From: Acidobacteriota bacterium
Lineage (GTDB): Bacteria; Acidobacteriota; Thermoanaerobaculia; Gp7-AA8
Length of the DNA stretch: 60,238 nucleotides
Assembly (NCBI GenBank): GCA_019244185.1
Contig: JAFATB010000004.1
Location: forward strand, 1-60,238
Reading direction: 5' to 3'
Made by a program: the position numbers and the translations under genes. Positions 1 through 60,238 of the stretch are shown piece after piece. A model generated the notes under the pieces. The model worked only from the letters and a program-made list of their open reading frames with translations. It was not told the DNA's origin and did not search any database. Every line of letters begins with the position of its first letter. Position 1 is the first letter of the stretch.

Positions 1-147
1 GCCATCCAGCGCTACATCGAGGACGAGCTCTCCGAGTTCATGATCCGCAACAAGGACACGGTGCCCGAGCGGATCGAGTTCACGATGAACGGCGACGAAG
101 TCGTGCTGATCGCCGCGCCGAAGGATGTGGATCTGATCGCGAACTGA
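1..147 (+). CDS. Clp/Hsp100 ATPase (ClpC/ClpA-like), C-terminal fragment; 5' end outside the window
   Basis: Frame 1 reads AIQRYIEDELSEFMIRNK...DLIAN*, resembling the 'RAIQRYIEDPL' end of the ClpA/B/C D2-small domain. Confidence 0.65.
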   Translation, partial: AIQRYIEDELSEFMIRNKDTVPERIEFTMNGDEVVLIAAPKDVDLIAN

Positions 148-223
148 GGGCCGACCCCTTTGAGCCGGCCGTTTTTGCGGCACACGGCAGCCCACGCGCT
201 GCTGATTCGTCCCTCGCCGGCGC

Positions 224-273
224 CCGTTCGCCGCCGCAACGGTACCTTTCGCTGCACCGTGACGCGTTTTCGC
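224..273 (+). promoter_or_regulatory. Putative LytTR-binding direct repeats upstream of the sensor kinase
   Basis: CCGTTCGCCGC (224), CCTTTCGCTGCA (245) and a third TTCGC (269); the TTCGC core recurs every 21 bp. Confidence 0.55.
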
Positions 274-299
274 GGACCGTTGCGGCACACTACGGCGCC

Positions 300-1361
300 A
301 TGAAGCGATCGTGGCTCGGCTGGCTTGCTGCCGCCGCGCTCCTCTCGATCTTCGGCGTTGCCTCCGCGCTGCAGATCTGGACGAGCATGGCCGCGCACCA
401 TCATTCGATCGTGCGCATCGCGGTCTACCAGCTCATCGTCTGGAACATGTGGCTCGCCGCCGGTGCGCTGGTGCGCGCGTTCGCGCGGCGCGTGCCGCTC
501 GTGCCGCCGACGACGGGTGCGGTGCTGCTGCATGGGTTTTTCGCGCTCGGCATCTGCGTCACGCATGTGGCGCTGTGGGCGGCCGCCGAGGTGACCATCC
601 GCCCTTATGACGGGATGTCGGTCGTGAATTTCGGAAGTGCGTTCGTATGGATGGGCTATGCGAACTTTCTGACGGAAGGCCTGCTGTACGCCGGCGCGGC
701 GGCGAGCGCGTACGCGGCCGAGTACTACGCGCGCTATGAGGAGCGCGCGCGGCAGGCGGCGCAGCTGGAAGCGTCGCTCGCGGACGCGCGGCTGCACGCG
801 CTCGAACTGCAGCTCCAGCCGCATTTCCTCTTCAACACGCTCAACTCCGTCAGCGCGCTGGTGCGCACGAACCGCAACGGCGAGGCGGTGACGATGATCG
901 CCGGCCTCTCCGAGCTGCTGCGCTACACGCTCGATCATTCCGGCGTGCAGCGCGTCGCCCTCGAAGAGGAAGTGGGGATGCTCGAGCGCTACCTCGCCAT
1001 CCAGCAGAGCCGCTTCGCCGATCGCCTGCACGTCGCCGTCGATTTGCCGGACGATGCGAAGCGCGCGGCCGTGCCGACGCTCATCCTCCAGCCGCTCGCG
1101 GAGAACGCCGTGCGCCACGGCGTGTCGAAGTCCGCCGGGCCGGGACGCATCGAGCTGCGCGCCGCGCGCGAGGACGGCATGCTGCGCCTCGAGCTCTTCA
1201 ACAGCGGCACGCTCGACCCGGCATGGCGCAGCGGCATCGGGCTGCGCAACACGACCGCGCGTCTCGACAGTCTGTACGGCGAACGGCACCAGTTCGACAT
1301 CCGCCAGGACGGCGACGGCGTCGTGGTCTCGCTCGCGGTGCCGTGGAGCGAGGTGGCGTGA
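300..1361 (+). CDS. LytS/YehU-family membrane sensor histidine kinase
   Basis: About 4 N-terminal TM helices, LQPHFLFNTL H-box, LQPLAENAVRHG N-box, GIGLRN G-box. Confidence 0.93.
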   Translation: MKRSWLGWLAAAALLSIFGVASALQIWTSMAAHHHSIVRIAVYQLIVWNMWLAAGALVRAFARRVPLVPPTTGAVLLHGFFALGICVTHVALWAAAEVTIRPYDGMSVVNFGSAFVWMGYANFLTEGLLYAGAAASAYAAEYYARYEERARQAAQLEASLADARLHALELQLQPHFLFNTLNSVSALVRTNRNGEAVTMIAGLSELLRYTLDHSGVQRVALEEEVGMLERYLAIQQSRFADRLHVAVDLPDDAKRAAVPTLILQPLAENAVRHGVSKSAGPGRIELRAAREDGMLRLELFNSGTLDPAWRSGIGLRNTTARLDSLYGERHQFDIRQDGDGVVVSLAVPWSEVA

Positions 1362-2140
1362 GGGAGCGCGTCTACCGCGTGGTCATCGTCGACGACGAGC
1401 CGCTCGCGCGCGACTCCGTGCGCCATCTCCTCGCGCGCGATCCGGACGTCGTGGTCGTGGGCGAGGCGAGCGGGCCCGATGCGGTCGACGTCATCCGCCG
1501 CGCGCAGGCGGACATTCTTTTTCTCGACATCCAGATGCCGGAGCTCGACGGCTTCGAGGTGCTGGCGCGCCTCGCGCCCGCGCCGCTGCCGGTGGTCGTC
1601 TTCGTGACCGCGTTCGACCGCTACGCCTTGCGCGCGTTCGACGTCAACGCGGTCGACTATCTGCTCAAGCCGTTCGACGACGACCGCTTCGCGAAAGCGC
1701 TCGCGCGCGCGAAAGAGCTCGCGCGCACGCCCGCGGGCGGCGACCTCGCGCGGCAGATCGGAGAGCTGCTCGCCGACCGCGGACGACGCGAGCGGTACGC
1801 GCAGCGCTTCATGGTCCGCAGCCGCGACCGCACCATCGTCGTGTCCGTCGAGGATCTCGACTGGATCGAGGCCGCCGACTACTACGTCTCGCTGCACGCC
1901 GGCGGAAAGACGCACCTCATGCGGCAGACGATGGCCGAGCTCGAGGAGAAGCTCGATCCGGCGCGCTTCTTCCGCGTGCACCGCTCCGCGATCGTGAACG
2001 TCGAGCGCGTGCGCGAGGTGCATCCGCTGTTTCGCGGCGACTGCATGCTCATCCTCAACGACGGCACGCGGCTGAAGCTGAGCCGCACGCGCCGCGCGGA
2101 GTTCGAGCAGCTCTTCGACGCGCCGCGGGCGCGCGGCTGA
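1358..2140 (+). CDS. LytTR-family response regulator
   Basis: GTGA overlap with kinase stop; receiver motifs VDDEPLAR, FLDIQMP, DYLLKPF; LytTR motif FFRVHRSAIVN. Confidence 0.93.
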   Translation: MRERVYRVVIVDDEPLARDSVRHLLARDPDVVVVGEASGPDAVDVIRRAQADILFLDIQMPELDGFEVLARLAPAPLPVVVFVTAFDRYALRAFDVNAVDYLLKPFDDDRFAKALARAKELARTPAGGDLARQIGELLADRGRRERYAQRFMVRSRDRTIVVSVEDLDWIEAADYYVSLHAGGKTHLMRQTMAELEEKLDPARFFRVHRSAIVNVERVREVHPLFRGDCMLILNDGTRLKLSRTRRAEFEQLFDAPRARG

Positions 2141-2154
2141 GCCGCTGCACGCGC

Positions 2155-2187
2155 CGCTTCGCTGCAGAACGCGCGCGCTTCACTGCA
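2155..2187 (+). promoter_or_regulatory. Putative LytTR-binding direct repeat upstream of the DJ-1 gene
   Basis: CGCTTCGCTGCA (2155) and CGCTTCACTGCA (2176), 21-bp period. Confidence 0.65.
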
Positions 2188-2243
2188 CAACGACTGACAG
2201 GCCGCGTGCGCGCCCGCATTCTCCACGTCAGGAGAAATCGCCG

Positions 2244-3365
2244 ATGAAACGCATCCTGTTCGCAGTACTCGTTCTCATGACCGCGGTCGCCGCGCGCGCC
2301 GACCGCACGCCGTACACGCGCAACGTCGCCGTCGTCATTTACGAAGATGCCGAGCCGCTCGACTGGACCGGACCGTACGAAGTCTGGAACGACGCCAGCG
2401 AGTTCGGCTCCGTGAGCGGCGCGAAGGCGTTTCACGTCTACACCGTCGCCGCGACGAAGGCGCCGCTCAATGCGCAAGGTCTCAAAGTCATCCCCGATTA
2501 TTCGATCGACGACGCGCCGAAGCCCGACGTCATCATCATCCCCGGCGGCGCGATCCAGCACGTCACCGAGAACGCCGCGTTCATGAAGTGGCTCAAGTCG
2601 TCGGCGGAGGGCTCGGAGATCACGCAGACCGTCTGCACCGGAGCGTTCGCCGTCGCCGAGACGGGCCTCCTCGATCACCTGCAGGCCACGACCTGGTACA
2701 ACGCCGTCGAGCCGCTGCAGAAACAGCATCCGCAAATTCAGGTCATCGCCGGACGCCGCTTCGTCGACAACGGGAAGTTCGTGACCACCGCCGGCATCTC
2801 CGCCGGCATCGACGGTTCCCTCCATCTCGTCGCCCGTCTCCTCGGCCGCAAGGTCGCCGACGACGTCGCGCGCTACATGGAGTACCACTGGACGCCGGAG
2901 TCGTATCTCGCGAAGAACTACCAGTACCTCAATCCGAGCACCGACGACCGCGGACGTTTGATCCAGACCGCGGAGATGCGCCGCGACGAGAAGAACTTCG
3001 CCGATGCCGCGGCGATCTATCGGAAGCTCCTCGGCGAGGATGCCGCGAACGACGAGCTCTGGTTCGCGCTCGGCCGCACGCTGCAGCAGACCGACGATCA
3101 CGCCGGCGCCGCCGCGGCGCTCGTGCACGCGAGCGAGGCGAGCGGCCATCGCGGCTCGTGGTCGGCGTATCTCGCGGCCGTCGAATTCGCGAAGGCGGGG
3201 CAGAAGGATCGCGCGGTCGAGTTGCTCGTGAAGGCGTGGAACGCCGGCCATCACGAGCTCGACGCGATCAACGCCGAGCCGGCGCTGGCGGGCGTCCGCG
3301 TCGACAGCCGCTTCACCGCCGCCGTCGCGCACACCAGCACGACCGCGAGTGCGAGCGCGAAGTAA
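2244..3365 (+). CDS. Secreted DJ-1/PfpI-family protein with C-terminal TPR-like helices
   Basis: Signal peptide MKRILFAVLVLMTAVAARA; motifs EPLDWTGP, IPGG, VCTG (catalytic Cys), TTAGISAGID; TPR-like tail; SD AGGAG. Confidence 0.85.
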   Translation: MKRILFAVLVLMTAVAARADRTPYTRNVAVVIYEDAEPLDWTGPYEVWNDASEFGSVSGAKAFHVYTVAATKAPLNAQGLKVIPDYSIDDAPKPDVIIIPGGAIQHVTENAAFMKWLKSSAEGSEITQTVCTGAFAVAETGLLDHLQATTWYNAVEPLQKQHPQIQVIAGRRFVDNGKFVTTAGISAGIDGSLHLVARLLGRKVADDVARYMEYHWTPESYLAKNYQYLNPSTDDRGRLIQTAEMRRDEKNFADAAAIYRKLLGEDAANDELWFALGRTLQQTDDHAGAAAALVHASEASGHRGSWSAYLAAVEFAKAGQKDRAVELLVKAWNAGHHELDAINAEPALAGVRVDSRFTAAVAHTSTTASASAK

Positions 3366-3371
3366 CGCGCG

Positions 3372-3899
3372 TCAGACGAGACGGAACGGAATCGCTGGCG
3401 AGTCGGATGCGATTCGCCAGTGATCCGGATCCTCGTAGTCGTACGCGCGGTCGACGAGGTTCATGAGGATCATCGGGCCGCTGCCGCTGTTCTGCACGCC
3501 GTGCCACACGCGCGGCGGCACGGTGACGAGCGCGGGACGGATCGTGCCGAAGCGGAACTCGTTCACGACGCCGCGCGTCGGCGAGCCGTCCCGGCCGTCG
3601 TACAGCACGATGCGCGCGCTGCCGTACGCGACGAAGAGCCGGTCGGTGGTCGCCGCGTGCGTGTGCCACGCCGAGATCGCGCCCGGCTCGAGCACCACCT
3701 GAAACACCTGATCGATGTGCGCGTTGCCGTCCGCCCACGACGTGCGGAAGAGCTCCGTGAGATAGCCGTTGCTCTTCGGGACGTTGAGCACCTCGCGCAC
3801 GGTGACGCCGTCGATGAGCTGCATCGACGCGGGCGTCCAGCGGGCGGTGATCGTTTGCGCGTCTTTCGTCGCGCCGGGCAGTAGCCAGCTCTCAGGCAT
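3372..3899 (-). CDS. dTDP-4-dehydrorhamnose 3,5-epimerase-like cupin (RmlC family)
   Basis: IDGV..., GYLTELFR, AWHTH, DGRDGSPT, VPPRVWHG, YDYEDPD. Confidence 0.8.
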   Translation of the reverse strand: MPESWLLPGATKDAQTITARWTPASMQLIDGVTVREVLNVPKSNGYLTELFRTSWADGNAHIDQVFQVVLEPGAISAWHTHAATTDRLFVAYGSARIVLYDGRDGSPTRGVVNEFRFGTIRPALVTVPPRVWHGVQNSGSGPMILMNLVDRAYDYEDPDHWRIASDSPAIPFRLV

Positions 3900-4809
3900 T
3901 CGAGTCTCCCCGCCGCGGCAGCGGCGACAGTCCGCGCGTTCCGCGGAGCCGATCGATGAAGCCTCCGCGGCGCCCGTGACGAAGTGCGTGGACGATGCTG
4001 TACGGATGGATGCCCGCGGCGAGCAGCACGCGCTTCACGAGCGACAACGCCAAGCCGGTGACCGGTCGCCGCTGATTGCGCGCGAGCTCGCGTGCCGCCG
4101 CGATGGCGAGCGCGCGCTCGACGAAGTGCGGATCGTCGTGCAACTCGCGCGCGATGCGGGCGTTGTCCGGCGCGTCGCGTTGCGCGTAGCTGTTCTTGCG
4201 CAGCCCCGAGCTCACGGCGACGACGGTCGCGCGCGGAATGCCGATCAGCTTCCGGCGCTGCTTCCACGCGCGGAAGATCCACTCGTGCGACGGCGCGAGG
4301 AAGAGCTCGCGCGCGGAACGCCACGGCCCGACGGCATCGAAGAGCTCGCGGCGGAACAGCCAGCTCGACGCCGGCACATGCATCCACGGCCCGTACGCGC
4401 CCGCGCCGCCGGTGAGATGCCACCTGTCGCTGCTGAAGTACGACACGAGCTCCATCGTGAAGACGAGATCGGCCGCGTGCTCTTCGATCGCGGCGAGGCA
4501 GACGTCGAGATGCTCCGGCGTCCAGAGATCGTCGTGATTGAGGAACGCGACGTAGCGGCCGCGCGCGCGGCGCACGCCTTCGTTGTTCGGCGCGGACTGC
4601 TCGCCCGCGTTCATCGCGAGATTGACGAACTGCACGCGTGCGTCGCCGAACGAGCGCACGACGTCTTCAGTGTCATCCGTACACGCGTCGCCGATGACGA
4701 GCAGCTCGAAGTCGGTGAAGCGCGAGGCGAGCACCGACTCGATCGTGTGCCGCAGCACGCCGCTGCGGTTGTACGTCGCGGTGACGATGGAAACAGTCGG
4801 TGCAGGCAT
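3892..4809 (-). CDS. Glycosyltransferase family 2
   Basis: Start MPAPTVSIVTATYNR; IGDACTDDT and AFLNHDDLW GT-A motifs. Confidence 0.88.
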   Translation of the reverse strand: MPAPTVSIVTATYNRSGVLRHTIESVLASRFTDFELLVIGDACTDDTEDVVRSFGDARVQFVNLAMNAGEQSAPNNEGVRRARGRYVAFLNHDDLWTPEHLDVCLAAIEEHAADLVFTMELVSYFSSDRWHLTGGAGAYGPWMHVPASSWLFRRELFDAVGPWRSARELFLAPSHEWIFRAWKQRRKLIGIPRATVVAVSSGLRKNSYAQRDAPDNARIARELHDDPHFVERALAIAAARELARNQRRPVTGLALSLVKRVLLAAGIHPYSIVHALRHGRRGGFIDRLRGTRGLSPLPRRGDSNA

Positions 4810-4863
4810 CGATGGAACGGGCACGAAGCTGGACGCGGGCAGGATGCCATAGAATTCTCCGTC

Positions 4864-5241
4864 ATGCCGCTGGTTCGCGTCACGCTTCGCAAAGGCCGCT
4901 CGTTCGCATTCGTTCACGAAGTCGGGGAGGCCATTCACGCCGCGCTCGTGTCGCAGGCGAACGTGCCCGCCGACGATCGCTTTCAGGTCTTCGATGAAGT
5001 CGATGCCGATCGCCTGATCGCGCATGCGACGTACGGCGGCGTGGAACGCTCGCCGGAGCTGCTCATCATCGAGATCACGCTCAACGCCGGACGCACCGTC
5101 GAGATCAAATCGAATCTCTACGCCGACATCGTGCGCCGCCTCGGCGAGCACGGCGTGCGTCCGGACGACGTGCTGATCGCGCTCGTCGAGGTGACGAAAG
5201 AGAACTGGTCGTTCGGCGGCGGGCGCGCGACGTACGCGTGA
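4864..5241 (+). CDS. Tautomerase-family protein (4-OT/MSAD-like)
   Basis: N-terminal Met-Pro (catalytic Pro1), GRTVEIK, ENWSFGGG. Confidence 0.88.
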   Translation: MPLVRVTLRKGRSFAFVHEVGEAIHAALVSQANVPADDRFQVFDEVDADRLIAHATYGGVERSPELLIIEITLNAGRTVEIKSNLYADIVRRLGEHGVRPDDVLIALVEVTKENWSFGGGRATYA

Positions 5242-5252
5242 GACGCGTGAAG

Positions 5253-5286
5253 CGCGTCATCCCGCGCCGGAGCGCGGGATGACGCG
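5253..5286. repeat. REP-like palindrome or bidirectional terminator between convergent genes
   Basis: CGCGTCATCCCGCGC-CGGA-GCGCGGGATGACGCG, a perfect 15-bp stem containing CGTCATCC...GGATGACG as in CGTC-type REPs. Confidence 0.6.
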
Positions 5287-5297
5287 AGCGAATCGCG

Positions 5298-7103
5298 CTA
5301 CTTGAGGAAGGCCGTGAAGTCGGTCGATCCCGCCATCGTGCCGAACGCGCTCGTGTACGTCTTCGCCGTGCCTTTCGTCGTGTCGGTGACCGTGACCTCG
5401 ACGCGCAGCGGCGTCGCCAGGCCGTAGAGCACCGCGATGGTCGGGTGGCCCTGGCCGTCGGTGTTGCCCTGGTCGAGGATCTTGATCAGCATCTCGATGT
5501 TGCTCGAGCTGTTGAAGTAGAAGAAGCCGGTCTCGAAGTTCGACGTGGCAAAGCCGGTCACCGTCTTCACGTTCGCCGGCGTGTCGGCGGGGTTGTTGTC
5601 GAAGCCGCCGCGATACTTCACCTCGACCTTGAAGCGATTGTTGAGCATGCACGCGGCGGTCGTCGACGGCGTGCACGTCGTCGGACCGCTGCTCGGCGCG
5701 AGCCACTGCTGGACGTGCGGGAACGTGACGCGGAAGGCGCCGTCGACGCTGTTGTTGCCGCGGTCGCAGTCGTCGTCCGGGTTCGGTCCGCACGCGCCGT
5801 TGAGCTGGCCGACGACGCTGAGATCGGCGAGGTAGAGCGGCGAGCCCGAACTGCCGCCGGCGGTGCCGCTCACGACGTCCTTCTCGTAGATGAAGTTGCC
5901 GCGCGGGAGGTCGGCGCTGCAGACCGGCCCCGTGAGGGTGACTGACTCGCGCGCGTAGAACTGCGTCGCGCCGAGCGGGTGATGGAGGCGGTAGAGCGTC
6001 GTGCCGGACGCCTGCGAGTAGTCGGTCTGTCCGTCCCAGCCGAGGAAGACCGCGTTCGACGGCGCGGCCTGATTGAGCTGCACCAGCGTGTAGTCGCTCG
6101 TGGTGCCGGTGGAGAGCAGCGTCGAGCCGAGCGCGCGCGGGAAGAGCGCGCGGTTCGGGTAGACGTTCGCGTCTTCGCAGTTGACGGTGAGGTACTGGAA
6201 CGTCGCCTCGAGCGAGGTCGCCGAGGTCTGCGAGTCGAAGCAGTGATTCGCGGTGAGGAGATACGGCGTGCCGTCGAGGCGCGTGTTGTTGAGCAGGCCG
6301 CCGGTGCAGACGTACGCGACGCCGCCGTCGACGAAGTGCAGCTGCGCCACGGCCTTCTCGGCGTTCGGCAGCTGCGCGAACTCGTTCGTGTCGATGCAGC
6401 GCACGTCGAGCAAACACGAGTCGTCGTGCGTGCCGATCGGCGCGTCCGCGGCGGCGATCGCCTTCGACTCGATGTGCACGACGGACTTCACGCGCAGGTT
6501 CGCCTGCGACGCCTCGGCCGCACTGAACTGCACTTCGAGAAAGATCTCGTCCGCGTAAATCGTGTTCGTCCAGAACGTGCCGCCGTTGATCTGCGCGCTC
6601 GTGTACGGGCCGTGCACTTCGCCCGTCTCCGCGTAGACGTACGCGCGCGCGTTCTCGGGCAGCGTCCCTTCGAGCTCGAGGCGCAGCGCGCCGGCGTGCT
6701 CGGAACGGAAGCCCGCGGTCCAGAAGAGCGTCTCGTTCATCCGCTCGAGCAGGCCGCCCTGGAGACGCATACCGTCGTTCGGCTTGACGTCGTTCAAGAG
6801 GCCGGCGAGCTCGACGCGCATCGAGAGCGGACGCGTGACGCCGACCTTCAGGCCGCGCGTCGACTTGTCCTTGCTCTCGAGCGCCTGGCGCTCGGCCGCG
6901 GTGAGCGGGCCGAGGTTGTGGCGGTCGGCGGCGGAGAGCTTCTGCGACGAGAACAGCAGCTGCGCGACGTCGGCGCGCGCCGCCGAGGTCGCGGCGGCCG
7001 GCGAGCCGTACAGCGGCCCGAGTTTCGTGACGGGATCGGCGTGAACGAACGAGGCACCCGCGAACGCGAGCAGCATCATCAGCACGGTTTTGCGATGCGA
7101 CAT
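5298..7103 (-). CDS. Secreted trypsin-like serine protease (lysyl endopeptidase-like) with an extra C-terminal beta domain
   Basis: SD AAAGGAG before MSHRK; signal peptide and long pro-region; catalytic triad TANHC / SDYTL / GGSSGSP; about 125-aa C-terminal domain. Confidence 0.88.
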   Translation of the reverse strand: MSHRKTVLMMLLAFAGASFVHADPVTKLGPLYGSPAAATSAARADVAQLLFSSQKLSAADRHNLGPLTAAERQALESKDKSTRGLKVGVTRPLSMRVELAGLLNDVKPNDGMRLQGGLLERMNETLFWTAGFRSEHAGALRLELEGTLPENARAYVYAETGEVHGPYTSAQINGGTFWTNTIYADEIFLEVQFSAAEASQANLRVKSVVHIESKAIAAADAPIGTHDDSCLLDVRCIDTNEFAQLPNAEKAVAQLHFVDGGVAYVCTGGLLNNTRLDGTPYLLTANHCFDSQTSATSLEATFQYLTVNCEDANVYPNRALFPRALGSTLLSTGTTSDYTLVQLNQAAPSNAVFLGWDGQTDYSQASGTTLYRLHHPLGATQFYARESVTLTGPVCSADLPRGNFIYEKDVVSGTAGGSSGSPLYLADLSVVGQLNGACGPNPDDDCDRGNNSVDGAFRVTFPHVQQWLAPSSGPTTCTPSTTAACMLNNRFKVEVKYRGGFDNNPADTPANVKTVTGFATSNFETGFFYFNSSSNIEMLIKILDQGNTDGQGHPTIAVLYGLATPLRVEVTVTDTTKGTAKTYTSAFGTMAGSTDFTAFLK

Positions 7104-7212
7104 GGAGGCTCCTTTGTTGGGAACGGCTGGACGATCTTCGTGCCTAACGCTTCTTCCGGTCAATCCATTCGCGTGCACGCGACGGAGACGCTGCGGTCAA
7201 GCGGCGCGGGTC

Positions 7213-7698
7213 TCAGCGGTTCCGGCGGACGATCTCGGCATTGAGATATCCGGCGAAGAGCACCCACGCGAGGTACGGCACGAACAGCAGGGCCGCGGGG
7301 CGGTCGACGTCGTTCGCCTTCCGCACGAAGGCCGACTGCGCCGCGAGCAGCGCGAGCAGATCGACGAGGGAGACCTCCGGCTGTTTCAGGCCGAAGAACA
7401 GCGGACTCCACGCCGCGTTGAGTCCGAGCTGCGCGAACCACCAGCGCAAGGCCGCCTCGCGCGAGCGGCTTTCGGGAGCGCGCCAGACGCGGTACGCGGC
7501 GACGGTCATCGCGGTGTAGAGCGTCGTCCACACCGGAGCGAAGACGGCGGGCGGAGGATTGAGCGGCGACTTCCGCTGCCGTTCGTACCAGCGTCCCGTT
7601 GCGGTTCCGGGCGCGGGATTGAAACGCGCGCCGAGGAGCGCGGCGGCAGCGACGGTGCCGCCGAATCCGGCAGCGGCGAGGATCGATTTCCGCTTCAT
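7213..7698 (-). CDS. tspO: TspO/MBR tryptophan-rich sensory protein
   Basis: WY..KSPLNPP.AVFAPVWTTLY, QLGLNAAWSPLFFG, PYLAWVLFAGYLN. Confidence 0.93.
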   Translation of the reverse strand: MKRKSILAAAGFGGTVAAAALLGARFNPAPGTATGRWYERQRKSPLNPPPAVFAPVWTTLYTAMTVAAYRVWRAPESRSREAALRWWFAQLGLNAAWSPLFFGLKQPEVSLVDLLALLAAQSAFVRKANDVDRPAALLFVPYLAWVLFAGYLNAEIVRRNR

Positions 7699-7750
7699 CG
7701 CCACGGACGCAATGCAAGGAAGGCAGCTTCAGCCGTGCGCGAAGCGTTCG

Positions 7751-8656
7751 TCAGCGCTTCTTGCGGTCGATCCATTCGCTCTTCGCGCGGCCGTCGGCGT
7801 CGTAGAAGCGGACGCGCATGCGATGCGCGTCGATCTCCACGACGGCGAAGCCGATGCGCTCGCGTGAGATCTCGGTCGGATAGACGGTCGTCGCGCGCAG
7901 CTTCACCGGCGGGATCGGCTCCGAGCCCGCGCCGCTGACGAGCAGCAGCATGCGGCCGCGGATCAGCTCGAGATGATGATCGTGTCCGCAAAAGTACGCG
8001 TCCAGCCGCGCCTTGCGCACCGCCGGAATCAGCGCGCGCATGCGATGCACTTCGCTGCGGGGGAAGTAGCCGTGATAGCCGGACGAGAGCAGGGGATGAT
8101 GGCCGACGGCGATGCGCCACGGCGCGCCGCCGCCTGGTGAGTCGAACGCTGAGGCGATCGCGCCGGCGACGTCGTTCGCCTCGCCCTCGACGTACGGCGT
8201 CGTATCGAGAAAGAGCAGTTCCGCGACGGCGCTGCGCACGCGGTACTGCCGCGCGGGGAACTGCCAGTGCGGTACGACGCCGGTCGCGCGGATCTGCGCG
8301 TCGGGATCGGAGCCGCCGCACGAATCGTGATTGCCGAGGACGGGAAAGACCGGCGGACCGATGCGCGTGAGCGGCAGCACGAGACTCCAGCGCGAGTCGT
8401 GCTCGGAGCCGATGCCGCATGGATAAAAGTTGTCGCCGGTGAGCACGATCGCGTCGAGCGGCTGCTCCGCGTGCACGCGCGCGATTCCTTTGGCAACGGT
8501 CTCCGCGCCGCCGCCGGTATCGCCCGCGACGGCGAGGCGCAGCGTCGCGCCGCGCATCGACAGCGGCACGACGGGCAGCTCGCGCGCGGCGACGACGTTC
8601 CCAGTGAAGGCAAGCGTGACGAACGTGAGAACGAGCGTCAGCGAGCGCGTGCGTAT
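7751..8656 (-). CDS. Metallophosphoesterase (purple/tartrate-resistant acid phosphatase-like); start uncertain
   Basis: GDTG, GDNFY, GNHD, GHHP, GHDH motifs; an in-frame signal-peptide-like stretch extends upstream of GTG 8569 to ATA 8656. Confidence 0.85.
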   Translation of the reverse strand: MRTRSLTLVLTFVTLAFTGNVVAARELPVVPLSMRGATLRLAVAGDTGGGAETVAKGIARVHAEQPLDAIVLTGDNFYPCGIGSEHDSRWSLVLPLTRIGPPVFPVLGNHDSCGGSDPDAQIRATGVVPHWQFPARQYRVRSAVAELLFLDTTPYVEGEANDVAGAIASAFDSPGGGAPWRIAVGHHPLLSSGYHGYFPRSEVHRMRALIPAVRKARLDAYFCGHDHHLELIRGRMLLLVSGAGSEPIPPVKLRATTVYPTEISRERIGFAVVEIDAHRMRVRFYDADGRAKSEWIDRKKR

Positions 8657-8775
8657 CGCGGACGCGCGTGTAGAATGCGCCGCGTTTTCCCGGTGTTCAG
8701 GCGTGGGCGTGACCTCCCGGCCGGTCGTGCGTCACAGTCAAGGAACTCTAGTCCTGTAGCTCTCGAACTGTCTTT

Positions 8776-11286
8776 ATGAACCGAATCCGATCCTTCGCGC
8801 TGACCACGGCGCTCACCCTCGCCGCCACCGCTCAGGCGCAGACGAATCCGCAGACGCCCGAACGGCCGAAGCCGGGAACGATCATCGAGTCGCCGAGCGG
8901 CGGTCGCATCACCGAGTCGCCCAACGCGCCTGCACCGACGACGCCAACATCGCCGCTGCCGGCCAACGCTCCTCTCTCCGGCCGCAACATCGAGCGCTTC
9001 GAAGCGGTCGGCAACCAGTCGGTGGCCAGCGACACGATCCGCGTCTACCTCGGCATCCAGCCAGGTGACGTCTACTCGCCCGACACGATCCAGAAGAACT
9101 TCACCAACCTGTGGCAGACCGGTCTCTTCGACGACATCCGCGTCGAGGCCGTGCCGGGCGACACAGGCGTCGTCGTCCGCGCGATCGTGAAAGAGCGCCC
9201 GCGCATCGGCGCCGTCGACTTCCGCGGCAACAAGACGCTCCAGACGCAGAAGATCAACGAGGCGTTCGAGCGCGATCACATCGACCTCCACGTCGGCAGC
9301 ACGATCGAGCAAACGCTCGTGCGCCGCGCGTCGGAGACGATCAAGAAGACTTACTCCGAGGGCGGCTTCGAAGGCGTGCAGGTCGACGCCATCACCGAGG
9401 ATCTCGCCGAGCCGGGCGAGAAGAAGATCGTCTTCGTCATCAACGAAGGCATCAAGGCCAAGGTCGCCGCGATCGACTTCGTCGGCAACGCGCACTACTC
9501 GGACCGCCACCTGCGCAGCGTGATGAAGGACGTCAAGAAGCACAACCTCATCACCTGGATCCGCAAGAAGAACCTCTACATCCCGTCGAAGCTCGATGAA
9601 GATCTCGAGCGCGTCAAGAACTTCTACCAGGACCACGGCTATCAGAACGTGACCTTCGGCGATCCGCAGATCGCCACCACCGGCTCGAAGAAGCGGCCGC
9701 GCGTGAAGATCACGATCCCGGTGAAGGAAGGCGAAGTCCACACCTTCGGCAGCGTGGACGTCGCCGGCAACACGATCTTCACGAACGACCAGATCATCGG
9801 CAACTGGCCGCTGAAGAAGGGCGAGACGCTGCGCCGCAAAGCCATTCAGGCGCGCATCGATGCCTTCGGCGACGCGTACCGCTCGCGCGGCTATATGTAC
9901 GCGTACGTCGATCCGGAGTACGAGATCAAGCCGGGCAACGTCGTCGACGTGCACATCCACGTCTTCGAAGGCGATCAGTTCCGCCTCGGCCGCCTCGAGT
10001 TCCAGGGCAACACCACCACGAAGGACAAAGTGCTCCGCCGCGAGATCTTCCTCGAGGAAGGCCAGATCATGGACCTCGAGGCGTTCAAGTCGAGCATGTA
10101 CAAGCTCGGCCAGCTCGGGTACTTCAAGATCACCGACAACCCCGACCTGCACGTGAACCCCGACTCGAAGACCGTCGACATCACCGTCAAGGGGAACGAG
10201 GAAGGGAAGAACGACGTGCAGTTCGGCGGCGGTTACTCCGAGGGCGGCGGCTTCTTCGCGCAGGCGCAGTTCTCCACGCGCAACTTCCTCGGCGAAGGCG
10301 AGAGCTTCGGCCTCAGCTACCAGCGCGGCGTGCGCACGAACCTCTTCAGCATCTCGTACGCCGATCCCTGGTTCATGGACACGCCGAACAGCCTCGGCGT
10401 CTCCGTCTACAACCGCGAGCAGACGCTGCCCGCCGCGTTCGGCTACGAGCAGATCGGCAAGGGCGGCACGATCGCGTACGGCTATCGCCTGCGCCGCTTC
10501 GACAGCGTGTCGCTCGTCTACGGCTACGACCGCTCGCGGTATCTCTACGCGACGCAGGAACTGCCCGACGCGAACGGCAACATCCCCGAGTCCGTCGTCT
10601 CGACGATCCGCTCCACGACGTCGTCGATCTTTCCGTCGTATCACTACGACTCGCGCGACAACCCATACGACACGATGCGCGGCTCGCGCCTCACGCTCGG
10701 CGTCTCGTATTCGGGCGGCCCGCTCGGCGGCACGATCGAGTTGTTCAAGCCGACGGTCAACGTCACGCGCTTCTTCCGCATTTCGCGCCGCGCGTCGTTC
10801 AGCGTGAACGCCGAGGGCGGCTTCATCAAGACGCTGCGCGACGACTGCGCGCATACGTACGATGAGCTCACCACCGCGGTGCCGGAGCTCTGCGTGCCGA
10901 CGGGCGAGCGCTTCCTCGTCGGCGGCGAGTTCTCGGTGCGCGGCTTCGAATACGGCACGCTCGGACCGTACGAGAATCACCCGACCCTCGGCCTGCGTCC
11001 GGCCGGCGGTTACAGCTACCAGGTCTACAACTTCGAATACATCACGAAGATCAACGATCCGCTGCGCTTCGTGCTGTTTGCCGATGCGGGCCGCGCGTAC
11101 GGCTACAAGGAGTCGATCGACTTCTCGAAGCTGCGCTACACCTTCGGCGCGGAGATGCGCATCTTCCTGCCGGTGTTCCAGTTCCCGCTGCGCTTCATCT
11201 ACGCGGTGAACCCGCACCAGGAACCGGAAGACGTGCAGTTCAATAAGTTCCAGTCGTTCCAGTTCACCATCGGGAATACGTTCTAA
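8776..11286 (+). CDS. bamA: Outer membrane protein assembly factor BamA
   Basis: Signal peptide, POTRA repeats (GN..TKDKVLRRE), barrel with SVRGF loop-6 motif, terminal FTIGNTF; followed by skp-lpxD. Confidence 0.95.
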   Translation: MNRIRSFALTTALTLAATAQAQTNPQTPERPKPGTIIESPSGGRITESPNAPAPTTPTSPLPANAPLSGRNIERFEAVGNQSVASDTIRVYLGIQPGDVYSPDTIQKNFTNLWQTGLFDDIRVEAVPGDTGVVVRAIVKERPRIGAVDFRGNKTLQTQKINEAFERDHIDLHVGSTIEQTLVRRASETIKKTYSEGGFEGVQVDAITEDLAEPGEKKIVFVINEGIKAKVAAIDFVGNAHYSDRHLRSVMKDVKKHNLITWIRKKNLYIPSKLDEDLERVKNFYQDHGYQNVTFGDPQIATTGSKKRPRVKITIPVKEGEVHTFGSVDVAGNTIFTNDQIIGNWPLKKGETLRRKAIQARIDAFGDAYRSRGYMYAYVDPEYEIKPGNVVDVHIHVFEGDQFRLGRLEFQGNTTTKDKVLRREIFLEEGQIMDLEAFKSSMYKLGQLGYFKITDNPDLHVNPDSKTVDITVKGNEEGKNDVQFGGGYSEGGGFFAQAQFSTRNFLGEGESFGLSYQRGVRTNLFSISYADPWFMDTPNSLGVSVYNREQTLPAAFGYEQIGKGGTIAYGYRLRRFDSVSLVYGYDRSRYLYATQELPDANGNIPESVVSTIRSTTSSIFPSYHYDSRDNPYDTMRGSRLTLGVSYSGGPLGGTIELFKPTVNVTRFFRISRRASFSVNAEGGFIKTLRDDCAHTYDELTTAVPELCVPTGERFLVGGEFSVRGFEYGTLGPYENHPTLGLRPAGGYSYQVYNFEYITKINDPLRFVLFADAGRAYGYKESIDFSKLRYTFGAEMRIFLPVFQFPLRFIYAVNPHQEPEDVQFNKFQSFQFTIGNTF

Positions 11287-11345
11287 ATCACGGCGGATTA
11301 CGTTCGAACAACGGTCCGCAAGGTCAAAGTTAAGGAGATCCTCAG

Positions 11346-11894
11346 ATGAAGAAGTTCCTCGTTACCGTCGCGGTGGCCGCGCTTGCGGCGCCGATGTTCG
11401 CGCAGTCGACGCCGCAGCGCTTCGCGGTCATCGACGTGCAGAAAGTGCTCACGCAGTCGGGTCCCGGCAAGGCCGCCTACGAGAAGCTCAAGAAGATGCA
11501 GGACGACCGCATGACGCGCGCCCAGCAGATGAACGATGAGCTGACGAAGCTCGACAGCGACATCAACGCCAAGAAGATCTCGCTCAGCGACGACAAGCTC
11601 ACCGAGATGCAGAAGCAGCTCGCCGACAAGCGCATCGCCATGCAGCGCTACGCGCAGGACGCCGACCGCGAGATCGGCGAGGCGCGCGATCGCGAGCTGC
11701 AGGCGCTCGAAGCCCGCATCAAGCCGGTCATCGACCAGATCGGCAAGGAGATGGGCATCGCCGCGATCTTCAACAAGTTCGAGTCCGGCCTGGTCTATGC
11801 CTCCGACGCGATCGACATCACCGACACGGTCGTGAAGCGCTTCAACGAAGCGAACGGCACGCCGCAGCCGGCCGCGTCCACGCCGAAGAAGTAA
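11346..11894 (+). CDS. skp: Skp/OmpH periplasmic chaperone
   Basis: Signal peptide, AVIDVQKVL, coiled coil, DITDTVVKRFN; synteny. Confidence 0.92.
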   Translation: MKKFLVTVAVAALAAPMFAQSTPQRFAVIDVQKVLTQSGPGKAAYEKLKKMQDDRMTRAQQMNDELTKLDSDINAKKISLSDDKLTEMQKQLADKRIAMQRYAQDADREIGEARDRELQALEARIKPVIDQIGKEMGIAAIFNKFESGLVYASDAIDITDTVVKRFNEANGTPQPAASTPKK

Positions 11895-11920
11895 CGGCGC
11901 GCACGCGACGCGCTCGAAAG

Positions 11921-11952
11921 AGCCTCCCCGCGCGGGAGGCTTTTTCATTTTT
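11921..11952 (+). terminator. Rho-independent terminator
   Basis: AGCCTCCC-CGCGC-GGGAGGCT followed by a T-tract. Confidence 0.8.
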
Positions 11953-11972
11953 CAACTACAATCCGCCCGCCT

Positions 11973-12950
11973 ATGCCGCCCGCCGTATCCCTCTCGGAAA
12001 TCGTCGCGTTCGTCGGCGGCGACTACCGCGGTCCCGACGTCGAAGTGACGGGCGTGGCACCGCTTGCGGACGCGGGCGAAACGCAGATCAGCTTTCTCTC
12101 GAATCCGAAGTACGCGCCGCAGCTCGCCTCGACGCGCGCGGCCGCCGTGCTCGTGAGCGCGAGCCTCGAAGGCGACTCGCCGCGCTGGATCCGCGTCGAG
12201 AATCCGTACGCGGCGATGGCCCGCACCGTCGCGCGCTTTTTCGACCGCAAGCCGATGCCGCGCGGCCTCTCGCCGCGAGCCGAGATCGCGAGCTCCGCGC
12301 GCCTCGGCAGAGGCGTCGCGGTCGGCGCGTTCACGTCGATCGGCGAGCACGTCGTCCTCGGCGACAACGTGGTGATCTTTCCGAACGTCACCATCGGCGA
12401 CGGCGTCACCATCGGCGACGGCACGATCGTCTACCCGCAGGTCTCGATCTACTACGGCTGCGCGATCGGCAAGCGCTGCATCGTGCACAGCGGCGTCGTC
12501 ATCGGCTCCGACGGCTACGGCTTCGCGCAGGAAGGCGGCCGCCATCACAAGATCCCGCAGGTCGGCATCGTGCGCATCGAGGACGACGTCGAGATCGGCG
12601 CCGGCTCCACGATCGATCGCGCGGCCCTCGGCGAGACGGTGATCGGCGAGGGCACGAAGATCGACAACCTCGTGCAGATCGCGCACAACGTGCGCATCGG
12701 CAAGCATTGTCTTTTAGTGGCGCAAGTAGGGATTGCCGGATCGACGGAACTCGGCGACCATGTCGTCGTCGCAGGCCAGTCCGGATTCAGCGGACATCTG
12801 AAGATCGGCAATCGCGTGCAGGTGGCGGCCAAGAGCGCCGTCCTCGCCGACGTCGCGGACGACATGAAAGTCATGGGCGCCCCGGCCGTGCCGTTCCGCG
12901 AGTTTGCGCGACGCGAGGCGCACTTGCGCAAGTTAGGAAAGAAGCCATGA
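11973..12950 (+). CDS. lpxD: UDP-3-O-acylglucosamine N-acyltransferase
   Basis: ISFLSNPKY, hexapeptide repeats, [20 protein letters not shown]. Confidence 0.96.
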
Positions 12951-13393
12951 GCATCATGGGCATCACGGAGATCATGAAGTTGCTGCCGCATCGCTATCCG
13001 ATGCTGCTGATCGACCGCATCCTCGAGATCGCGGACGACAAGAAGAAGATCGTCGGCCTCAAGAACGTCTCCGCGAACGAGCAGTTCTTCCAGGGTCACT
13101 TCCCCGGCGCGCCGGTGATGCCGGGCGTGCTGATCGTCGAGGCGATGGCGCAGTGCGCGGCGGTGCTGTTCCTGCGCGACATCGAAGACCGCGACGAGAA
13201 GCTGTTCCTCTTCGGCGGCGTCGACAAGGCGCGCTTCCGCAGGCCGGTCGTCCCCGGCGATCAGCTCATCCTCGAATGCGAAGTGCTGCAGCAGCGCGCG
13301 AGCACGGTGAAGGTGCGCGGCACGGCGAAGGTGAACGACGCCGTCGTCGCGGAAGCGGAACTGCTCAGCGTGATGACGAAGCGCCCGAACTGA
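12947..13393 (+). CDS. fabZ: 3-hydroxyacyl-ACP dehydratase
   Basis: [35 protein letters not shown]. Confidence 0.97.
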
Positions 13394-13394
13394 T

Positions 13395-14177
13395 ATGTCC
13401 TCGACCATCGCAGAAAGCGCAGTCATCAGCCCCGAGGCCGTGCTGGCGGAGGATGTTGTCATCGGCCCGTACGCGGTCATCGGCGCGGGCGTCACGATCG
13501 GCGCCGGTTCGGAGATCGGACCGCACGTCCGCATCGAAGGACCGACCACGATCGGCGAGCGCAATCGCTTCGTCGGCAGCGCGTCGATCGGAACGCCGCC
13601 GCAGGACTTGAAGTTCAAAGGCGAGCAGACCGAGCTGCGCATCGGCAACGACAACGTGTTCCGCGAGTTCATCACGCTCAACCGCGGCACGACCGGCGGC
13701 GGCGGCGTGACGACCATCGGCTCGAACAACTTCTTCATGGCCTACGCGCATGTCGCGCACGACTGCCACGTCGGCTCGCACACGATCTTCGCCAACAACG
13801 CCACGCTCGCGGGGCACGTCGAAGTCGGCGACTTCTCGACCGTCGGCGCGTTCTCCGCCGTCCATCAGTTCTGCCGCGTCGGCAACCACGCGTTCATCGG
13901 CGGCGGCTCGATCTGCACGCAGGACGTGCTGCCGTTCGTGAAGACGGTCGGCAACCGCCCCGCGCAGACGTACGGCATCAACACGATCGGCCTCGAGCGC
14001 AAAGGTTTTCCGAAGCCGACCATCGAGGCGCTGCAGCGCGCGTATCGCATTCTCGTGCGCTCGAAGCTGAAGCTCGCCGACGCGCTCGATCGCGTCGAGG
14101 CGGAGCTCGGCGAGGTCGAGGAAGTGCGCTACCTCGTCGCGTTCGTGCGCGCGTCGCAGCGGGGCGTGATCCGGTGA
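13395..14177 (+). CDS. lpxA: UDP-N-acetylglucosamine acyltransferase
   Basis: PQDLKFKGE, MAYAHVAHDC, VHQFCRVG; hexapeptide repeats. Confidence 0.97.
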   Translation: MSSTIAESAVISPEAVLAEDVVIGPYAVIGAGVTIGAGSEIGPHVRIEGPTTIGERNRFVGSASIGTPPQDLKFKGEQTELRIGNDNVFREFITLNRGTTGGGGVTTIGSNNFFMAYAHVAHDCHVGSHTIFANNATLAGHVEVGDFSTVGAFSAVHQFCRVGNHAFIGGGSICTQDVLPFVKTVGNRPAQTYGINTIGLERKGFPKPTIEALQRAYRILVRSKLKLADALDRVEAELGEVEEVRYLVAFVRASQRGVIR

Positions 14178-15118
14178 CGATGCGCGCCGGCGTCGTCGGC
14201 ACAGGCTACCTCGGCCGCCTGCACGCGCGCGTGCTGACCGAAATCCCGGACGTCACCGCCGTCGGCTTCGTCGAGCCGAACGACGCGATCGCGTCCGAGA
14301 TCGCGTCGACATTGAACCTGCGCCGCTTCGCGAGCGTCGCCGCACTCGCCAAGGAGATCGACTGCGCGGTCGTCGCGACTCCGACGACGACGCACTTCGA
14401 CGTCGCGCGCGAGCTGCTCGCCTCCGGCTGCGATGTGCTCGTCGAGAAGCCGATCACCGCGACCGCGGACCAGGCGCGGCAGCTCATCGCGCTCGCGTCG
14501 GAACACGGCCGCGTCGTGCAGGTCGGCCACGTCGAACGCTACAACCCCGCCATCACCGCCGTCGCGGAGCTCGTCGGCGCGTCGCGTTACGTCGTCGCCG
14601 AACGCCTCGGCGTGTTCGTGCCGCGCTCGCTCGACGTCGACGTGCTGCTCGATCTCATGATTCACGATCTCAATCTCGTGCTGTCGCTGCTGCGGCAGGA
14701 CGTCGTCGACGTGCGCGCCGTCGGCGTGCCGGTGCTCACCGATAAAGTCGACATCACGAATGTGCGCCTCGAGCTCGCGAACGGCGCGGTGGCCAATCTC
14801 ACCGCGAGCCGCGTGTCGCAGGAGCGCGTGCGCAAGCAGCGCTTCTTCGGCAGCGATTTCTACATCTCGGTCGACACGAAAGAACAGGAAGTGAAGGGCT
14901 ATCGCCTCGTCGACGACGGCGGCACGCGCGAGGTGCGGCCGCTGCAAGTGAATGTCGAAAAGAAAGAGCCGCTGCGCGCGGAGCTCGAGGCGTTTCTCGC
15001 CTGCGTGCGCGACCGCACGCGTCCGATCGTCGCCGCCGAAGACGGGCTCGCGGCCGTCGAGCTCGCGCTGCGCGTGCGCGACGCGATCGACGAGGCGGTG
15101 AGGAACTTCAAAGCATGA
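14174..15118 (+). CDS. Gfo/Idh/MocA oxidoreductase (GnnA-like)
   Basis: VVGTGYLG, VEKP, VGHVERYNP, DLMIHDL, NLTASRVS; coupled to lpxA. Confidence 0.85.
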   Translation: MTMRAGVVGTGYLGRLHARVLTEIPDVTAVGFVEPNDAIASEIASTLNLRRFASVAALAKEIDCAVVATPTTTHFDVARELLASGCDVLVEKPITATADQARQLIALASEHGRVVQVGHVERYNPAITAVAELVGASRYVVAERLGVFVPRSLDVDVLLDLMIHDLNLVLSLLRQDVVDVRAVGVPVLTDKVDITNVRLELANGAVANLTASRVSQERVRKQRFFGSDFYISVDTKEQEVKGYRLVDDGGTREVRPLQVNVEKKEPLRAELEAFLACVRDRTRPIVAAEDGLAAVELALRVRDAIDEAVRNFKA

Positions 15119-15981
15119 CGGACATTGCAGTCGGCATCATCGGCGGCTCCGGCCTCTACGCGATGGAAGGTCTCACCGTGCGCGAGGAGCGCGCGATCGA
15201 GACGCCGTTCGGCGCGCCGTCCGATCCGTACGTCATCGGCGACATCGACGGCGTAGGCGTCGCGTTCCTCGCGCGCCACGGCCGCGGTCATCGCTACTCG
15301 CCGACGGAGCTGAACTACCGCGCGAACATCTTCGGCTTCAAGTCGCTCGGCGTGCACACGATCCTCTCCGCGAGCGCGGTCGGCTCGCTGAAGGAAGAGT
15401 ACAAGCCGACGGACATCGTCTTTCCGCACCAGTTCATCGACCGCACGCGCCACCGCGCGGATACGTTCTTCGGCGACGGCGTCGTCGTGCACGTGCCCTT
15501 CGCCGATCCGGTCTGCGCCGCGGCCTCGTTCCTCATGAACGATGCGGCGCGCGACGCCGGCGCCACGGCGCACGTCGGCGGCGTCTACGTCTGCATGGAA
15601 GGCCCGCAGTTTTCGACGCGCGCGGAATCGAATCTCTATCGCAGCTGGAACGCCGACGTGATCGGCATGACCAATCTTACCGAGGCGAAGCTCGCGCGCG
15701 AGGCGGAACTCTGCTACGCGACGATGGCTCTCGTCACCGACTACGACTGCTGGCATCCCGATCACGACGACGTCAGCGTCGAACAGATCCTCGGCTATCT
15801 GCGCGCGAACGCGGCCATGGCGCAGACGATCCTCCGCAACTCGATCGTCGCCGCCGCGCGCCGCGAACGCGATTGCAGCTGCGTCAACGCGCTGCAGTAC
15901 GCGATCATCACCGACCGCGCGGCGATCCCCGCCGGAACGAAACAGAAGCTCGAGCCGATTCTCGGCCGCTACCTCAAGTAA
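15115..15981 (+). CDS. mtnP: S-methyl-5'-thioadenosine phosphorylase
   Basis: GIIGGSG, ARHGRGH, EGPQFSTRAES, GMTN, VTDYDCW. Confidence 0.93.
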   Translation: MTDIAVGIIGGSGLYAMEGLTVREERAIETPFGAPSDPYVIGDIDGVGVAFLARHGRGHRYSPTELNYRANIFGFKSLGVHTILSASAVGSLKEEYKPTDIVFPHQFIDRTRHRADTFFGDGVVVHVPFADPVCAAASFLMNDAARDAGATAHVGGVYVCMEGPQFSTRAESNLYRSWNADVIGMTNLTEAKLAREAELCYATMALVTDYDCWHPDHDDVSVEQILGYLRANAAMAQTILRNSIVAAARRERDCSCVNALQYAIITDRAAIPAGTKQKLEPILGRYLK

Positions 15982-15996
15982 GGACAACGAACCCGC

Positions 15997-16917
15997 ATGT
16001 CGATTCTCGTCGTTGGAAGTGTCGCCTTCGATGCGCTGCAAACGCCTTTCGGAAAGATCGATCGCTGCCTCGGCGGCTCCGCGACGTACTTTTCCGTCGC
16101 CGCGTCGTACTTCACGGAGGTCGAGCTCGTCGCCGTCGTCGGCGAGGACTTCACGGACGAGGACGCGCGTATCTTCGAAGGCCGCAAGATCAATCTCGAC
16201 AGCCTGCAGCGCGTCGCCGGCGCAAAGACGTTCTTTTGGAGCGGCGAGTACGGCTACGACCTGAACGTGGCGAAGACGCGCGACACGCAACTCAATGTCT
16301 TCGCGGATTTCAAGCCGCAACTGAACGATCGCCAGCGCCACCCCGACGTGCTCTTCCTCGCGAACATCGATCCCGATCTGCAGTACGAGGTGCTCCAACA
16401 GACCGAGCGCCCGCGCCTCGTCGCGCTCGACACGATGAATTACTGGATCTCGTCGAAGCGCGATTCGCTCGAACGCATCTTCGGCGCGGTCGACCTGATC
16501 ATCATCAACGAGGCCGAGGTGCGGCAGTTCACGAAGGAAGCAAACCTCGTGAAGGCGTGCCGCCAGATCCTCGACCTCGGCGCGCAAACGCTCGTCGTCA
16601 AACGCGGCGAGTACGGTGTCCTAATGATCACGAAGGACGCGATCTTCGCCGCGCCCGCGTATCCGCTGGAAAACGTCTTCGATCCCACCGGCGCCGGCGA
16701 TACGTTCGCCGGCGGCGTGCTCGGCTACCTCGCCTCCCGCGCCGAGGTGCACGACCGCGAACTGCGCCGCGCGATCATCTTCGGAAGCGTGCTGGCGTCG
16801 TTCACCGTCGAGAAGTTTTCCCTCGACCGGCTGCGCGAGATTTCTCTGCGCGATATCCACGAGCGCTACCAGGATTTCCGCGCGTTGACGCACTTCGATG
16901 ACTTCGGCGCGGATTGA
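15997..16917 (+). CDS. PfkB-family sugar/nucleoside kinase
   Basis: VGSVAFD, LGGSATYF, DPTGAGDTFAGG. Confidence 0.92.
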   Translation: MSILVVGSVAFDALQTPFGKIDRCLGGSATYFSVAASYFTEVELVAVVGEDFTDEDARIFEGRKINLDSLQRVAGAKTFFWSGEYGYDLNVAKTRDTQLNVFADFKPQLNDRQRHPDVLFLANIDPDLQYEVLQQTERPRLVALDTMNYWISSKRDSLERIFGAVDLIIINEAEVRQFTKEANLVKACRQILDLGAQTLVVKRGEYGVLMITKDAIFAAPAYPLENVFDPTGAGDTFAGGVLGYLASRAEVHDRELRRAIIFGSVLASFTVEKFSLDRLREISLRDIHERYQDFRALTHFDDFGAD

Positions 16918-16932
16918 CGAGGGAACCGACGA

Positions 16933-17085
16933 GGAGCGCCTCCGGCGGGCCGGCGCGGCCGGCGGCGCTAAGGGCTTAGCCAGTACGCACGTGCGGCTGC
17001 CGTCAATCGCGCTCAGAGCAGTCGCACGTGCGTCTAGGCTAGGCCCTTAGCGCTGCCGGCCGCGCCGGCCCGCCGGAGGCGCTCC
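16933..17085. repeat. Long intergenic palindrome, copy 1 of a repeat family (REPIN/MITE-like)
   Basis: 68-nt arms at 16933-17000 and 17018-17085 with a 17-nt loop; arms homologous to 43954-44140. Confidence 0.85.
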
Positions 17086-17101
17086 CGGTCGTCTTCCCCG
17101 G

Positions 17102-18784
17102 TCAACGCGACCAGTACACGGTTTCGCCGCCCACGATCGTCGCGCGAACTTTCGTTTTGAATAGTTCCGAGGGCGGCATCGCGAAGAAGTCGCCTTCGAC
17201 GATCGTGAAGTCGGCGAGCTTGCCGGGCTCGATCGTGCCGCGCGACGACTCTTCGAATGCCGCGTACGCGGTGTCGCTCGTGAACCCGCGCAAGGCTTCG
17301 GCGAGGGTGAGACGTTGGTCGGGATACCAGCCTCCGGCGGGTTGGCCGTTGTGATCCTGTCGCGTCACGGCGGAGTAGATGCCGTAGAAGGGATTCACGT
17401 CTTCGACGGGGAAGTCGGAGCCGAGGGCGATGCGGCCGCCGGCATTGAGGAGCGTGCGCCAGGCGTAGGCGCCGCGGATGCGCTCGGGTCCGAGGCGACG
17501 TTCGGCCCACGGCATGTCGGAGGTCGCGTGCGTCGGCTGCATGGAGCCGATGATCCCGTGCTGCACGACGCGCGGGAAGTCGTCGGGTGCGACGACCTGC
17601 AGGTGCTCGATGCGGAAGCGGTCGGCCGGGGTGACGCCGGCGGCGAGGTACGAGTCGACGACGTTGCGCACGCCGCGGTCGCCGATCGCGTGCGTGTTCA
17701 CCTGAAAGCCTTTCGCGCGCGCGCGTTTCGCGACGTCGGTCATGTGCGCCGGCTTCGCGAGCATGAGGCCCGTGTTGCCGGGGTCGTCGCTGTACGGCGC
17801 GAGGAGCGCGGCGCCGCGGCTGCCGAGGGCGCCGTCGGCGTACATCTTGATCGCGCGGACGGTGAGGTGTCCGCGATAGTCAACTAACGGACCACTGGCG
17901 AACCACGTGTCGAGCAGCGCGTCGTTGTCGGAGAGCATCGTGTAGACGCGGATGGGGAAGCGCTTCTCGTCGACGAGCGCGCGCACGGCAGCGATCGTTT
18001 CCGCGTCGGCGCCGGCGTCGTGGATTTCGGTGAGGCCGTTCGCGGCGATGTTCCGCGCGGCGGCGAGCACGCGCGCCTTGCGCTGTTCGGCAGTGGGCGC
18101 GGGGACGATGCTGTCGATGAGGTCCATCGCGTCGTCGACGAAGACGCCGGTCGGATTGCCGCTCGCGTCGCGCACGATGCGCCCGCCTTCGGGGTCCTTC
18201 GTCGCGGACGTGACGCCGGCGATGCGCATGGCGGCGCTGTTCGCGAGTCCGGCGTGGCCGTCGACGCGCCGCAGCCAGACGGGATGATCGGCGATTGCGG
18301 CGTCGAGCTGCGCCGCGGTGGGGAACTCCTTCACCGGCCAGTCGTTCTGGTCCCAGCCGCGGCCGAGGATCCAGGCGTTCGCGGGTGTTTGCGCGGCGCG
18401 CTCGCGCACGCGGGTGAGCACGTCGTCGTAGGACGTTGTGTCGACGAGATTCACCGTGTCGAGGGAAAGGCCGAGGCCGTAGAGATGGCCGTGCGCGTCG
18501 GTGAGGCCGGGGAGGATCGTGGCGTTGGAGGTGTCGACGATGCGCGCGCCGACGTGGGCCGCGCGCAGCTGCGAGGCCGGACCGACTTCGCGCACGACGC
18601 CGTTTTCGACGTAGATCGCGTAGTCGTGTTGCGGCGTTTGCGCGGCGCCGGCCGCGACCGTGCCGCCGAGGAAAAGCGTGCCGTTGGAAGTCACAGGAAC
18701 GGATTCTGCTGTCGGCTTCGCCGGCGTGCACGCGTACGTGCAGGCGAGCAGAGCGATGAAGGATAGCGCAAGAAAGTGACGCAT
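17102..18784 (-). CDS. Amidohydrolase-3 (YtcJ-like), probable lipoprotein
   Basis: LLAC lipobox; [36 protein letters not shown]. Confidence 0.92.
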
Positions 18785-18828
18785 CGCGGAATGCTACACG
18801 GCGGGATGCTCGTTGCGGGATTGCCTCG

Positions 18829-19491
18829 ATGAAAATCCGGAACGTGATCGCCGTCACGATGCTGCTCGCATCGGCCGCAAGGGCCGACGAGCGCCGTTTC
18901 ACGGCCGCGGACGTTCCGACCGCGAAGCTCAAGAAGCCGGGCCGAGTCGTGATCACGAACGACAGCCGCTCGATCACGGCGTGGCGGTTCTTCGGCGACA
19001 TCCGCGAGGCGCTGGTGAGTCTGCGCAGCACGCGCGTCGCGTTTCATCCGTTCGGCTCCGTGCTCTTCGAGACCAACGCGCACGTGAGCGCGCCGCTCCC
19101 GCCGCAGCTCGCCGCGCTGATTCAGGATGCGGCGAAAGAGCACGGCGTCGATCCGCGTCTCGTCGCCGCGATCGCGCGCCGCGAGTCGGCCGGCGATGCG
19201 AGCGCGGTATCCGGGAAAGGCGCGTGCGGCATCATGCAGCTCATGCCCGCGACCGCGCGCTACCTCGGCGTCACCGACGTCTTCGACGCGCGGCAGAACG
19301 TCTTCGGCGGCGCGCGCTATCTGCGCACGCTGCTCGACACCTTCAACGGCGATCTCGACCTCGCGCTCGCGGCGTACAACGCCGGTCCCGGCGCGGTGGC
19401 GAAGTACGGCGGCGTGCCGCCGTATCGCGAGACGCAGGCATACGTGGCCGCGGTGAAGGCGAACTACCAGCAGCAGCTCGCGTCGCGCTGA
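18829..19491 (+). CDS. Lytic transglycosylase (SLT domain)
   Basis: RES (catalytic Glu), GIMQLMP, AAYNAG, PPYRETQAYV; signal peptide. Confidence 0.92.
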   Translation: MKIRNVIAVTMLLASAARADERRFTAADVPTAKLKKPGRVVITNDSRSITAWRFFGDIREALVSLRSTRVAFHPFGSVLFETNAHVSAPLPPQLAALIQDAAKEHGVDPRLVAAIARRESAGDASAVSGKGACGIMQLMPATARYLGVTDVFDARQNVFGGARYLRTLLDTFNGDLDLALAAYNAGPGAVAKYGGVPPYRETQAYVAAVKANYQQQLASR

Positions 19492-19492
19492 A

Positions 19493-19987
19493 TTACTGCG
19501 AGTACCACTCCGCGATCGCGGCGACCACGCCGTCCTTCAGATACACGCTCGTGTGGCGCGCGCATCCCTCGCTGACGCGGCAGATGTAGAAGTACTCCAT
19601 GTCGCCGGCGCCGAGGCGGCGGAGATCCTTGTCCGTCCCGGTGGTGGCGTTCGGCTGGCCGAGGTGCTCGATCACCTGCTGCGCGTTCTGCCCGAGCTCG
19701 ACGCCCGCGCGCGAGCGCACGTCCATGTCGGGCACTTCGATCGGACGGCGGCACGGCGCGTTGCTCATCACCATCACGCGCCACGGCTTCTGGTCCTTCT
19801 TGTCGATGTCGATCAGCAGAAAGCGATCGGCCGCGAGTTGATAGCAGCCCTCGCCCTTGAGACCCGTGAACGAGCCCTGCAGCGTCGCCGCCGGCGTCTC
19901 GACCAGTTGATCGATGTACGTCGGATCGGCCGCGCGGCCGGATGCCGCCACGAACAGCAACGACAGCACAGCGAATACGGTCTTCAT
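19493..19987 (-). CDS. Secreted hypothetical protein with a SmpA/BamE-like C-terminal part
   Basis: ATGA overlap with nadK stop; signal peptide MKTVFAVLSLLFVAASGRA; LGQ..QQV.EHLGQP pattern; 4 Cys. Confidence 0.65.
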   Translation of the reverse strand: MKTVFAVLSLLFVAASGRAADPTYIDQLVETPAATLQGSFTGLKGEGCYQLAADRFLLIDIDKKDQKPWRVMVMSNAPCRRPIEVPDMDVRSRAGVELGQNAQQVIEHLGQPNATTGTDKDLRRLGAGDMEYFYICRVSEGCARHTSVYLKDGVVAAIAEWYSQ

Positions 19988-20841
19988 CCTTCGCCCCACT
20001 TCAGCTTGTTGCGTAGAACGTCGAAATAGTTTTTGTCCGGTGATTGGACTAAGAGTACCCGTTCTTCGGATTTCCGGACACAAACACGATCGCTGTCGCC
20101 GATCTCGAAGCCTTCCTGGCCGTCGAGCGTGAGGTAGATGTTCTGCGCGTCGGGCGTGGCCAGGCTGATCTCGATGTCCAGCTCGTCCGGGAGCACGATC
20201 GGGCGGTTCGTGAGCATGTGCGGGCAGATCGGCGTGATCAGCACCGCGCCCATCGTCGGATAGATGATCGGGCCGCCCGCGGAGAGGTTGTACGCGGTCG
20301 AGCCGGTCGGCGTCGAGACGATGAGACCGTCGCCGCGGAAGGTCGAAACGAACAGTCCCGCGACGTTGACGCGCATCTCGATGATCCGCGCGAGCGCGCT
20401 CTTGTTGATCGCGGCGTCGTTGAGCACGCGATAGCGACGCGCGGAGTCGTGCTTCGGCCCCGTGACCGAGACGCTGAACGTCACGCGCGGCTCGACGAAG
20501 TAGTTGCCTTCGAGCACGCGGTCGAGGACGTCCGGGAACTCTTCGACGCGGATCTCGGTGAGGAAGCCGAGGGTGCCCATGTTCACGCCGATGATCGGCA
20601 CGTGATCGGGCGCGTGGCGCGCGATCGAGAGCAGCGTGCCGTCGCCGCCCATCGTGATCAGCAGATCCGCGTTGCGGCCGAGCTCCGACTTCGGATGCGT
20701 CGGATGTCCGTCGCCGACCGCGCGTCCCGTGTCGTCGTCGAACAGCACGGCGTGACCGCGCGCGCGCAGGTCGGCGGCCACGCGCGCGGCGAACGCCAGC
20801 GCTTCATCCGTATGCTTCGCGGCCAGTCCGATCGTGCGCAT
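19984..20841 (-). CDS. nadK: NAD kinase
   Basis: GGDGT, GTLGFL, LND, DGLIVSTPTGSTAYNLSAGGP. Confidence 0.97.
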   Translation of the reverse strand: MRTIGLAAKHTDEALAFAARVAADLRARGHAVLFDDDTGRAVGDGHPTHPKSELGRNADLLITMGGDGTLLSIARHAPDHVPIIGVNMGTLGFLTEIRVEEFPDVLDRVLEGNYFVEPRVTFSVSVTGPKHDSARRYRVLNDAAINKSALARIIEMRVNVAGLFVSTFRGDGLIVSTPTGSTAYNLSAGGPIIYPTMGAVLITPICPHMLTNRPIVLPDELDIEISLATPDAQNIYLTLDGQEGFEIGDSDRVCVRKSEERVLLVQSPDKNYFDVLRNKLKWGEG

Positions 20842-20845
20842 GGCG

Positions 20846-21883
<1,038 letters not shown>

Positions 21884-21962
21884 CAGGCGTCCGAACGAGT
21901 ATAGCGGGGACGCGCCGCACGCGCCGCATTCGCGCGCGGGGCTACAATCGACGCATTCGCTC

Positions 21963-23240
21963 ATGGCGCTGAACGTCATTCAGGGCTCGTTTCCGCGCGG
22001 TCTGCCTCGCTTTCCGCGGGCGGCCGACGCGTTGCGCGTGAATGCGGTGCCGCTGCCGTCGCACCTCGCGACGTTTCCGCGCGGCGGCGGGCAGCCGCTG
22101 CCGGCCGCATTTCGTCAGGCGGCGGAAGGGGCGTTCGGCGTGCGCTTCGGCGATGTGCGCGTGCACGTCGGTCCGCATGTGGCGGCGATCGGCGCGGACG
22201 CGTTCACGCACGGCTCGACGCTCCACTTCGCGACCGGCCGCTATCAGCCCGAGACTTCCGCCGGGCAGCGGCTGCTCCTGCACGAGCTCGCGCACGTCGT
22301 CCAGCAGCGCAGCGGCCGCGTACGCAGTCCGTTCCCGTGCGGCATCGCCATCGTTGGCGATGCGATGCTCGAAGCGGAAGCCGAGCGCATCGCGCAGCGC
22401 GCCGCGACGTCAATGCCGCGTCCGCAACTTCGCGCGCCGCTCGCGCGGACGTCGAGCCGCGGTTCCGTCCGGCAGGGTCTCTGGATGTACACCTATCCGG
22501 CCGGAAATCTCGTCGAGGCGGATTACAGCGTCGAAGACATGCAGCGCTTCAAGAAGGTCAGCTTCACGCACCGTGGCTTCACGGTGTGGTGCGCGCTCGA
22601 GAACGTCGCGGCGGCGCGCGTGAAGGTGGAGAACAAACTTCAGAGCGGATCGCTGATCGCGGTGCCGTCGGCGGACGATCTCGATGAGCCCGATGCGCCG
22701 AACGCCAACTGCGTCCAGGGCGCGACCATTCTGACGCGGAAGGGCTGGAACTTCGGCGCCATCGCCCGCGGCTCCGAGATCTTCATCTACGGCAACGTGT
22801 TCTATCGCCTCGGCCAGGGGGAGATCCACTTCCTGACCGCGGCGATGGTGCATCGCTTCTTCGACGGCCGCTATCCAGGCTTCACGAAAATCGACCCGCC
22901 CGACTGGCGTTACGTCTGTTCGGACTACGCGATCTCGGACGACCGCGTGAGCGACGCCGATCCGATCGAGACGACTCTGCAGAGCAACTTCACCGAGGTG
23001 CTCGACTTCACCGGCAAGAACTCCGATGACGCCAAAGCGATCCTCGAGACGACGCAAGGCCACTACGTCTGCCGCCTCGGCTATCACTACGTCCGCCTGA
23101 TGGCCGACAACCTCGGCGTCACCGTTTCGCAGAAAGACGGCGAGAGCGCCGTCTACAGCAAGCGCATGTCCTTCGACGAGGCGGCGAAGTACGTCTTCTC
23201 GAAGACGCCTTCCGTGCGGAAACTCTACCGCCGGAAGTAG
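21963..23240 (+). CDS. DUF4157 (eCIS-core) domain protein with an uncharacterised C-terminal domain
   Basis: GQPLP...FGVRFGDVRVH...GADAFTHG...LLLHELAHVVQQ...LEAEAE is the DUF4157 pattern. Confidence 0.85.
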   Translation: MALNVIQGSFPRGLPRFPRAADALRVNAVPLPSHLATFPRGGGQPLPAAFRQAAEGAFGVRFGDVRVHVGPHVAAIGADAFTHGSTLHFATGRYQPETSAGQRLLLHELAHVVQQRSGRVRSPFPCGIAIVGDAMLEAEAERIAQRAATSMPRPQLRAPLARTSSRGSVRQGLWMYTYPAGNLVEADYSVEDMQRFKKVSFTHRGFTVWCALENVAAARVKVENKLQSGSLIAVPSADDLDEPDAPNANCVQGATILTRKGWNFGAIARGSEIFIYGNVFYRLGQGEIHFLTAAMVHRFFDGRYPGFTKIDPPDWRYVCSDYAISDDRVSDADPIETTLQSNFTEVLDFTGKNSDDAKAILETTQGHYVCRLGYHYVRLMADNLGVTVSQKDGESAVYSKRMSFDEAAKYVFSKTPSVRKLYRRK

Positions 23241-23373
23241 CGCGCGCCCCGTTTCCCCTCATCCGGACCAACCCTCCCACCGCGCCCGCGGGATGCTCGA
23301 ATTTTTGACATCCCGCCTTCTCGGCGCGGCCGCTAACTAGCCTGTTTTCAATTGATTGCCCGTTTTGGCGTCG

Positions 23374-23389
23374 TGGCGGAGCCGTCGCA
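23374..23389 (+). promoter_or_regulatory. Possible sigma54 promoter upstream of comEA
   Basis: TGGCGGAGCCGTCGCA (GG-N10-GC), preceded by an AT-rich IHF-like tract; weak match. Confidence 0.35.
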
Positions 23390-23542
23390 CTAAGGCCCCG
23401 GCGAAAGGAGGTGGTCGCCGAGAAGAGCCAGTGACGCGAAACGGAAAGTCAACACGGATCAGTGTGGAACAACAGCCAGAAACCCAACGCAATCAGTCGA
23501 TTCAACAACCAACAACCAGAAGAACTGAAAGGAGATAGACCG

Positions 23543-23908
23543 ATGAAGAAGTTCGTTCCCCTCACGCTCGCCATCATCGTTGCCTTCGTTTCCACCGTTG
23601 CGTTCGCGGATGCCGCCGTCACCCCGGCGCCCGCGGGCGTCGTGAACCTCAACAGCGCGGACGCCGCGCAGCTCGCACTGCTCCCCGGCATCGGCGTCAA
23701 GGCCGCGCAGCGCATCGTCGACTACCGCTCGCAGAACGGACCGTTCCGCAAGACGAGCGATCTGATGCAGGTCAAAGGCGTGGGCGCGAAGTCGTTCGAG
23801 CGCCTCTCGCCCTACATCGTCCTCGAAGGCCGGACCACGCTCACCGCGAAGATCCACATGCCGCGCAAGCCGCGCACGAAGAAGACCGCCACCACGGCGT
23901 CGAACTGA
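23543..23908 (+). CDS. comEA: ComEA-family helix-hairpin-helix DNA-binding protein
   Basis: SD GAAAGGAG; signal peptide; VNLNSA..QL..LPGIG...A..IVDYR..NGPF...DL..VKGVG. Confidence 0.88.
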   Translation: MKKFVPLTLAIIVAFVSTVAFADAAVTPAPAGVVNLNSADAAQLALLPGIGVKAAQRIVDYRSQNGPFRKTSDLMQVKGVGAKSFERLSPYIVLEGRTTLTAKIHMPRKPRTKKTATTASN

Positions 23909-23948
23909 CGACGCCTTCCGCCTCTCATCCCACCGACCCAACTCACCA

Positions 23949-23975
23949 GGGGCTGCCGAGCGGCTCGGCAGCCCC
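23949..23975. terminator. GC-rich hairpin between convergent genes
   Basis: GGGGCTGCCGAG-CGG-CTCGGCAGCCCC; no T-tract. Confidence 0.5.
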
Positions 23976-24004
23976 GACTTGCGAAAGGAGACACGCACAT
24001 GCCT

Positions 24005-25669
24005 TCAACCGCCCGCCCTCCGCACCACGAAACGCTCGGCCTCGTACGTCTGGATGAGCGTCGTCGCCCGCAGCGCATCGTCCGTGAACGCGTCGGTGAC
24101 GATGCGTCCGTCCATGTCGCGGCCGATCGGCAGACCCGCGGCGAAGAGCACGGTCGGCACGAGGTCGACCGCGAACGCCGGCTGCGGATTCTCGCGGTGC
24201 GCCCCGCCGGGACCGACAGCGAGGAAGAAGCCGTCGTCCGCGCCGGGATCGTCCGGCGAGAGCAGCGAGCGGGCGATGGAGTAGACGTTCGCCGGGAGCT
24301 GCGGCGCGACCACCGCCGACGGCGAGCAGACCACGACCAGCGCGTCGGGATGCTCGCGCACGATGCCGCCCAGGAGCCTGTCGAGCTGCTGCGCGTACGC
24401 GCGCAAGGCCTCGCCTTTGGCCGACGTCTTCGGCGGCAACTCGTTGGTGAAGATGTGCAGCGCGCGCTGCGCATCGGCGAATCCCTCGAGCGCGAGCACG
24501 CGCAATGCGTACGGCCGCGCGTCGCGCAACTGCGCGGCGGCGTACGCATCGCGCGCGAGCGCGGCGAGGATCGCCGGCTTCGCATCGCCGCTGCTGTTGA
24601 AACGCTCGCTGATGTTGCCGAGCGCGCGCGCGTCGACCGGCAGCGCGCGCAAGGCGTCATCCGTGACGATGCGCGTCGCGCCGCGCGGCTGCGACGACGT
24701 TTGTGTCGACGACGGCCAGCCGATGACGCTCGCGGGCAGCTGCACGCGTTCGAAGAGCGTCCAGAGCGGCAGCGCGTTGCCCGCCGGCAGCGGCGCGGAG
24801 ATCCGCTCGACCGGCGGAATGAGACCCCACGCCTGAAAGCCGACGCCGTACGGCAGCAGCAGGAACGGCTCGGCGCGATTGAGCGGAGTTCTGTACGCGA
24901 AACGTCCCGTGACGCCGTGGCGGTACGGGAGCTTGCCCGTGGCGAGCGACGCCCACAGCGACTTCGGCGTGCGCGTCGGGAACGGCTCGAGCCGCGTGAG
25001 GAACGCGCGGTCGCCCGCCGCATCGAAGAACGGCAGCAGCCCTTCGCCGCGCATCGTCACGATCCAGTCGAACGGCAGGTTGCGGATCGCGATCACGATC
25101 ACGGGACGCCGCTCGCCTACCGCGCCGATCGTCGCCACCACGACGTTCTTCCGCTCCGTGCGATAGCTCTCGCGGCGCTGATAGAGGAAGACCGACGACA
25201 GCGCGATCAGCACCACGCCGGCCACGAACAAAACGCGCGAGGTCTGGCGGTCCGCGTTGCGCTCGACGACCCACAACGCGAGCAGCACGAACGCGGTCGC
25301 TGTGATCGCGACGGTGGCTTTCGACAAAATCCGCACCGCGCCGATCGGCAGATAGAGCTGGATGCCCAGCAGCTTGAGGTGCATCCAGTAGATGCCCGCG
25401 GAGAGAAACGCCGCCAGGACGACGAAGCCGAAGCCGTGCGTGCGCCACGCCTCCGGCTTGCCGAACAGCCGCACGCGCAGCGCGCGCAGACCCCACAGCA
25501 GCGTGCCGAACAGCAGGCCGCAGGTGAGGCCGTAAACGATCGTCACCAGCACCAGCCGTCCGGGCGTGATCTCCACCTGCGGGTTGAGGAAGTACAGCAG
25601 GTGGGTCATGTACAGCCCGAAGATCGCGCCGGCGAGGACGCGTTTCAGATAGCCCCAGCGGATCGGCAC
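24005..25669 (-). CDS. Membrane protein with an alkaline phosphatase/phosphodiesterase-superfamily domain
   Basis: About 5 N-terminal TMs; PTRTPKSLWASLATGKLPYRHGV, DGFFLAVGP, VDLVPTVL...DMDGR; metal ligands look degenerate. Confidence 0.75.
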   Translation of the reverse strand: MPIRWGYLKRVLAGAIFGLYMTHLLYFLNPQVEITPGRLVLVTIVYGLTCGLLFGTLLWGLRALRVRLFGKPEAWRTHGFGFVVLAAFLSAGIYWMHLKLLGIQLYLPIGAVRILSKATVAITATAFVLLALWVVERNADRQTSRVLFVAGVVLIALSSVFLYQRRESYRTERKNVVVATIGAVGERRPVIVIAIRNLPFDWIVTMRGEGLLPFFDAAGDRAFLTRLEPFPTRTPKSLWASLATGKLPYRHGVTGRFAYRTPLNRAEPFLLLPYGVGFQAWGLIPPVERISAPLPAGNALPLWTLFERVQLPASVIGWPSSTQTSSQPRGATRIVTDDALRALPVDARALGNISERFNSSGDAKPAILAALARDAYAAAQLRDARPYALRVLALEGFADAQRALHIFTNELPPKTSAKGEALRAYAQQLDRLLGGIVREHPDALVVVCSPSAVVAPQLPANVYSIARSLLSPDDPGADDGFFLAVGPGGAHRENPQPAFAVDLVPTVLFAAGLPIGRDMDGRIVTDAFTDDALRATTLIQTYEAERFVVRRAGG

Positions 25670-25695
25670 GGGCGGAGTGTACTGGAGGCGTCGTC

Positions 25696-28600
25696 GTGCT
25701 GACCGCCGATCGCATCCGCGCCTGTGGCGGCGCACTCGCTCTCTTCCGCGAGCTCGGCTACCCGATCGCGGCCGTCGACGTCGATCCCGCCGAATGGCGC
25801 CGCGGCGGCGTCGACATCCCGTGGAACGGCGAGACATCGCTGCAGCTCGTCTCCCGCGCGCCGCGCTTCGATCTCTTTTTGCTGCGCGGTAACGTGGCCG
25901 AAGATTCGGTCGCTACATTTCTGCGCAGTTATGAAGCCTACAATCGAGCTACGAAATCAGTGCTCTTATATGAGCGCGCTAAAAAGCTGTCTGTATTCGA
26001 CTACGCGCGCGAGCGCGGGCTGCGCCGGCTCGACGTCGATCTGGCCGCGCCGACGCCGCACGCGATCGACCGGCTGAACCTCCTCGCCGCCGGCGACGAC
26101 GCGGGCGCGCTCCCGCGCATCATCGACCGCGCCCTCGATCGCGAACGCCTCACGCGCACGTTCTTCCAGCGCTTCCGCGCCGCGGTCCGCGACGTCGGTG
26201 CTTCGCTCGCGGCGTCGTTCCCGGCCGACGCGCGCGAGCAGATCGACGCGCAAGCGCTGCTCGTTCTGTCGCGGCTACTATTTCTATCGTTCATCCAGGA
26301 GAAGGGGTGGTTGAACGGCGAGCGCCGCTTTCTGGTCGATCGCCTCGCGCACGAGGTCAGCCGCGGACGCGAGTTCTACGCGCGCGTCCTCGCGCCGCTC
26401 TTCTTCGGCTGTCTCAACACGCCCCTCGACCAGCGCTCGCTCTCCGCCCGCAACCTCGGGCGCATCCCGTATCTCAACGGCGGCCTCTTCGAGCCGTCGC
26501 CGTTCGAGCGCCGCAACAGCGAGCTGCATCTGCCAAACGAGCTCCTGCTGCGCGTCGTCGAGGACGTCTTCGAGAAGTTCGACTTTCATCCTGACGAGGG
26601 CGACGCCGCGGGCACGCACGTCGATCCGGAGATGCTCGGCAAGGTCTTCGAGTCGCTCATGGCCGACGACGAGCGCGCGGCGAGCGGCAGCTTCTACACG
26701 CCGAAGGAGATCGTCGACGTGCTCGCCGAGCGCGCGATCCTCCACTGGCTCGGCGGCGATCCGACGCCGGAGAAGCTCGCGCGCATCACCGTGCTCGATC
26801 CCGCGTGCGGCTCCGGCGCGTTTCTGCTGTCCGCGCTCGGCGTGCTCGAACGACTCTGGCGCGCGACGACGCCGGAGCCGCCGCACGATCTGCGGCGACG
26901 CATCGTCGCGCGGTCGCTGTACGGCATCGATCTGAAGCCGGAGGCGGTGCGATTGTGCGAGCTGCGTCTCTGGCTGGCCATCGTGTCGACGACCGATGAC
27001 GCGATCGAGCAGATCCCGCCGCTGCCGAACCTCGACCGCAACATCCTGCAGGGCAACTCGCTCCTCGGGCCGGCCGACTTTCTCGGCGATGCGCGCGCGG
27101 ACCTCTATCACGAATGGGTCTACGCGCTGCACGCGCAGCGCGACCTGCTCGATCGCTACCGCACGGCGCCGCACGCGCAGCGTCCGGCGCTCTGCCGCGT
27201 CATCCGCGGGAACGATCAGCGGCTCGCGTGCGATCTGCTCGCGCGCGCGGCCGACGACGCCGAACGCGAGCTGCAACGCGCGACGGCGCCGCAGCGCGAT
27301 CTCTTCGGCCGCGCGATTCCGCCCGCCCCGGAGCTCTGCCGCGAACTGCAGGAGCGCGTCGCGGAGGCGCGCGAGACGCTGCGCCGCGCGGAGGAGGGGA
27401 CGCTCGATTTCTTCTCGTATGACGTGCACTTCGCGCCGGTGATGGCCGACGGCGGATTCGACGTCGTGATCGGCAACCCGCCGTGGGTGCGCAACGCACG
27501 CATCGACGCGCGCGCGAAGCGGCGGCTCGCGGATCGCTACGCGCTCTTCCGCGGCGCGCGCGACGGCACGGCCTTTCATCAGCCTGACCTTTCCGTGGCG
27601 TTCTTCGAGCGCGCGCTGCAACTCACCGCGCCGGACGGCGTGACGGCGCTGCTGATGCCCGCGAAGATCGTGAATGCGGGATATGCCGCGCCGCTGCGGC
27701 GCGCGGTGCGCGAGCGGCTCGTCGCGCTCGACGACTGGAGCGACGACGCGCGCCGGCATCGCTGGTTCGAAGCGGACACGTTTCCCCTCGGCATCGTGCT
27801 CGCGAACGATGCGGGCATGCCGCGCGAGCCGATCTGCGTGCGCACGGCGGGCGAGTCGTTCTTTCTGCCGCACGACGCGCTGAGCGTCGGCGACGCGGCC
27901 GGCGAATGGGCGCTCGTGCCGCCCGACGTCGCCGCGGTGCTGCATCGGCTGCGCGCCGCGCATCCGCCGCTCGAACGCGGGTTGCGCAGGCGTCCGGTGA
28001 TGGGCGTCAAGACGGGCGACAACCGCAGCTTCTTTCTCGACGCACAGCGGGTGCAGGGCGATCGCCTCGTGACGTCCGACGGGATTCGCGTGCCGCTCGA
28101 CGCCGTCTGTCGTTGCGTTCGCGGACGCGATCTGCAGCGCTGGAGCGTTGACGCGTCGCAGTGGATGCTGTGGCCACCCGCGAGCGGCTGGAAGACGCCG
28201 CCGCGCTGGCTGGAACGACTCGCCGCGCAGCGCGAGATGGAGCCCGACGACTTCCGCCTCTCCTTCGTCCGTCCCGAGCACGTCGGCATCAAAGTCGCCT
28301 GGAAAGACCTGGGGCGCGGCGTCTCTGCCGCCGTGCTGCCGGACGTGGTCAACGTGAACGGCCGCGCGTTTCCGCTCGTGCCGAACCAGACGCTCTATTC
28401 GCTCGACTGCGCGTCGCTCGACGAAGCGTACGTCGTCGCCGCGCTGCTCAACTCCACGATCGCCGGCGCGCTTCTCGTGTCCGTCGCCGAGCGTGCGAAG
28501 GATGCGCACTACCGCTACTTCGGCCGCACCGTCGCCGCGCTTCCCGTGCCGGCGTTGGATGCGGAATGGGACGCGCTCGTCCGCCTCTCGCGCCGCGCGC

Positions 28601-28719
28601 ACCGCGGTGTGGACGTAGGGGAGGCGATCGACGAGGCGGTGGCGCGCATGTACGGCGTGACGCGCGACGAGCTCGCGCGGCTGCGGGAGTTCCTTGCGCG
28701 GCGGTTGGGTGGGCGGTGA
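25696..28719 (+). CDS. Large gamma-class N6-adenine DNA methyltransferase (Eco57I/type IIG-like) with C-terminal TRD
   Basis: YLNGGLF, LGKVFESL, GSFYTP, LDPACGSGAF, LYGIDL, GNSL, IGNPPW, GVKTGDN, ALLNS. Confidence 0.9.
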   Translation: MLTADRIRACGGALALFRELGYPIAAVDVDPAEWRRGGVDIPWNGETSLQLVSRAPRFDLFLLRGNVAEDSVATFLRSYEAYNRATKSVLLYERAKKLSVFDYARERGLRRLDVDLAAPTPHAIDRLNLLAAGDDAGALPRIIDRALDRERLTRTFFQRFRAAVRDVGASLAASFPADAREQIDAQALLVLSRLLFLSFIQEKGWLNGERRFLVDRLAHEVSRGREFYARVLAPLFFGCLNTPLDQRSLSARNLGRIPYLNGGLFEPSPFERRNSELHLPNELLLRVVEDVFEKFDFHPDEGDAAGTHVDPEMLGKVFESLMADDERAASGSFYTPKEIVDVLAERAILHWLGGDPTPEKLARITVLDPACGSGAFLLSALGVLERLWRATTPEPPHDLRRRIVARSLYGIDLKPEAVRLCELRLWLAIVSTTDDAIEQIPPLPNLDRNILQGNSLLGPADFLGDARADLYHEWVYALHAQRDLLDRYRTAPHAQRPALCRVIRGNDQRLACDLLARAADDAERELQRATAPQRDLFGRAIPPAPELCRELQERVAEARETLRRAEEGTLDFFSYDVHFAPVMADGGFDVVIGNPPWVRNARIDARAKRRLADRYALFRGARDGTAFHQPDLSVAFFERALQLTAPDGVTALLMPAKIVNAGYAAPLRRAVRERLVALDDWSDDARRHRWFEADTFPLGIVLANDAGMPREPICVRTAGESFFLPHDALSVGDAAGEWALVPPDVAAVLHRLRAAHPPLERGLRRRPVMGVKTGDNRSFFLDAQRVQGDRLVTSDGIRVPLDAVCRCVRGRDLQRWSVDASQWMLWPPASGWKTPPRWLERLAAQREMEPDDFRLSFVRPEHVGIKVAWKDLGRGVSAAVLPDVVNVNGRAFPLVPNQTLYSLDCASLDEAYVVAALLNSTIAGALLVSVAERAKDAHYRYFGRTVAALPVPALDAEWDALVRLSRRAHRGVDVGEAIDEAVARMYGVTRDELARLREFLARRLGGR

Positions 28720-28737
28720 TCGCGACGGAACACCCTC

Positions 28738-30396
28738 ATGCTCGCTGATCACCAACGCGCCGCCGCCGCGCGGGCGCTCTTCCTCCTCGAAACGCGCGGC
28801 GGCGTGCTCCTCGCGGACGACGTCGGGCTCGGCAAGTCGTACGTCGCCGCGGAGGTGATGCGCGCGCTGCAGGGCGTCGACGTCGACCTCATCGTGCCCG
28901 CGGCGCTCGTCGCGCAGTGGCGGGAGACGCTGCGCGCGTTCGACGTCGACGCGCACATCGCGACGCATGATGGCCTCGCGACCGAGCCGTTCGTGCCGCA
29001 GCCGCGCGAGCGGCTGGTGGTCGTCGACGAGGCGCACGCGTTCCGCAACCCGCGCACGCGTCGCTACGCGGCTCTCGCGAAACGCACCATCGCGGCGCGG
29101 ATGCTGCTCGTCACCGCGACGCCGGTCTGCAACTCCGCGGCGGATCTCGAAGCGTTGCTGCGGCTCCTCGCGCGCGACGATCTCCTCGCGGACCTCGGCA
29201 TCCCGTCGATCGACTGCGCGTTCGAGTCGCGCGACGCGGAGGCGCTCGCGCGCATCGTCGGCGCGCTGGTCATCCGCCGTGACCGCAGCGTGCTGCCGGA
29301 CGAACTGCGCTTCGGCGCGCTCGAACGGCGCGTCGTCGTGCACGACGTGCTCGACGCGCCGCAGATCGACGAACTGCGTTTCCCGCTCGTCGGCGAGCAC
29401 GCGCTGCTGCGGCGCTTTCTGCGGCGGCGGCTCGAATCGAGCGAGGCGGCGCTCATCGAGTCGATCCGGCGGCAGCTGCGCTTTTACGACCGCGCGCTCG
29501 CGTGCGTCGCCGCGGGACGCGCGTTGCCGAAGCGCGAGTACCGGCGCGCGTTCGCGCACGAGGAAGATCGCGACGCGTTTCAGGAAGTGCTCTTCTGGGA
29601 TCTCTTCGCGGCCGAAGGCGCCGCCGACGCGGATGCGATTCGCGCGGAGAGCGCGCGCCTCGAAGCATTGCTCGCACTTGCGCGCGCGTCACCATGCACC
29701 AAGCGGCAACAGCTCGTCGAGCTCGTGCGCGACGAGCGCGAGCCGATGCTGATCTTCACCGGCTCCGCGGCCACGGCGCGCGATCTCCGCGACGCGCTGC
29801 AGCGCGCGCGGCCATGCGGTCTCGTCACCGCGCGCGAGCGCTCGCGCGACGCCGTGCTGGACGCGTTCCGCACCGGCCGTCTCGACCTCGTCGTGTCGAC
29901 CGACATGGCGTCGGAAGGACTCAACCTGCAGCGCGCCGGCGTCGTCGTGCACTACGACATCCCGTGGAATCCGGTGAAGCTCGACCAGCGCAACGGCCGC
30001 GCGCATCGCATCGGCCAGACGCGCGACCGCGTACGCGCCATCTACTTCATTCCGCGCAACCGCGAGACGCGCATCGTCGCCACGGTGGCGCGGAAGAACC
30101 GCGTGCGGCGCCGCGCGGTCGATGCGACGCCTTCGTCGCCGATCGCGCCGACGCTCCGTCCGCGGCTCGCGCGCACGGCCGCGTACTTTACGCTCGCCGA
30201 TGCCGCCGAACGCGCGGGACTCGTGCTGCCGGACTCGCTCGCGCGGCGGCATCGTGCGGGACTCGAGCTGCTGATGGAAGAGATGGCGCACGAGTTTCTC
30301 GACGCGCGGCGCCTCGCCGATCTCGTCGCGCTCGTCGACGCGGAACTTTGCGGCGCACGCCCGCGTTGCGACGCGCCGCATGAGAGGAACGCGTGA
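28738..30396 (+). CDS. SNF2-family helicase/translocase
   Basis: LADDVGLGKS, DEAH, TATP, SEGLNLQ, YDIPWNP, QRNGRAHRIGQ. Confidence 0.9.
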   Translation: MLADHQRAAAARALFLLETRGGVLLADDVGLGKSYVAAEVMRALQGVDVDLIVPAALVAQWRETLRAFDVDAHIATHDGLATEPFVPQPRERLVVVDEAHAFRNPRTRRYAALAKRTIAARMLLVTATPVCNSAADLEALLRLLARDDLLADLGIPSIDCAFESRDAEALARIVGALVIRRDRSVLPDELRFGALERRVVVHDVLDAPQIDELRFPLVGEHALLRRFLRRRLESSEAALIESIRRQLRFYDRALACVAAGRALPKREYRRAFAHEEDRDAFQEVLFWDLFAAEGAADADAIRAESARLEALLALARASPCTKRQQLVELVRDEREPMLIFTGSAATARDLRDALQRARPCGLVTARERSRDAVLDAFRTGRLDLVVSTDMASEGLNLQRAGVVVHYDIPWNPVKLDQRNGRAHRIGQTRDRVRAIYFIPRNRETRIVATVARKNRVRRRAVDATPSSPIAPTLRPRLARTAAYFTLADAAERAGLVLPDSLARRHRAGLELLMEEMAHEFLDARRLADLVALVDAELCGARPRCDAPHERNA

Positions 30397-31873
30397 CCTC
30401 GGCCGGATCGCGTCGTACCACCGCGGCAGCGGCGTCGCCGGCATCGACGAACGCACGTGGAGCGATCTCGATCTCGACGACGTCGTCGCGCGCATCGACA
30501 CCACGCGCAGCGGCGCCGGCCAGCAGCTCCTGTATCACCTCGTGCGCACGCCGCTCGTCGATCGCGACGCCCTCGCCGAACGCGAACGCCTGCTTGCGCG
30601 CGCCGCGGGGAAACGCGCGGCGCTGACGCGCGAGCTCGCGCCGCTCGCGAAGCTCGACCTCTACGACGTGCACCAGCTCTTCCGCCGCGAACTGCCCGAT
30701 CCGCCGCCGTCGTTGCTACTGTTTCCGATCGTCTCGCTGCTCTCGCTCCTCGCCGTCGCCAGCGCGTTCGTCGTGCCGCAGGGCATCTTCGCCCTGATCG
30801 TCATGGCCGCGGTGACGTTCGGCATCTACTACACCTACCGCCGCCGCATCTTCGAGTTCATCCAGCCGGTCACGGTGCTCAAGCGCCTGCTCGATGCGGG
30901 CGAGCGCATCGCCGCCATCCTCGGCGACGACGCGTTGCAGCGCGCCGCGCGCAGCCTCGCGCCGCTGCGCCGCGCCTCGCGCTGGCTGGTGATGGAGAAC
31001 CTGCAGGCCGACAACCTCGCCGGCTTCCTCTATCACTACCTCAACATGTTCCTGCTGCTCGACGTGAACGCGTTCGTTTTCAGCCTGGAGACGATCCGCA
31101 CGCGCGTCGCCGAGCTCGAACGGATCTTCGCCGGCGTCGGCATGACCGACGCGCTGCTCGCCGTCGACAGCTTCCGCGCGAGCGCGCGCACGGCGATCCC
31201 CGAATTCACCGACACGCCGCGCCGCGCCGAGTTCGAGCGCCTCGTGCATCCGCTGCTCGACGACGGCGTGGCGAACGATCTCGTGCTCGCGGGCAGGAGC
31301 GTGCTCGTCACGGGATCGAACATGTCCGGCAAGACGACGTTCCTGCGCGCCGCGGGCGTCAACGCCGTGCTCGCGCAGACGATCCACACCGTCTGCGCCG
31401 ACCGCTGGCGCGCGCCGCTGCTGCGCGTGCGGACCTCGATCGGCAAAGCGGACAGCCTCGCCGAAGGGCGCAGCTACTACCTGCGCGAAGTCGACGACAT
31501 CCGCGCGCTCGTCGTCGCCGCGGAAGGCGCGGAGCCGCACCTCTTCATCGTCGACGAGCTCTTTCGCGGCACGAACACGCAGGAGCGCGTCGCCGCCGGC
31601 GCGGCCGTGCTGCGGCATCTCGCGCGCGGACCGCACCTCGCGCTCGCATCGACGCACGACCTCGAACTGCTCGCGCTTCTCGGCGACGTCTACGAGTTCC
31701 ACCACTTCCGCGAGAGCATCGAAAGCGGCGATTTGACGTTCGACTACACGCTGCGGCCGGGCCCGTCATCGACGCGGAACGCGATCGCCATTCTGGCCAT
31801 GCGCGACTTCCCGCCGAGGATCGTCGAGGAAGCGCTGCGCACGTTGGCGGATCAATATACTGTGCCGTCGTGA
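30380..31873 (+). CDS. Membrane-anchored MutS-related ATPase (domain V, no mismatch-binding domain)
   Basis: TWSDLDLD, TM segments, HPLL, TGSNMSGKTT, SYYLREV, DELFRGTN, STHD. Confidence 0.88.
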   Translation: MRGTRDLGRIASYHRGSGVAGIDERTWSDLDLDDVVARIDTTRSGAGQQLLYHLVRTPLVDRDALAERERLLARAAGKRAALTRELAPLAKLDLYDVHQLFRRELPDPPPSLLLFPIVSLLSLLAVASAFVVPQGIFALIVMAAVTFGIYYTYRRRIFEFIQPVTVLKRLLDAGERIAAILGDDALQRAARSLAPLRRASRWLVMENLQADNLAGFLYHYLNMFLLLDVNAFVFSLETIRTRVAELERIFAGVGMTDALLAVDSFRASARTAIPEFTDTPRRAEFERLVHPLLDDGVANDLVLAGRSVLVTGSNMSGKTTFLRAAGVNAVLAQTIHTVCADRWRAPLLRVRTSIGKADSLAEGRSYYLREVDDIRALVVAAEGAEPHLFIVDELFRGTNTQERVAAGAAVLRHLARGPHLALASTHDLELLALLGDVYEFHHFRESIESGDLTFDYTLRPGPSSTRNAIAILAMRDFPPRIVEEALRTLADQYTVPS

Positions 31874-33273
31874 ACCTCCTCATCGTCGACGACGAGGCGT
31901 CACTCCGCGACTTTCTCTCCATCGTCTTCGAGGGAGAAGGGTGGCGTGTGGAAGTCGCTCCGTCGCTGGGCGACGCGCGCGCCGCGATCGCCCGCGCCGA
32001 GCCGGACGTCGTCCTCTGCGACCTCATGCTCCCCGATGGCTCCGGCATCGACCTCATTCGCGAGGTGAAGGCGCAGAGCCCGTCGATCGGCTTCGTCATG
32101 ATCACCGCGCACACGTCGACGCGCTCGGCGGTCGAGGCGCTCAAAGCCGGCGCGATCGACTACATCGCCAAGCCGTTCGATATCGAGGAGCTGAAGATCA
32201 TCGTCCGCAAGGCCGTCGAGCGGAAGGAGCTCGAGGACGAGAACCTCCATCTCCGCACGGCGCTCGAGGAGCGCTTCACCTTCGCCAACATCATCGGCAA
32301 GAGCGCGAAGATGCAGGAGATCTTCTCCATCGTCCAGCGCATCGCCAAGACGATGTCGACGGTGCTCATCGCCGGCGAGTCGGGCACCGGCAAAGAGCTG
32401 ATCGCGCGCGCGATTCACTACAACTCCGATCGCCGCGGAAAGTTCGTCTCGATCAACTGCGGCGCGCTGCCGGAGACGCTGCTCGAGTCGGAGCTCTTCG
32501 GCCACGAGCGGGGAGCGTTCACGGGTGCGGTGCGCGACAAGCGCGGGCTCTTTCACGAAGCCGATCGCGGCACGATCTTCCTCGACGAGATCGGCGAAAC
32601 GTCGACGGCGATGCAGATCAAGCTGCTGCGCGTGCTGCAGGATCGCGTCGTCCGCAAGGTCGGCTCGAACAACGAGTCGCCCGTCGACGTGCGCGTCATC
32701 GCGGCCACGAACCGCGATCTCTCCGAGTCGATCCGCGAGGGGACGTTCCGCGAAGACCTCTTCTACCGCATCAACGTCATTCCGATCACGCTGCCGCCGC
32801 TGCGCCACCGCCGCGAGGACATCCCGCTGCTCGTCGATCACTTCATCGAGAAGTTCGCGGTGCGGATGAACATCCCGCGCAAGCGCATCTCCGCGGACGC
32901 GATGCGCGCGATCGAGAAGTACCACTGGCCCGGCAACGTGCGCGAGCTGGAGAACGTCATCGAGCGGATGATCGCGCTCGAGCCCTCCGACGTCCTCACC
33001 ACGAAGTCGCTTCCCGAGCCGGTGCTCCTCGGCGGCCGCATCCCCGATGCCGTCTACGAGCTGCCGCAGGAAGGCATCTCGCTGCAGGATCATCTCGAGT
33101 CGATCGGAAAGATCTTCATGCTGAAGGCGCTCGAACGCTGCGGCGGCGTGCAGACGCAGGCGGCCGAGCTGCTGCGGATGTCGTTCCGTTCGTTCCGCTA
33201 CTACGCGAAAAAATACGAGCTCATCCCGCGCGAGCGCGAGGCCGAGGACGTCGTGGAGGTCGAGGAGAAATGA
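31870..33273 (+). CDS. Sigma54-dependent response regulator (NtrC/PilR-like)
   Basis: Receiver domain, GESGTGKE, GAFTGA, LDEIG, FREDLFYR, WPGNVRELEN, C-terminal HTH AAELLRMSFRSFRY (PilR-like). Confidence 0.92.
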   Translation: MNLLIVDDEASLRDFLSIVFEGEGWRVEVAPSLGDARAAIARAEPDVVLCDLMLPDGSGIDLIREVKAQSPSIGFVMITAHTSTRSAVEALKAGAIDYIAKPFDIEELKIIVRKAVERKELEDENLHLRTALEERFTFANIIGKSAKMQEIFSIVQRIAKTMSTVLIAGESGTGKELIARAIHYNSDRRGKFVSINCGALPETLLESELFGHERGAFTGAVRDKRGLFHEADRGTIFLDEIGETSTAMQIKLLRVLQDRVVRKVGSNNESPVDVRVIAATNRDLSESIREGTFREDLFYRINVIPITLPPLRHRREDIPLLVDHFIEKFAVRMNIPRKRISADAMRAIEKYHWPGNVRELENVIERMIALEPSDVLTTKSLPEPVLLGGRIPDAVYELPQEGISLQDHLESIGKIFMLKALERCGGVQTQAAELLRMSFRSFRYYAKKYELIPREREAEDVVEVEEK

Positions 33274-33746
33274 AGCGCCTGGCGCTGATTCTGTTGATGG
33301 TCGCCTGTACGAAAGCTCCCGCGACGCAACCGCCGCCCGCTGCCGCGGAAACGCAAAGCGGACCGCGCATCGTGTTTCCGGACGGCTACGCGGTACACGT
33401 CGAGATCGCGGCGGACGACGAGACGCGTACGACCGGTCTCATGTACCGCGATCAACTGCGTCCGGGAAGCGGGATGATCTTTCTCTTTCCGCGCGACGAC
33501 GAGTACGCGTTCTGGATGAAGAACACGCTCATTCCGCTGGACATGGTCTGGATCGACGTGAACAAGAAGATCGTGCACGTGAAGCATGACGTGCCGCCGT
33601 GCAAGGTCGAGAACTGTCCGAGTTATCCGCCGAACGTGCCGTCGCGGTACGTGCTGGAGCTCGCCGCCGGCGTCGCGGCGCAGCACGCGCTGAAGGCGGG
33701 AGACGTGCTGCGGTTCGAGGGGCTGGACCACGTGATCATCCGCTGA
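33270..33746 (+). CDS. DUF192-family lipoprotein
   Basis: LMVAC lipobox; GLMYR, GMIF, FWMKNTLIPLD, YVLEL. Confidence 0.9.
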   Translation: MKRLALILLMVACTKAPATQPPPAAAETQSGPRIVFPDGYAVHVEIAADDETRTTGLMYRDQLRPGSGMIFLFPRDDEYAFWMKNTLIPLDMVWIDVNKKIVHVKHDVPPCKVENCPSYPPNVPSRYVLELAAGVAAQHALKAGDVLRFEGLDHVIIR

Positions 33747-33792
33747 GACTGAATTTTTCGCGGCACGGGCCGCGTTGCCCGAGAGCAACACC

Positions 33793-34692
33793 ATGTTCCG
33801 ATCCCGAGGAGAGAACCTGCGCAGCGTGTTCGTACTGTTGTTCCTGTACGTCGCGTTCTTCTTGCTCGAGCATCAGGACCCGCGGAAGTTCTCGGCGCTG
33901 TTCCGCTTCGACCTCGGGCTCGTCACGCATGGGCAGTGGTGGCGCGTCGTCACGTACCAGTTCACGCAGGCGGGTGAGGGTTGGGTCGAGGCGCTCTCGC
34001 TCTTCGTCACGCTGCTGCTCGTCTACATGATGGGGTCGGCGGTGGAAGAGGAGTGGGGGACGCGGCACTTCGTGACGCTCTTCGCGATCTCGACGCTGAC
34101 GACGGCCGGCTGTGCCGCGTGGCTCGGCGTGCCGCTCCTCGGCAGCTACTTCCCGTACTTCACGCTGCTTTTCGTCTACGCGTCCGCGTTTCCGCAGCAG
34201 ACGTTCTATCTGATGGGCGTCGTCGCGGTGCGCGTGCGCGTGCTGGCCGTGCTCGCGCTGGCGGTGCTCGTGTGGGGCGCGTTCAGCGGCGGTGCGTCGA
34301 ACGTGGCCGCGCTGACCGGCGCGCTCGCGGCGTACGCGTACTACCTCACGCAGCGCGTGCGCGTCGTCGCGCCTCCGCCTCCGCCGCATCCGTCGCTGCG
34401 TCTCGACACGACCGCGATTCAGAACGGCGCGCGTTACGCCGCGATCCGTCAGGCGCTCGCCGCCGGTGCGGACGCGGAGCTCGAGCGCCTCATGACGTGG
34501 TGCGAGCGCGAGATCGTTCCGAACGTGAACATCTGCCCGCCCGCCGACTACAAGCCGGAAAACGCGGACGGCTACTGCATCCGCTGCGAGGGGTTCGCGG
34601 AGTGTTCGGCGCGCTATCTGCGGACGCAGCGCGCGAAGAGCGTGCGTCCGCCGCTCGTCGTACCGCAGGTGCCGCACCCCGACGCGCCGTAG
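33793..34692 (+). CDS. Rhomboid-like membrane protein (probably catalytically inactive) with a Cys-rich C-terminus
   Basis: GQWWRVVTYQF, MGSAVEEEWG, about 6 TMs; TM6 His missing. Confidence 0.65.
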   Translation: MFRSRGENLRSVFVLLFLYVAFFLLEHQDPRKFSALFRFDLGLVTHGQWWRVVTYQFTQAGEGWVEALSLFVTLLLVYMMGSAVEEEWGTRHFVTLFAISTLTTAGCAAWLGVPLLGSYFPYFTLLFVYASAFPQQTFYLMGVVAVRVRVLAVLALAVLVWGAFSGGASNVAALTGALAAYAYYLTQRVRVVAPPPPPHPSLRLDTTAIQNGARYAAIRQALAAGADAELERLMTWCEREIVPNVNICPPADYKPENADGYCIRCEGFAECSARYLRTQRAKSVRPPLVVPQVPHPDAP

Positions 34693-34704
34693 CGAAGTCG
34701 CGCG

Positions 34705-35529
34705 CTATTCGCCCTGCGGCCCGCCGCCGCCACCCTCACCACCGCCACCACCTCCGCCGCGACGACGTCGCCGGAAACGGCGGCGTTTGCGCGCGGCAGC
34801 GTCGCCACCGCCGGCAGCGTCGCCGTCTTCGCGCGGCGGCTGCGGCTCGCCTGGCGAACGCGGTTCACGCGGCGGACGCGGCTCGCGCGGCGGGCGCGGC
34901 TCGCGCGGTGGACGCGGTTCGGCGATCGTCTGCGGCGCGTTCGCTTCCGCGTTGCGCTCGCCGCCGCCGCCACCTCCACGTCCGCGACGGCGCCGGCGTT
35001 TGCGCAGCGACGGCTGCTCGCCGTTCTGCGGCTGTTGCGGTGCGCCTTCCTGCGGAACGCGCGGCTCGCGCAATTCACGCGGCTCGCGCGGCTCTCGTAG
35101 CTCACGCGCCTCGCGCGCTTCGCGCGGCGGACGACCTTCGCGCGGCGGACGCTCGTCGCGGCCGCGTTGTCCCTGCGCGCGACCCTGCCGCTCGGGACGC
35201 TGTCCGCGTTGCGGCTGTCCTTGCTGCGGTCCGCGCTGGCGCTCGCCGCGGCCTTGCTGCTGGCGTTGTCCTTCGCGCGACGGCTGTTGCTGTCCGCCGC
35301 CGCGGCGGTCGCCGCGTTGCGGGCGTTCGTCGCGGCGTCCGCCTTCTTTGCGCTGGACGGACTGTCCCGTGCGCTGCTCGTACTCGCGCAGCTTGCGGTC
35401 CATGAAGCGGCGCTGCTGTTGGTCCTGCTTCGCGCGCGTTTCGTCGTATCCGCAATACGGGCAGCGTTTCCACCCCTCGGGATACGTCTTTTTACACGCG
35501 GAACAAAGGATGCTTTTCGGCAGCGGCAT
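34705..35529 (-). CDS. Zn-ribbon plus Arg/Glu/Pro/Gln-rich disordered protein
   Basis: CSAC...CPYC, then low-complexity EPRPPR repeats and poly-Arg/Gly. Confidence 0.7.
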   Translation of the reverse strand: MPLPKSILCSACKKTYPEGWKRCPYCGYDETRAKQDQQQRRFMDRKLREYEQRTGQSVQRKEGGRRDERPQRGDRRGGGQQQPSREGQRQQQGRGERQRGPQQGQPQRGQRPERQGRAQGQRGRDERPPREGRPPREAREARELREPREPRELREPRVPQEGAPQQPQNGEQPSLRKRRRRRGRGGGGGGERNAEANAPQTIAEPRPPREPRPPREPRPPREPRSPGEPQPPREDGDAAGGGDAAARKRRRFRRRRRGGGGGGGEGGGGGPQGE

Positions 35530-35561
35530 CGCGAATCGGCGCGCATTGTACACTTCGGCCG

Positions 35562-35753
35562 ATGGACGACGACCGCCGTCGGACGCTGCTCGCGCTCATC
35601 GAGCTGGCCGAGGAGAATTCGCCGAGCGCGTGTTGGGACGATCGCCGCGCGGTGGAGTTGCTGCGTACGCAGGCGACGCCGGACGAGCTGCGCGCGCTCG
35701 GCATGTCGGAGCGGCTGATCGAATACGTCTTCGCGGAGCCGCATGCCTCCTGA
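35562..35753 (+). CDS. Small hypothetical protein
   Basis: 63 aa, host-like codon usage, overlaps the next start, TACACT 7 nt upstream. Confidence 0.6.
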   Translation: MDDDRRRTLLALIELAEENSPSACWDDRRAVELLRTQATPDELRALGMSERLIEYVFAEPHAS

Positions 35754-36126
35754 ATTCCGCGTGCGCGTCGAGGCGCGGTTCGAGGCCGCGCATTTTCTGC
35801 GCGAGTATCGCGGCATCTCCGAGCCGCTGCATGGACATTCGTACAAAGTCGAGGCGGAGCTCGCCGCGCGCGGCGGCGGCGTGGACGGCGACGCGATCGC
35901 GGTCGACTTTGTGAGCGCGAAGCGCAAGCTCGAGCTCCTCGCGAAGCGCCTCGACTATGGCTGCATCAACGACGTCGCGCCGTTCACGGAGATCAATCCG
36001 AGCGCGGAGAACATCGCGGAATGGTTCGCGCGCGAGCTCCAGCAGGCGGTGGACGACGAGAACGCCGTCGTCACCGCGGTCACGGTTTGGGAAGGTCCGG
36101 TCAACTCCGTCACGTACACGCCATGA
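35743..36126 (+). CDS. 6-pyruvoyl-tetrahydropterin synthase family protein (QueD fold), PTPS-III-type motif
   Basis: FEAAH, EPLHGHSY, DF, NPSAENIA, VWE. Confidence 0.88.
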   Translation: MPPEFRVRVEARFEAAHFLREYRGISEPLHGHSYKVEAELAARGGGVDGDAIAVDFVSAKRKLELLAKRLDYGCINDVAPFTEINPSAENIAEWFARELQQAVDDENAVVTAVTVWEGPVNSVTYTP

Positions 36127-36653
36127 ACAAGCTCCCGAACCATACCGCGCTCAAGGAATGGTCGAACGTCGTCGCCGCGCTCGGCCGCGGCGAGCAGGTC
36201 GTGCTCATCCGCAAAGGCGGCATCGCCGATCCGTCCTTCGGCGTCGACGCGGAGCGCTTCTACCTCTATCCGACGTACTTTCACCAGGGCGAGTCGGAGT
36301 CGCGGCCGCGCGTCGCGATCACGCACTGGTGCGAGGTCGTGCGCACGTGGACGATCCGCGACGCGGAGCAGCTCGCGCGGCTCGAGACCGAAGTCGTGCT
36401 GCCGCGCGAGACGCTGGAAATGCGCTATCGCTTTCGCGCCGATCAGGCGCTGTATGTGATCGGCGTGCGCACGTTCGCGCTGCCGGCGCCGGTCGAGATC
36501 GCGTTTCGCGATGCGTACGCCGGCTGCCGCAGCTGGATCAGCCTCGACGACGAGATCGACGTTACTGATTCGCGCGCCGTTCTCGGAGAGCGTGAGCTCG
36601 CGTCGCGCATCGATGCGCTCGATGCGTTCCTCGCCGTCACAGCGTCTGCATAA
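36123..36653 (+). CDS. DUF1802-family protein
   Basis: ALKEW, LIRKGGI, FYLYPTYFHQ, GCRSW. Confidence 0.85.
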   Translation: MNKLPNHTALKEWSNVVAALGRGEQVVLIRKGGIADPSFGVDAERFYLYPTYFHQGESESRPRVAITHWCEVVRTWTIRDAEQLARLETEVVLPRETLEMRYRFRADQALYVIGVRTFALPAPVEIAFRDAYAGCRSWISLDDEIDVTDSRAVLGERELASRIDALDAFLAVTASA

Positions 36654-36662
36654 GCTACGCGC

Positions 36663-37397
36663 GTGGAGATCGTCGCCATCGTGTTCATGCTCGGCGCGGG
36701 TGGCGCGCTCGCGACATTCGTGTTCGTGGCAATGTCGATCGCGCGTCGCGAGCGGGAGCATGCGGTGCAGCGCGAAGCGGCGCCGGCGGCGTCGCGCGAT
36801 GCGATCGGTGCGTCGCTGCTCGTGCACGTCCTCGTCTGCGGCCGCGTCAGTGCGGACGAGGCGTTGCGGCAGGTGCGACGACGCGCGGGACTCGCGGCAC
36901 CGGTGACGACCGGGATCGACGTCACCAGCTGGTCGGAGAGCTACGCGCGCGTGGCGAGCGTCGCACAGCGCGCGACGCTCCTCGAGACCGCGGTCCAGCT
37001 CGTCGCGTCGACGTCGACACCGATTCCGCTGCGGCAGTACGCGGCGCTGCTAGATCTCAGTTTCGGACTGGGATTTCAGACCGACGCGCTGGCGAAGCTG
37101 CGCGAGCAATACGGCTTCGAGTACGTCGACCATGCGAAGGATGCCCGGCCGCGCGGCGCGGATCACAAGCCGCTGTTCGAACGTGCGCCGCGGGCGCGGG
37201 GAGAGCTGTTCGCGGTGCTCGGCGTCGCGGACGGCGCAACGCGCGCGGAGGTCGTGGCCGCGTATCGGAAGCTCGTCGCGCAGCATCATCCCGACCGGTT
37301 CCACGGGGCGGCGGCGAGCGAGCGCAGCGCGGCGGCAGCGCGCTTCATCGAGCTCACGAAGGCGTACGAGGAATTACTCGCCTTCTTTCGGGATTGA
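36663..37397 (+). CDS. Membrane-anchored J-domain protein (DjlA-like)
   Basis: N-terminal TM, TerB-like middle region, C-terminal J domain AYRKLVAQHHPDR...AYE. Confidence 0.8.
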   Translation: MEIVAIVFMLGAGGALATFVFVAMSIARREREHAVQREAAPAASRDAIGASLLVHVLVCGRVSADEALRQVRRRAGLAAPVTTGIDVTSWSESYARVASVAQRATLLETAVQLVASTSTPIPLRQYAALLDLSFGLGFQTDALAKLREQYGFEYVDHAKDARPRGADHKPLFERAPRARGELFAVLGVADGATRAEVVAAYRKLVAQHHPDRFHGAAASERSAAAARFIELTKAYEELLAFFRD

Positions 37398-37693
37398 TCT
37401 TTTTTCCTTCGCCGGGTATCATTCGCGCTGGGAATACGGGCAGTTCACTGTTTGTTCACAGCCGGTTTGCCAGCAGTCCCCTCCGTTAGACCGTAGTTTT
37501 TTCATTGAGAAGAGACGATTTCGTGGACGCACGTGTCCGCCGATGACGACGGATGCGCGAAGCGTCGCGAGCGGCGTCTCAGGATGCGACGGCGCGTGCT
37601 CTTCTCACGTAACCCGCTTGGATGGAACGGTTAGGACGAACGTGTCGAGCCGTACGTAACTATTTTATTTGTTGACGCATTTAACGATGCATG

Positions 37694-37709
37694 CGGCACG
37701 AAGGTTGAA
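37694..37709 (+). promoter_or_regulatory. Putative sigma54 promoter (TTGA variant) upstream of the ECF sigma gene
   Basis: CGGCACGAAGGTTGAA, with an AT-rich tract at 37657-37684. Confidence 0.5.
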
Positions 37710-37739
37710 GTTTCCGGGGTTTGTCGCATTGGAGACACC

Positions 37740-38516
37740 ATGAAGAGCGCCGAAGTGCAGGAGCACGAACAGGGATGGGATTTCGAACGGGCGGCCATGC
37801 CGTACGTCGACTCCCTGTACAACACCGCGTATCGCATGACGCGTAACTCCGAGGATGCGGAAGACCTCGTCCAGGAAACGTATCTGAAGGCGTACAAGTA
37901 CTACGACAAGTTCGAAGAGGGAACGAACTTCAAGGCGTGGCTCTTCAAGATCATGAAGAACACGTTCATCAACAACTACCGGAAGAAGAAGCTCACGCCG
38001 CACAAGATCGACTTCTCGGAGATCGAAGAGTCGTACGAGCGCGTGATCCAGAAGAACGCGCCGGATCTCATTCGCGATCCGGAGAGCGAGATCTTCCAGG
38101 ACATGATGGACGCGGACGTCAAGCGCGCCCTCGATTCGCTTCCCCACGACTACAAGATGGTCGTGCTGCTCGCCGACATCGAAGGCTTCTCGTACAAGGA
38201 GATCGCCGAGATCCTCGACTGCCCGGTCGGCACCGTGATGTCGCGCCTCTATCGCGGCCGCAAGATGCTCGAGCGCACGCTCCTCGACTACGCGCGCAAG
38301 TACGGCTACATCCGCGGCGAAGCGGAGCCGGCCAAGATGCGCTCGCGCAAGGACGAGACGAAAGGCCGCAAGAAAAAGGACGACGCGAAACCCGAGGAAG
38401 GCGAAGCGGTCGAGCCGGACGACAATGAAGAAGAAGTGCTCTTCGCCGGCGCCGACGACGAGGAGTTCGAGTTCGAAGTCGAAGACGAAGAAGACGAACA
38501 GTTCGAGATCGAATAG
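37740..38516 (+). CDS. ECF sigma factor (SigH/SigR-like) with a charged C-terminal tail
   Basis: DAEDLVQETYLKAY, GTNFKAWL, YKEIAEILDCPVGTVMSRLYRGR. Confidence 0.93.
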   Translation: MKSAEVQEHEQGWDFERAAMPYVDSLYNTAYRMTRNSEDAEDLVQETYLKAYKYYDKFEEGTNFKAWLFKIMKNTFINNYRKKKLTPHKIDFSEIEESYERVIQKNAPDLIRDPESEIFQDMMDADVKRALDSLPHDYKMVVLLADIEGFSYKEIAEILDCPVGTVMSRLYRGRKMLERTLLDYARKYGYIRGEAEPAKMRSRKDETKGRKKKDDAKPEEGEAVEPDDNEEEVLFAGADDEEFEFEVEDEEDEQFEIE

Positions 38517-38538
38517 ATCCGATTCGCAGGTTCCACGA

Positions 38539-38573
38539 AAAAAGGGCGGCCGCAAGGCCGCCCTTGCCGTTTT
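38539..38573 (+). terminator. Terminator-like hairpin between the sigma and anti-sigma genes
   Basis: AAGGGCGGCC-GCAA-GGCCGCCCTT. Confidence 0.65.
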
Positions 38574-38725
38574 CGGCAGATGGGTTGCAGTAGGCGTGCG
38601 GCGGCGTCAACTTGAATTTTGCGGAGTGGCCGCGCGCCGGAATTCACGATTCTGCAACGGAGTTCCGACACGCGTGAACCGGAAACGCGGGTTCGTCACT
38701 TCAGACCCACGGAAGGAAAGCTCGG

Positions 38726-38956
38726 ATGCTTTGTGACGATGTCAGACGCGTGGTGTACTTCTTCCTCGACGGATCGATGGGCGATCGAAAGCAGAGCGAG
38801 TTCCGGTCCCATCTCGATGATTGCCCCGACTGTGAAACGCGCACGGCGGCGCACCGCAGGCTGCGCGAATTCATCCGCAAGCGTCTCAGCCCCATCGGCG
38901 CGCCGGAACATCTGAAGATCCGCCTCAGCGCTTCGCTGCACGTTTCGGCCGAGTAG
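38726..38956 (+). CDS. Zinc-binding anti-sigma factor (RsrA/RshA-like)
   Basis: C at residue 3, FLDG, HLDDCPDC (HxxxCxxC), AP..L; soluble, 76 aa. Confidence 0.88.
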   Translation: MLCDDVRRVVYFFLDGSMGDRKQSEFRSHLDDCPDCETRTAAHRRLREFIRKRLSPIGAPEHLKIRLSASLHVSAE

Positions 38957-38968
38957 AATCCGCGCGAC

Positions 38969-39577
38969 GTGGCGAAGTCAGCGAAGGTCTCTCCTTCTTC
39001 CACTCCGGCAGGCGAGCAGCTCATCCTCGTCTCCACCAATCCCAACAAAGGCATCGAAGCGGAGCGCATCCTCGGCGTCCCGCTGCTCCGCGTCTCCATC
39101 GCGCTGCCCGAGATCCAGGCCGCGACCGTCGAAGACGTGACGCGCTACAAGCTCGAGGTCGCGAAGACGAAAGGCTACAAGCGCCTCGTCGTCGAAGACG
39201 TCGCCCTCGGCTTCGACGAGCTCGGACACTTTCCCGGCGTCTACGTGCGCTGGCTGCTCGAAGCCGCCGGCGGCAAAGGGCTCGCGGCGATCGCATACGC
39301 GCTCAACAACCGCTCCGCGCGCGCGCAGTGCTGCGTCGGCTACTGGGACGGGAGCGAGGTGAAGCTCTTCGTCGGCGAGACCACGGGCGAGATCCTCGTG
39401 CAGCCGCGCGGTGAACGGCACTTCGGCTGGGACGCGTGGTTCGTTCCCGAAGGCTCGAAGAAGACCTTCGCCGAGATGACGGCGGAAGAGAAAGACGCGG
39501 TCTCGCACCGCGGCCGCGCGTACCGGAAACTGGCCGAGCATCTGCGCGCGAGTGCCCCTTCCTCCGGACGAAGTTGA
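38969..39577 (+). CDS. rdgB: Non-canonical purine NTP pyrophosphatase (HAM1/RdgB)
   Basis: STNPNK, VED, FPGVY, FGWD, K..VSHRGRA. Confidence 0.9.
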   Translation: MAKSAKVSPSSTPAGEQLILVSTNPNKGIEAERILGVPLLRVSIALPEIQAATVEDVTRYKLEVAKTKGYKRLVVEDVALGFDELGHFPGVYVRWLLEAAGGKGLAAIAYALNNRSARAQCCVGYWDGSEVKLFVGETTGEILVQPRGERHFGWDAWFVPEGSKKTFAEMTAEEKDAVSHRGRAYRKLAEHLRASAPSSGRS

Positions 39578-39686
39578 CCGGATTCCGGACGGTCTCTGTT
39601 GCGGTTTCGACACCGCACTCAGCAAACAAACTTCCTAAGTCTCGCGTATTCAGTCATGTGCGCGGGCATGAGAACGCACGCGCCGC

Positions 39687-39702
39687 TGGCAGGCCGCTTG
39701 AA
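39687..39702 (+). promoter_or_regulatory. Putative sigma54 promoter (TTGA variant)
   Basis: TGGCAGGCCGCTTGAA, 28 nt before ATG 39731. Confidence 0.45.
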
Positions 39703-39730
39703 GTATTGGTTCCCGACGAAAGGACATGCT

Positions 39731-39913
39731 ATGTGGGTCTTCGACGGAGAAACTTGGACGCAGGACGACGGCAACGATTTCGCCGGTACCACGGCGGCCT
39801 CGAAGCCGGAGAAGCCGCGGCAGTGGGTGGACGAGTTCGTGCCTGAGCTTCAGGTGATCGAAATCGTGCAGGTTCCGCGGAACACACACGTGCCTCCGCT
39901 TCCTCTGCCGTAA
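39731..39913 (+). CDS. Small hypothetical protein (60 aa)
   Basis: SD GAAAGGA, MWVFDGETW..., followed by a terminator. Confidence 0.65.
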   Translation: MWVFDGETWTQDDGNDFAGTTAASKPEKPRQWVDEFVPELQVIEIVQVPRNTHVPPLPLP

Positions 39914-39940
39914 TCGCCAACCCCCTTCCGTTCGCTCGCT

Positions 39941-39974
39941 GCCGCACGCGCCAACGCGTGCGGCTTTTCTCTTT
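39941..39974 (+). terminator. Rho-independent terminator
   Basis: GCCGCACGCG-CCAA-CGCGTGCGGC-TTTTCTCTTT. Confidence 0.75.
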
Positions 39975-40765
39975 CAGGCGCCCGGAACCTGCCGCGCGAG
40001 AAACTCGCGCACGATCGGCTCGACCGCATCCGACGCGACGTTGAAGATGCGGTCCGCGTGGTAGTTCCCCTCGATGTCGAGCAAATGGAGCTCCTTCGGC
40101 TCGTGCGCGGCCTCGTACAGCGCGACCGAATGCCGGTGGCCGATCAGCCAGTCGTTCTTCACGTGGATGAAGCAGAGCGGCACGTGCACGTCCGCGACGT
40201 CGTCGAGCGCGCGGATCTTCGCCTTCCGCCGCATCAGCCATTCGAAGCGCGGCCGCCGCAGCGCCTGCGAGAACGCGATGTGACGATGGATCGTGAGCGG
40301 GTTGATGCGCGGCGCGATCATCTCGAAATCGGCGACCGCCGAGATGAGCAGCAGCGCGTTGATCGGCAGCTCGTGCCGCGCCGCGGTCGAGATCGCGATC
40401 GCGCCGCCGTACGAGAAGCCCGTCAGCGTCAGCGTGGAGATCGTGCCGTTGCGCAGCACCTCGCGCGCGACAGCCGCGACGTCGTGATGTTCGTGCAGGT
40501 TGAAGCCGTATGTACCGCCACTCTCGCCGTGGCCGCGCACGTCGACGACCACCGCGCGATGCCCCTCGGCATTGAGGAAGTGCGCGAGGCGGATCATCGA
40601 CTCGTGACGCCGGTCGCGCCAGAAGCCGGGCACCACGAGAACGGCGTTCGGCGACGGCGCGTCGTAGACGTCGTAGTGGATCGGCGTGCCGTCGAACGAC
40701 ACCGTTTGTGCGGTCGACGGAGCCACGTGGAGAACGGTTGGCGAGCCCTTCCGGCTTGACATCAT
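39974..40765 (-). CDS. Alpha/beta hydrolase; start uncertain
   Basis: PGF, DVRGHGES, GFSYG nucleophile elbow, candidate Asp (KNDW) and His (NYHA). Confidence 0.85.
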   Translation of the reverse strand: MMSSRKGSPTVLHVAPSTAQTVSFDGTPIHYDVYDAPSPNAVLVVPGFWRDRRHESMIRLAHFLNAEGHRAVVVDVRGHGESGGTYGFNLHEHHDVAAVAREVLRNGTISTLTLTGFSYGGAIAISTAARHELPINALLLISAVADFEMIAPRINPLTIHRHIAFSQALRRPRFEWLMRRKAKIRALDDVADVHVPLCFIHVKNDWLIGHRHSVALYEAAHEPKELHLLDIEGNYHADRIFNVASDAVEPIVREFLARQVPGA

Positions 40766-41005
40766 GCGGGCGGCCTCTATGATAGCGGTCGCGTGACGGC
40801 GCCCGTGCGCCTTCCGTGCCCCCGGTACGTCCCCAGTTTTCAACGTCTGCCAACTTCTTCGCGGCAACGCGAACCGTTTTTCAAATCAAACGCAAAGCGA
40901 GGTGAGGCGGGCACCCGGAAGCACCACTACTCTTCTCGAAGAAAAACAGTAATCCAGCATTCAGACCGATCACCGGTCTGAAAACAGTGAAGGAGAAAAC
41001 ACGCA

Positions 41006-41317
41006 ATGAAGAAGTCTCTCGTTCTGACCCTGATCGCGCTCCTCGTGGTGACGATCTTCGCCGTTTCCTGCAAGAAGGAAGAGGCGGCCTCTGACACGGC
41101 GTCGACCGACACGTCGATGACCACCAGCTCGACCGACACGATGGCCAGCGACACGATGGCGACCGACACGGCCGCCACCGGCACGACGGGCACGATGTCG
41201 AGCACCGACACCTCGGCCACCGGCGCGATGAGCACCGACACGACGGCGACGGGCATGACCGGCACGAGCGCCACGACGTCGACGACGGCCACGACCGCGA
41301 CGACGACCCACACCTAG
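41006..41317 (+). CDS. Thr/Ser-rich low-complexity lipoprotein 1
   Basis: SD GAAGGAG; signal peptide II ending AVSC-KK; mature part nearly all T/S/A/D/M/G. Confidence 0.85.
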   Translation: MKKSLVLTLIALLVVTIFAVSCKKEEAASDTASTDTSMTTSSTDTMASDTMATDTAATGTTGTMSSTDTSATGAMSTDTTATGMTGTSATTSTTATTATTTHT

Positions 41318-41342
41318 GATTCAACGCTTCACCAGCAGTACG

Positions 41343-41373
41343 AACGCCCCGCTCCGGCGGGGCGTTTTGTTTT
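41343..41373 (+). terminator. Rho-independent terminator
   Basis: AACGCCCCGC-TCCG-GCGGGGCGTT-TTGTTTT. Confidence 0.85.
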
Positions 41374-41379
41374 CCGCTC

Positions 41380-41395
41380 TGGCACTGGTGTTGCT
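41380..41395 (+). promoter_or_regulatory. Sigma54 (-24/-12) promoter for lipoprotein 2
   Basis: TGGCAC-TGGTG-TTGCT matches the TGGCAC-N5-TTGCW consensus. Confidence 0.75.
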
Positions 41396-41585
41396 CCCCT
41401 CCACGCGGGTCTGTCTCCGCGCGCTGCCGCGGCGACAACATGCCCCCGATCACGCAACGAACGGTTTCCCCCGAGGGGGATGGTTTGTCAAACGCCACGG
41501 CAAGGAGGTGAGCGCAGGCACCCAGAGCGACACTTTCGCACTGAACGAAAATCGAACGAACATCTCACGCAAGAGAGGAAAAGGA

Positions 41586-41918
41586 ATGACTAAGAAACTC
41601 CTGATGCTGCTCGCGGCCCTGACGCTCGTCGTCGGTATGACCGCCTGCAAGAAGAATGATGAAGCGACGGCGACGGACACGTCCGCCACGACCGATACGT
41701 CGATGACCACCAGCTCCACGGAAACGATGGGCGGCGGCGCGGCGACCGACACGACGATGACCACCAGCACCGACACGATGGCCACCGACACGACCGGCAC
41801 CGGCACGACCACCGATACGTCCGGCACGGGCGGCGCGATGGGCACGAGCGGCACGACGGGCACCGGTACGACCAGCACGTCGAGCACCTCGGGCACCGCC
41901 AGCACGACCACGACCTAG
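41586..41918 (+). CDS. Thr/Ser/Gly-rich low-complexity lipoprotein 2 (paralog of lipoprotein 1)
   Basis: Signal peptide II ending MTAC-KK; shares TDTSMTTSST(D/E)TM with lipoprotein 1. Confidence 0.85.
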   Translation: MTKKLLMLLAALTLVVGMTACKKNDEATATDTSATTDTSMTTSSTETMGGGAATDTTMTTSTDTMATDTTGTGTTTDTSGTGGAMGTSGTTGTGTTSTSSTSGTASTTTT

Positions 41919-42580
41919 TCGCGCGTCGATTCGTTCTTTGACGGCCCCGGACGCGAGTCCGGGGCTTTTGTTTTCTCGCGCAGCTCCGCGACCAGCGCGT
42001 CGTACACGCCACGCGTCGCGCGTTCGAGTGCGGCCGCGTCACCACCGTTGTCGATGACGTAGTCGGCGTGACGCGCGCGTTCTTCCCGCGGCATCTGATG
42101 CGCGATCCGCCGCGCGACTTCCTCGCGCGACAAGCCGCGCGCGACGCCGCGCTCGAGCTGCACGTCGACCGGCACGTCGACGACCACGATGCGGTCGTAG
42201 CGCGCGCGTCCGCCCGCTTCGAGGAGCAGCGTGGCTTCGACGATCGCGACGTTGTCGCCGTGCGTGCGCTCGTAGTCGTCGAGCAACTGCGCGGTCTCGC
42301 GCAACACGATCGGATGAATGAGCGCGTTGAGCTTGCGCGCGTCGTCGGGCGTCGCGAACGCGGCGTTCGCGAGCGCGACGCGATCGATGGTCTCATCGTC
42401 GCGCACGATCGCACCGCCGTACGTTGCGACGAGCGCCGCGTGTCCCGCGCGTCCCGGCTGGTAGAGCTGCGCGACCAGTTCGTCGGCGTCGATGGTGAAG
42501 CAGCCGAACGACGCGAAGAGCCGCCGCACGGTGGACTTACCCGACGCGATCCCGCCGGTCAGTCCCACGCGCAGAATCAC
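41915..42580 (-). CDS. coaE: Dephospho-CoA kinase
   Basis: [30 protein letters not shown]; GTGA overlap with folD. Confidence 0.95.
41944..41975 (+). terminator. Rho-independent terminator (inside the coaE 3' end)
   Basis: GCCCCGGAC-GCGA-GTCCGGGGC-TTTTGTTTT. Confidence 0.8.
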
Positions 42581-43491
42581 CCGCGCCTCCGCATCGCCGC
42601 CTCGACCGTGTTGTGCATCAGCATCGCGATCGTCATCGGTCCGACGCCGCGCGGCACGGGCGTAATCCACGCGGCGCGCTCGCGGACGCGTGCAAAGTCG
42701 ACGTCGCCTACGAGCACCGAGCCGTTCTTCGCGAGCAGTTGCGATTTGCCGGCGTCGTGCGCGAGGCGCGGCGCGAAGCCGGCTTCGACGCGATTCATGC
42801 CGACGTCAATCACGATCGCGCCCGGTTTCACGAAGTCGTCCGTGACGAAGAGCGGCTGTCCGATCGCCGCGACGAGGATGTCCGCTTCGCGTGCGACCGC
42901 GGCGAGATCGCGCGTGCGCGAATGGCAGATCGTCACCGTCGCGCTGGCGTTCAGCAGCAGCGCCGCCATCGGCTTTCCGACGATGTTGCTGCGGCCGATG
43001 ATCACGGCGTGCTTGCCTTCGATCGCCTCGCCGGTCGCGGCGATGAGGCGCATGACGCCGGCGGGCGTGCACGGGACGAGCGCGCGCCGGCCGAGGTGCA
43101 GAAGACCGACGTTGATCGGATGAAACCCGTCGACGTCCTTGCGCGGATCGATTGCATCGATCACCTTCTGCGCGTCGATGCGGCGCGGCAGCGGCAGTTG
43201 GACGAGGATGCCGTCGACCGCATCGTCTTCATTGAGGCTTGCCACCACATCGAGCAGCTCCGCTTCCGACAACGTGTCGGGAAAGATCCGCTCGATGCCG
43301 TCGATGCCGAGCTCGCGCGCTTTCTTCGCTTTGCTGCGGACGTAGATCTCCGACGCGGGATCGTTGCCGACGCACACGACCGCGAGGCCGAGGCGGAACG
43401 GCAGGCGCGCGCTGGCCGCGGCGACCTCCGCCTCGACCTCCTGCGCGACGACGGTGCCGTCGAGGATGCGCGCGGCTTGCGGCTCGTTCAC
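42577..43491 (-). CDS. folD: Methylene-THF dehydrogenase/cyclohydrolase
   Basis: [46 protein letters not shown]. Confidence 0.97.
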
Positions 43492-43563
43492 GGCGGCGCG
43501 TTGTACCACATCGGCGCACCCTTGCAGGCGCACCTCCTGCTATGATTCATTATGGAGGTAAGT

Positions 43564-43926
43564 ATGGCTACAAAGAAGAGCGCGTCGAAGCAGGCCGGTT
43601 CCCGCCGCACCGATCCGGCTGAAGTGAAGTGCGGCAAGTGGGAAGCGATTCACGACTTTCAACCGCCGGGACCCGCGAGGCTGCGCGTGACGGGCGTCTG
43701 CCGCACGCCGACGCCCGGCTGGCGCATCCGTCTCGAAGAAGCGGAACCGCAAGGCATCAATCCGCTGAACCTGATCCTGATCAAGATCGTGACGCCGCCG
43801 AAGCGTCCGAAGCTGCAGATCGGGACGATGGTCGACGTGCGGTTCACGAAGCGCACGAAGACGCGCTACACGAGCGTGACGATCATGCCCGACGGCAAAA
43901 CGATCAAAGTCCAAGACGTAGAGTGA
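43564..43926 (+). CDS. Hypothetical protein
   Basis: SD GGAGGT; W.A.HDFQPPGP..LRVTG and PQGINP pattern; host-like codon usage. Confidence 0.7.
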   Translation: MATKKSASKQAGSRRTDPAEVKCGKWEAIHDFQPPGPARLRVTGVCRTPTPGWRIRLEEAEPQGINPLNLILIKIVTPPKRPKLQIGTMVDVRFTKRTKTRYTSVTIMPDGKTIKVQDVE

Positions 43927-43953
43927 GGCCGGCCCGGCCCGCTGCGGCCGGCC

Positions 43954-44140
43954 CGGCCGGCTGCGCTAAGGGCCTAGCCAGTTGCACGTACGGCTGCCGC
44001 GCGAGGTCAGGTGCGGCAGCCTGCACGCTTTTCCTTGCCCTTTCGTTGAAGCGCACCTCCAGCCCGCGTGCCTCCGCGCCAAGCGATCTCGCGCTGCAGC
44101 CGCACGTGCAGCTAGGCTATGCCCTTAGCGTAGCCGGCCG
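43954..44140. repeat. Long intergenic palindrome, copy 2 of the repeat family
   Basis: Arms 43954-43997 and 44096-44140 homologous to copy 1; different interior of about 98 nt. Confidence 0.85.
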
Positions 44141-44294
44141 CGCGGCCGGGAATGAGGGGTTGACCGGGTCTGTTCGGCAGTGTTACCGTTTTGGCCCCTT
44201 TCCCCGCAGGGAAAGTGTGCGTTTTGTCTTTGAGTGATTGGCGGCGTTTGCGGTCCACACCTGCGCCGCCTGTCCATCTGGTCGTGATCCGGTT

Positions 44295-44359
44295 GTTGTC
44301 TGTTGCCCGTTGTGCGTTCCCGAGCCCCGGCGGACGGCGGAAAACGGACAGCTGACAAC
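44295..44359. repeat. Degenerate inverted heptamer repeats in the rplM leader
   Basis: GTTGTCT GTTGCCC GTTGTGC ... CGGAAAA CGGACAG CTGACAAC. Confidence 0.5.
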
Positions 44360-44380
44360 TTTGAGGTTTCAGGGAGAGTC

Positions 44381-44815
44381 ATGCGTACCTATTTTCCCAA
44401 GAAGGGCGACATCGAACCGCGCTGGTTCGTGATCGACGCCGAAGGACAGGTCCTCGGTCGTCTGTCGACCACCATTGCCAACATCATCTCCGGCAAAGCG
44501 AAGCCGACGTACACGCCGTTCCTCGACACCGGGGATCACGTCATCGTCATCAACGCCGAGAAGATCCGTCTCACCGGACGGAAAGAGACGGACAAGATCT
44601 ATCGCCGTCACACCCTGTATCCGGGTGGTCTCAAGGAGCGCGCCGCGCGCTTCGTCCGTGCCGAAAAGCCGGAAGCGATGATCGAGGAAGCGGTCTGGGG
44701 CATGCTGCCGAAGAACAAGATCGGCAGAAAGATGCTGAAGAAACTGAAGGTGTATCGCGGATCGGATCATCCGCATCAGGCGCAGCAGCCTGAGGCGCTG
44801 ACGCTCGGCGAGTAA
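44381..44815 (+). CDS. rplM: 50S ribosomal protein L13
   Basis: [35 protein letters not shown]. Confidence 0.98.
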
Positions 44816-44829
44816 ACAGGAGGATTCCC

Positions 44830-45222
44830 TTGGCTTTGGTCGAATACTACGGAACGGGACGACGGAAGACGTCGACGGCGCGCGTGCACATTCGTCCGGG
44901 ATCGGGCGCGATCACGGTCAACCGCCGCTCGCTGGACAACTACTTCGGCAACGAAGTGCTGAAGATGATCATCAAGCAGCCGCTCTCGCTGACCGAGACG
45001 GGCGACAAGTTCGACATCGTCGTCACGGTCGACGGCGGCGGCCCGAGCGGCCAGGCCGGCGCGATCCGCCACGGCATCTCGCGCGCGCTGCAGGTCTACA
45101 ACAGCGAGCTGCGCAAGCGGCTCAAGAAGGCCGGTCTTCTCACCCGCGACCCGCGGATGAAGGAGCGCAAGAAGTACGGACAGAAGGGCGCCCGCGCCCG
45201 CTTCCAGTTCTCCAAGCGCTAG
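44830..45222 (+). CDS. rpsI: 30S ribosomal protein S9
   Basis: [25 protein letters not shown]. Confidence 0.98.
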
Positions 45223-45343
45223 TCCCGATGCTCCGGTTTCTCTAAATGTTGCGTGTCACCGGCAGGAGCGGCATCACCGCTCCTGTCTTTGTTTTTCAGG
45301 GTGTTTTTCATTTCTCAATTTGACGATTGGAAGGAGGGTTCAC

Positions 45344-46135
45344 TTGGCAGTCTCTATTACGATGAAAGAGCTTTTGGAAGCTGGCGTGCACTTCGGTCAT
45401 CAGACCAAGCGCTGGAATCCCAAGATGAAGAAATACATCTTCGGGAAGCGCAACGGGATCTACATCATTGACCTGCAGAAGACGCTCAAGCTCTTCAAGG
45501 AAGCTTCCGGTTTCATCTCGGACCTCGCGTCCGGGGGCAAGCGCATCCTGTTCGTCGGCACCAAACGCCAGGCACAGGACGCGATTCTCGAAGAAGCCAA
45601 CCGCTGCGGCATGTTCTACGTGAACAACCGCTGGCTCGGTGGCACGCTCACGAACTTCTCGACCGTCCGCAAGTCGATCGAACGTCTCAAAGAGATCGAG
45701 TCGATCCTTGCCGACACCGACAAGGAGATGTCGAAGAAGGAGCGGGCCGCGCTCGACCGCGAGCGTGAGAAGCTGCAGAAGAACTTGATCGGAATCCGCG
45801 AGATGGATGGCCTTCCGGATGCGCTCTTCGTGATCGATCCGAAGAAGGAGTACATCGCGGTCAAGGAAGCGAAGAAGCTGAACATCCCCGTCGTCGCGAT
45901 CGTCGACACGAACTGCGATCCGGAAGACATCGACTACGTCATTCCGGGCAACGACGACGCGATCCGCGCGATCCGTCTGTTCACGCAGAAGATCGCCGAC
46001 GCCGTCCTCGAGGGCTACAACCTCGCCGAGGAGCGTTTCATCGGCGTCGAGGACAAAGGGGAAGGTCGCGCGTCCGGCGATGTGATGCCGGCGGAAGCCG
46101 CTTCCGAACCGATGCAGGCCGCTCCGGCGGTCTGA
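45344..46135 (+). CDS. rpsB: 30S ribosomal protein S2
   Basis: SD AAGGAGG with TTG start; [29 protein letters not shown]. Confidence 0.98.
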
Positions 46136-46216
46136 TCTCCCACCGACTTTCCTTCGAGTGGAGCGGCGGGCGATCGGCCCGCCGGCTCCACTTCTGTTTT
46201 TGATGAGGGGTGTGAC

Positions 46217-47128
46217 ATGACTCAGATTACGGCAGCGATGGTCAAAGAGCTGCGCGACGCCACGGGCGCCGGAATGATGGACGCGAAGAATGCGCTCACC
46301 GAGGCCCAGGGCAACATGGAGGAGGCAGTCAAGGTCCTCCGCAAGAAAGGTCTCGCCGCGGCGGGCAAGAAAGCCGGACGCGTGACGGCCGAAGGCACGA
46401 TCGTCGCGCACGTCGACGGCCGCACCGGCGTGCTCGTGGAAGTGAACTGCGAGACCGACTTCGTCGGCCGCAACGAGCACTTCCGCGGCTTCGCCGAGCA
46501 GGTCGCGGGCGTGATCGCGCAGAGCAAGGCCAACAGCGTCGAGGAGCTCCTCGCCGAGAAGTGGCCGGGCACGGACGAGCCGGTGAGCCAGAAGGTCGCC
46601 GAACAGATCGCGTCGATCAAGGAGAACATCTCCGTCCGCCGCTTCGCGCGCTACAACGCGCCGGAGGGTGCTGTGATCGGCTCGTACATCCACGGCGGCG
46701 GCAAGATCGGCGTCATGGTCGAAGTCGTCGGCGGCGACGCGAACGCGACGGCGGAAGTGGCCAAGGACGTGGCGATGCACGTCGCCGCGGCCGAGCCGCG
46801 TTTCCTTCGCCGTGAGGATGTCACGCAGAAGGACCTCGACACCGAGAAAGAGATCGCGCGCGACGCCGCGCTCAAGTCCGGCAAGCCGGAAGCCATCGTC
46901 GAGAAGATGGTCAGCGGCAAGATGGAGAAGTTCTACGGCGAGGCCTGCCTGCTCGAGCAGCCGTATATCCGCGACGACAAGGCCACGGTCAGCCAGTACC
47001 TCGCGCGCCGCGGCAAGGATTCGGGCTGCGAGTACGTCGTGACGCGCTTCACGCGCTACAAGCTCGGCGAAGGCATCGAGAAGCGTTCCGAGGATTTCGC
47101 CGCGGAAGTCGCGTCGTACATGAAGTAA
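46217..47128 (+). CDS. tsf: Elongation factor Ts
   Basis: VKELRDATGAGMMDAK, EVNCETDFV. Confidence 0.98.
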   Translation: MTQITAAMVKELRDATGAGMMDAKNALTEAQGNMEEAVKVLRKKGLAAAGKKAGRVTAEGTIVAHVDGRTGVLVEVNCETDFVGRNEHFRGFAEQVAGVIAQSKANSVEELLAEKWPGTDEPVSQKVAEQIASIKENISVRRFARYNAPEGAVIGSYIHGGGKIGVMVEVVGGDANATAEVAKDVAMHVAAAEPRFLRREDVTQKDLDTEKEIARDAALKSGKPEAIVEKMVSGKMEKFYGEACLLEQPYIRDDKATVSQYLARRGKDSGCEYVVTRFTRYKLGEGIEKRSEDFAAEVASYMK

Positions 47129-47150
47129 CCATCACGAGATCGAAAACTGC

Positions 47151-47180
47151 GAAAACGGCGGGCGCGAGCCCGCCGTTTTC
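47151..47180 (+). terminator. Rho-independent terminator
   Basis: GAAAACGGCGGGC-GCGA-GCCCGCCGTTTTC. Confidence 0.8.
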
Positions 47181-47206
47181 TGTTGCATGGTATAAACCCG
47201 CCTCGC

Positions 47207-47938
47207 ATGCCGCAGCCCCACTACAAGCGCATTCTGCTCAAGCTCTCCGGCGAGGCGCTCATGGGCGGCCGCCGTACCGGCATCGACGCCGACGTGCTCG
47301 CCGCCATCGCTGACGAACTGGTCGAAGTCCACTCCCTCGGCGTGGAGATCGCCATCGTCATCGGCGGCGGCAACATCTTTCGCGGCGTGACCGCGGCGAC
47401 GGCGGGGATCGACCGCGTCGCCGGCGATCACATGGGCATGCTGGCGACGGTCATCAACGCCATTGCGCTGCAGGACGCGCTCGAACGGCGCAACATCCCG
47501 ACACGCGTGACGACGGCGATCACGATGTCCGAGGTCGCCGAGCCGTTCATCCGCCGCCGCGCGATCCGGCATCTCGAAAAGAAGCGCATCGTCATCTGCG
47601 CCGCCGGCACCGGCAATCCGTTCTTCACCACTGACTCCGCGGCGGCATTGCGCGCGGCGGAGCTCAAGTGCGACATCATCTTCAAGGCGACGAAGGTCGA
47701 CGGCATTTACACCGCCGATCCTGAAAAGGATCCGAACGCCGTCCGCCTGCCGCACGTCACGTATCAGCGCGTGCTCGCCGAACGCCTGCAGGTGATGGAC
47801 GCGGCCGCGATCGATCTCGCGCGCGGCAGCTCGATTCCGATCTATATTTTTTCTCTTCGCGAGAAAGGCAACATCCAACGCGCGCTGCTCGGCGAAGACG
47901 TCGGCTCGATTGTCTCCGACGATCTCCCGGGCGCCTGA
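47207..47938 (+). CDS. pyrH: UMP kinase
   Basis: LLKLSGEAL, GGGNIFRG, GMLATVIN, NPFFTTD. Confidence 0.98.
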   Translation: MPQPHYKRILLKLSGEALMGGRRTGIDADVLAAIADELVEVHSLGVEIAIVIGGGNIFRGVTAATAGIDRVAGDHMGMLATVINAIALQDALERRNIPTRVTTAITMSEVAEPFIRRRAIRHLEKKRIVICAAGTGNPFFTTDSAAALRAAELKCDIIFKATKVDGIYTADPEKDPNAVRLPHVTYQRVLAERLQVMDAAAIDLARGSSIPIYIFSLREKGNIQRALLGEDVGSIVSDDLPGA

Positions 47939-47947
47939 GGTTGAGCC

Positions 47948-48508
47948 ATGGCCATCAATGATGTGACGAAAGACGTGCAGCACCGCATGCATGGCGCGCT
48001 CGAAGCGCTGCAACGCGAATTCAAGACACTCCGCACCGGACGCGCAAACGCGGCGATGCTCGACAGCATCGTGGTCGACTACTACGGCACCCCCACACCG
48101 CTCGCGCAGGCCGCGAGCATCAAAGTCCCCGAGCCCGCGCTGCTCGTCGTCGAGCCGTGGGACAAGTCGATGGTGAATCCGATCGAGAAAGCGATCCGCA
48201 CCTCCGATCTCGGATTCAACCCCGCGTCCGACGGCAAAGTCATCCGTGTGCCGATCCCGGTGCTCACCGAGGAGCGGCGCAAGGATCTCGTCAAGAAGGC
48301 GCACGGGATGGCCGAGGAGGCGCGCACCGCGATTCGCCAAGTGCGCCGCGACGGCAACGAAAAGCTCAAGAAGATGCTCAAGGGCCACGAGATCTCGGAA
48401 GACGAGGAGAAGCGCGCCCTCGACGAGATCCAGAAGATGACCGACAAGCACATCGACGAAGTGGCCGCGGTCCTGAAGCACAAAGAGCAGGACATCATGG
48501 CGGTGTGA
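47948..48508 (+). CDS. frr: Ribosome recycling factor
   Basis: LRTGRAN, YYG..PL, LTEERRKDLVK. Confidence 0.98.
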   Translation: MAINDVTKDVQHRMHGALEALQREFKTLRTGRANAAMLDSIVVDYYGTPTPLAQAASIKVPEPALLVVEPWDKSMVNPIEKAIRTSDLGFNPASDGKVIRVPIPVLTEERRKDLVKKAHGMAEEARTAIRQVRRDGNEKLKKMLKGHEISEDEEKRALDEIQKMTDKHIDEVAAVLKHKEQDIMAV

Positions 48509-49185
48509 TGGCCGCCGGCTCCGTCATCGTCATCGTTCCCGCGGCGGGCGCCGGCACGCGCTTCGGCGGCCAGATCCCGAAGCAGTTCCTGCCGCTCGCG
48601 GGCAAGCCGCTCATCCAGCACGTCATCGAGCGTTTTCTGCTCGACGAGATCGTCGAGCGCGTCATCGTGCCGGTGACGCCGCAGCTTCTCTCGGGCGTCA
48701 AGAACAGCGAGCGCGTCACGTTCATGGCCGGCGGCGAGACACGCATGCAGTCGGTCGTGCGCGGACTCGCGGAAGCGGGCGACGCGGAGCTCGTCGCGGT
48801 GCACGACGCGGTGCGTCCGCTGTTCAGCGCGACGATGTTTCACGCGGTGATCGAAGCGGCGCAAGCCGCCGGCGCCGCGCTCCCGGTCGTCCCGCTCACG
48901 GACACGATTCACGTCATGTCGGAAGACGCGACGATCGCCAGCACGCTCGATCGCACGATGCTCGCCGCCGCGCAGACGCCGCAGTGTTTTCGCGGGAGTC
49001 TCCTTCGTGACGTGCTCGCGCGCGCGGAACGCGAAGGCATCGAAGGCACCGACGAGGCCGGACTCGCGGCGGGCTTCGGCTACACCGTGCGCGCGGTGCC
49101 GGGCGATCCGCGCAATCTCAAGATCACCGTTCCGGAGGATCTCGCGGTCGCGGAGTCGTACCTGCAGCAGTGGGGCGCCTCGTGA
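48508..49185 (+). CDS. ispD: 2-C-methyl-D-erythritol 4-phosphate cytidylyltransferase
   Basis: AAGAGTRF, PKQF, VHDAVRP, QTPQ, KITVPEDL. Confidence 0.95.
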   Translation: MAAGSVIVIVPAAGAGTRFGGQIPKQFLPLAGKPLIQHVIERFLLDEIVERVIVPVTPQLLSGVKNSERVTFMAGGETRMQSVVRGLAEAGDAELVAVHDAVRPLFSATMFHAVIEAAQAAGAALPVVPLTDTIHVMSEDATIASTLDRTMLAAAQTPQCFRGSLLRDVLARAEREGIEGTDEAGLAAGFGYTVRAVPGDPRNLKITVPEDLAVAESYLQQWGAS

Positions 49186-49661
49186 TGCGGATCGGTCAGG
49201 GCGTCGACGTGCATCCGTTCGATGCATCGCGACCCCTGATCCTCGGCGGCATCCGCATCAGCGACACCAACGGTCTCGCCGGTCACTCCGACGCCGACGC
49301 CGTGCTTCACGCGATCACCGACGCGCTCCTCGGCGCGGCCGGCGCGGGCGACATCGGACAGTACTTCCCGTCGACCGACGAGCGCTGGCGCGGCGCCGAC
49401 TCCGCGCTGTTCGTCCGCGAGGCGAAGCGCCTGCTCGACGAACGCAACGCCGAGATCGCGAATCTCGATGTCACGATCCTCGCGCAGCAGCCGAAGCTCG
49501 CGCCGCATCGCGACGCGATCGTCGCGTCGGTGGCGCAGCTGCTCGACCTGCCGCAGGGACACGTGAATGTGAAGGCGACGACGACCGACCACCTCGGCTT
49601 CATCGGCCGCGCGGAGGGCATCTGCGCGATGGCGGTCGTGCTCGTGGAGATCGACCGATGA
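49185..49661 (+). CDS. ispF: MECDP synthase
   Basis: RIGQGVDVH, GHSDAD, GDIG..FP, NVKATT. Confidence 0.97.
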   Translation: MRIGQGVDVHPFDASRPLILGGIRISDTNGLAGHSDADAVLHAITDALLGAAGAGDIGQYFPSTDERWRGADSALFVREAKRLLDERNAEIANLDVTILAQQPKLAPHRDAIVASVAQLLDLPQGHVNVKATTTDHLGFIGRAEGICAMAVVLVEIDR

Positions 49662-51040
49662 GCGTGCGCGTTCGTTTCGCGCCGTCGCCGACCGGACATC
49701 TCCACGTCGGCGGCGCGCGCACGGCGATCTTCAACTGGCTCTTCGCGAAGCATCACGGCGGCACGTTTCTCATTCGAGTCGAAGACACCGATCAGGCGCG
49801 CTCGACGCGCGAGTCGGAAGCGATGGTGCTCGACGATCTGCGCTGGCTCGGTCTCGATTGGGATGAAGGTCCGGATGCGGGCGGCCCGCACGCGCCGTAC
49901 CGGCAGAGCGAACGCGTCGAGCATTACGGCGCCGTCGCGCGCGAGCTCATGGAGCGCGGTATCGCGTATCGCTGCTATTGCACGGAAGAAGAGCTCGAGG
50001 CGAAGCGCAAGCTCGCCGAGGCGGAAGGCCGCCCGCCGCATTACGACCTGACGTGCTGGCGCAATCAGCGCGTCGAAGACAAGCCGTTTGCGGTGCGCTT
50101 CCATGTGCCCGACGACGGCGACGTCACGATCGACGACCGCATTCGCGGCGAGGTGACATGGAGGAAGGAGTCGCTCGGCGATTTCATCCTCGTGCGCTCC
50201 GATGGCTTGCCGACGTACAACTTCTCGGTCGTCGTCGACGATCACGAGATGGAGATCACGCACGTCATCCGCGCGGAAGAACATCTGACGAACACGCATC
50301 GGCAGGTGCTGATCTATCGCGCGATGAATTGGGACGTGCCGGAATTCGCGCACGTCTCGCTGATCCTCGGGCAGGACCGCACGAAGCTTTCGAAGCGGCA
50401 CGGCGCGACGTCCGTCTCCGCGTACGCGGACGAGGGGTATCTGGCCGAGGCGATGGTCAACTACTTGACGCTCCTGGGGTGGTCGTCGCCGGATGGGCTG
50501 GAAGTCTTCGGCCGCGAGTACGCGGTGAAGCATTTCTCGCTCGATCGCGTGAATCCGGCGCCGGCGGTGTTCGATCCGCAGAAGCTCGAATGGGTCAACG
50601 CGCAGTTCATCCACGCGATGTCCGCCGCGGAGCTCGCGCCGCTGGTGCGCCGCTTCTTCGACGTGCCGTGGCTCGAAGAAGGAATCGACGTCGTGAAGAC
50701 GAGCGTGCACCGGCTGACGCAGTTCGAGAGCGCGCTGAAGTTCGTCACCGAGTACGCGACGCCGGACGTCGACCGCGCGTTTGCGGAGAAGATCGGCGAC
50801 GAGCTGCGCGCGCACGGAACGCCGGACAGCGCGGACGCGTATCAGGCGATGGTCGAGCGATTGAAAGCGTCGACGGGCGCGAAGGGGAAGGCGCTCTTCA
50901 TGCCGCTGCGCCTAGCCCTGACGGGACTCGATCACGGACCGGAGCTCGTGCGCTCGATTCCGTTGCTGCGCCGCGCGAGCGAAGTCGATCCGAGCGTGCT
51001 CTCGCCGCTCGCGCGCGTCGAGCGCATCCTGGCGCGATGA
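49658..51040 (+). CDS. gltX: Glutamate-tRNA ligase
   Basis: RFAPSPTGHLHVGG, RVEDTD, KLSKR, PLRLALTG. Confidence 0.96.
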   Translation: MSVRVRFAPSPTGHLHVGGARTAIFNWLFAKHHGGTFLIRVEDTDQARSTRESEAMVLDDLRWLGLDWDEGPDAGGPHAPYRQSERVEHYGAVARELMERGIAYRCYCTEEELEAKRKLAEAEGRPPHYDLTCWRNQRVEDKPFAVRFHVPDDGDVTIDDRIRGEVTWRKESLGDFILVRSDGLPTYNFSVVVDDHEMEITHVIRAEEHLTNTHRQVLIYRAMNWDVPEFAHVSLILGQDRTKLSKRHGATSVSAYADEGYLAEAMVNYLTLLGWSSPDGLEVFGREYAVKHFSLDRVNPAPAVFDPQKLEWVNAQFIHAMSAAELAPLVRRFFDVPWLEEGIDVVKTSVHRLTQFESALKFVTEYATPDVDRAFAEKIGDELRAHGTPDSADAYQAMVERLKASTGAKGKALFMPLRLALTGLDHGPELVRSIPLLRRASEVDPSVLSPLARVERILAR

Positions 51041-51050
51041 TTCACCGTTC

Positions 51051-52025
51051 ATGATTTACGACGTCGTCCGGCGCGCGCTGTTCCATCTCGAGGCCGAGGC
51101 GGCGCACGAATGGACGACGGCGCAGATGGAGGCGCTGCAGCAGATTCCGATCGCGTTGCGCGCGATCGCGCGCGTGTGCCGTCCGCCGGCGAGCGCGGCG
51201 CGAACGTTGTGGGGGCTGCGCTTCCCGTCGCCGATCGGCATCGCCGGCGGCTTCGACAAGAACGCGACGCTGATGCCGATGCTGGCGGCGCTCGGCTTCG
51301 GCTTCATCGAAGTCGGGACCGTGACGTTGTATCCGCAGCCGGGAAATCCGCGACCGCGGCTCTTTCGCTATCCGGCAGAACGCGCGCTCATCAATCGCAT
51401 GGGGTTCAACAACGACGGCGCGGATGCGGTTGCGGCGCGATTGCGTGCATTTGACCGCAGCGTGCCGCTGTTCGTGAACGTCGGCAAGAACCGCGACGTG
51501 CCGCTCGAGCGCGCGACGGAGGCGTACGTCGAGTGTTACCGTCGTGTCGCGCCGCATGCGGATGCGGCGGTGCTGAATCTCTCGTCGCCGAACACGCCGG
51601 GATTGCGCGACCTGCAGCGGCCGGAGCATCTCGAGGCGCTGCTATCCGCGATCGGCAGCGTGCGCAGTGGGCCCGTGCTCGTGAAGATCGCGCCCGATCT
51701 CGACGAGACGCAGCTCGCGGAGATCGGCGACGTCTGCGTACGAAAGGCGGACGGGATGATCTGCACGAACACGACACTCGCGCGTTTGCCGGGGATGAAC
51801 GAAGCGGGCGGGCTCTCCGGCGCGCCGCTGATGGACCACGCGACTTCGGTGCTGGCGGCGGTGCGAACGCGCGTCGGGCCGGACTATCCGCTGATTGGCG
51901 TCGGTGGCGTATTCACGCCTGACGACGTACGCGCGAAGGTCCGCGCCGGCGCGAACCTCGTGCAGATTTACACGAGCTTCATCTACGAAGGCCCGATGAT
52001 TGCGAAGAGGCTTGCTCGCGCATGA
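51051..52025 (+). CDS. pyrD: Quinone-dependent dihydroorotate dehydrogenase
   Basis: AGGFDKN, INRMGFNN, NLSSPNTPGLR, KIAPD, GGLSG. Confidence 0.96.
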   Translation: MIYDVVRRALFHLEAEAAHEWTTAQMEALQQIPIALRAIARVCRPPASAARTLWGLRFPSPIGIAGGFDKNATLMPMLAALGFGFIEVGTVTLYPQPGNPRPRLFRYPAERALINRMGFNNDGADAVAARLRAFDRSVPLFVNVGKNRDVPLERATEAYVECYRRVAPHADAAVLNLSSPNTPGLRDLQRPEHLEALLSAIGSVRSGPVLVKIAPDLDETQLAEIGDVCVRKADGMICTNTTLARLPGMNEAGGLSGAPLMDHATSVLAAVRTRVGPDYPLIGVGGVFTPDDVRAKVRAGANLVQIYTSFIYEGPMIAKRLARA

Positions 52026-52735
52026 TCGTTTACGGCGCCAATCCGGTGCTCGAAGCGCTGCGCTCGCATCCGCGGCGCGTGCGTTACGTCGCGTTCGCGC
52101 GCGAGCAGTCGGGCCGCGTGCAGAAAGTCGTCGCGGAAGCGAAGGCCGCCGGCGTGGCCGTGCGCGTGCTCTCGACGAACGAGCTGAACCGCCTCGCTGG
52201 GCGCGGCGTGCACAACGGCATCGTCGCCGATCTCGCCGAAGGTGCGTACGTCGACTTCGATGATGTGATCGCTGACGAGGCGACGACGTTCGTGCTCATC
52301 CTCGACGGCATCACCGATCCGCAGAACTTCGGCGCGATTCTGCGCGTCGCGGACGGCTTCGGCGTGCAGCTCGTCGTCGTGCCGGCGCACGACAGCGCGG
52401 GACTCACCGCCGCGGCCGTCAAGGCATCCGCCGGCGCATCGGAATGGGTCGCGGTCGCGCAGGTGACGAATCTCGCGCGCGCGATCGAGACGCTCAAAGA
52501 GAAGGGCTACTGGGTGTACGCCGCGGCGGCGGACGGCGATCGCGCGGATCAGATCGACTTCCGCGGAAAAGTCGCGCTCGTCCTCGGCAGCGAAGGCAAG
52601 GGCGTACGTCGCAACGTCGGCGAGCATTGCGACCGCACCGTGAGTATCCCGATGTTCGGCCACGTCGACTCGTTCAACGTCGCGACCGCGGCGGCGGTGC
52701 TCTGCTACGAAGTCGTGCGGCAGACGCGGACATGA
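52022..52735 (+). CDS. rlmB: 23S rRNA Gm2251 2'-O-methyltransferase
   Basis: DGITDPQNFGAI, KASAGA, GSEGKG, IPM.G..DSFNV. Confidence 0.93.
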   Translation: MIVYGANPVLEALRSHPRRVRYVAFAREQSGRVQKVVAEAKAAGVAVRVLSTNELNRLAGRGVHNGIVADLAEGAYVDFDDVIADEATTFVLILDGITDPQNFGAILRVADGFGVQLVVVPAHDSAGLTAAAVKASAGASEWVAVAQVTNLARAIETLKEKGYWVYAAAADGDRADQIDFRGKVALVLGSEGKGVRRNVGEHCDRTVSIPMFGHVDSFNVATAAAVLCYEVVRQTRT

Positions 52736-53463
52736 ATCCGCATCCGCTGTTCATCCGCGGCGTGAGTCTGCGCCGTGATGAGATTCATTCGTTCGGCGAG
52801 TATCCGCTCAGCGTGCCGGTGATCCGCGATCTGGAAGAGCTGGAGTTCCGCGCGCAGGTCACGCTTCTCATCGGCGAGAACGGCTCGGGGAAGTCGACCC
52901 TCCTCGAGGCGATCGCGATTGCATGCGGCTTCAATCCCGAGGGCGGCTCGAAGAACTTTCAGTTCGAGACGGTGGAGTCGCATTCGCCGTTGCATCGGCT
53001 GCTGCACGTGACGCGCGGGTACAAGCGGCCGAGCGACGGCTACTTTCTGCGCGCGGAGAGCTTCTTCAACGTGGCCACGGAGATCGACGAGCGCGGGCTC
53101 GCGCCGTATTACGGCGGTCGTTCGCTGCACGAGATGTCGCACGGCGAGTCGTTCTTCACGCTCCTCAACGAGCGGCTTCTCGGCGGCGGGCTCTACTTCT
53201 TCGACGAGCCGGAGGCGGCGCTCTCTCCGATGCGGCAGCTGGCCATGCTGACGCGGATCCACGAGCTCGTGCTCGACGCCTCGCAGCTCATCATCGCCAC
53301 GCATTCGCCGATTCTGATGGCGTATCCCGATGCGGAGATTCTGCAGATCGAGGGAGGCGCGTTGCGGCGGGTGGCGTACGAAGAAACCGAGCACTACCAG
53401 GTGACGCGGCAGTTTTTCGCGCATCGCGAGCGCATGCTGAAGGTGCTCGTGGGCGGGGAATGA
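52732..53463 (+). CDS. Stand-alone ABC/AAA-type ATPase (COG3910-like)
   Basis: GENGSGKST, GYFLRAESF, SHGESF, DEPEAALSP, ATHSP. Confidence 0.9.
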   Translation: MNPHPLFIRGVSLRRDEIHSFGEYPLSVPVIRDLEELEFRAQVTLLIGENGSGKSTLLEAIAIACGFNPEGGSKNFQFETVESHSPLHRLLHVTRGYKRPSDGYFLRAESFFNVATEIDERGLAPYYGGRSLHEMSHGESFFTLLNERLLGGGLYFFDEPEAALSPMRQLAMLTRIHELVLDASQLIIATHSPILMAYPDAEILQIEGGALRRVAYEETEHYQVTRQFFAHRERMLKVLVGGE

Positions 53464-53470
53464 CCTTGGC

Positions 53471-53499
53471 TTGCGTCCCGTTAGGCACTCTGCTATAAC
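53471..53499 (+). promoter_or_regulatory. Sigma70 promoter of the tRNA operon
   Basis: TTGCGT-N17-TATAAC with an extended TG and a GC-rich discriminator. Confidence 0.65.
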
Positions 53500-53583
53500 C
53501 CGCAGTTCCTCGGCCGCCGCCGCAGAATCCCGAATTCTTCTGCTTGCATGTGGCTGCATGTGTCTTTGAAATCAGAAGTTGGC

Positions 53584-53659
53584 GCTGGCATAGCTCAGTT
53601 GGTAGAGCAGCTGATTTGTAATCAGCAGGTCGCGGGTTCGAGTCCCGTCGCCAGCTCCA
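53584..53659 (+). tRNA. tRNA-Thr(TGT)
   Basis: Cloverleaf, anticodon loop TTTGTAA, GTTCGAG, CCA. Confidence 0.96.
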
Positions 53660-53677
53660 GAGATGAAGCGCTTTTCC

Positions 53678-53764
53678 GGAGAGATGGCTGAGCGGCTAAA
53701 AGCAGCAGACTGTAAATCTGCCGGTCCACGACCTACGGAGGTTCGAATCCTCCTCTCTCCACCA
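53678..53764 (+). tRNA. tRNA-Tyr(GTA)
   Basis: Anticodon loop CTGTAAA, long variable arm, ACCA. Confidence 0.96.
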
Positions 53765-53772
53765 TTGCTTCC

Positions 53773-53847
53773 GCGGGAGTAACTCAGGGGTAGAGTCACA
53801 GCCTTCCAAGCTGTTGGTCGCGGGTTCGAATCCCGTCTCCCGCTCCA
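53773..53847 (+). tRNA. tRNA-Gly(TCC)
   Basis: GCGGGAG acceptor stem, anticodon loop CTTCCAA, TCCA. Confidence 0.96.
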
Positions 53848-53875
53848 ATTGCAACGGAACACCAACTCGGTCGGA

Positions 53876-54067
53876 CCGCCAAAACGGTCCAGATGCGAGG
53901 CGACAACGAAGCAGATGCGCCGTTTCCGCGGCGCGCGGAACAGGAAGCTGCTCGCGAGAGCGGCGCAAATGCGAGGCGTCGGAAGAAGGACGGCGAGACG
54001 TAGCAGCGCTACGTCGCAGCCGGCCGACGACCGACAACGAGGCAGTTGCACCGCTATCGCGAGCAGC
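53876..54067 (+). repeat. Two tandem structured elements sharing a bipartite motif in the tRNA-Gly/tRNA-Thr spacer
   Basis: ATGCGAGGCG (53893, 53969) and ACAACGARGCAG (53903, 54034), each pair enclosed by its own stem. Confidence 0.65.
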
Positions 54068-54073
54068 GAATCA

Positions 54074-54148
54074 GCCCTCGTAGCTCAGGGGTAGAGCACG
54101 TCCTTGGTAAGGACGGGGTCACGAGTTCAAATCTCGTCGAGGGCTCCA
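54074..54148 (+). tRNA. tRNA-Thr(GGT)
   Basis: GCCCTCG acceptor stem, anticodon loop TTGGTAA, TCCA. Confidence 0.95.
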
Positions 54149-54173
54149 TCATCACTTAGTCGGAGTCATCATC

Positions 54174-54332
54174 ATGGCGGCAGCACGAGAGATCATCACG
54201 TTGCAGTGCACCGAGTGCAAGCGGCGCAACTACACGACCACGAAGAACAAAAAGACCACGACCGAGAAGCTCGAGCTGAAGAAGTTCTGCCGGCACGATC
54301 GGAAGCGGACCGTTCATCGCGAGACCAAGTAA
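54174..54332 (+). CDS. rpmG: 50S ribosomal protein L33
   Basis: [27 protein letters not shown]...LKKFC...HRETK; not in the ORF track because it is short. Confidence 0.96.
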
Positions 54333-54383
54333 TCAGGAATTTCCCGAGAAGGCTTCGTCTTCTCAGGCATTTGCGGCAAATGT

Positions 54384-54459
<76 letters not shown>

Positions 54460-54526
54460 AACTTCTATAGGACAGCTCTTCGCCGGTTCGTCAGCGGACC
54501 CACGGTGAAGGGCTGTCGGAGTGTCG

Positions 54527-54775
54527 ATGGAAACAGAGAAGGAAAACGCGCTCGTCGCGAGACCGAAACAGTGGTGGCTCTCCACGCGGGAGTTCTTCCG
54601 CGACACCAATTCGGAGATGCGCAAGGTCACCTGGCCGACGCGCAACGAAGTGGTCACCACCACGGCCGTGGTCATCGTGGCCACGCTCGTCTTCGCCCTC
54701 TTCCTGTGGGGCTGCGACGTCGTGTTCTACAAAGCGATCGACTTCCTCTTCACGCGGTTCGGAGTGAGCACCTAA
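54527..54775 (+). CDS. secE: Preprotein translocase subunit SecE
   Basis: EMRKVTWP followed by one TM; synteny. Confidence 0.95.
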
Positions 54776-54779
54776 GCAA

Positions 54780-55376
54780 ATGGAAGCGACCGGCCAGAAG
54801 CAGTGGTACATCGTCCACACCTACTCGGGCTTCGAGGAGCGGGTGAAGGAGAACCTGAATCAGCGCATCGACGCCCTCGGCATGCGCGACCGTTTCGGCG
54901 AGATCAAGATCCCGACCGAGACGCTCGTCGAGATGAAGGGCGGCAAGAAGCGCGAGGTTCAGCGCAAGTTCTTCCCCGGCTACATCCTCGTCGAGATGGA
55001 CATGACCGACGAGGCCTGGCATCTGGTCAAGAACACGCCGAAGGTGACCGGCTTCGTGGGCACCGGCAAGAAGCCGACGCCGCTCACGCCGGAAGAAGTC
55101 GACCAGATCCTCACGCAGGTCGTCACCACGAAGGAAAAACCGAAGCCGAAGCACGTCTACGAGCACGGCGAGCACGTGCGGATCATCGACGGTCCGTTCA
55201 CGAACTTCACCGGCGTCGTCGAGGAAGTGAACCTCGACCGCAACACGCTCAAAGTCATGGTCACGATCTTCGGCCGCTCTACGCCGGTCGAGCTTGACTT
55301 CCTGCAGGTGGCGCGTTTCGACCCGAGCGAGGAGCAGGGCGGGGCGGGCGCGGGCGGAGCGCAGAAGCAGCGGTAG
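54780..55376 (+). CDS. nusG: Transcription termination/antitermination factor NusG
   Basis: [23 protein letters not shown] motif [18 protein letters not shown]. Confidence 0.98.
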
Positions 55377-55384
55377 CGAAACGC

Positions 55385-55463
55385 GAATTAAGAATTTCGA
55401 ATGAAGAATTGAGAATCGCCACGGTCCACGCTTTCTTCATTCGAAATTCTTAATTCTTAATTC
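55385..55463. repeat. AT-rich inverted heptamer repeat (GAATNNN)n
   Basis: GAATTAA GAATTTC GAATGAA GAATTGA...; perfect 24-bp inverted repeat at 55385-55408 / 55433-55456. Confidence 0.85.
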
Positions 55464-55476
55464 AATAGGAATCATC

Positions 55477-55902
55477 ATGGCTAAAAAAGTAACAGGCTAT
55501 ATCAAACTCCAGATCCCCGCCGGCGCCGCGACTCCGGCTCCTCCCGTCGGTCCGGCCCTCGGCCAGCACGGCGTGAACATCATGGAGTTCTGCAAGACCT
55601 TCAACGCGCGCACGCAGAAGGATCAGGGCCTCATCATCCCGGTCGTGATCACGGTCTTCTCCGACCGCACCTTCACGTTCGTCACCAAGACGCCGCCGGC
55701 GTCGATCCTCCTGCTCCGCGCCGCGGGCGTGCAGAAGGGCTCGGGCGTGCCGAACAAGACCAAGATCGGCAAGGTCACGCGCAAGCAGGTCGAAGAGATC
55801 GCGCGCACCAAGATGCCCGATCTCAACGCCGCGAACGTCGAGTCCGCGATCCGCACGGTGGAAGGCACCGCGCGCTCGATGGGCCTCGACGTCACCGATT
55901 AA
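55477..55902 (+). CDS. rplK: 50S ribosomal protein L11
   Basis: [20 protein letters not shown]. Confidence 0.98.
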
Positions 55903-55950
55903 TCCGGCTGCAAAGAGGCGCGGCAGCGTGTGGCTGCCGCAAGGTTCAAA

Positions 55951-55989
55951 CGTAGGAGGCGCCGCGCGAGCGGTGCCGTCTGCACTACG
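55951..55989 (+). promoter_or_regulatory. Putative L1 autoregulatory RNA site before rplA
   Basis: CGTAG-GAG-GCGCCGC-GCGA-GCGGTGCC...CTACG stem with an asymmetric internal loop next to the rplA SD. Confidence 0.55.
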
Positions 55990-55997
55990 GAGGTGAA

Positions 55998-56699
55998 ATG
56001 GCCAAACACGGCAAGAAGTATCGTGCTGCCGTCGGGAAGGTCGAGACTCGCCCGTACCAGCTGGACGAAGCGTTCGGTCTGCTCAAGCAGATCGCCTACG
56101 CCAAGTTCAACGAGACGGTCGAGCTGTCGATGCTCCTCGGCGTCGATCCGAAACACGCCGATCAGATGGTCCGCGGCACCACCGTGCTCCCGCACGGTAC
56201 GGGCCAGACCAAACGCGTGCTCGTGATCGCTCAGGGCGACAAACAGAAGGAAGCGCAGGAAGCCGGCGCCGACTTCGTGGGCGGCGACGACATCGTCGAG
56301 AAGATCCAGGGTGGCTGGACCGATTTCGACGCCGTCATCGCCACTCCGGACATGATGCGTTCGGTCGGTAAGCTCGGAAAGGTCCTCGGCCCCCGCGGCC
56401 TGATGCCCAATCCGAAGACCGGCACCGTCACGTTCGACGTCGCCAAAGCGCTTCAGGAGATCAAGGCGGGTAAGGTGGAGTTCCGCGTCGACAAGACCGC
56501 GATCATCCACGTGCCGGTCGGCAAGATCTCGTTCTCGGCGGACCAGCTCAGCGACAACGCGTCGGCGATCATCAACGCCGTCCGCAAGGCGAAGCCGGCG
56601 GCGGCGAAGGGCAAGTACGTCCGCTCGATCTACATCTCGTCCACGATGAGCCCCTCGGTCGAGATCGACACGGCCATCGCCGAGGCGAAGGCGGAGTAA
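55998..56699 (+). CDS. rplA: 50S ribosomal protein L1
   Basis: [29 protein letters not shown]. Confidence 0.98.
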
Positions 56700-56708
56700 G
56701 GAGACAGC

Positions 56709-57251
56709 ATGAATCGCGACCAGAAAGCAGCAGCGATCTCCGAATTCTCCGAAGGCATCGGCCAGGCGACCAACGCGTTCCTGATCTCGTTCAAGGGCAT
56801 CACCGTCCCGCAGGTCACGGAACTGCGCAAGCAGGTTCGCGACTCGGGCTCGAGCTACGTCGTCGTCAAGAACACCCTCGCGCTGATCGCGGTGAAGGAC
56901 TCGCCGCTGACGCAGCTCAAGGAGCAGTTCACGGGCGAGACCGCCGTCGCGTACAACGCGACCGACGCGGTGGCGTTGGCGAAGGTGCTCACGAAGTTCG
57001 CGAAAGACGTTCCGACCGTGCAGTTCAAGGGCGCGATGCTCGGCGGCCAGGTGGTTCCGGCGGCCGAGATTCAGAACATCGCCAACCTTCCCTCGCGCGA
57101 AGAGCTCATCTCGAAGCTGCTCTATCTCATGCAGCATCCGCTGCGCGGACTCGCGGTCGTGCTCAACGGCACGCTGCGGAACTTCGCGGTGGTTCTCGAT
57201 CAGATCGCGAAGCAGAAGGGCGGCGGAGAGTCGTCCGAAGCCGGCGCATGA
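56709..57251 (+). CDS. rplJ: 50S ribosomal protein L10
   Basis: VVKNTL, LPSREEL; synteny. Confidence 0.97.
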   Translation: MNRDQKAAAISEFSEGIGQATNAFLISFKGITVPQVTELRKQVRDSGSSYVVVKNTLALIAVKDSPLTQLKEQFTGETAVAYNATDAVALAKVLTKFAKDVPTVQFKGAMLGGQVVPAAEIQNIANLPSREELISKLLYLMQHPLRGLAVVLNGTLRNFAVVLDQIAKQKGGGESSEAGA

Positions 57252-57323
57252 CACACGTTCGATTGGCGCGGGCCACGGCCCGCTGGGAATTGCTGAACAG
57301 TTAGAAACTTTTGGAGGCTTGAA

Positions 57324-57713
57324 ATGGCTATTTCTACCGATGATTTCGTGAAGCAGATTGAGTCGATGACGGTTCTCGACCTGGCGAACCTCGTCAAGGC
57401 GCTCGAGGATCGCTTCGGCGTGTCCGCCGCCGCTGCGGCGGTTGCCGCGGCTCCGGCCGCCGGCGGTGGCGCGGCTGCGGCCGCGGCTCCGGCCGAAGAG
57501 CAGACCGAGTTCACCGTCGTCCTCTCGGATGTCGGCGACAAGAAGATCAACGTCATCAAGGCTGTCCGCGAGGTTACCTCGCTCGGCCTGAAGGAAGCGA
57601 AGGACCTCGTCGAGGGCGCGCCGCAGACCGTCAAGGAAGGCGTGTCCAAGGAAGAGGCCGAGAAGATCAAGAAGGTCTTCGAAGAGGCCGGCGCGAAGGT
57701 CACGGTCAAGTAA
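57324..57713 (+). CDS. rplL: 50S ribosomal protein L7/L12
   Basis: FGVSAAA Ala-rich hinge, [11 protein letters not shown]. Confidence 0.98.
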
Positions 57714-57728
57714 ATCGGTTCGTTTTGA

Positions 57729-57772
57729 CTGTTCCGGGCGATGTTCGTGCATCGCCCGGAACAGGCGTTTTT
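57729..57772 (+). terminator. Attenuator/terminator hairpin between rplL and rpoB
   Basis: CTGTTCCGGGCGATG-TTCGTG-CATCGCCCGGAACAG followed by GCGTTTTT. Confidence 0.7.
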
Positions 57773-57898
57773 GCGAAGTCCTCCTGAGCCGGAGAAGGGG
57801 GGAGCGGCCTTCTCCACATGGCTCACCATCGCGTACTCCTCTTTGCGTAGCCTGCAAAGAGGCCTCGCCTGACGCGAATACCAAAGGAGTCACACCGA

Positions 57899-60238
<2,340 letters not shown>

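What the first reader, a model, noticed from the sequence alone, without database searches (positions are those of the whole stretch)
25696..31873. Nuclease-less methyltransferase + SNF2 helicase (+ membrane MutS ATPase) module: candidate new DNA-surveillance system
Seen: three closely packed co-directional genes (18-nt gap, then a 17-nt overlap). They encode a 1007-aa gamma-class adenine MTase with intact DPACGSG/NPPW motifs and a TRD, a 552-aa SNF2 ATPase with motifs I-VI intact, and a TM-anchored MutS domain-V ATPase. The helicase starts almost directly at its Q-motif/Walker A, with no HKD (PLD) nuclease domain. I see no convincing PD-(D/E)xK motif in the MTase N-terminus. Known: MTase+SNF2 pairs occur in DISARM class I (drmMI/drmD, with drmA/B/C), in BREX, and in type IIG-like loci that carry a nuclease; none of those partner genes is here. 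The codon usage is host-like and no mobility genes flank the cluster. Inference: this could be a domesticated non-cleaving system that uses methylation to tell self from non-self and ATP-driven translocation to block foreign DNA. Whether the MutS gene belongs to it is less certain.
Basis: partly seen in the sequence, partly recalled or inferred. Interest (0 to 1): 0.75.

Follow-up and report, generated by a model that had tools for sequence, protein, structure and literature searches.

The report
Nuclease-free DNA methylase plus SNF2 motor
Two neighbouring genes, a DNA adenine methylase and a small SNF2 motor protein, look like a restriction system that lost its DNA-cutting part and was then kept as a standard gene pair by whole lineages of soil bacteria, which suggests a cell-keeping role in marking DNA rather than a typical phage defence.

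Summary
The window has a 1007-aa MmeI/Eco57I-type N6-adenine methyltransferase (25696-28719) and a 552-aa minimal Swi2/Snf2 ATPase (28738-30396), both with intact motifs. Neither has a conserved nuclease motif.

The pair is not a variable island. In the window's order the MTase was found in 79 of 81 genomes and the SNF2 in 77 of 81. The two are adjacent in 75 of 77. Flanking synteny is conserved, all domains give dN/dS of about 0.2-0.33, and the TRD is not hypervariable. A sister clade is present in 53 of 61 genomes of a Gemmatimonadales-titled order.

More distant relatives pair the same kind of MTase with 1050-1170-aa SNF2 proteins that carry an N-terminal PLD (HKD) nuclease domain. The window's pair is therefore a nuclease-less derivative of an RM-like system.

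The own genome lacks the DISARM, BREX and Hma marker families tested.

The MutS-V membrane ATPase is an accessory. It sits at this locus in only 2 of 124 family genomes, and 82 loci of its relatives show no MTase or SNF2 neighbour.

Best reading (0.45): a domesticated, non-cleaving, ATP-assisted methylation module. Non-cleaving defence remains a rival. This is a new variant of a known kind.

The parts
25696..28719 (+). Gene for a 1007-aa gamma-class N6-adenine DNA methyltransferase of the MmeI/Eco57I (type IIG/IIL-like) architecture
   Evidence: ORF. Pfam Eco57I, N6_Mtase and MmeI_Mtase. PADLOC REase_MTase_IIG 9.5e-37. AF2 model with pLDDT 89.3 and pTM 0.88. Foldseek hits to CamA 4e-23, BrxX/PglX 2e-19 and MmeI 1e-16. 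Found in 79 of 81 genomes of the order.
25696..26115 (+). MTase N-terminal domain (residues 1-140). It is an alpha/beta domain without conserved catalytic residues, shared with the MTases that partner PLD-SNF2 proteins. It may be a degenerate REase-like fold or a docking domain.
   Evidence: Domain model with pLDDT 92.6. No invariant column in 38 sequences; only G21 and L130 reach 90%. VIA best Z is 6.0; the DrdV N-terminal nuclease domain gives Z 5.7 over 110 residues. Foldseek found no hit at E<=1e-3. Pfam MmeI_N matched 0 of 38 members. hhalign against the N-termini of PLD-linked MTases gave E 8e-5 over 126 columns.
26116..26610 (+). Helical spacer (residues 141-305), MmeI-spacer-like
   Evidence: Weak Pfam MmeI_hel hit at 9.1e-4, residues 191-265. 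Helices 136-292 in the model. PADLOC type IIG profiles align from residue ~141-158 onwards.
26611..27735 (+). Methyltransferase catalytic domain (residues 306-680), with motif I DPACGSG (nt 26797-26817) and motif IV NPPW (nt 27475-27486)
   Evidence: Both motifs are invariant in 12 orthologues. In 36 wider relatives most of their residues are invariant: D368, P369, A370, G372, G374 and N594-W597. Genus identity 78%, dN/dS 0.25.
27736..28716 (+). Target recognition domain (residues 681-905) and C-terminal helical region (906-1007)
   Evidence: Beta-rich domain followed by helices in the model. Many invariant residues. Genus identity 69-70%, dN/dS 0.30-0.33, so it is not hypervariable.
28738..30396 (+). 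Gene for a 552-aa minimal Swi2/Snf2 ATPase. Walker A is at nt 28825-28839, DEAH at 29026-29037 and motif VI at 29986-30018. There is no accessory or nuclease domain.
   Evidence: Pfam. A profile of 14 orthologues matches SWR1, Sulfolobus Rad54-like, ISWI and RapA at 7e-29 to 1e-25. All motifs are invariant, and about 15 extra C-terminal residues are unique to the window form. Found in 77 of 81 genomes of the order, directly downstream of the MTase in 75 of 77.
30380..31873 (+). Accessory gene, not a conserved member of the module: a 497-aa membrane-anchored MutS domain V ATPase, overlapping the SNF2 stop by 17 nt
   Evidence: MutS_V 3.3e-25. Hydrophobic windows at residues 108-153. Absent from 12 of 12 related loci. 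An orthologue at E<=1e-90 occurs in 0 of 34 other genus genomes and in 5 of 123 other family genomes, adjacent to SNF2 only in G125. None of 82 loci of relatives has an MTase or SNF2 neighbour.
24005..25666 (-). Syntenic divergent neighbour, not part of the module: a ~553-aa multi-pass membrane protein of no known family
   Evidence: No Pfam or NCBIfam family. Several hydrophobic windows. Present next to the MTase in 11 of the 12 order loci; the twelfth, L011, begins 170 nt before its MTase gene. No match in the Gemmatimonadota-type loci.

Best explanation
SHOWN.
- Genes 25696-28719 and 28738-30396 form a co-directional pair. In many relatives the stop and start codons overlap.
- The first gene encodes an MmeI/Eco57I-type N6-adenine DNA methyltransferase. 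Its layout is a non-catalytic N-terminal domain, a helical spacer, a gamma-class MTase domain, a TRD and a helical tail.
- The second gene encodes a minimal Swi2/Snf2 ATPase.
- Neither protein has a conserved nuclease motif.
- The pair is inherited vertically as a near-universal, single-copy, syntenic gene pair across the window's order of Thermoanaerobaculia. A sister clade is found across a Gemmatimonadales-titled order.
- Its MTase groups apart from the MTases that partner PLD(HKD)-nuclease-SNF2 proteins.

INFERRED.
- The pair descends from a two-gene RM-like system (PLD-SNF2 plus type IIG-like MTase). It lost the cutting domain and was domesticated.
- The MTase reads a short asymmetric motif through its TRD and methylates adenine.
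- The SNF2 motor probably docks on the MTase, perhaps through the family-specific N-terminal domain, and burns ATP to move along or loosen DNA.
- That would let sites be found and methylated efficiently, for example after replication or on protein-coated DNA.
- The output would be a lineage-wide m6A mark used for the cell's own purposes (regulation, replication or repair), not DNA cleavage.

The MutS-V ATPase is a later add-on in a small sub-lineage.
For: Identity and intact motifs.

No nuclease:
- No invariant column in 38 N-terminal domains.
- Pfam MmeI_N in 0 of 38.
- SNF2 Walker A at residue 30, and only ~117-136 residues after motif VI.

Linkage:
- MTase followed by SNF2 in 12 of 12 order loci.
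- Adjacent in 75 of 77 order genomes; the other 2 lie at contig ends.
- SNF2 downstream in 39 of 39 assessable loci of the 33-41% identity group, mostly titled Gemmatimonadota, and in 3 of 3 Myxococcales/Deltaproteobacteria loci.

Core-like spread:
- SNF2 in 77 of 81 and MTase in 79 of 81 order genomes, 36 of 36 genera, one locus per genome.
- No MTase paralogue in the own genome.
- 53 of 61 genomes in the order of the genome holding L072.
- Flanks are housekeeping genes and syntenic.

Purifying selection: dN/dS is 0.20-0.33 in every domain. The TRD is 69% identical in the genus against 78% for the catalytic domain.

Descent:
- 9 of 9 tested long SNF2 partners of the 24-30% identical MTases carry PLDc_2. 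They match PADLOC 'HKD+Snf2', and their MTases match 'REase_MTase_IIG'.
- In the tree the PLD-less group sits on one side of a 100* branch.
- The N-terminal domain is shared (hhalign E 8e-5).

Precedents:
- The best structural match is CamA, an adenine MTase. That CamA is a solitary, species-wide enzyme is recalled, not from a call.
- In the fungal enzyme Dnmt5, ATP hydrolysis by a fused SNF2 domain is essential for methylation (abstract start in the listing).
Against: - No methylome, expression or binding data exist for this pair. No RNA run was listed.
- Type I, III, ISP and BREX MTases methylate without needing a motor. A requirement of methylation for the SNF2 is therefore pure inference.
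- All closest characterised relatives of both proteins are defence proteins.
- The pair evolves faster (~70% identity in the genus) than flanking housekeeping genes such as the NtrC-like regulator (~89%) or the ClpX-like ATPase (~84%). That would also fit a conflict system.
- The N-terminal domain's fold and role are unresolved.
Confidence: 0.45

Rival explanations
1. Non-cleaving defence. The MTase marks self DNA. On unmethylated incoming DNA the MTase-SNF2 complex starts ATP-driven translocation. This blocks replication or transcription or strips proteins, in a BREX-like exclusion without cutting. The system has simply become fixed in these lineages.
For: - Both proteins score best against defence models: REase_MTase_IIG, DrmMI, DrmD, DpdE and BrxH.
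- Relatives with a PLD nuclease sit in defence contexts. For example, L086 lies next to AAA_15+TOPRIM and UvrD genes.
- The SNF2 ATPase motifs are kept under selection even though cleavage is gone.
- The pair evolves faster than its housekeeping flanks.
Against: - Near-universal single-copy presence with fixed synteny in 36 of 36 genera, and in 53 of 61 genomes of a second order.
- The TRD is no more variable than the rest of the protein.
- No inversion or shuffling partner, and no MTase paralogue.
- No defence or mobile genes around it.
- No effector can be identified.
Confidence: 0.27
2. The pair is still a restriction system, but the nuclease acts in trans. The complex recognises unmodified sites and recruits or activates a nuclease encoded elsewhere in the genome. 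In the G000/G125 sub-lineage it could work with the neighbouring MutS-V ATPase.
For: - The ancestor-like relatives carry a PLD nuclease on the SNF2 protein.
- A conserved non-catalytic N-terminal domain and a conserved SNF2 tail could be docking surfaces.
- The MutS-V gene is tightly packed behind SNF2 in two genomes.
Against: - No third gene is conserved next to the pair in either phylum.
- The slot behind SNF2 varies: empty, a glycoside-hydrolase-like gene, or MutS-V.
- MutS-V has no nuclease domain in Pfam, and none of 82 loci of its relatives has an MTase or SNF2 neighbour.
Confidence: 0.1
3. Two separate functions that merely share an operon: a solitary epigenetic MTase, and a RapA-like SNF2 that acts on RNA polymerase or on stalled complexes.
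For: - The SNF2 profile matches RapA at 2e-25, and NCBIfam RapA at 1.7e-14.
- Solitary type IIG-derived MTases exist. CamA is the best fold match.
Against: - The adjacency survives across three phyla and through the change from PLD-bearing to PLD-less forms.
- Stop and start codons overlap in many relatives.
- The RapA match covers only the shared helicase C-lobe, and no RapA N- or C-terminal domains were found.
Confidence: 0.13
4. A decaying remnant of an RM-like system with no present function.
For: The nuclease domain has been lost and the SNF2 protein is shorter than in its relatives.
Against: - All catalytic motifs of both proteins are invariant over order-level divergence.
- dN/dS is 0.2-0.33.
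- The frames are open in the orthologues read. Stops noted are consistent with alignments running past the gene's end.
Confidence: 0.02

Closest known systems
Two-gene RM-like loci: PLD(HKD)-nuclease-SNF2 helicase plus Eco57I/MmeI-like ('type IIG', Cj0031-like) methyltransferase. Corresponds to PADLOC 'C3a139 HKD+Snf2' and 'REase_MTase_IIG'. The arrangement is noted in PMC9881135 (passages read).
   Same: - Homologous MTase over the whole length, including the N-terminal domain.
- Homologous SNF2 core.
- The genes are adjacent, or a few kb apart, on one strand.
   Different: - The window's SNF2 lacks the ~230-aa PLD domain and about 200 C-terminal residues.
- The window's pair is a core, syntenic gene pair rather than an island gene.
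- Its MTase clade is separate in the tree.
Type IIL/IIG restriction-modification enzymes (MmeI, DrdV, BpuSI)
   Same: - Domain order: N-terminal domain, helical spacer, gamma-class MTase, TRD.
- Foldseek MmeI 1.3e-16, BpuSI 5e-14, DrdV 4e-12.
- Weak VIA match of the N-terminal domain to the DrdV nuclease domain: Z 5.7 over 110 residues.
   Different: - No conserved PD-(D/E)xK residues.
- No MmeI_N Pfam match, 0 of 38.
- It has an obligate SNF2 neighbour.
Class 1 DISARM (DrmD SNF2 helicase plus DrmMI adenine MTase, with DrmA/B/C)
   Same: An SNF2 protein beside an N6A MTase. Best PADLOC/NCBIfam helicase hit is DrmD at 1e-32 / 1e-36. DrmMI scores 3e-28.
   Different: - The DrmD score is 127 bits against a cut-off of 610.
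- The own genome has no DUF1998/MZB family.
- No PLD DrmC or DrmA gene lies nearby.
- The list of DISARM components is recalled, not read here.
BREX PglX/BrxX (with BrxHII SNF2 helicase in type 3) and Hma / 'BREX-related' DUF499 systems (PMC12839542: outline, passages on SNF2, and sections 17 and 28 read; PMC11232893: abstract read)
   Same: - A large PglX-like MTase fold (Foldseek 2e-19).
- The theme of MTase plus Swi2/Snf2 helicase.
- BREX is a non-cleaving precedent.
   Different: - No PglZ, BrxC or DUF499 in the genome.
- PglX NCBIfam scores are 50-53 bits against cut-offs of 400-900.
- The Hma helicase needs its nuclease domain for defence (PMC11232893 abstract). Here there is none.
CamA of Clostridioides difficile. 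That it is a solitary, species-wide adenine MTase is recalled, not from a call.
   Same: - Best structural match to the MTase plus TRD (E 4e-23, TM 0.72-0.75 on the target).
- An MTase kept by a lineage without a cognate nuclease.
   Different: CamA has ~577 residues (the matched chains are 560-576). It lacks the N-terminal domain and spacer. That it has no SNF2 partner is recalled.
Eukaryotic SNF2-dependent DNA methylation: Dnmt5 (SNF2 fused to a DNMT) and DDM1/HELLS with DNMTs. Only the abstract starts in the listing were seen.
   Same: It works alike under the preferred model: an SNF2 ATPase coupled to a DNA methyltransferase. The SNF2 profile matches DDM1/HELLS chains at ~1e-19 to 1e-21.
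   Different: - m6A rather than 5mC chemistry.
- Separate polypeptides.
- No nucleosomes.
- Independent origin from an RM-like system.
- The resemblance is functional analogy, not family membership.

Membership tests
Type IIG/IIL RM enzyme (MmeI family) | Gamma-class N6A MTase domain plus TRD in one polypeptide, with a helical spacer | tested here: met
   Pfam Eco57I 8.6e-21 and MmeI_Mtase 2.7e-9; MmeI_hel is weak at 9e-4. Foldseek MmeI 1.3e-16.
Type IIG/IIL RM enzyme (MmeI family) | N-terminal PD-(D/E)xK endonuclease domain with catalytic D...(D/E)xK | tested here: not met
   No invariant acidic or lysine residue in 12 orthologues or in 38 wider sequences. Pfam MmeI_N in 0 of 38. The fold itself is inconclusive: VIA gives Z 5.7 to the DrdV nuclease domain and Foldseek gives nothing.
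PLD(HKD)-SNF2 + Eco57I-like MTase RM-like pair | Homologous MTase with the family's N-terminal domain, next to a homologous SNF2 gene | tested here: met
   tblastn and ORF maps. hhalign of N-terminal domains gave E 8e-5 and probability 61%. Tree.
PLD(HKD)-SNF2 + Eco57I-like MTase RM-like pair | PLD/HKD nuclease domain at the N-terminus of the SNF2 protein | tested here: not met
   No PLDc hit in P0002. Walker A lies at residue 30, against ~260-296 in the PLD forms. 9 of 9 tested long partners do have PLDc_2.
DISARM class 1 | DrmA/DrmB (DUF1998)/DrmC core genes with DrmD and DrmMI (component list recalled) | tested here: not met
   PF09369 gave 0 matches in the own genome, which is 98.9% complete, while controls rang in 8 of 14. 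NCBIfam DrmD scored 126.7 bits against a cut-off of 610. The neighbours are unrelated.
BREX | PglZ phosphatase and a PglX equivalog | tested here: not met
   PF08665 gave 0 matches in the own genome. PglX models scored 49-53 bits against cut-offs of 400-900.
Hma / DUF499-centred BREX-related systems | DUF499 AAA+ ATPase with an MTase and a nuclease-bearing Swi2/Snf2 helicase (PMC12839542, section 28) | tested here: not met
   PF04465 gave 0 matches in the own genome. PADLOC HmaA matched only the helicase C-lobe at 1.6e-20. P0003 matched no Hma model.
Swi2/Snf2 ATPase superfamily | Q motif, Walker A, DEAH, motifs III-VI and a Snf2-type core | tested here: met
   Pfam SNF2-rel_dom and Helicase_C. 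The motifs are invariant in 14 orthologues. The profile matches SWR1, ISWI, Rad54-like and RapA at 1e-25 to 7e-29.
Conserved solitary (housekeeping) DNA MTase, in the sense of Dam, CcrM or CamA (works-like class) | Lineage-wide vertical conservation without a cognate nuclease | tested here: met
   79 of 81 order genomes and 36 of 36 genera. Syntenic. No nuclease motif.
Conserved solitary (housekeeping) DNA MTase, in the sense of Dam, CcrM or CamA (works-like class) | Demonstrated genome-wide methylation of a motif and a physiological phenotype | not testable with these tools
   No methylome or mutant exists for any carrier. The Gemmatirosa methylome lists unassigned m6A motifs, including ATGCAC (PMC3974934, whole text read). 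Whether that genome holds the pair could not be checked.

The most novel reading that the evidence does not exclude
A bacterial counterpart of eukaryotic SNF2-dependent DNA methylation. An RM-like system lost its nuclease and was domesticated into a lineage-wide core epigenetic machine. In it, a minimal Swi2/Snf2 motor is required for, or shapes, m6A methylation by a type IIG-derived methyltransferase, for example by ATP-gated recognition of hemimethylated sites after replication. It would have arisen once and been kept for a very long time in Thermoanaerobaculia and Gemmatimonadota.
Probability: 0.3. Interest if true: 0.85.

Novelty: new variant of a known kind. Interest (0 to 1): 0.6.

Why it matters
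Bacterial SNF2 proteins beside methyltransferases are so far known as parts of defence systems that cut or exclude foreign DNA. Here the same two-protein core has shed its nuclease and behaves like a core gene pair in two abundant soil lineages.

If the motor serves methylation, this would be a case of an ATP-driven remodeller coupled to DNA methylation in bacteria. It would also be a clear example of a restriction-like system turned into housekeeping epigenetics. It would be testable where a culturable carrier is found. A Gemmatimonas-titled MAG carries the pair (L048), but no cultured strain was checked here.

If it is instead a fixed non-cleaving defence, it would be a minimal two-gene model for BREX-like exclusion.

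It also warns annotators that 'type IIG restriction enzyme' or 'DrmD/DrmMI' labels on these genes are wrong.

Tried and rejected
- **Complex prediction**, MTase residues 1-310 with SNF2: no verdict (runs 0.00, 0.70, 0.00). This says nothing either way.
- **The look-up of sequencing runs:** no RNA holder listed, only DNA runs.
- **Foldseek, N-terminal domain vs PDB:** no hit at E<=1e-3.
- **Profile of the N-terminal domain vs PDB sequences:** only chance-level rows.
- **ESM Atlas:**
  - MTase residues 1-140 gave an MmeI_N cluster only at rank 14, score 0.87. This is a lead only.
  - The Gemmatimonadota SNF2 C-terminal extension gave nothing clear.
- **BLASTP of the 228-aa N-terminus of the 1066-aa SNF2 of L042 against a PLD-bearing partner:** no similarity, so no intermediate form is shown.
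- **Strict HxK(x)4D regex:** it found the motif in only 2 PLD-bearing proteins, so it was dropped in favour of Pfam.
- **Maximum-likelihood tree:** the quick search did not finish in 300 s, so FastTree was used.
- **MutS-V as a module member:** considered and rejected.
- **The upstream membrane protein as a member:** rejected, because it is absent from the Gemmatimonadota-type loci.
- **Literature:** searches found no description of a nuclease-less, lineage-wide MTase-SNF2 pair in the held library.

Full report
**1. What is in the sequence**

The three ORFs are exactly as described:
- 25696-28719 (+, 1007 aa, GTG start)
- 28738-30396 (+, 552 aa)
- 30380-31873 (+, 497 aa)

That gives an 18-nt gap and then a 17-nt overlap.

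The window has about 66% G+C. The three genes have GC3 of 0.86-0.91, like their neighbours.

Pfam gives:
- First protein: Eco57I (8.6e-21), N6_Mtase (1.1e-15), MmeI_Mtase (2.7e-9) and a weak MmeI helical-spacer hit.
- Second protein: Helicase_C and SNF2-rel_dom.
- Third protein: MutS_V (3.3e-25).

The third protein has hydrophobic windows at residues 108-153.

The GTG start of the MTase is supported by ATG at the same aligned position in 8 of 12 orthologues.

The divergent upstream ORF is listed as 24005-25837. It really starts near 25666. Alignments to relatives begin at about residue 57 of the listed ORF, and the N-terminal extension is broken by stops in several of them.

**2. Surroundings**

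Neighbours from 17102 to 38516 are ordinary genes:
- an amidohydrolase
- NAD kinase
- a ClpX-like ATPase
- an eCIS-core-domain protein
- a ComEA-like HhH protein
- a multi-pass membrane protein of no family
- downstream: an NtrC-type response regulator, DUF192, a rhomboid-like protein, a PTPS-family protein, a DnaJ-domain protein and an ECF sigma factor

No mobility gene was seen.

**3. Known systems**

PADLOC's best models are 'REase_MTase_IIG' (9.5e-37) and DrmMI (3e-28) for the MTase. For the helicase they are DrmD (1e-32), DpdE and BrxH.

All NCBIfam equivalog scores lie far below their cut-offs. DrmD scores 127 bits against 610. PglX models score 49-53 against 400-900.

The own genome (98.9% complete) has no DUF1998/MZB, no PglZ and no DUF499. 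It also has no second copy of the MTase.

So this is not DISARM, not BREX, and not Hma or a 'BREX-related' system. Those systems were checked against PMC12839542 (sections 17 and 28 read) and PMC11232893 (abstract read).

**4. Is there a hidden nuclease?**

A full-length AF2 model of the MTase is confident (pLDDT 89.3, pTM 0.88). Foldseek matches CamA (4e-23), M.BseCI, BrxX/PglX (2e-19), MmeI (1.3e-16), BpuSI and DrdV.

The N-terminal 140 residues fold as a separate alpha/beta domain (pLDDT 92.6).

*N-terminal domain*
- VIA-align gives only middling scores. The best is Z 6.0.
- The N-terminal nuclease domain of DrdV scores Z 5.7 over 110 residues at the equivalent position. A few other PD-(D/E)xK-type proteins score Z 4.1-5.5.
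- Foldseek finds nothing at E<=1e-3.
- Pfam finds MmeI_N in 0 of 38 family members, and one weak 'inactive REase' hit at E 0.013.
- More telling, no residue is invariant across 38 N-terminal domains from three phyla. Only G21 and L130 reach 90%.
- Within the order the invariant residues are M1, L16, L20, W34, G38, R111, R126, L127 and L130. None is acidic or lysine.
- Whatever its ancestry, the domain is not an active nuclease.

*SNF2 protein*
- It begins at its Q motif, with Walker A at residue 30.
- After motif VI it has only a basic stretch and a short conserved helical tail.
- Its profile matches SWR1, Rad54-like, ISWI and RapA cores.

**5. Conserved linkage and distribution**

*Synteny in the order.* In 12 of 12 loci taken from relatives the MTase is followed directly by the SNF2 gene, often with overlapping stop and start codons. 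The sample is nine same-genus genomes (one of them unpublished, G002) and three from other families of the order. The upstream membrane protein is found beside the MTase in 11 of these 12; the twelfth locus starts at its contig's first base, 170 nt before the MTase. The same downstream genes follow in all nine genus loci and in one of the three others.

*Presence across the order.* The sample was 81 genomes, including the unpublished G002, G128 and G136.
- SNF2: 77 of 81 at E<=1e-40. That is 70 of 73 high-quality genomes and 36 of 36 genera.
- MTase: 79 of 81 at E<=1e-60.
- Comparing the two place tables, the MTase lies directly upstream on the same strand in 75 of the 77. The other two have the matches at contig ends.
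- Thirteen genomes of other orders of the class have no orthologue-level match.

*Beyond the order.* A scan of species-representative genomes found a second large group, 33-41% identical and mostly titled Gemmatimonadota.
- All 39 loci with enough downstream sequence have an SNF2 gene right behind the MTase. Nine further loci end too early to tell.
- The same holds in 3 of 3 Myxococcales/Deltaproteobacteria loci.
- In the order of the genome that holds L072 (titled Gemmatimonadales), 53 of 61 evenly drawn genomes have one strong match to that SNF2.
- The flanks there are again housekeeping genes, such as a HAD hydrolase.

**6. Selection**

Nei-Gojobori estimates were made over 36 pairs of nine genus-level orthologues.
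- dN/dS is 0.20-0.33 in every domain of both proteins.
- dS is about 0.65-1.1 and is probably damped by the strong GC3 bias, so the ratios are upper-ish estimates.
- The TRD is 69% identical within the genus, against 78% for the catalytic domain. It is not the hypervariable module seen in phase-variable or arms-race MTases.
- All MTase and helicase motifs are invariant.

There is no decay.

**7. Where it comes from**

The more distant relatives of the MTase (24-30% identity) come from Cyanobacteriota, Chloroflexota, Actinomycetota, Verrucomicrobiota, Omnitrophota and others. They sit next to, or a few kb from, SNF2 proteins of 1050-1170 aa.
- 9 of 9 that I scanned have an N-terminal PLD (PLDc_2) domain.
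- These proteins match PADLOC 'C3a139 HKD+Snf2'. Their MTases match 'REase_MTase_IIG', with up to 862 bits.
- One such locus lies beside Gabija-like genes.
- This arrangement has been noticed in print as a type II RM CDS with an adjacent PLD+SNF CDS (PMC9881135, passages read).

The N-terminal domain of the window's MTase is shared with these PLD-linked MTases (hhalign E 8e-5, 126 columns, probability 61%). That fits a family-specific partner-docking role at least as well as an ex-nuclease role.

I built a FastTree of 48 MTases.
- Rows kept were those with complete MTase and SNF2 ORFs.
- L092, L094, L103 and L104 were dropped for odd MTase lengths.
- Truncated loci and most near-duplicate genus loci were not included.
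- All 35 PLD-less rows fall on one side of a branch with SH-like support 100. The 13 rows with long SNF2 partners fall on the other side; I labelled these PLD, with PLDc_2 shown by Pfam for 9 of them and the other 4 assigned by size and Walker A position.
- Thermoanaerobaculia (9 rows, support 100) and the Gemmatimonadota group plus L042 (26 rows, support 95) separate as two groups.
- The root is only a midpoint, so 'one loss of the nuclease' is consistent with the tree but not proven.

The SNF2 shrinks stepwise:
- about 1050-1170 aa with PLD
- about 710-870 aa in the Gemmatimonadota group (start codons uncertain), plus the 1066-aa outlier L042, which lacks a detectable PLD
- about 520-550 aa in the window's genus

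**8. The MutS-V gene**

- It is absent from 12 of 12 related loci.
- The slot between SNF2 and the NtrC-like gene holds different things in different genomes: a minus-strand glycoside-hydrolase-like gene, another gene, or nothing.
- No orthologue (E<=1e-90) occurs in 34 other genus genomes.
- In the family, 5 of 123 other genomes have one. Only G125 (67% identity) has it directly behind SNF2, there together with the hydrolase-like gene.
- For three of the other four, the place tables put the 45-48% homologue on another contig or far from the pair. G196 was not checked.
- Metagenome proteins of 67-86% identity exist. Four of them lie on contigs of the same lengths as contigs with close SNF2 homologues. 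The trio therefore marks a small sub-lineage.
- The wider P0003 family is large: 1515 proteins at E<=1e-40. In 82 loci none has an MTase or SNF2 neighbour.

It is an accessory gene. Whether it co-operates with the pair in that sub-lineage is open.

**9. How it most likely works**

*Shown*
- Two intact enzymes, an adenine MTase with a TRD and an SNF2 ATPase.
- They are co-inherited and tightly linked.
- They are nuclease-free.
- They are core-like in two lineages.

*Inferred*
- The ancestor was an RM-like pair. In it the MTase subunit supplied sequence recognition and the PLD-SNF2 subunit supplied ATP-driven translocation and cutting.
- After the PLD was lost, the motor has stayed under purifying selection. 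ATP-driven action on DNA must therefore still pay.

*Two readings*
- Preferred (0.45): the motor serves the MTase, through access, processivity or ATP-gated site recognition, and the m6A mark has been taken over for host functions. Support comes from the housekeeping-like distribution, the stable TRD and the non-island context. There is a solitary-MTase precedent (CamA). There is also the fungal Dnmt5, whose SNF2 ATPase is essential for methylation (abstract start only).

Lesser rivals are a nuclease acting in trans (0.10), unrelated functions sharing an operon (0.13) and decay (0.02).

None of these can be settled without a methylome and mutants.

**10. Verdict**

The pair is a new, nuclease-less and apparently domesticated variant of a known RM-like kind. 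It is not a member of DISARM, BREX, Hma or the active type IIG enzymes.

Searches of the held literature found no description of it.

Interest is 0.6. It is surprising mainly for its lineage-wide fixation, and for making the question 'what does a bacterial SNF2 do for a methyltransferase without a nuclease' directly testable.

Noticed in passing
window 30380-31873; loci L109-L188, L191-L196: The membrane-anchored MutS domain V ATPase belongs to a large stand-alone family: 1515 proteins at E<=1e-40. Relatives occur in soil, aquatic and gut metagenomes. The family's function is unknown, and none of 82 loci of relatives shows an MTase or SNF2 neighbour.
   Followed up: partly
window 30397-31926 and the matching slot in L011-L022, L196: The slot between the SNF2 gene and the NtrC-like regulator is variable within the order. 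It can be empty, hold a minus-strand glycoside-hydrolase-like TIM-barrel gene, hold another gene, hold MutS-V, or hold MutS-V plus the hydrolase-like gene.
   Followed up: partly
window 24005-25666 (-): A ~553-aa multi-pass membrane protein with no Pfam or NCBIfam family. It is transcribed divergently from the MTase, roughly 30 nt away, and was found beside the MTase in 11 of the 12 order loci (the twelfth begins 170 nt before its MTase gene). The listed ORF start at 25837 is probably too far upstream.
   Followed up: partly
window 21963-23240 (+): A 425-aa protein with an eCIS core (DUF4157) domain. It gave no match covering 40% or more of its length in the 12 related loci, although both of its neighbours are conserved there. 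This looks like a variable insert.
   Followed up: no
L034-L102 (Gemmatimonadota-type loci), e.g. L072:9564-11849: The SNF2 partners in this group keep a 220-340-residue region after motif VI that matches no Pfam family and gave no clear Atlas lead. The window's SNF2 has lost most of it.
   Followed up: partly
L086:9916-13916: A PLD-SNF2 plus MTase pair in an Omnitrophota MAG is followed by Gabija-like genes (AAA_15 plus OLD-type TOPRIM, then a UvrD-type helicase). This is a defence-island context, unlike the window's.
   Followed up: no
L042:3714-6911: A 1066-aa SNF2 partner in the PLD-less clade has a 228-residue N-terminal region with no detectable PLD similarity. It could be a degenerate remnant or a different domain.
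   Followed up: partly
MTase residues ~355-360 (window ~26760-26775) in several genera of the order: tblastn matches to the MTase split at about residue 355-360 in many genomes of other genera. L018 carries a ~22-residue insertion there, just before motif I. This is a variable loop.
   Followed up: no
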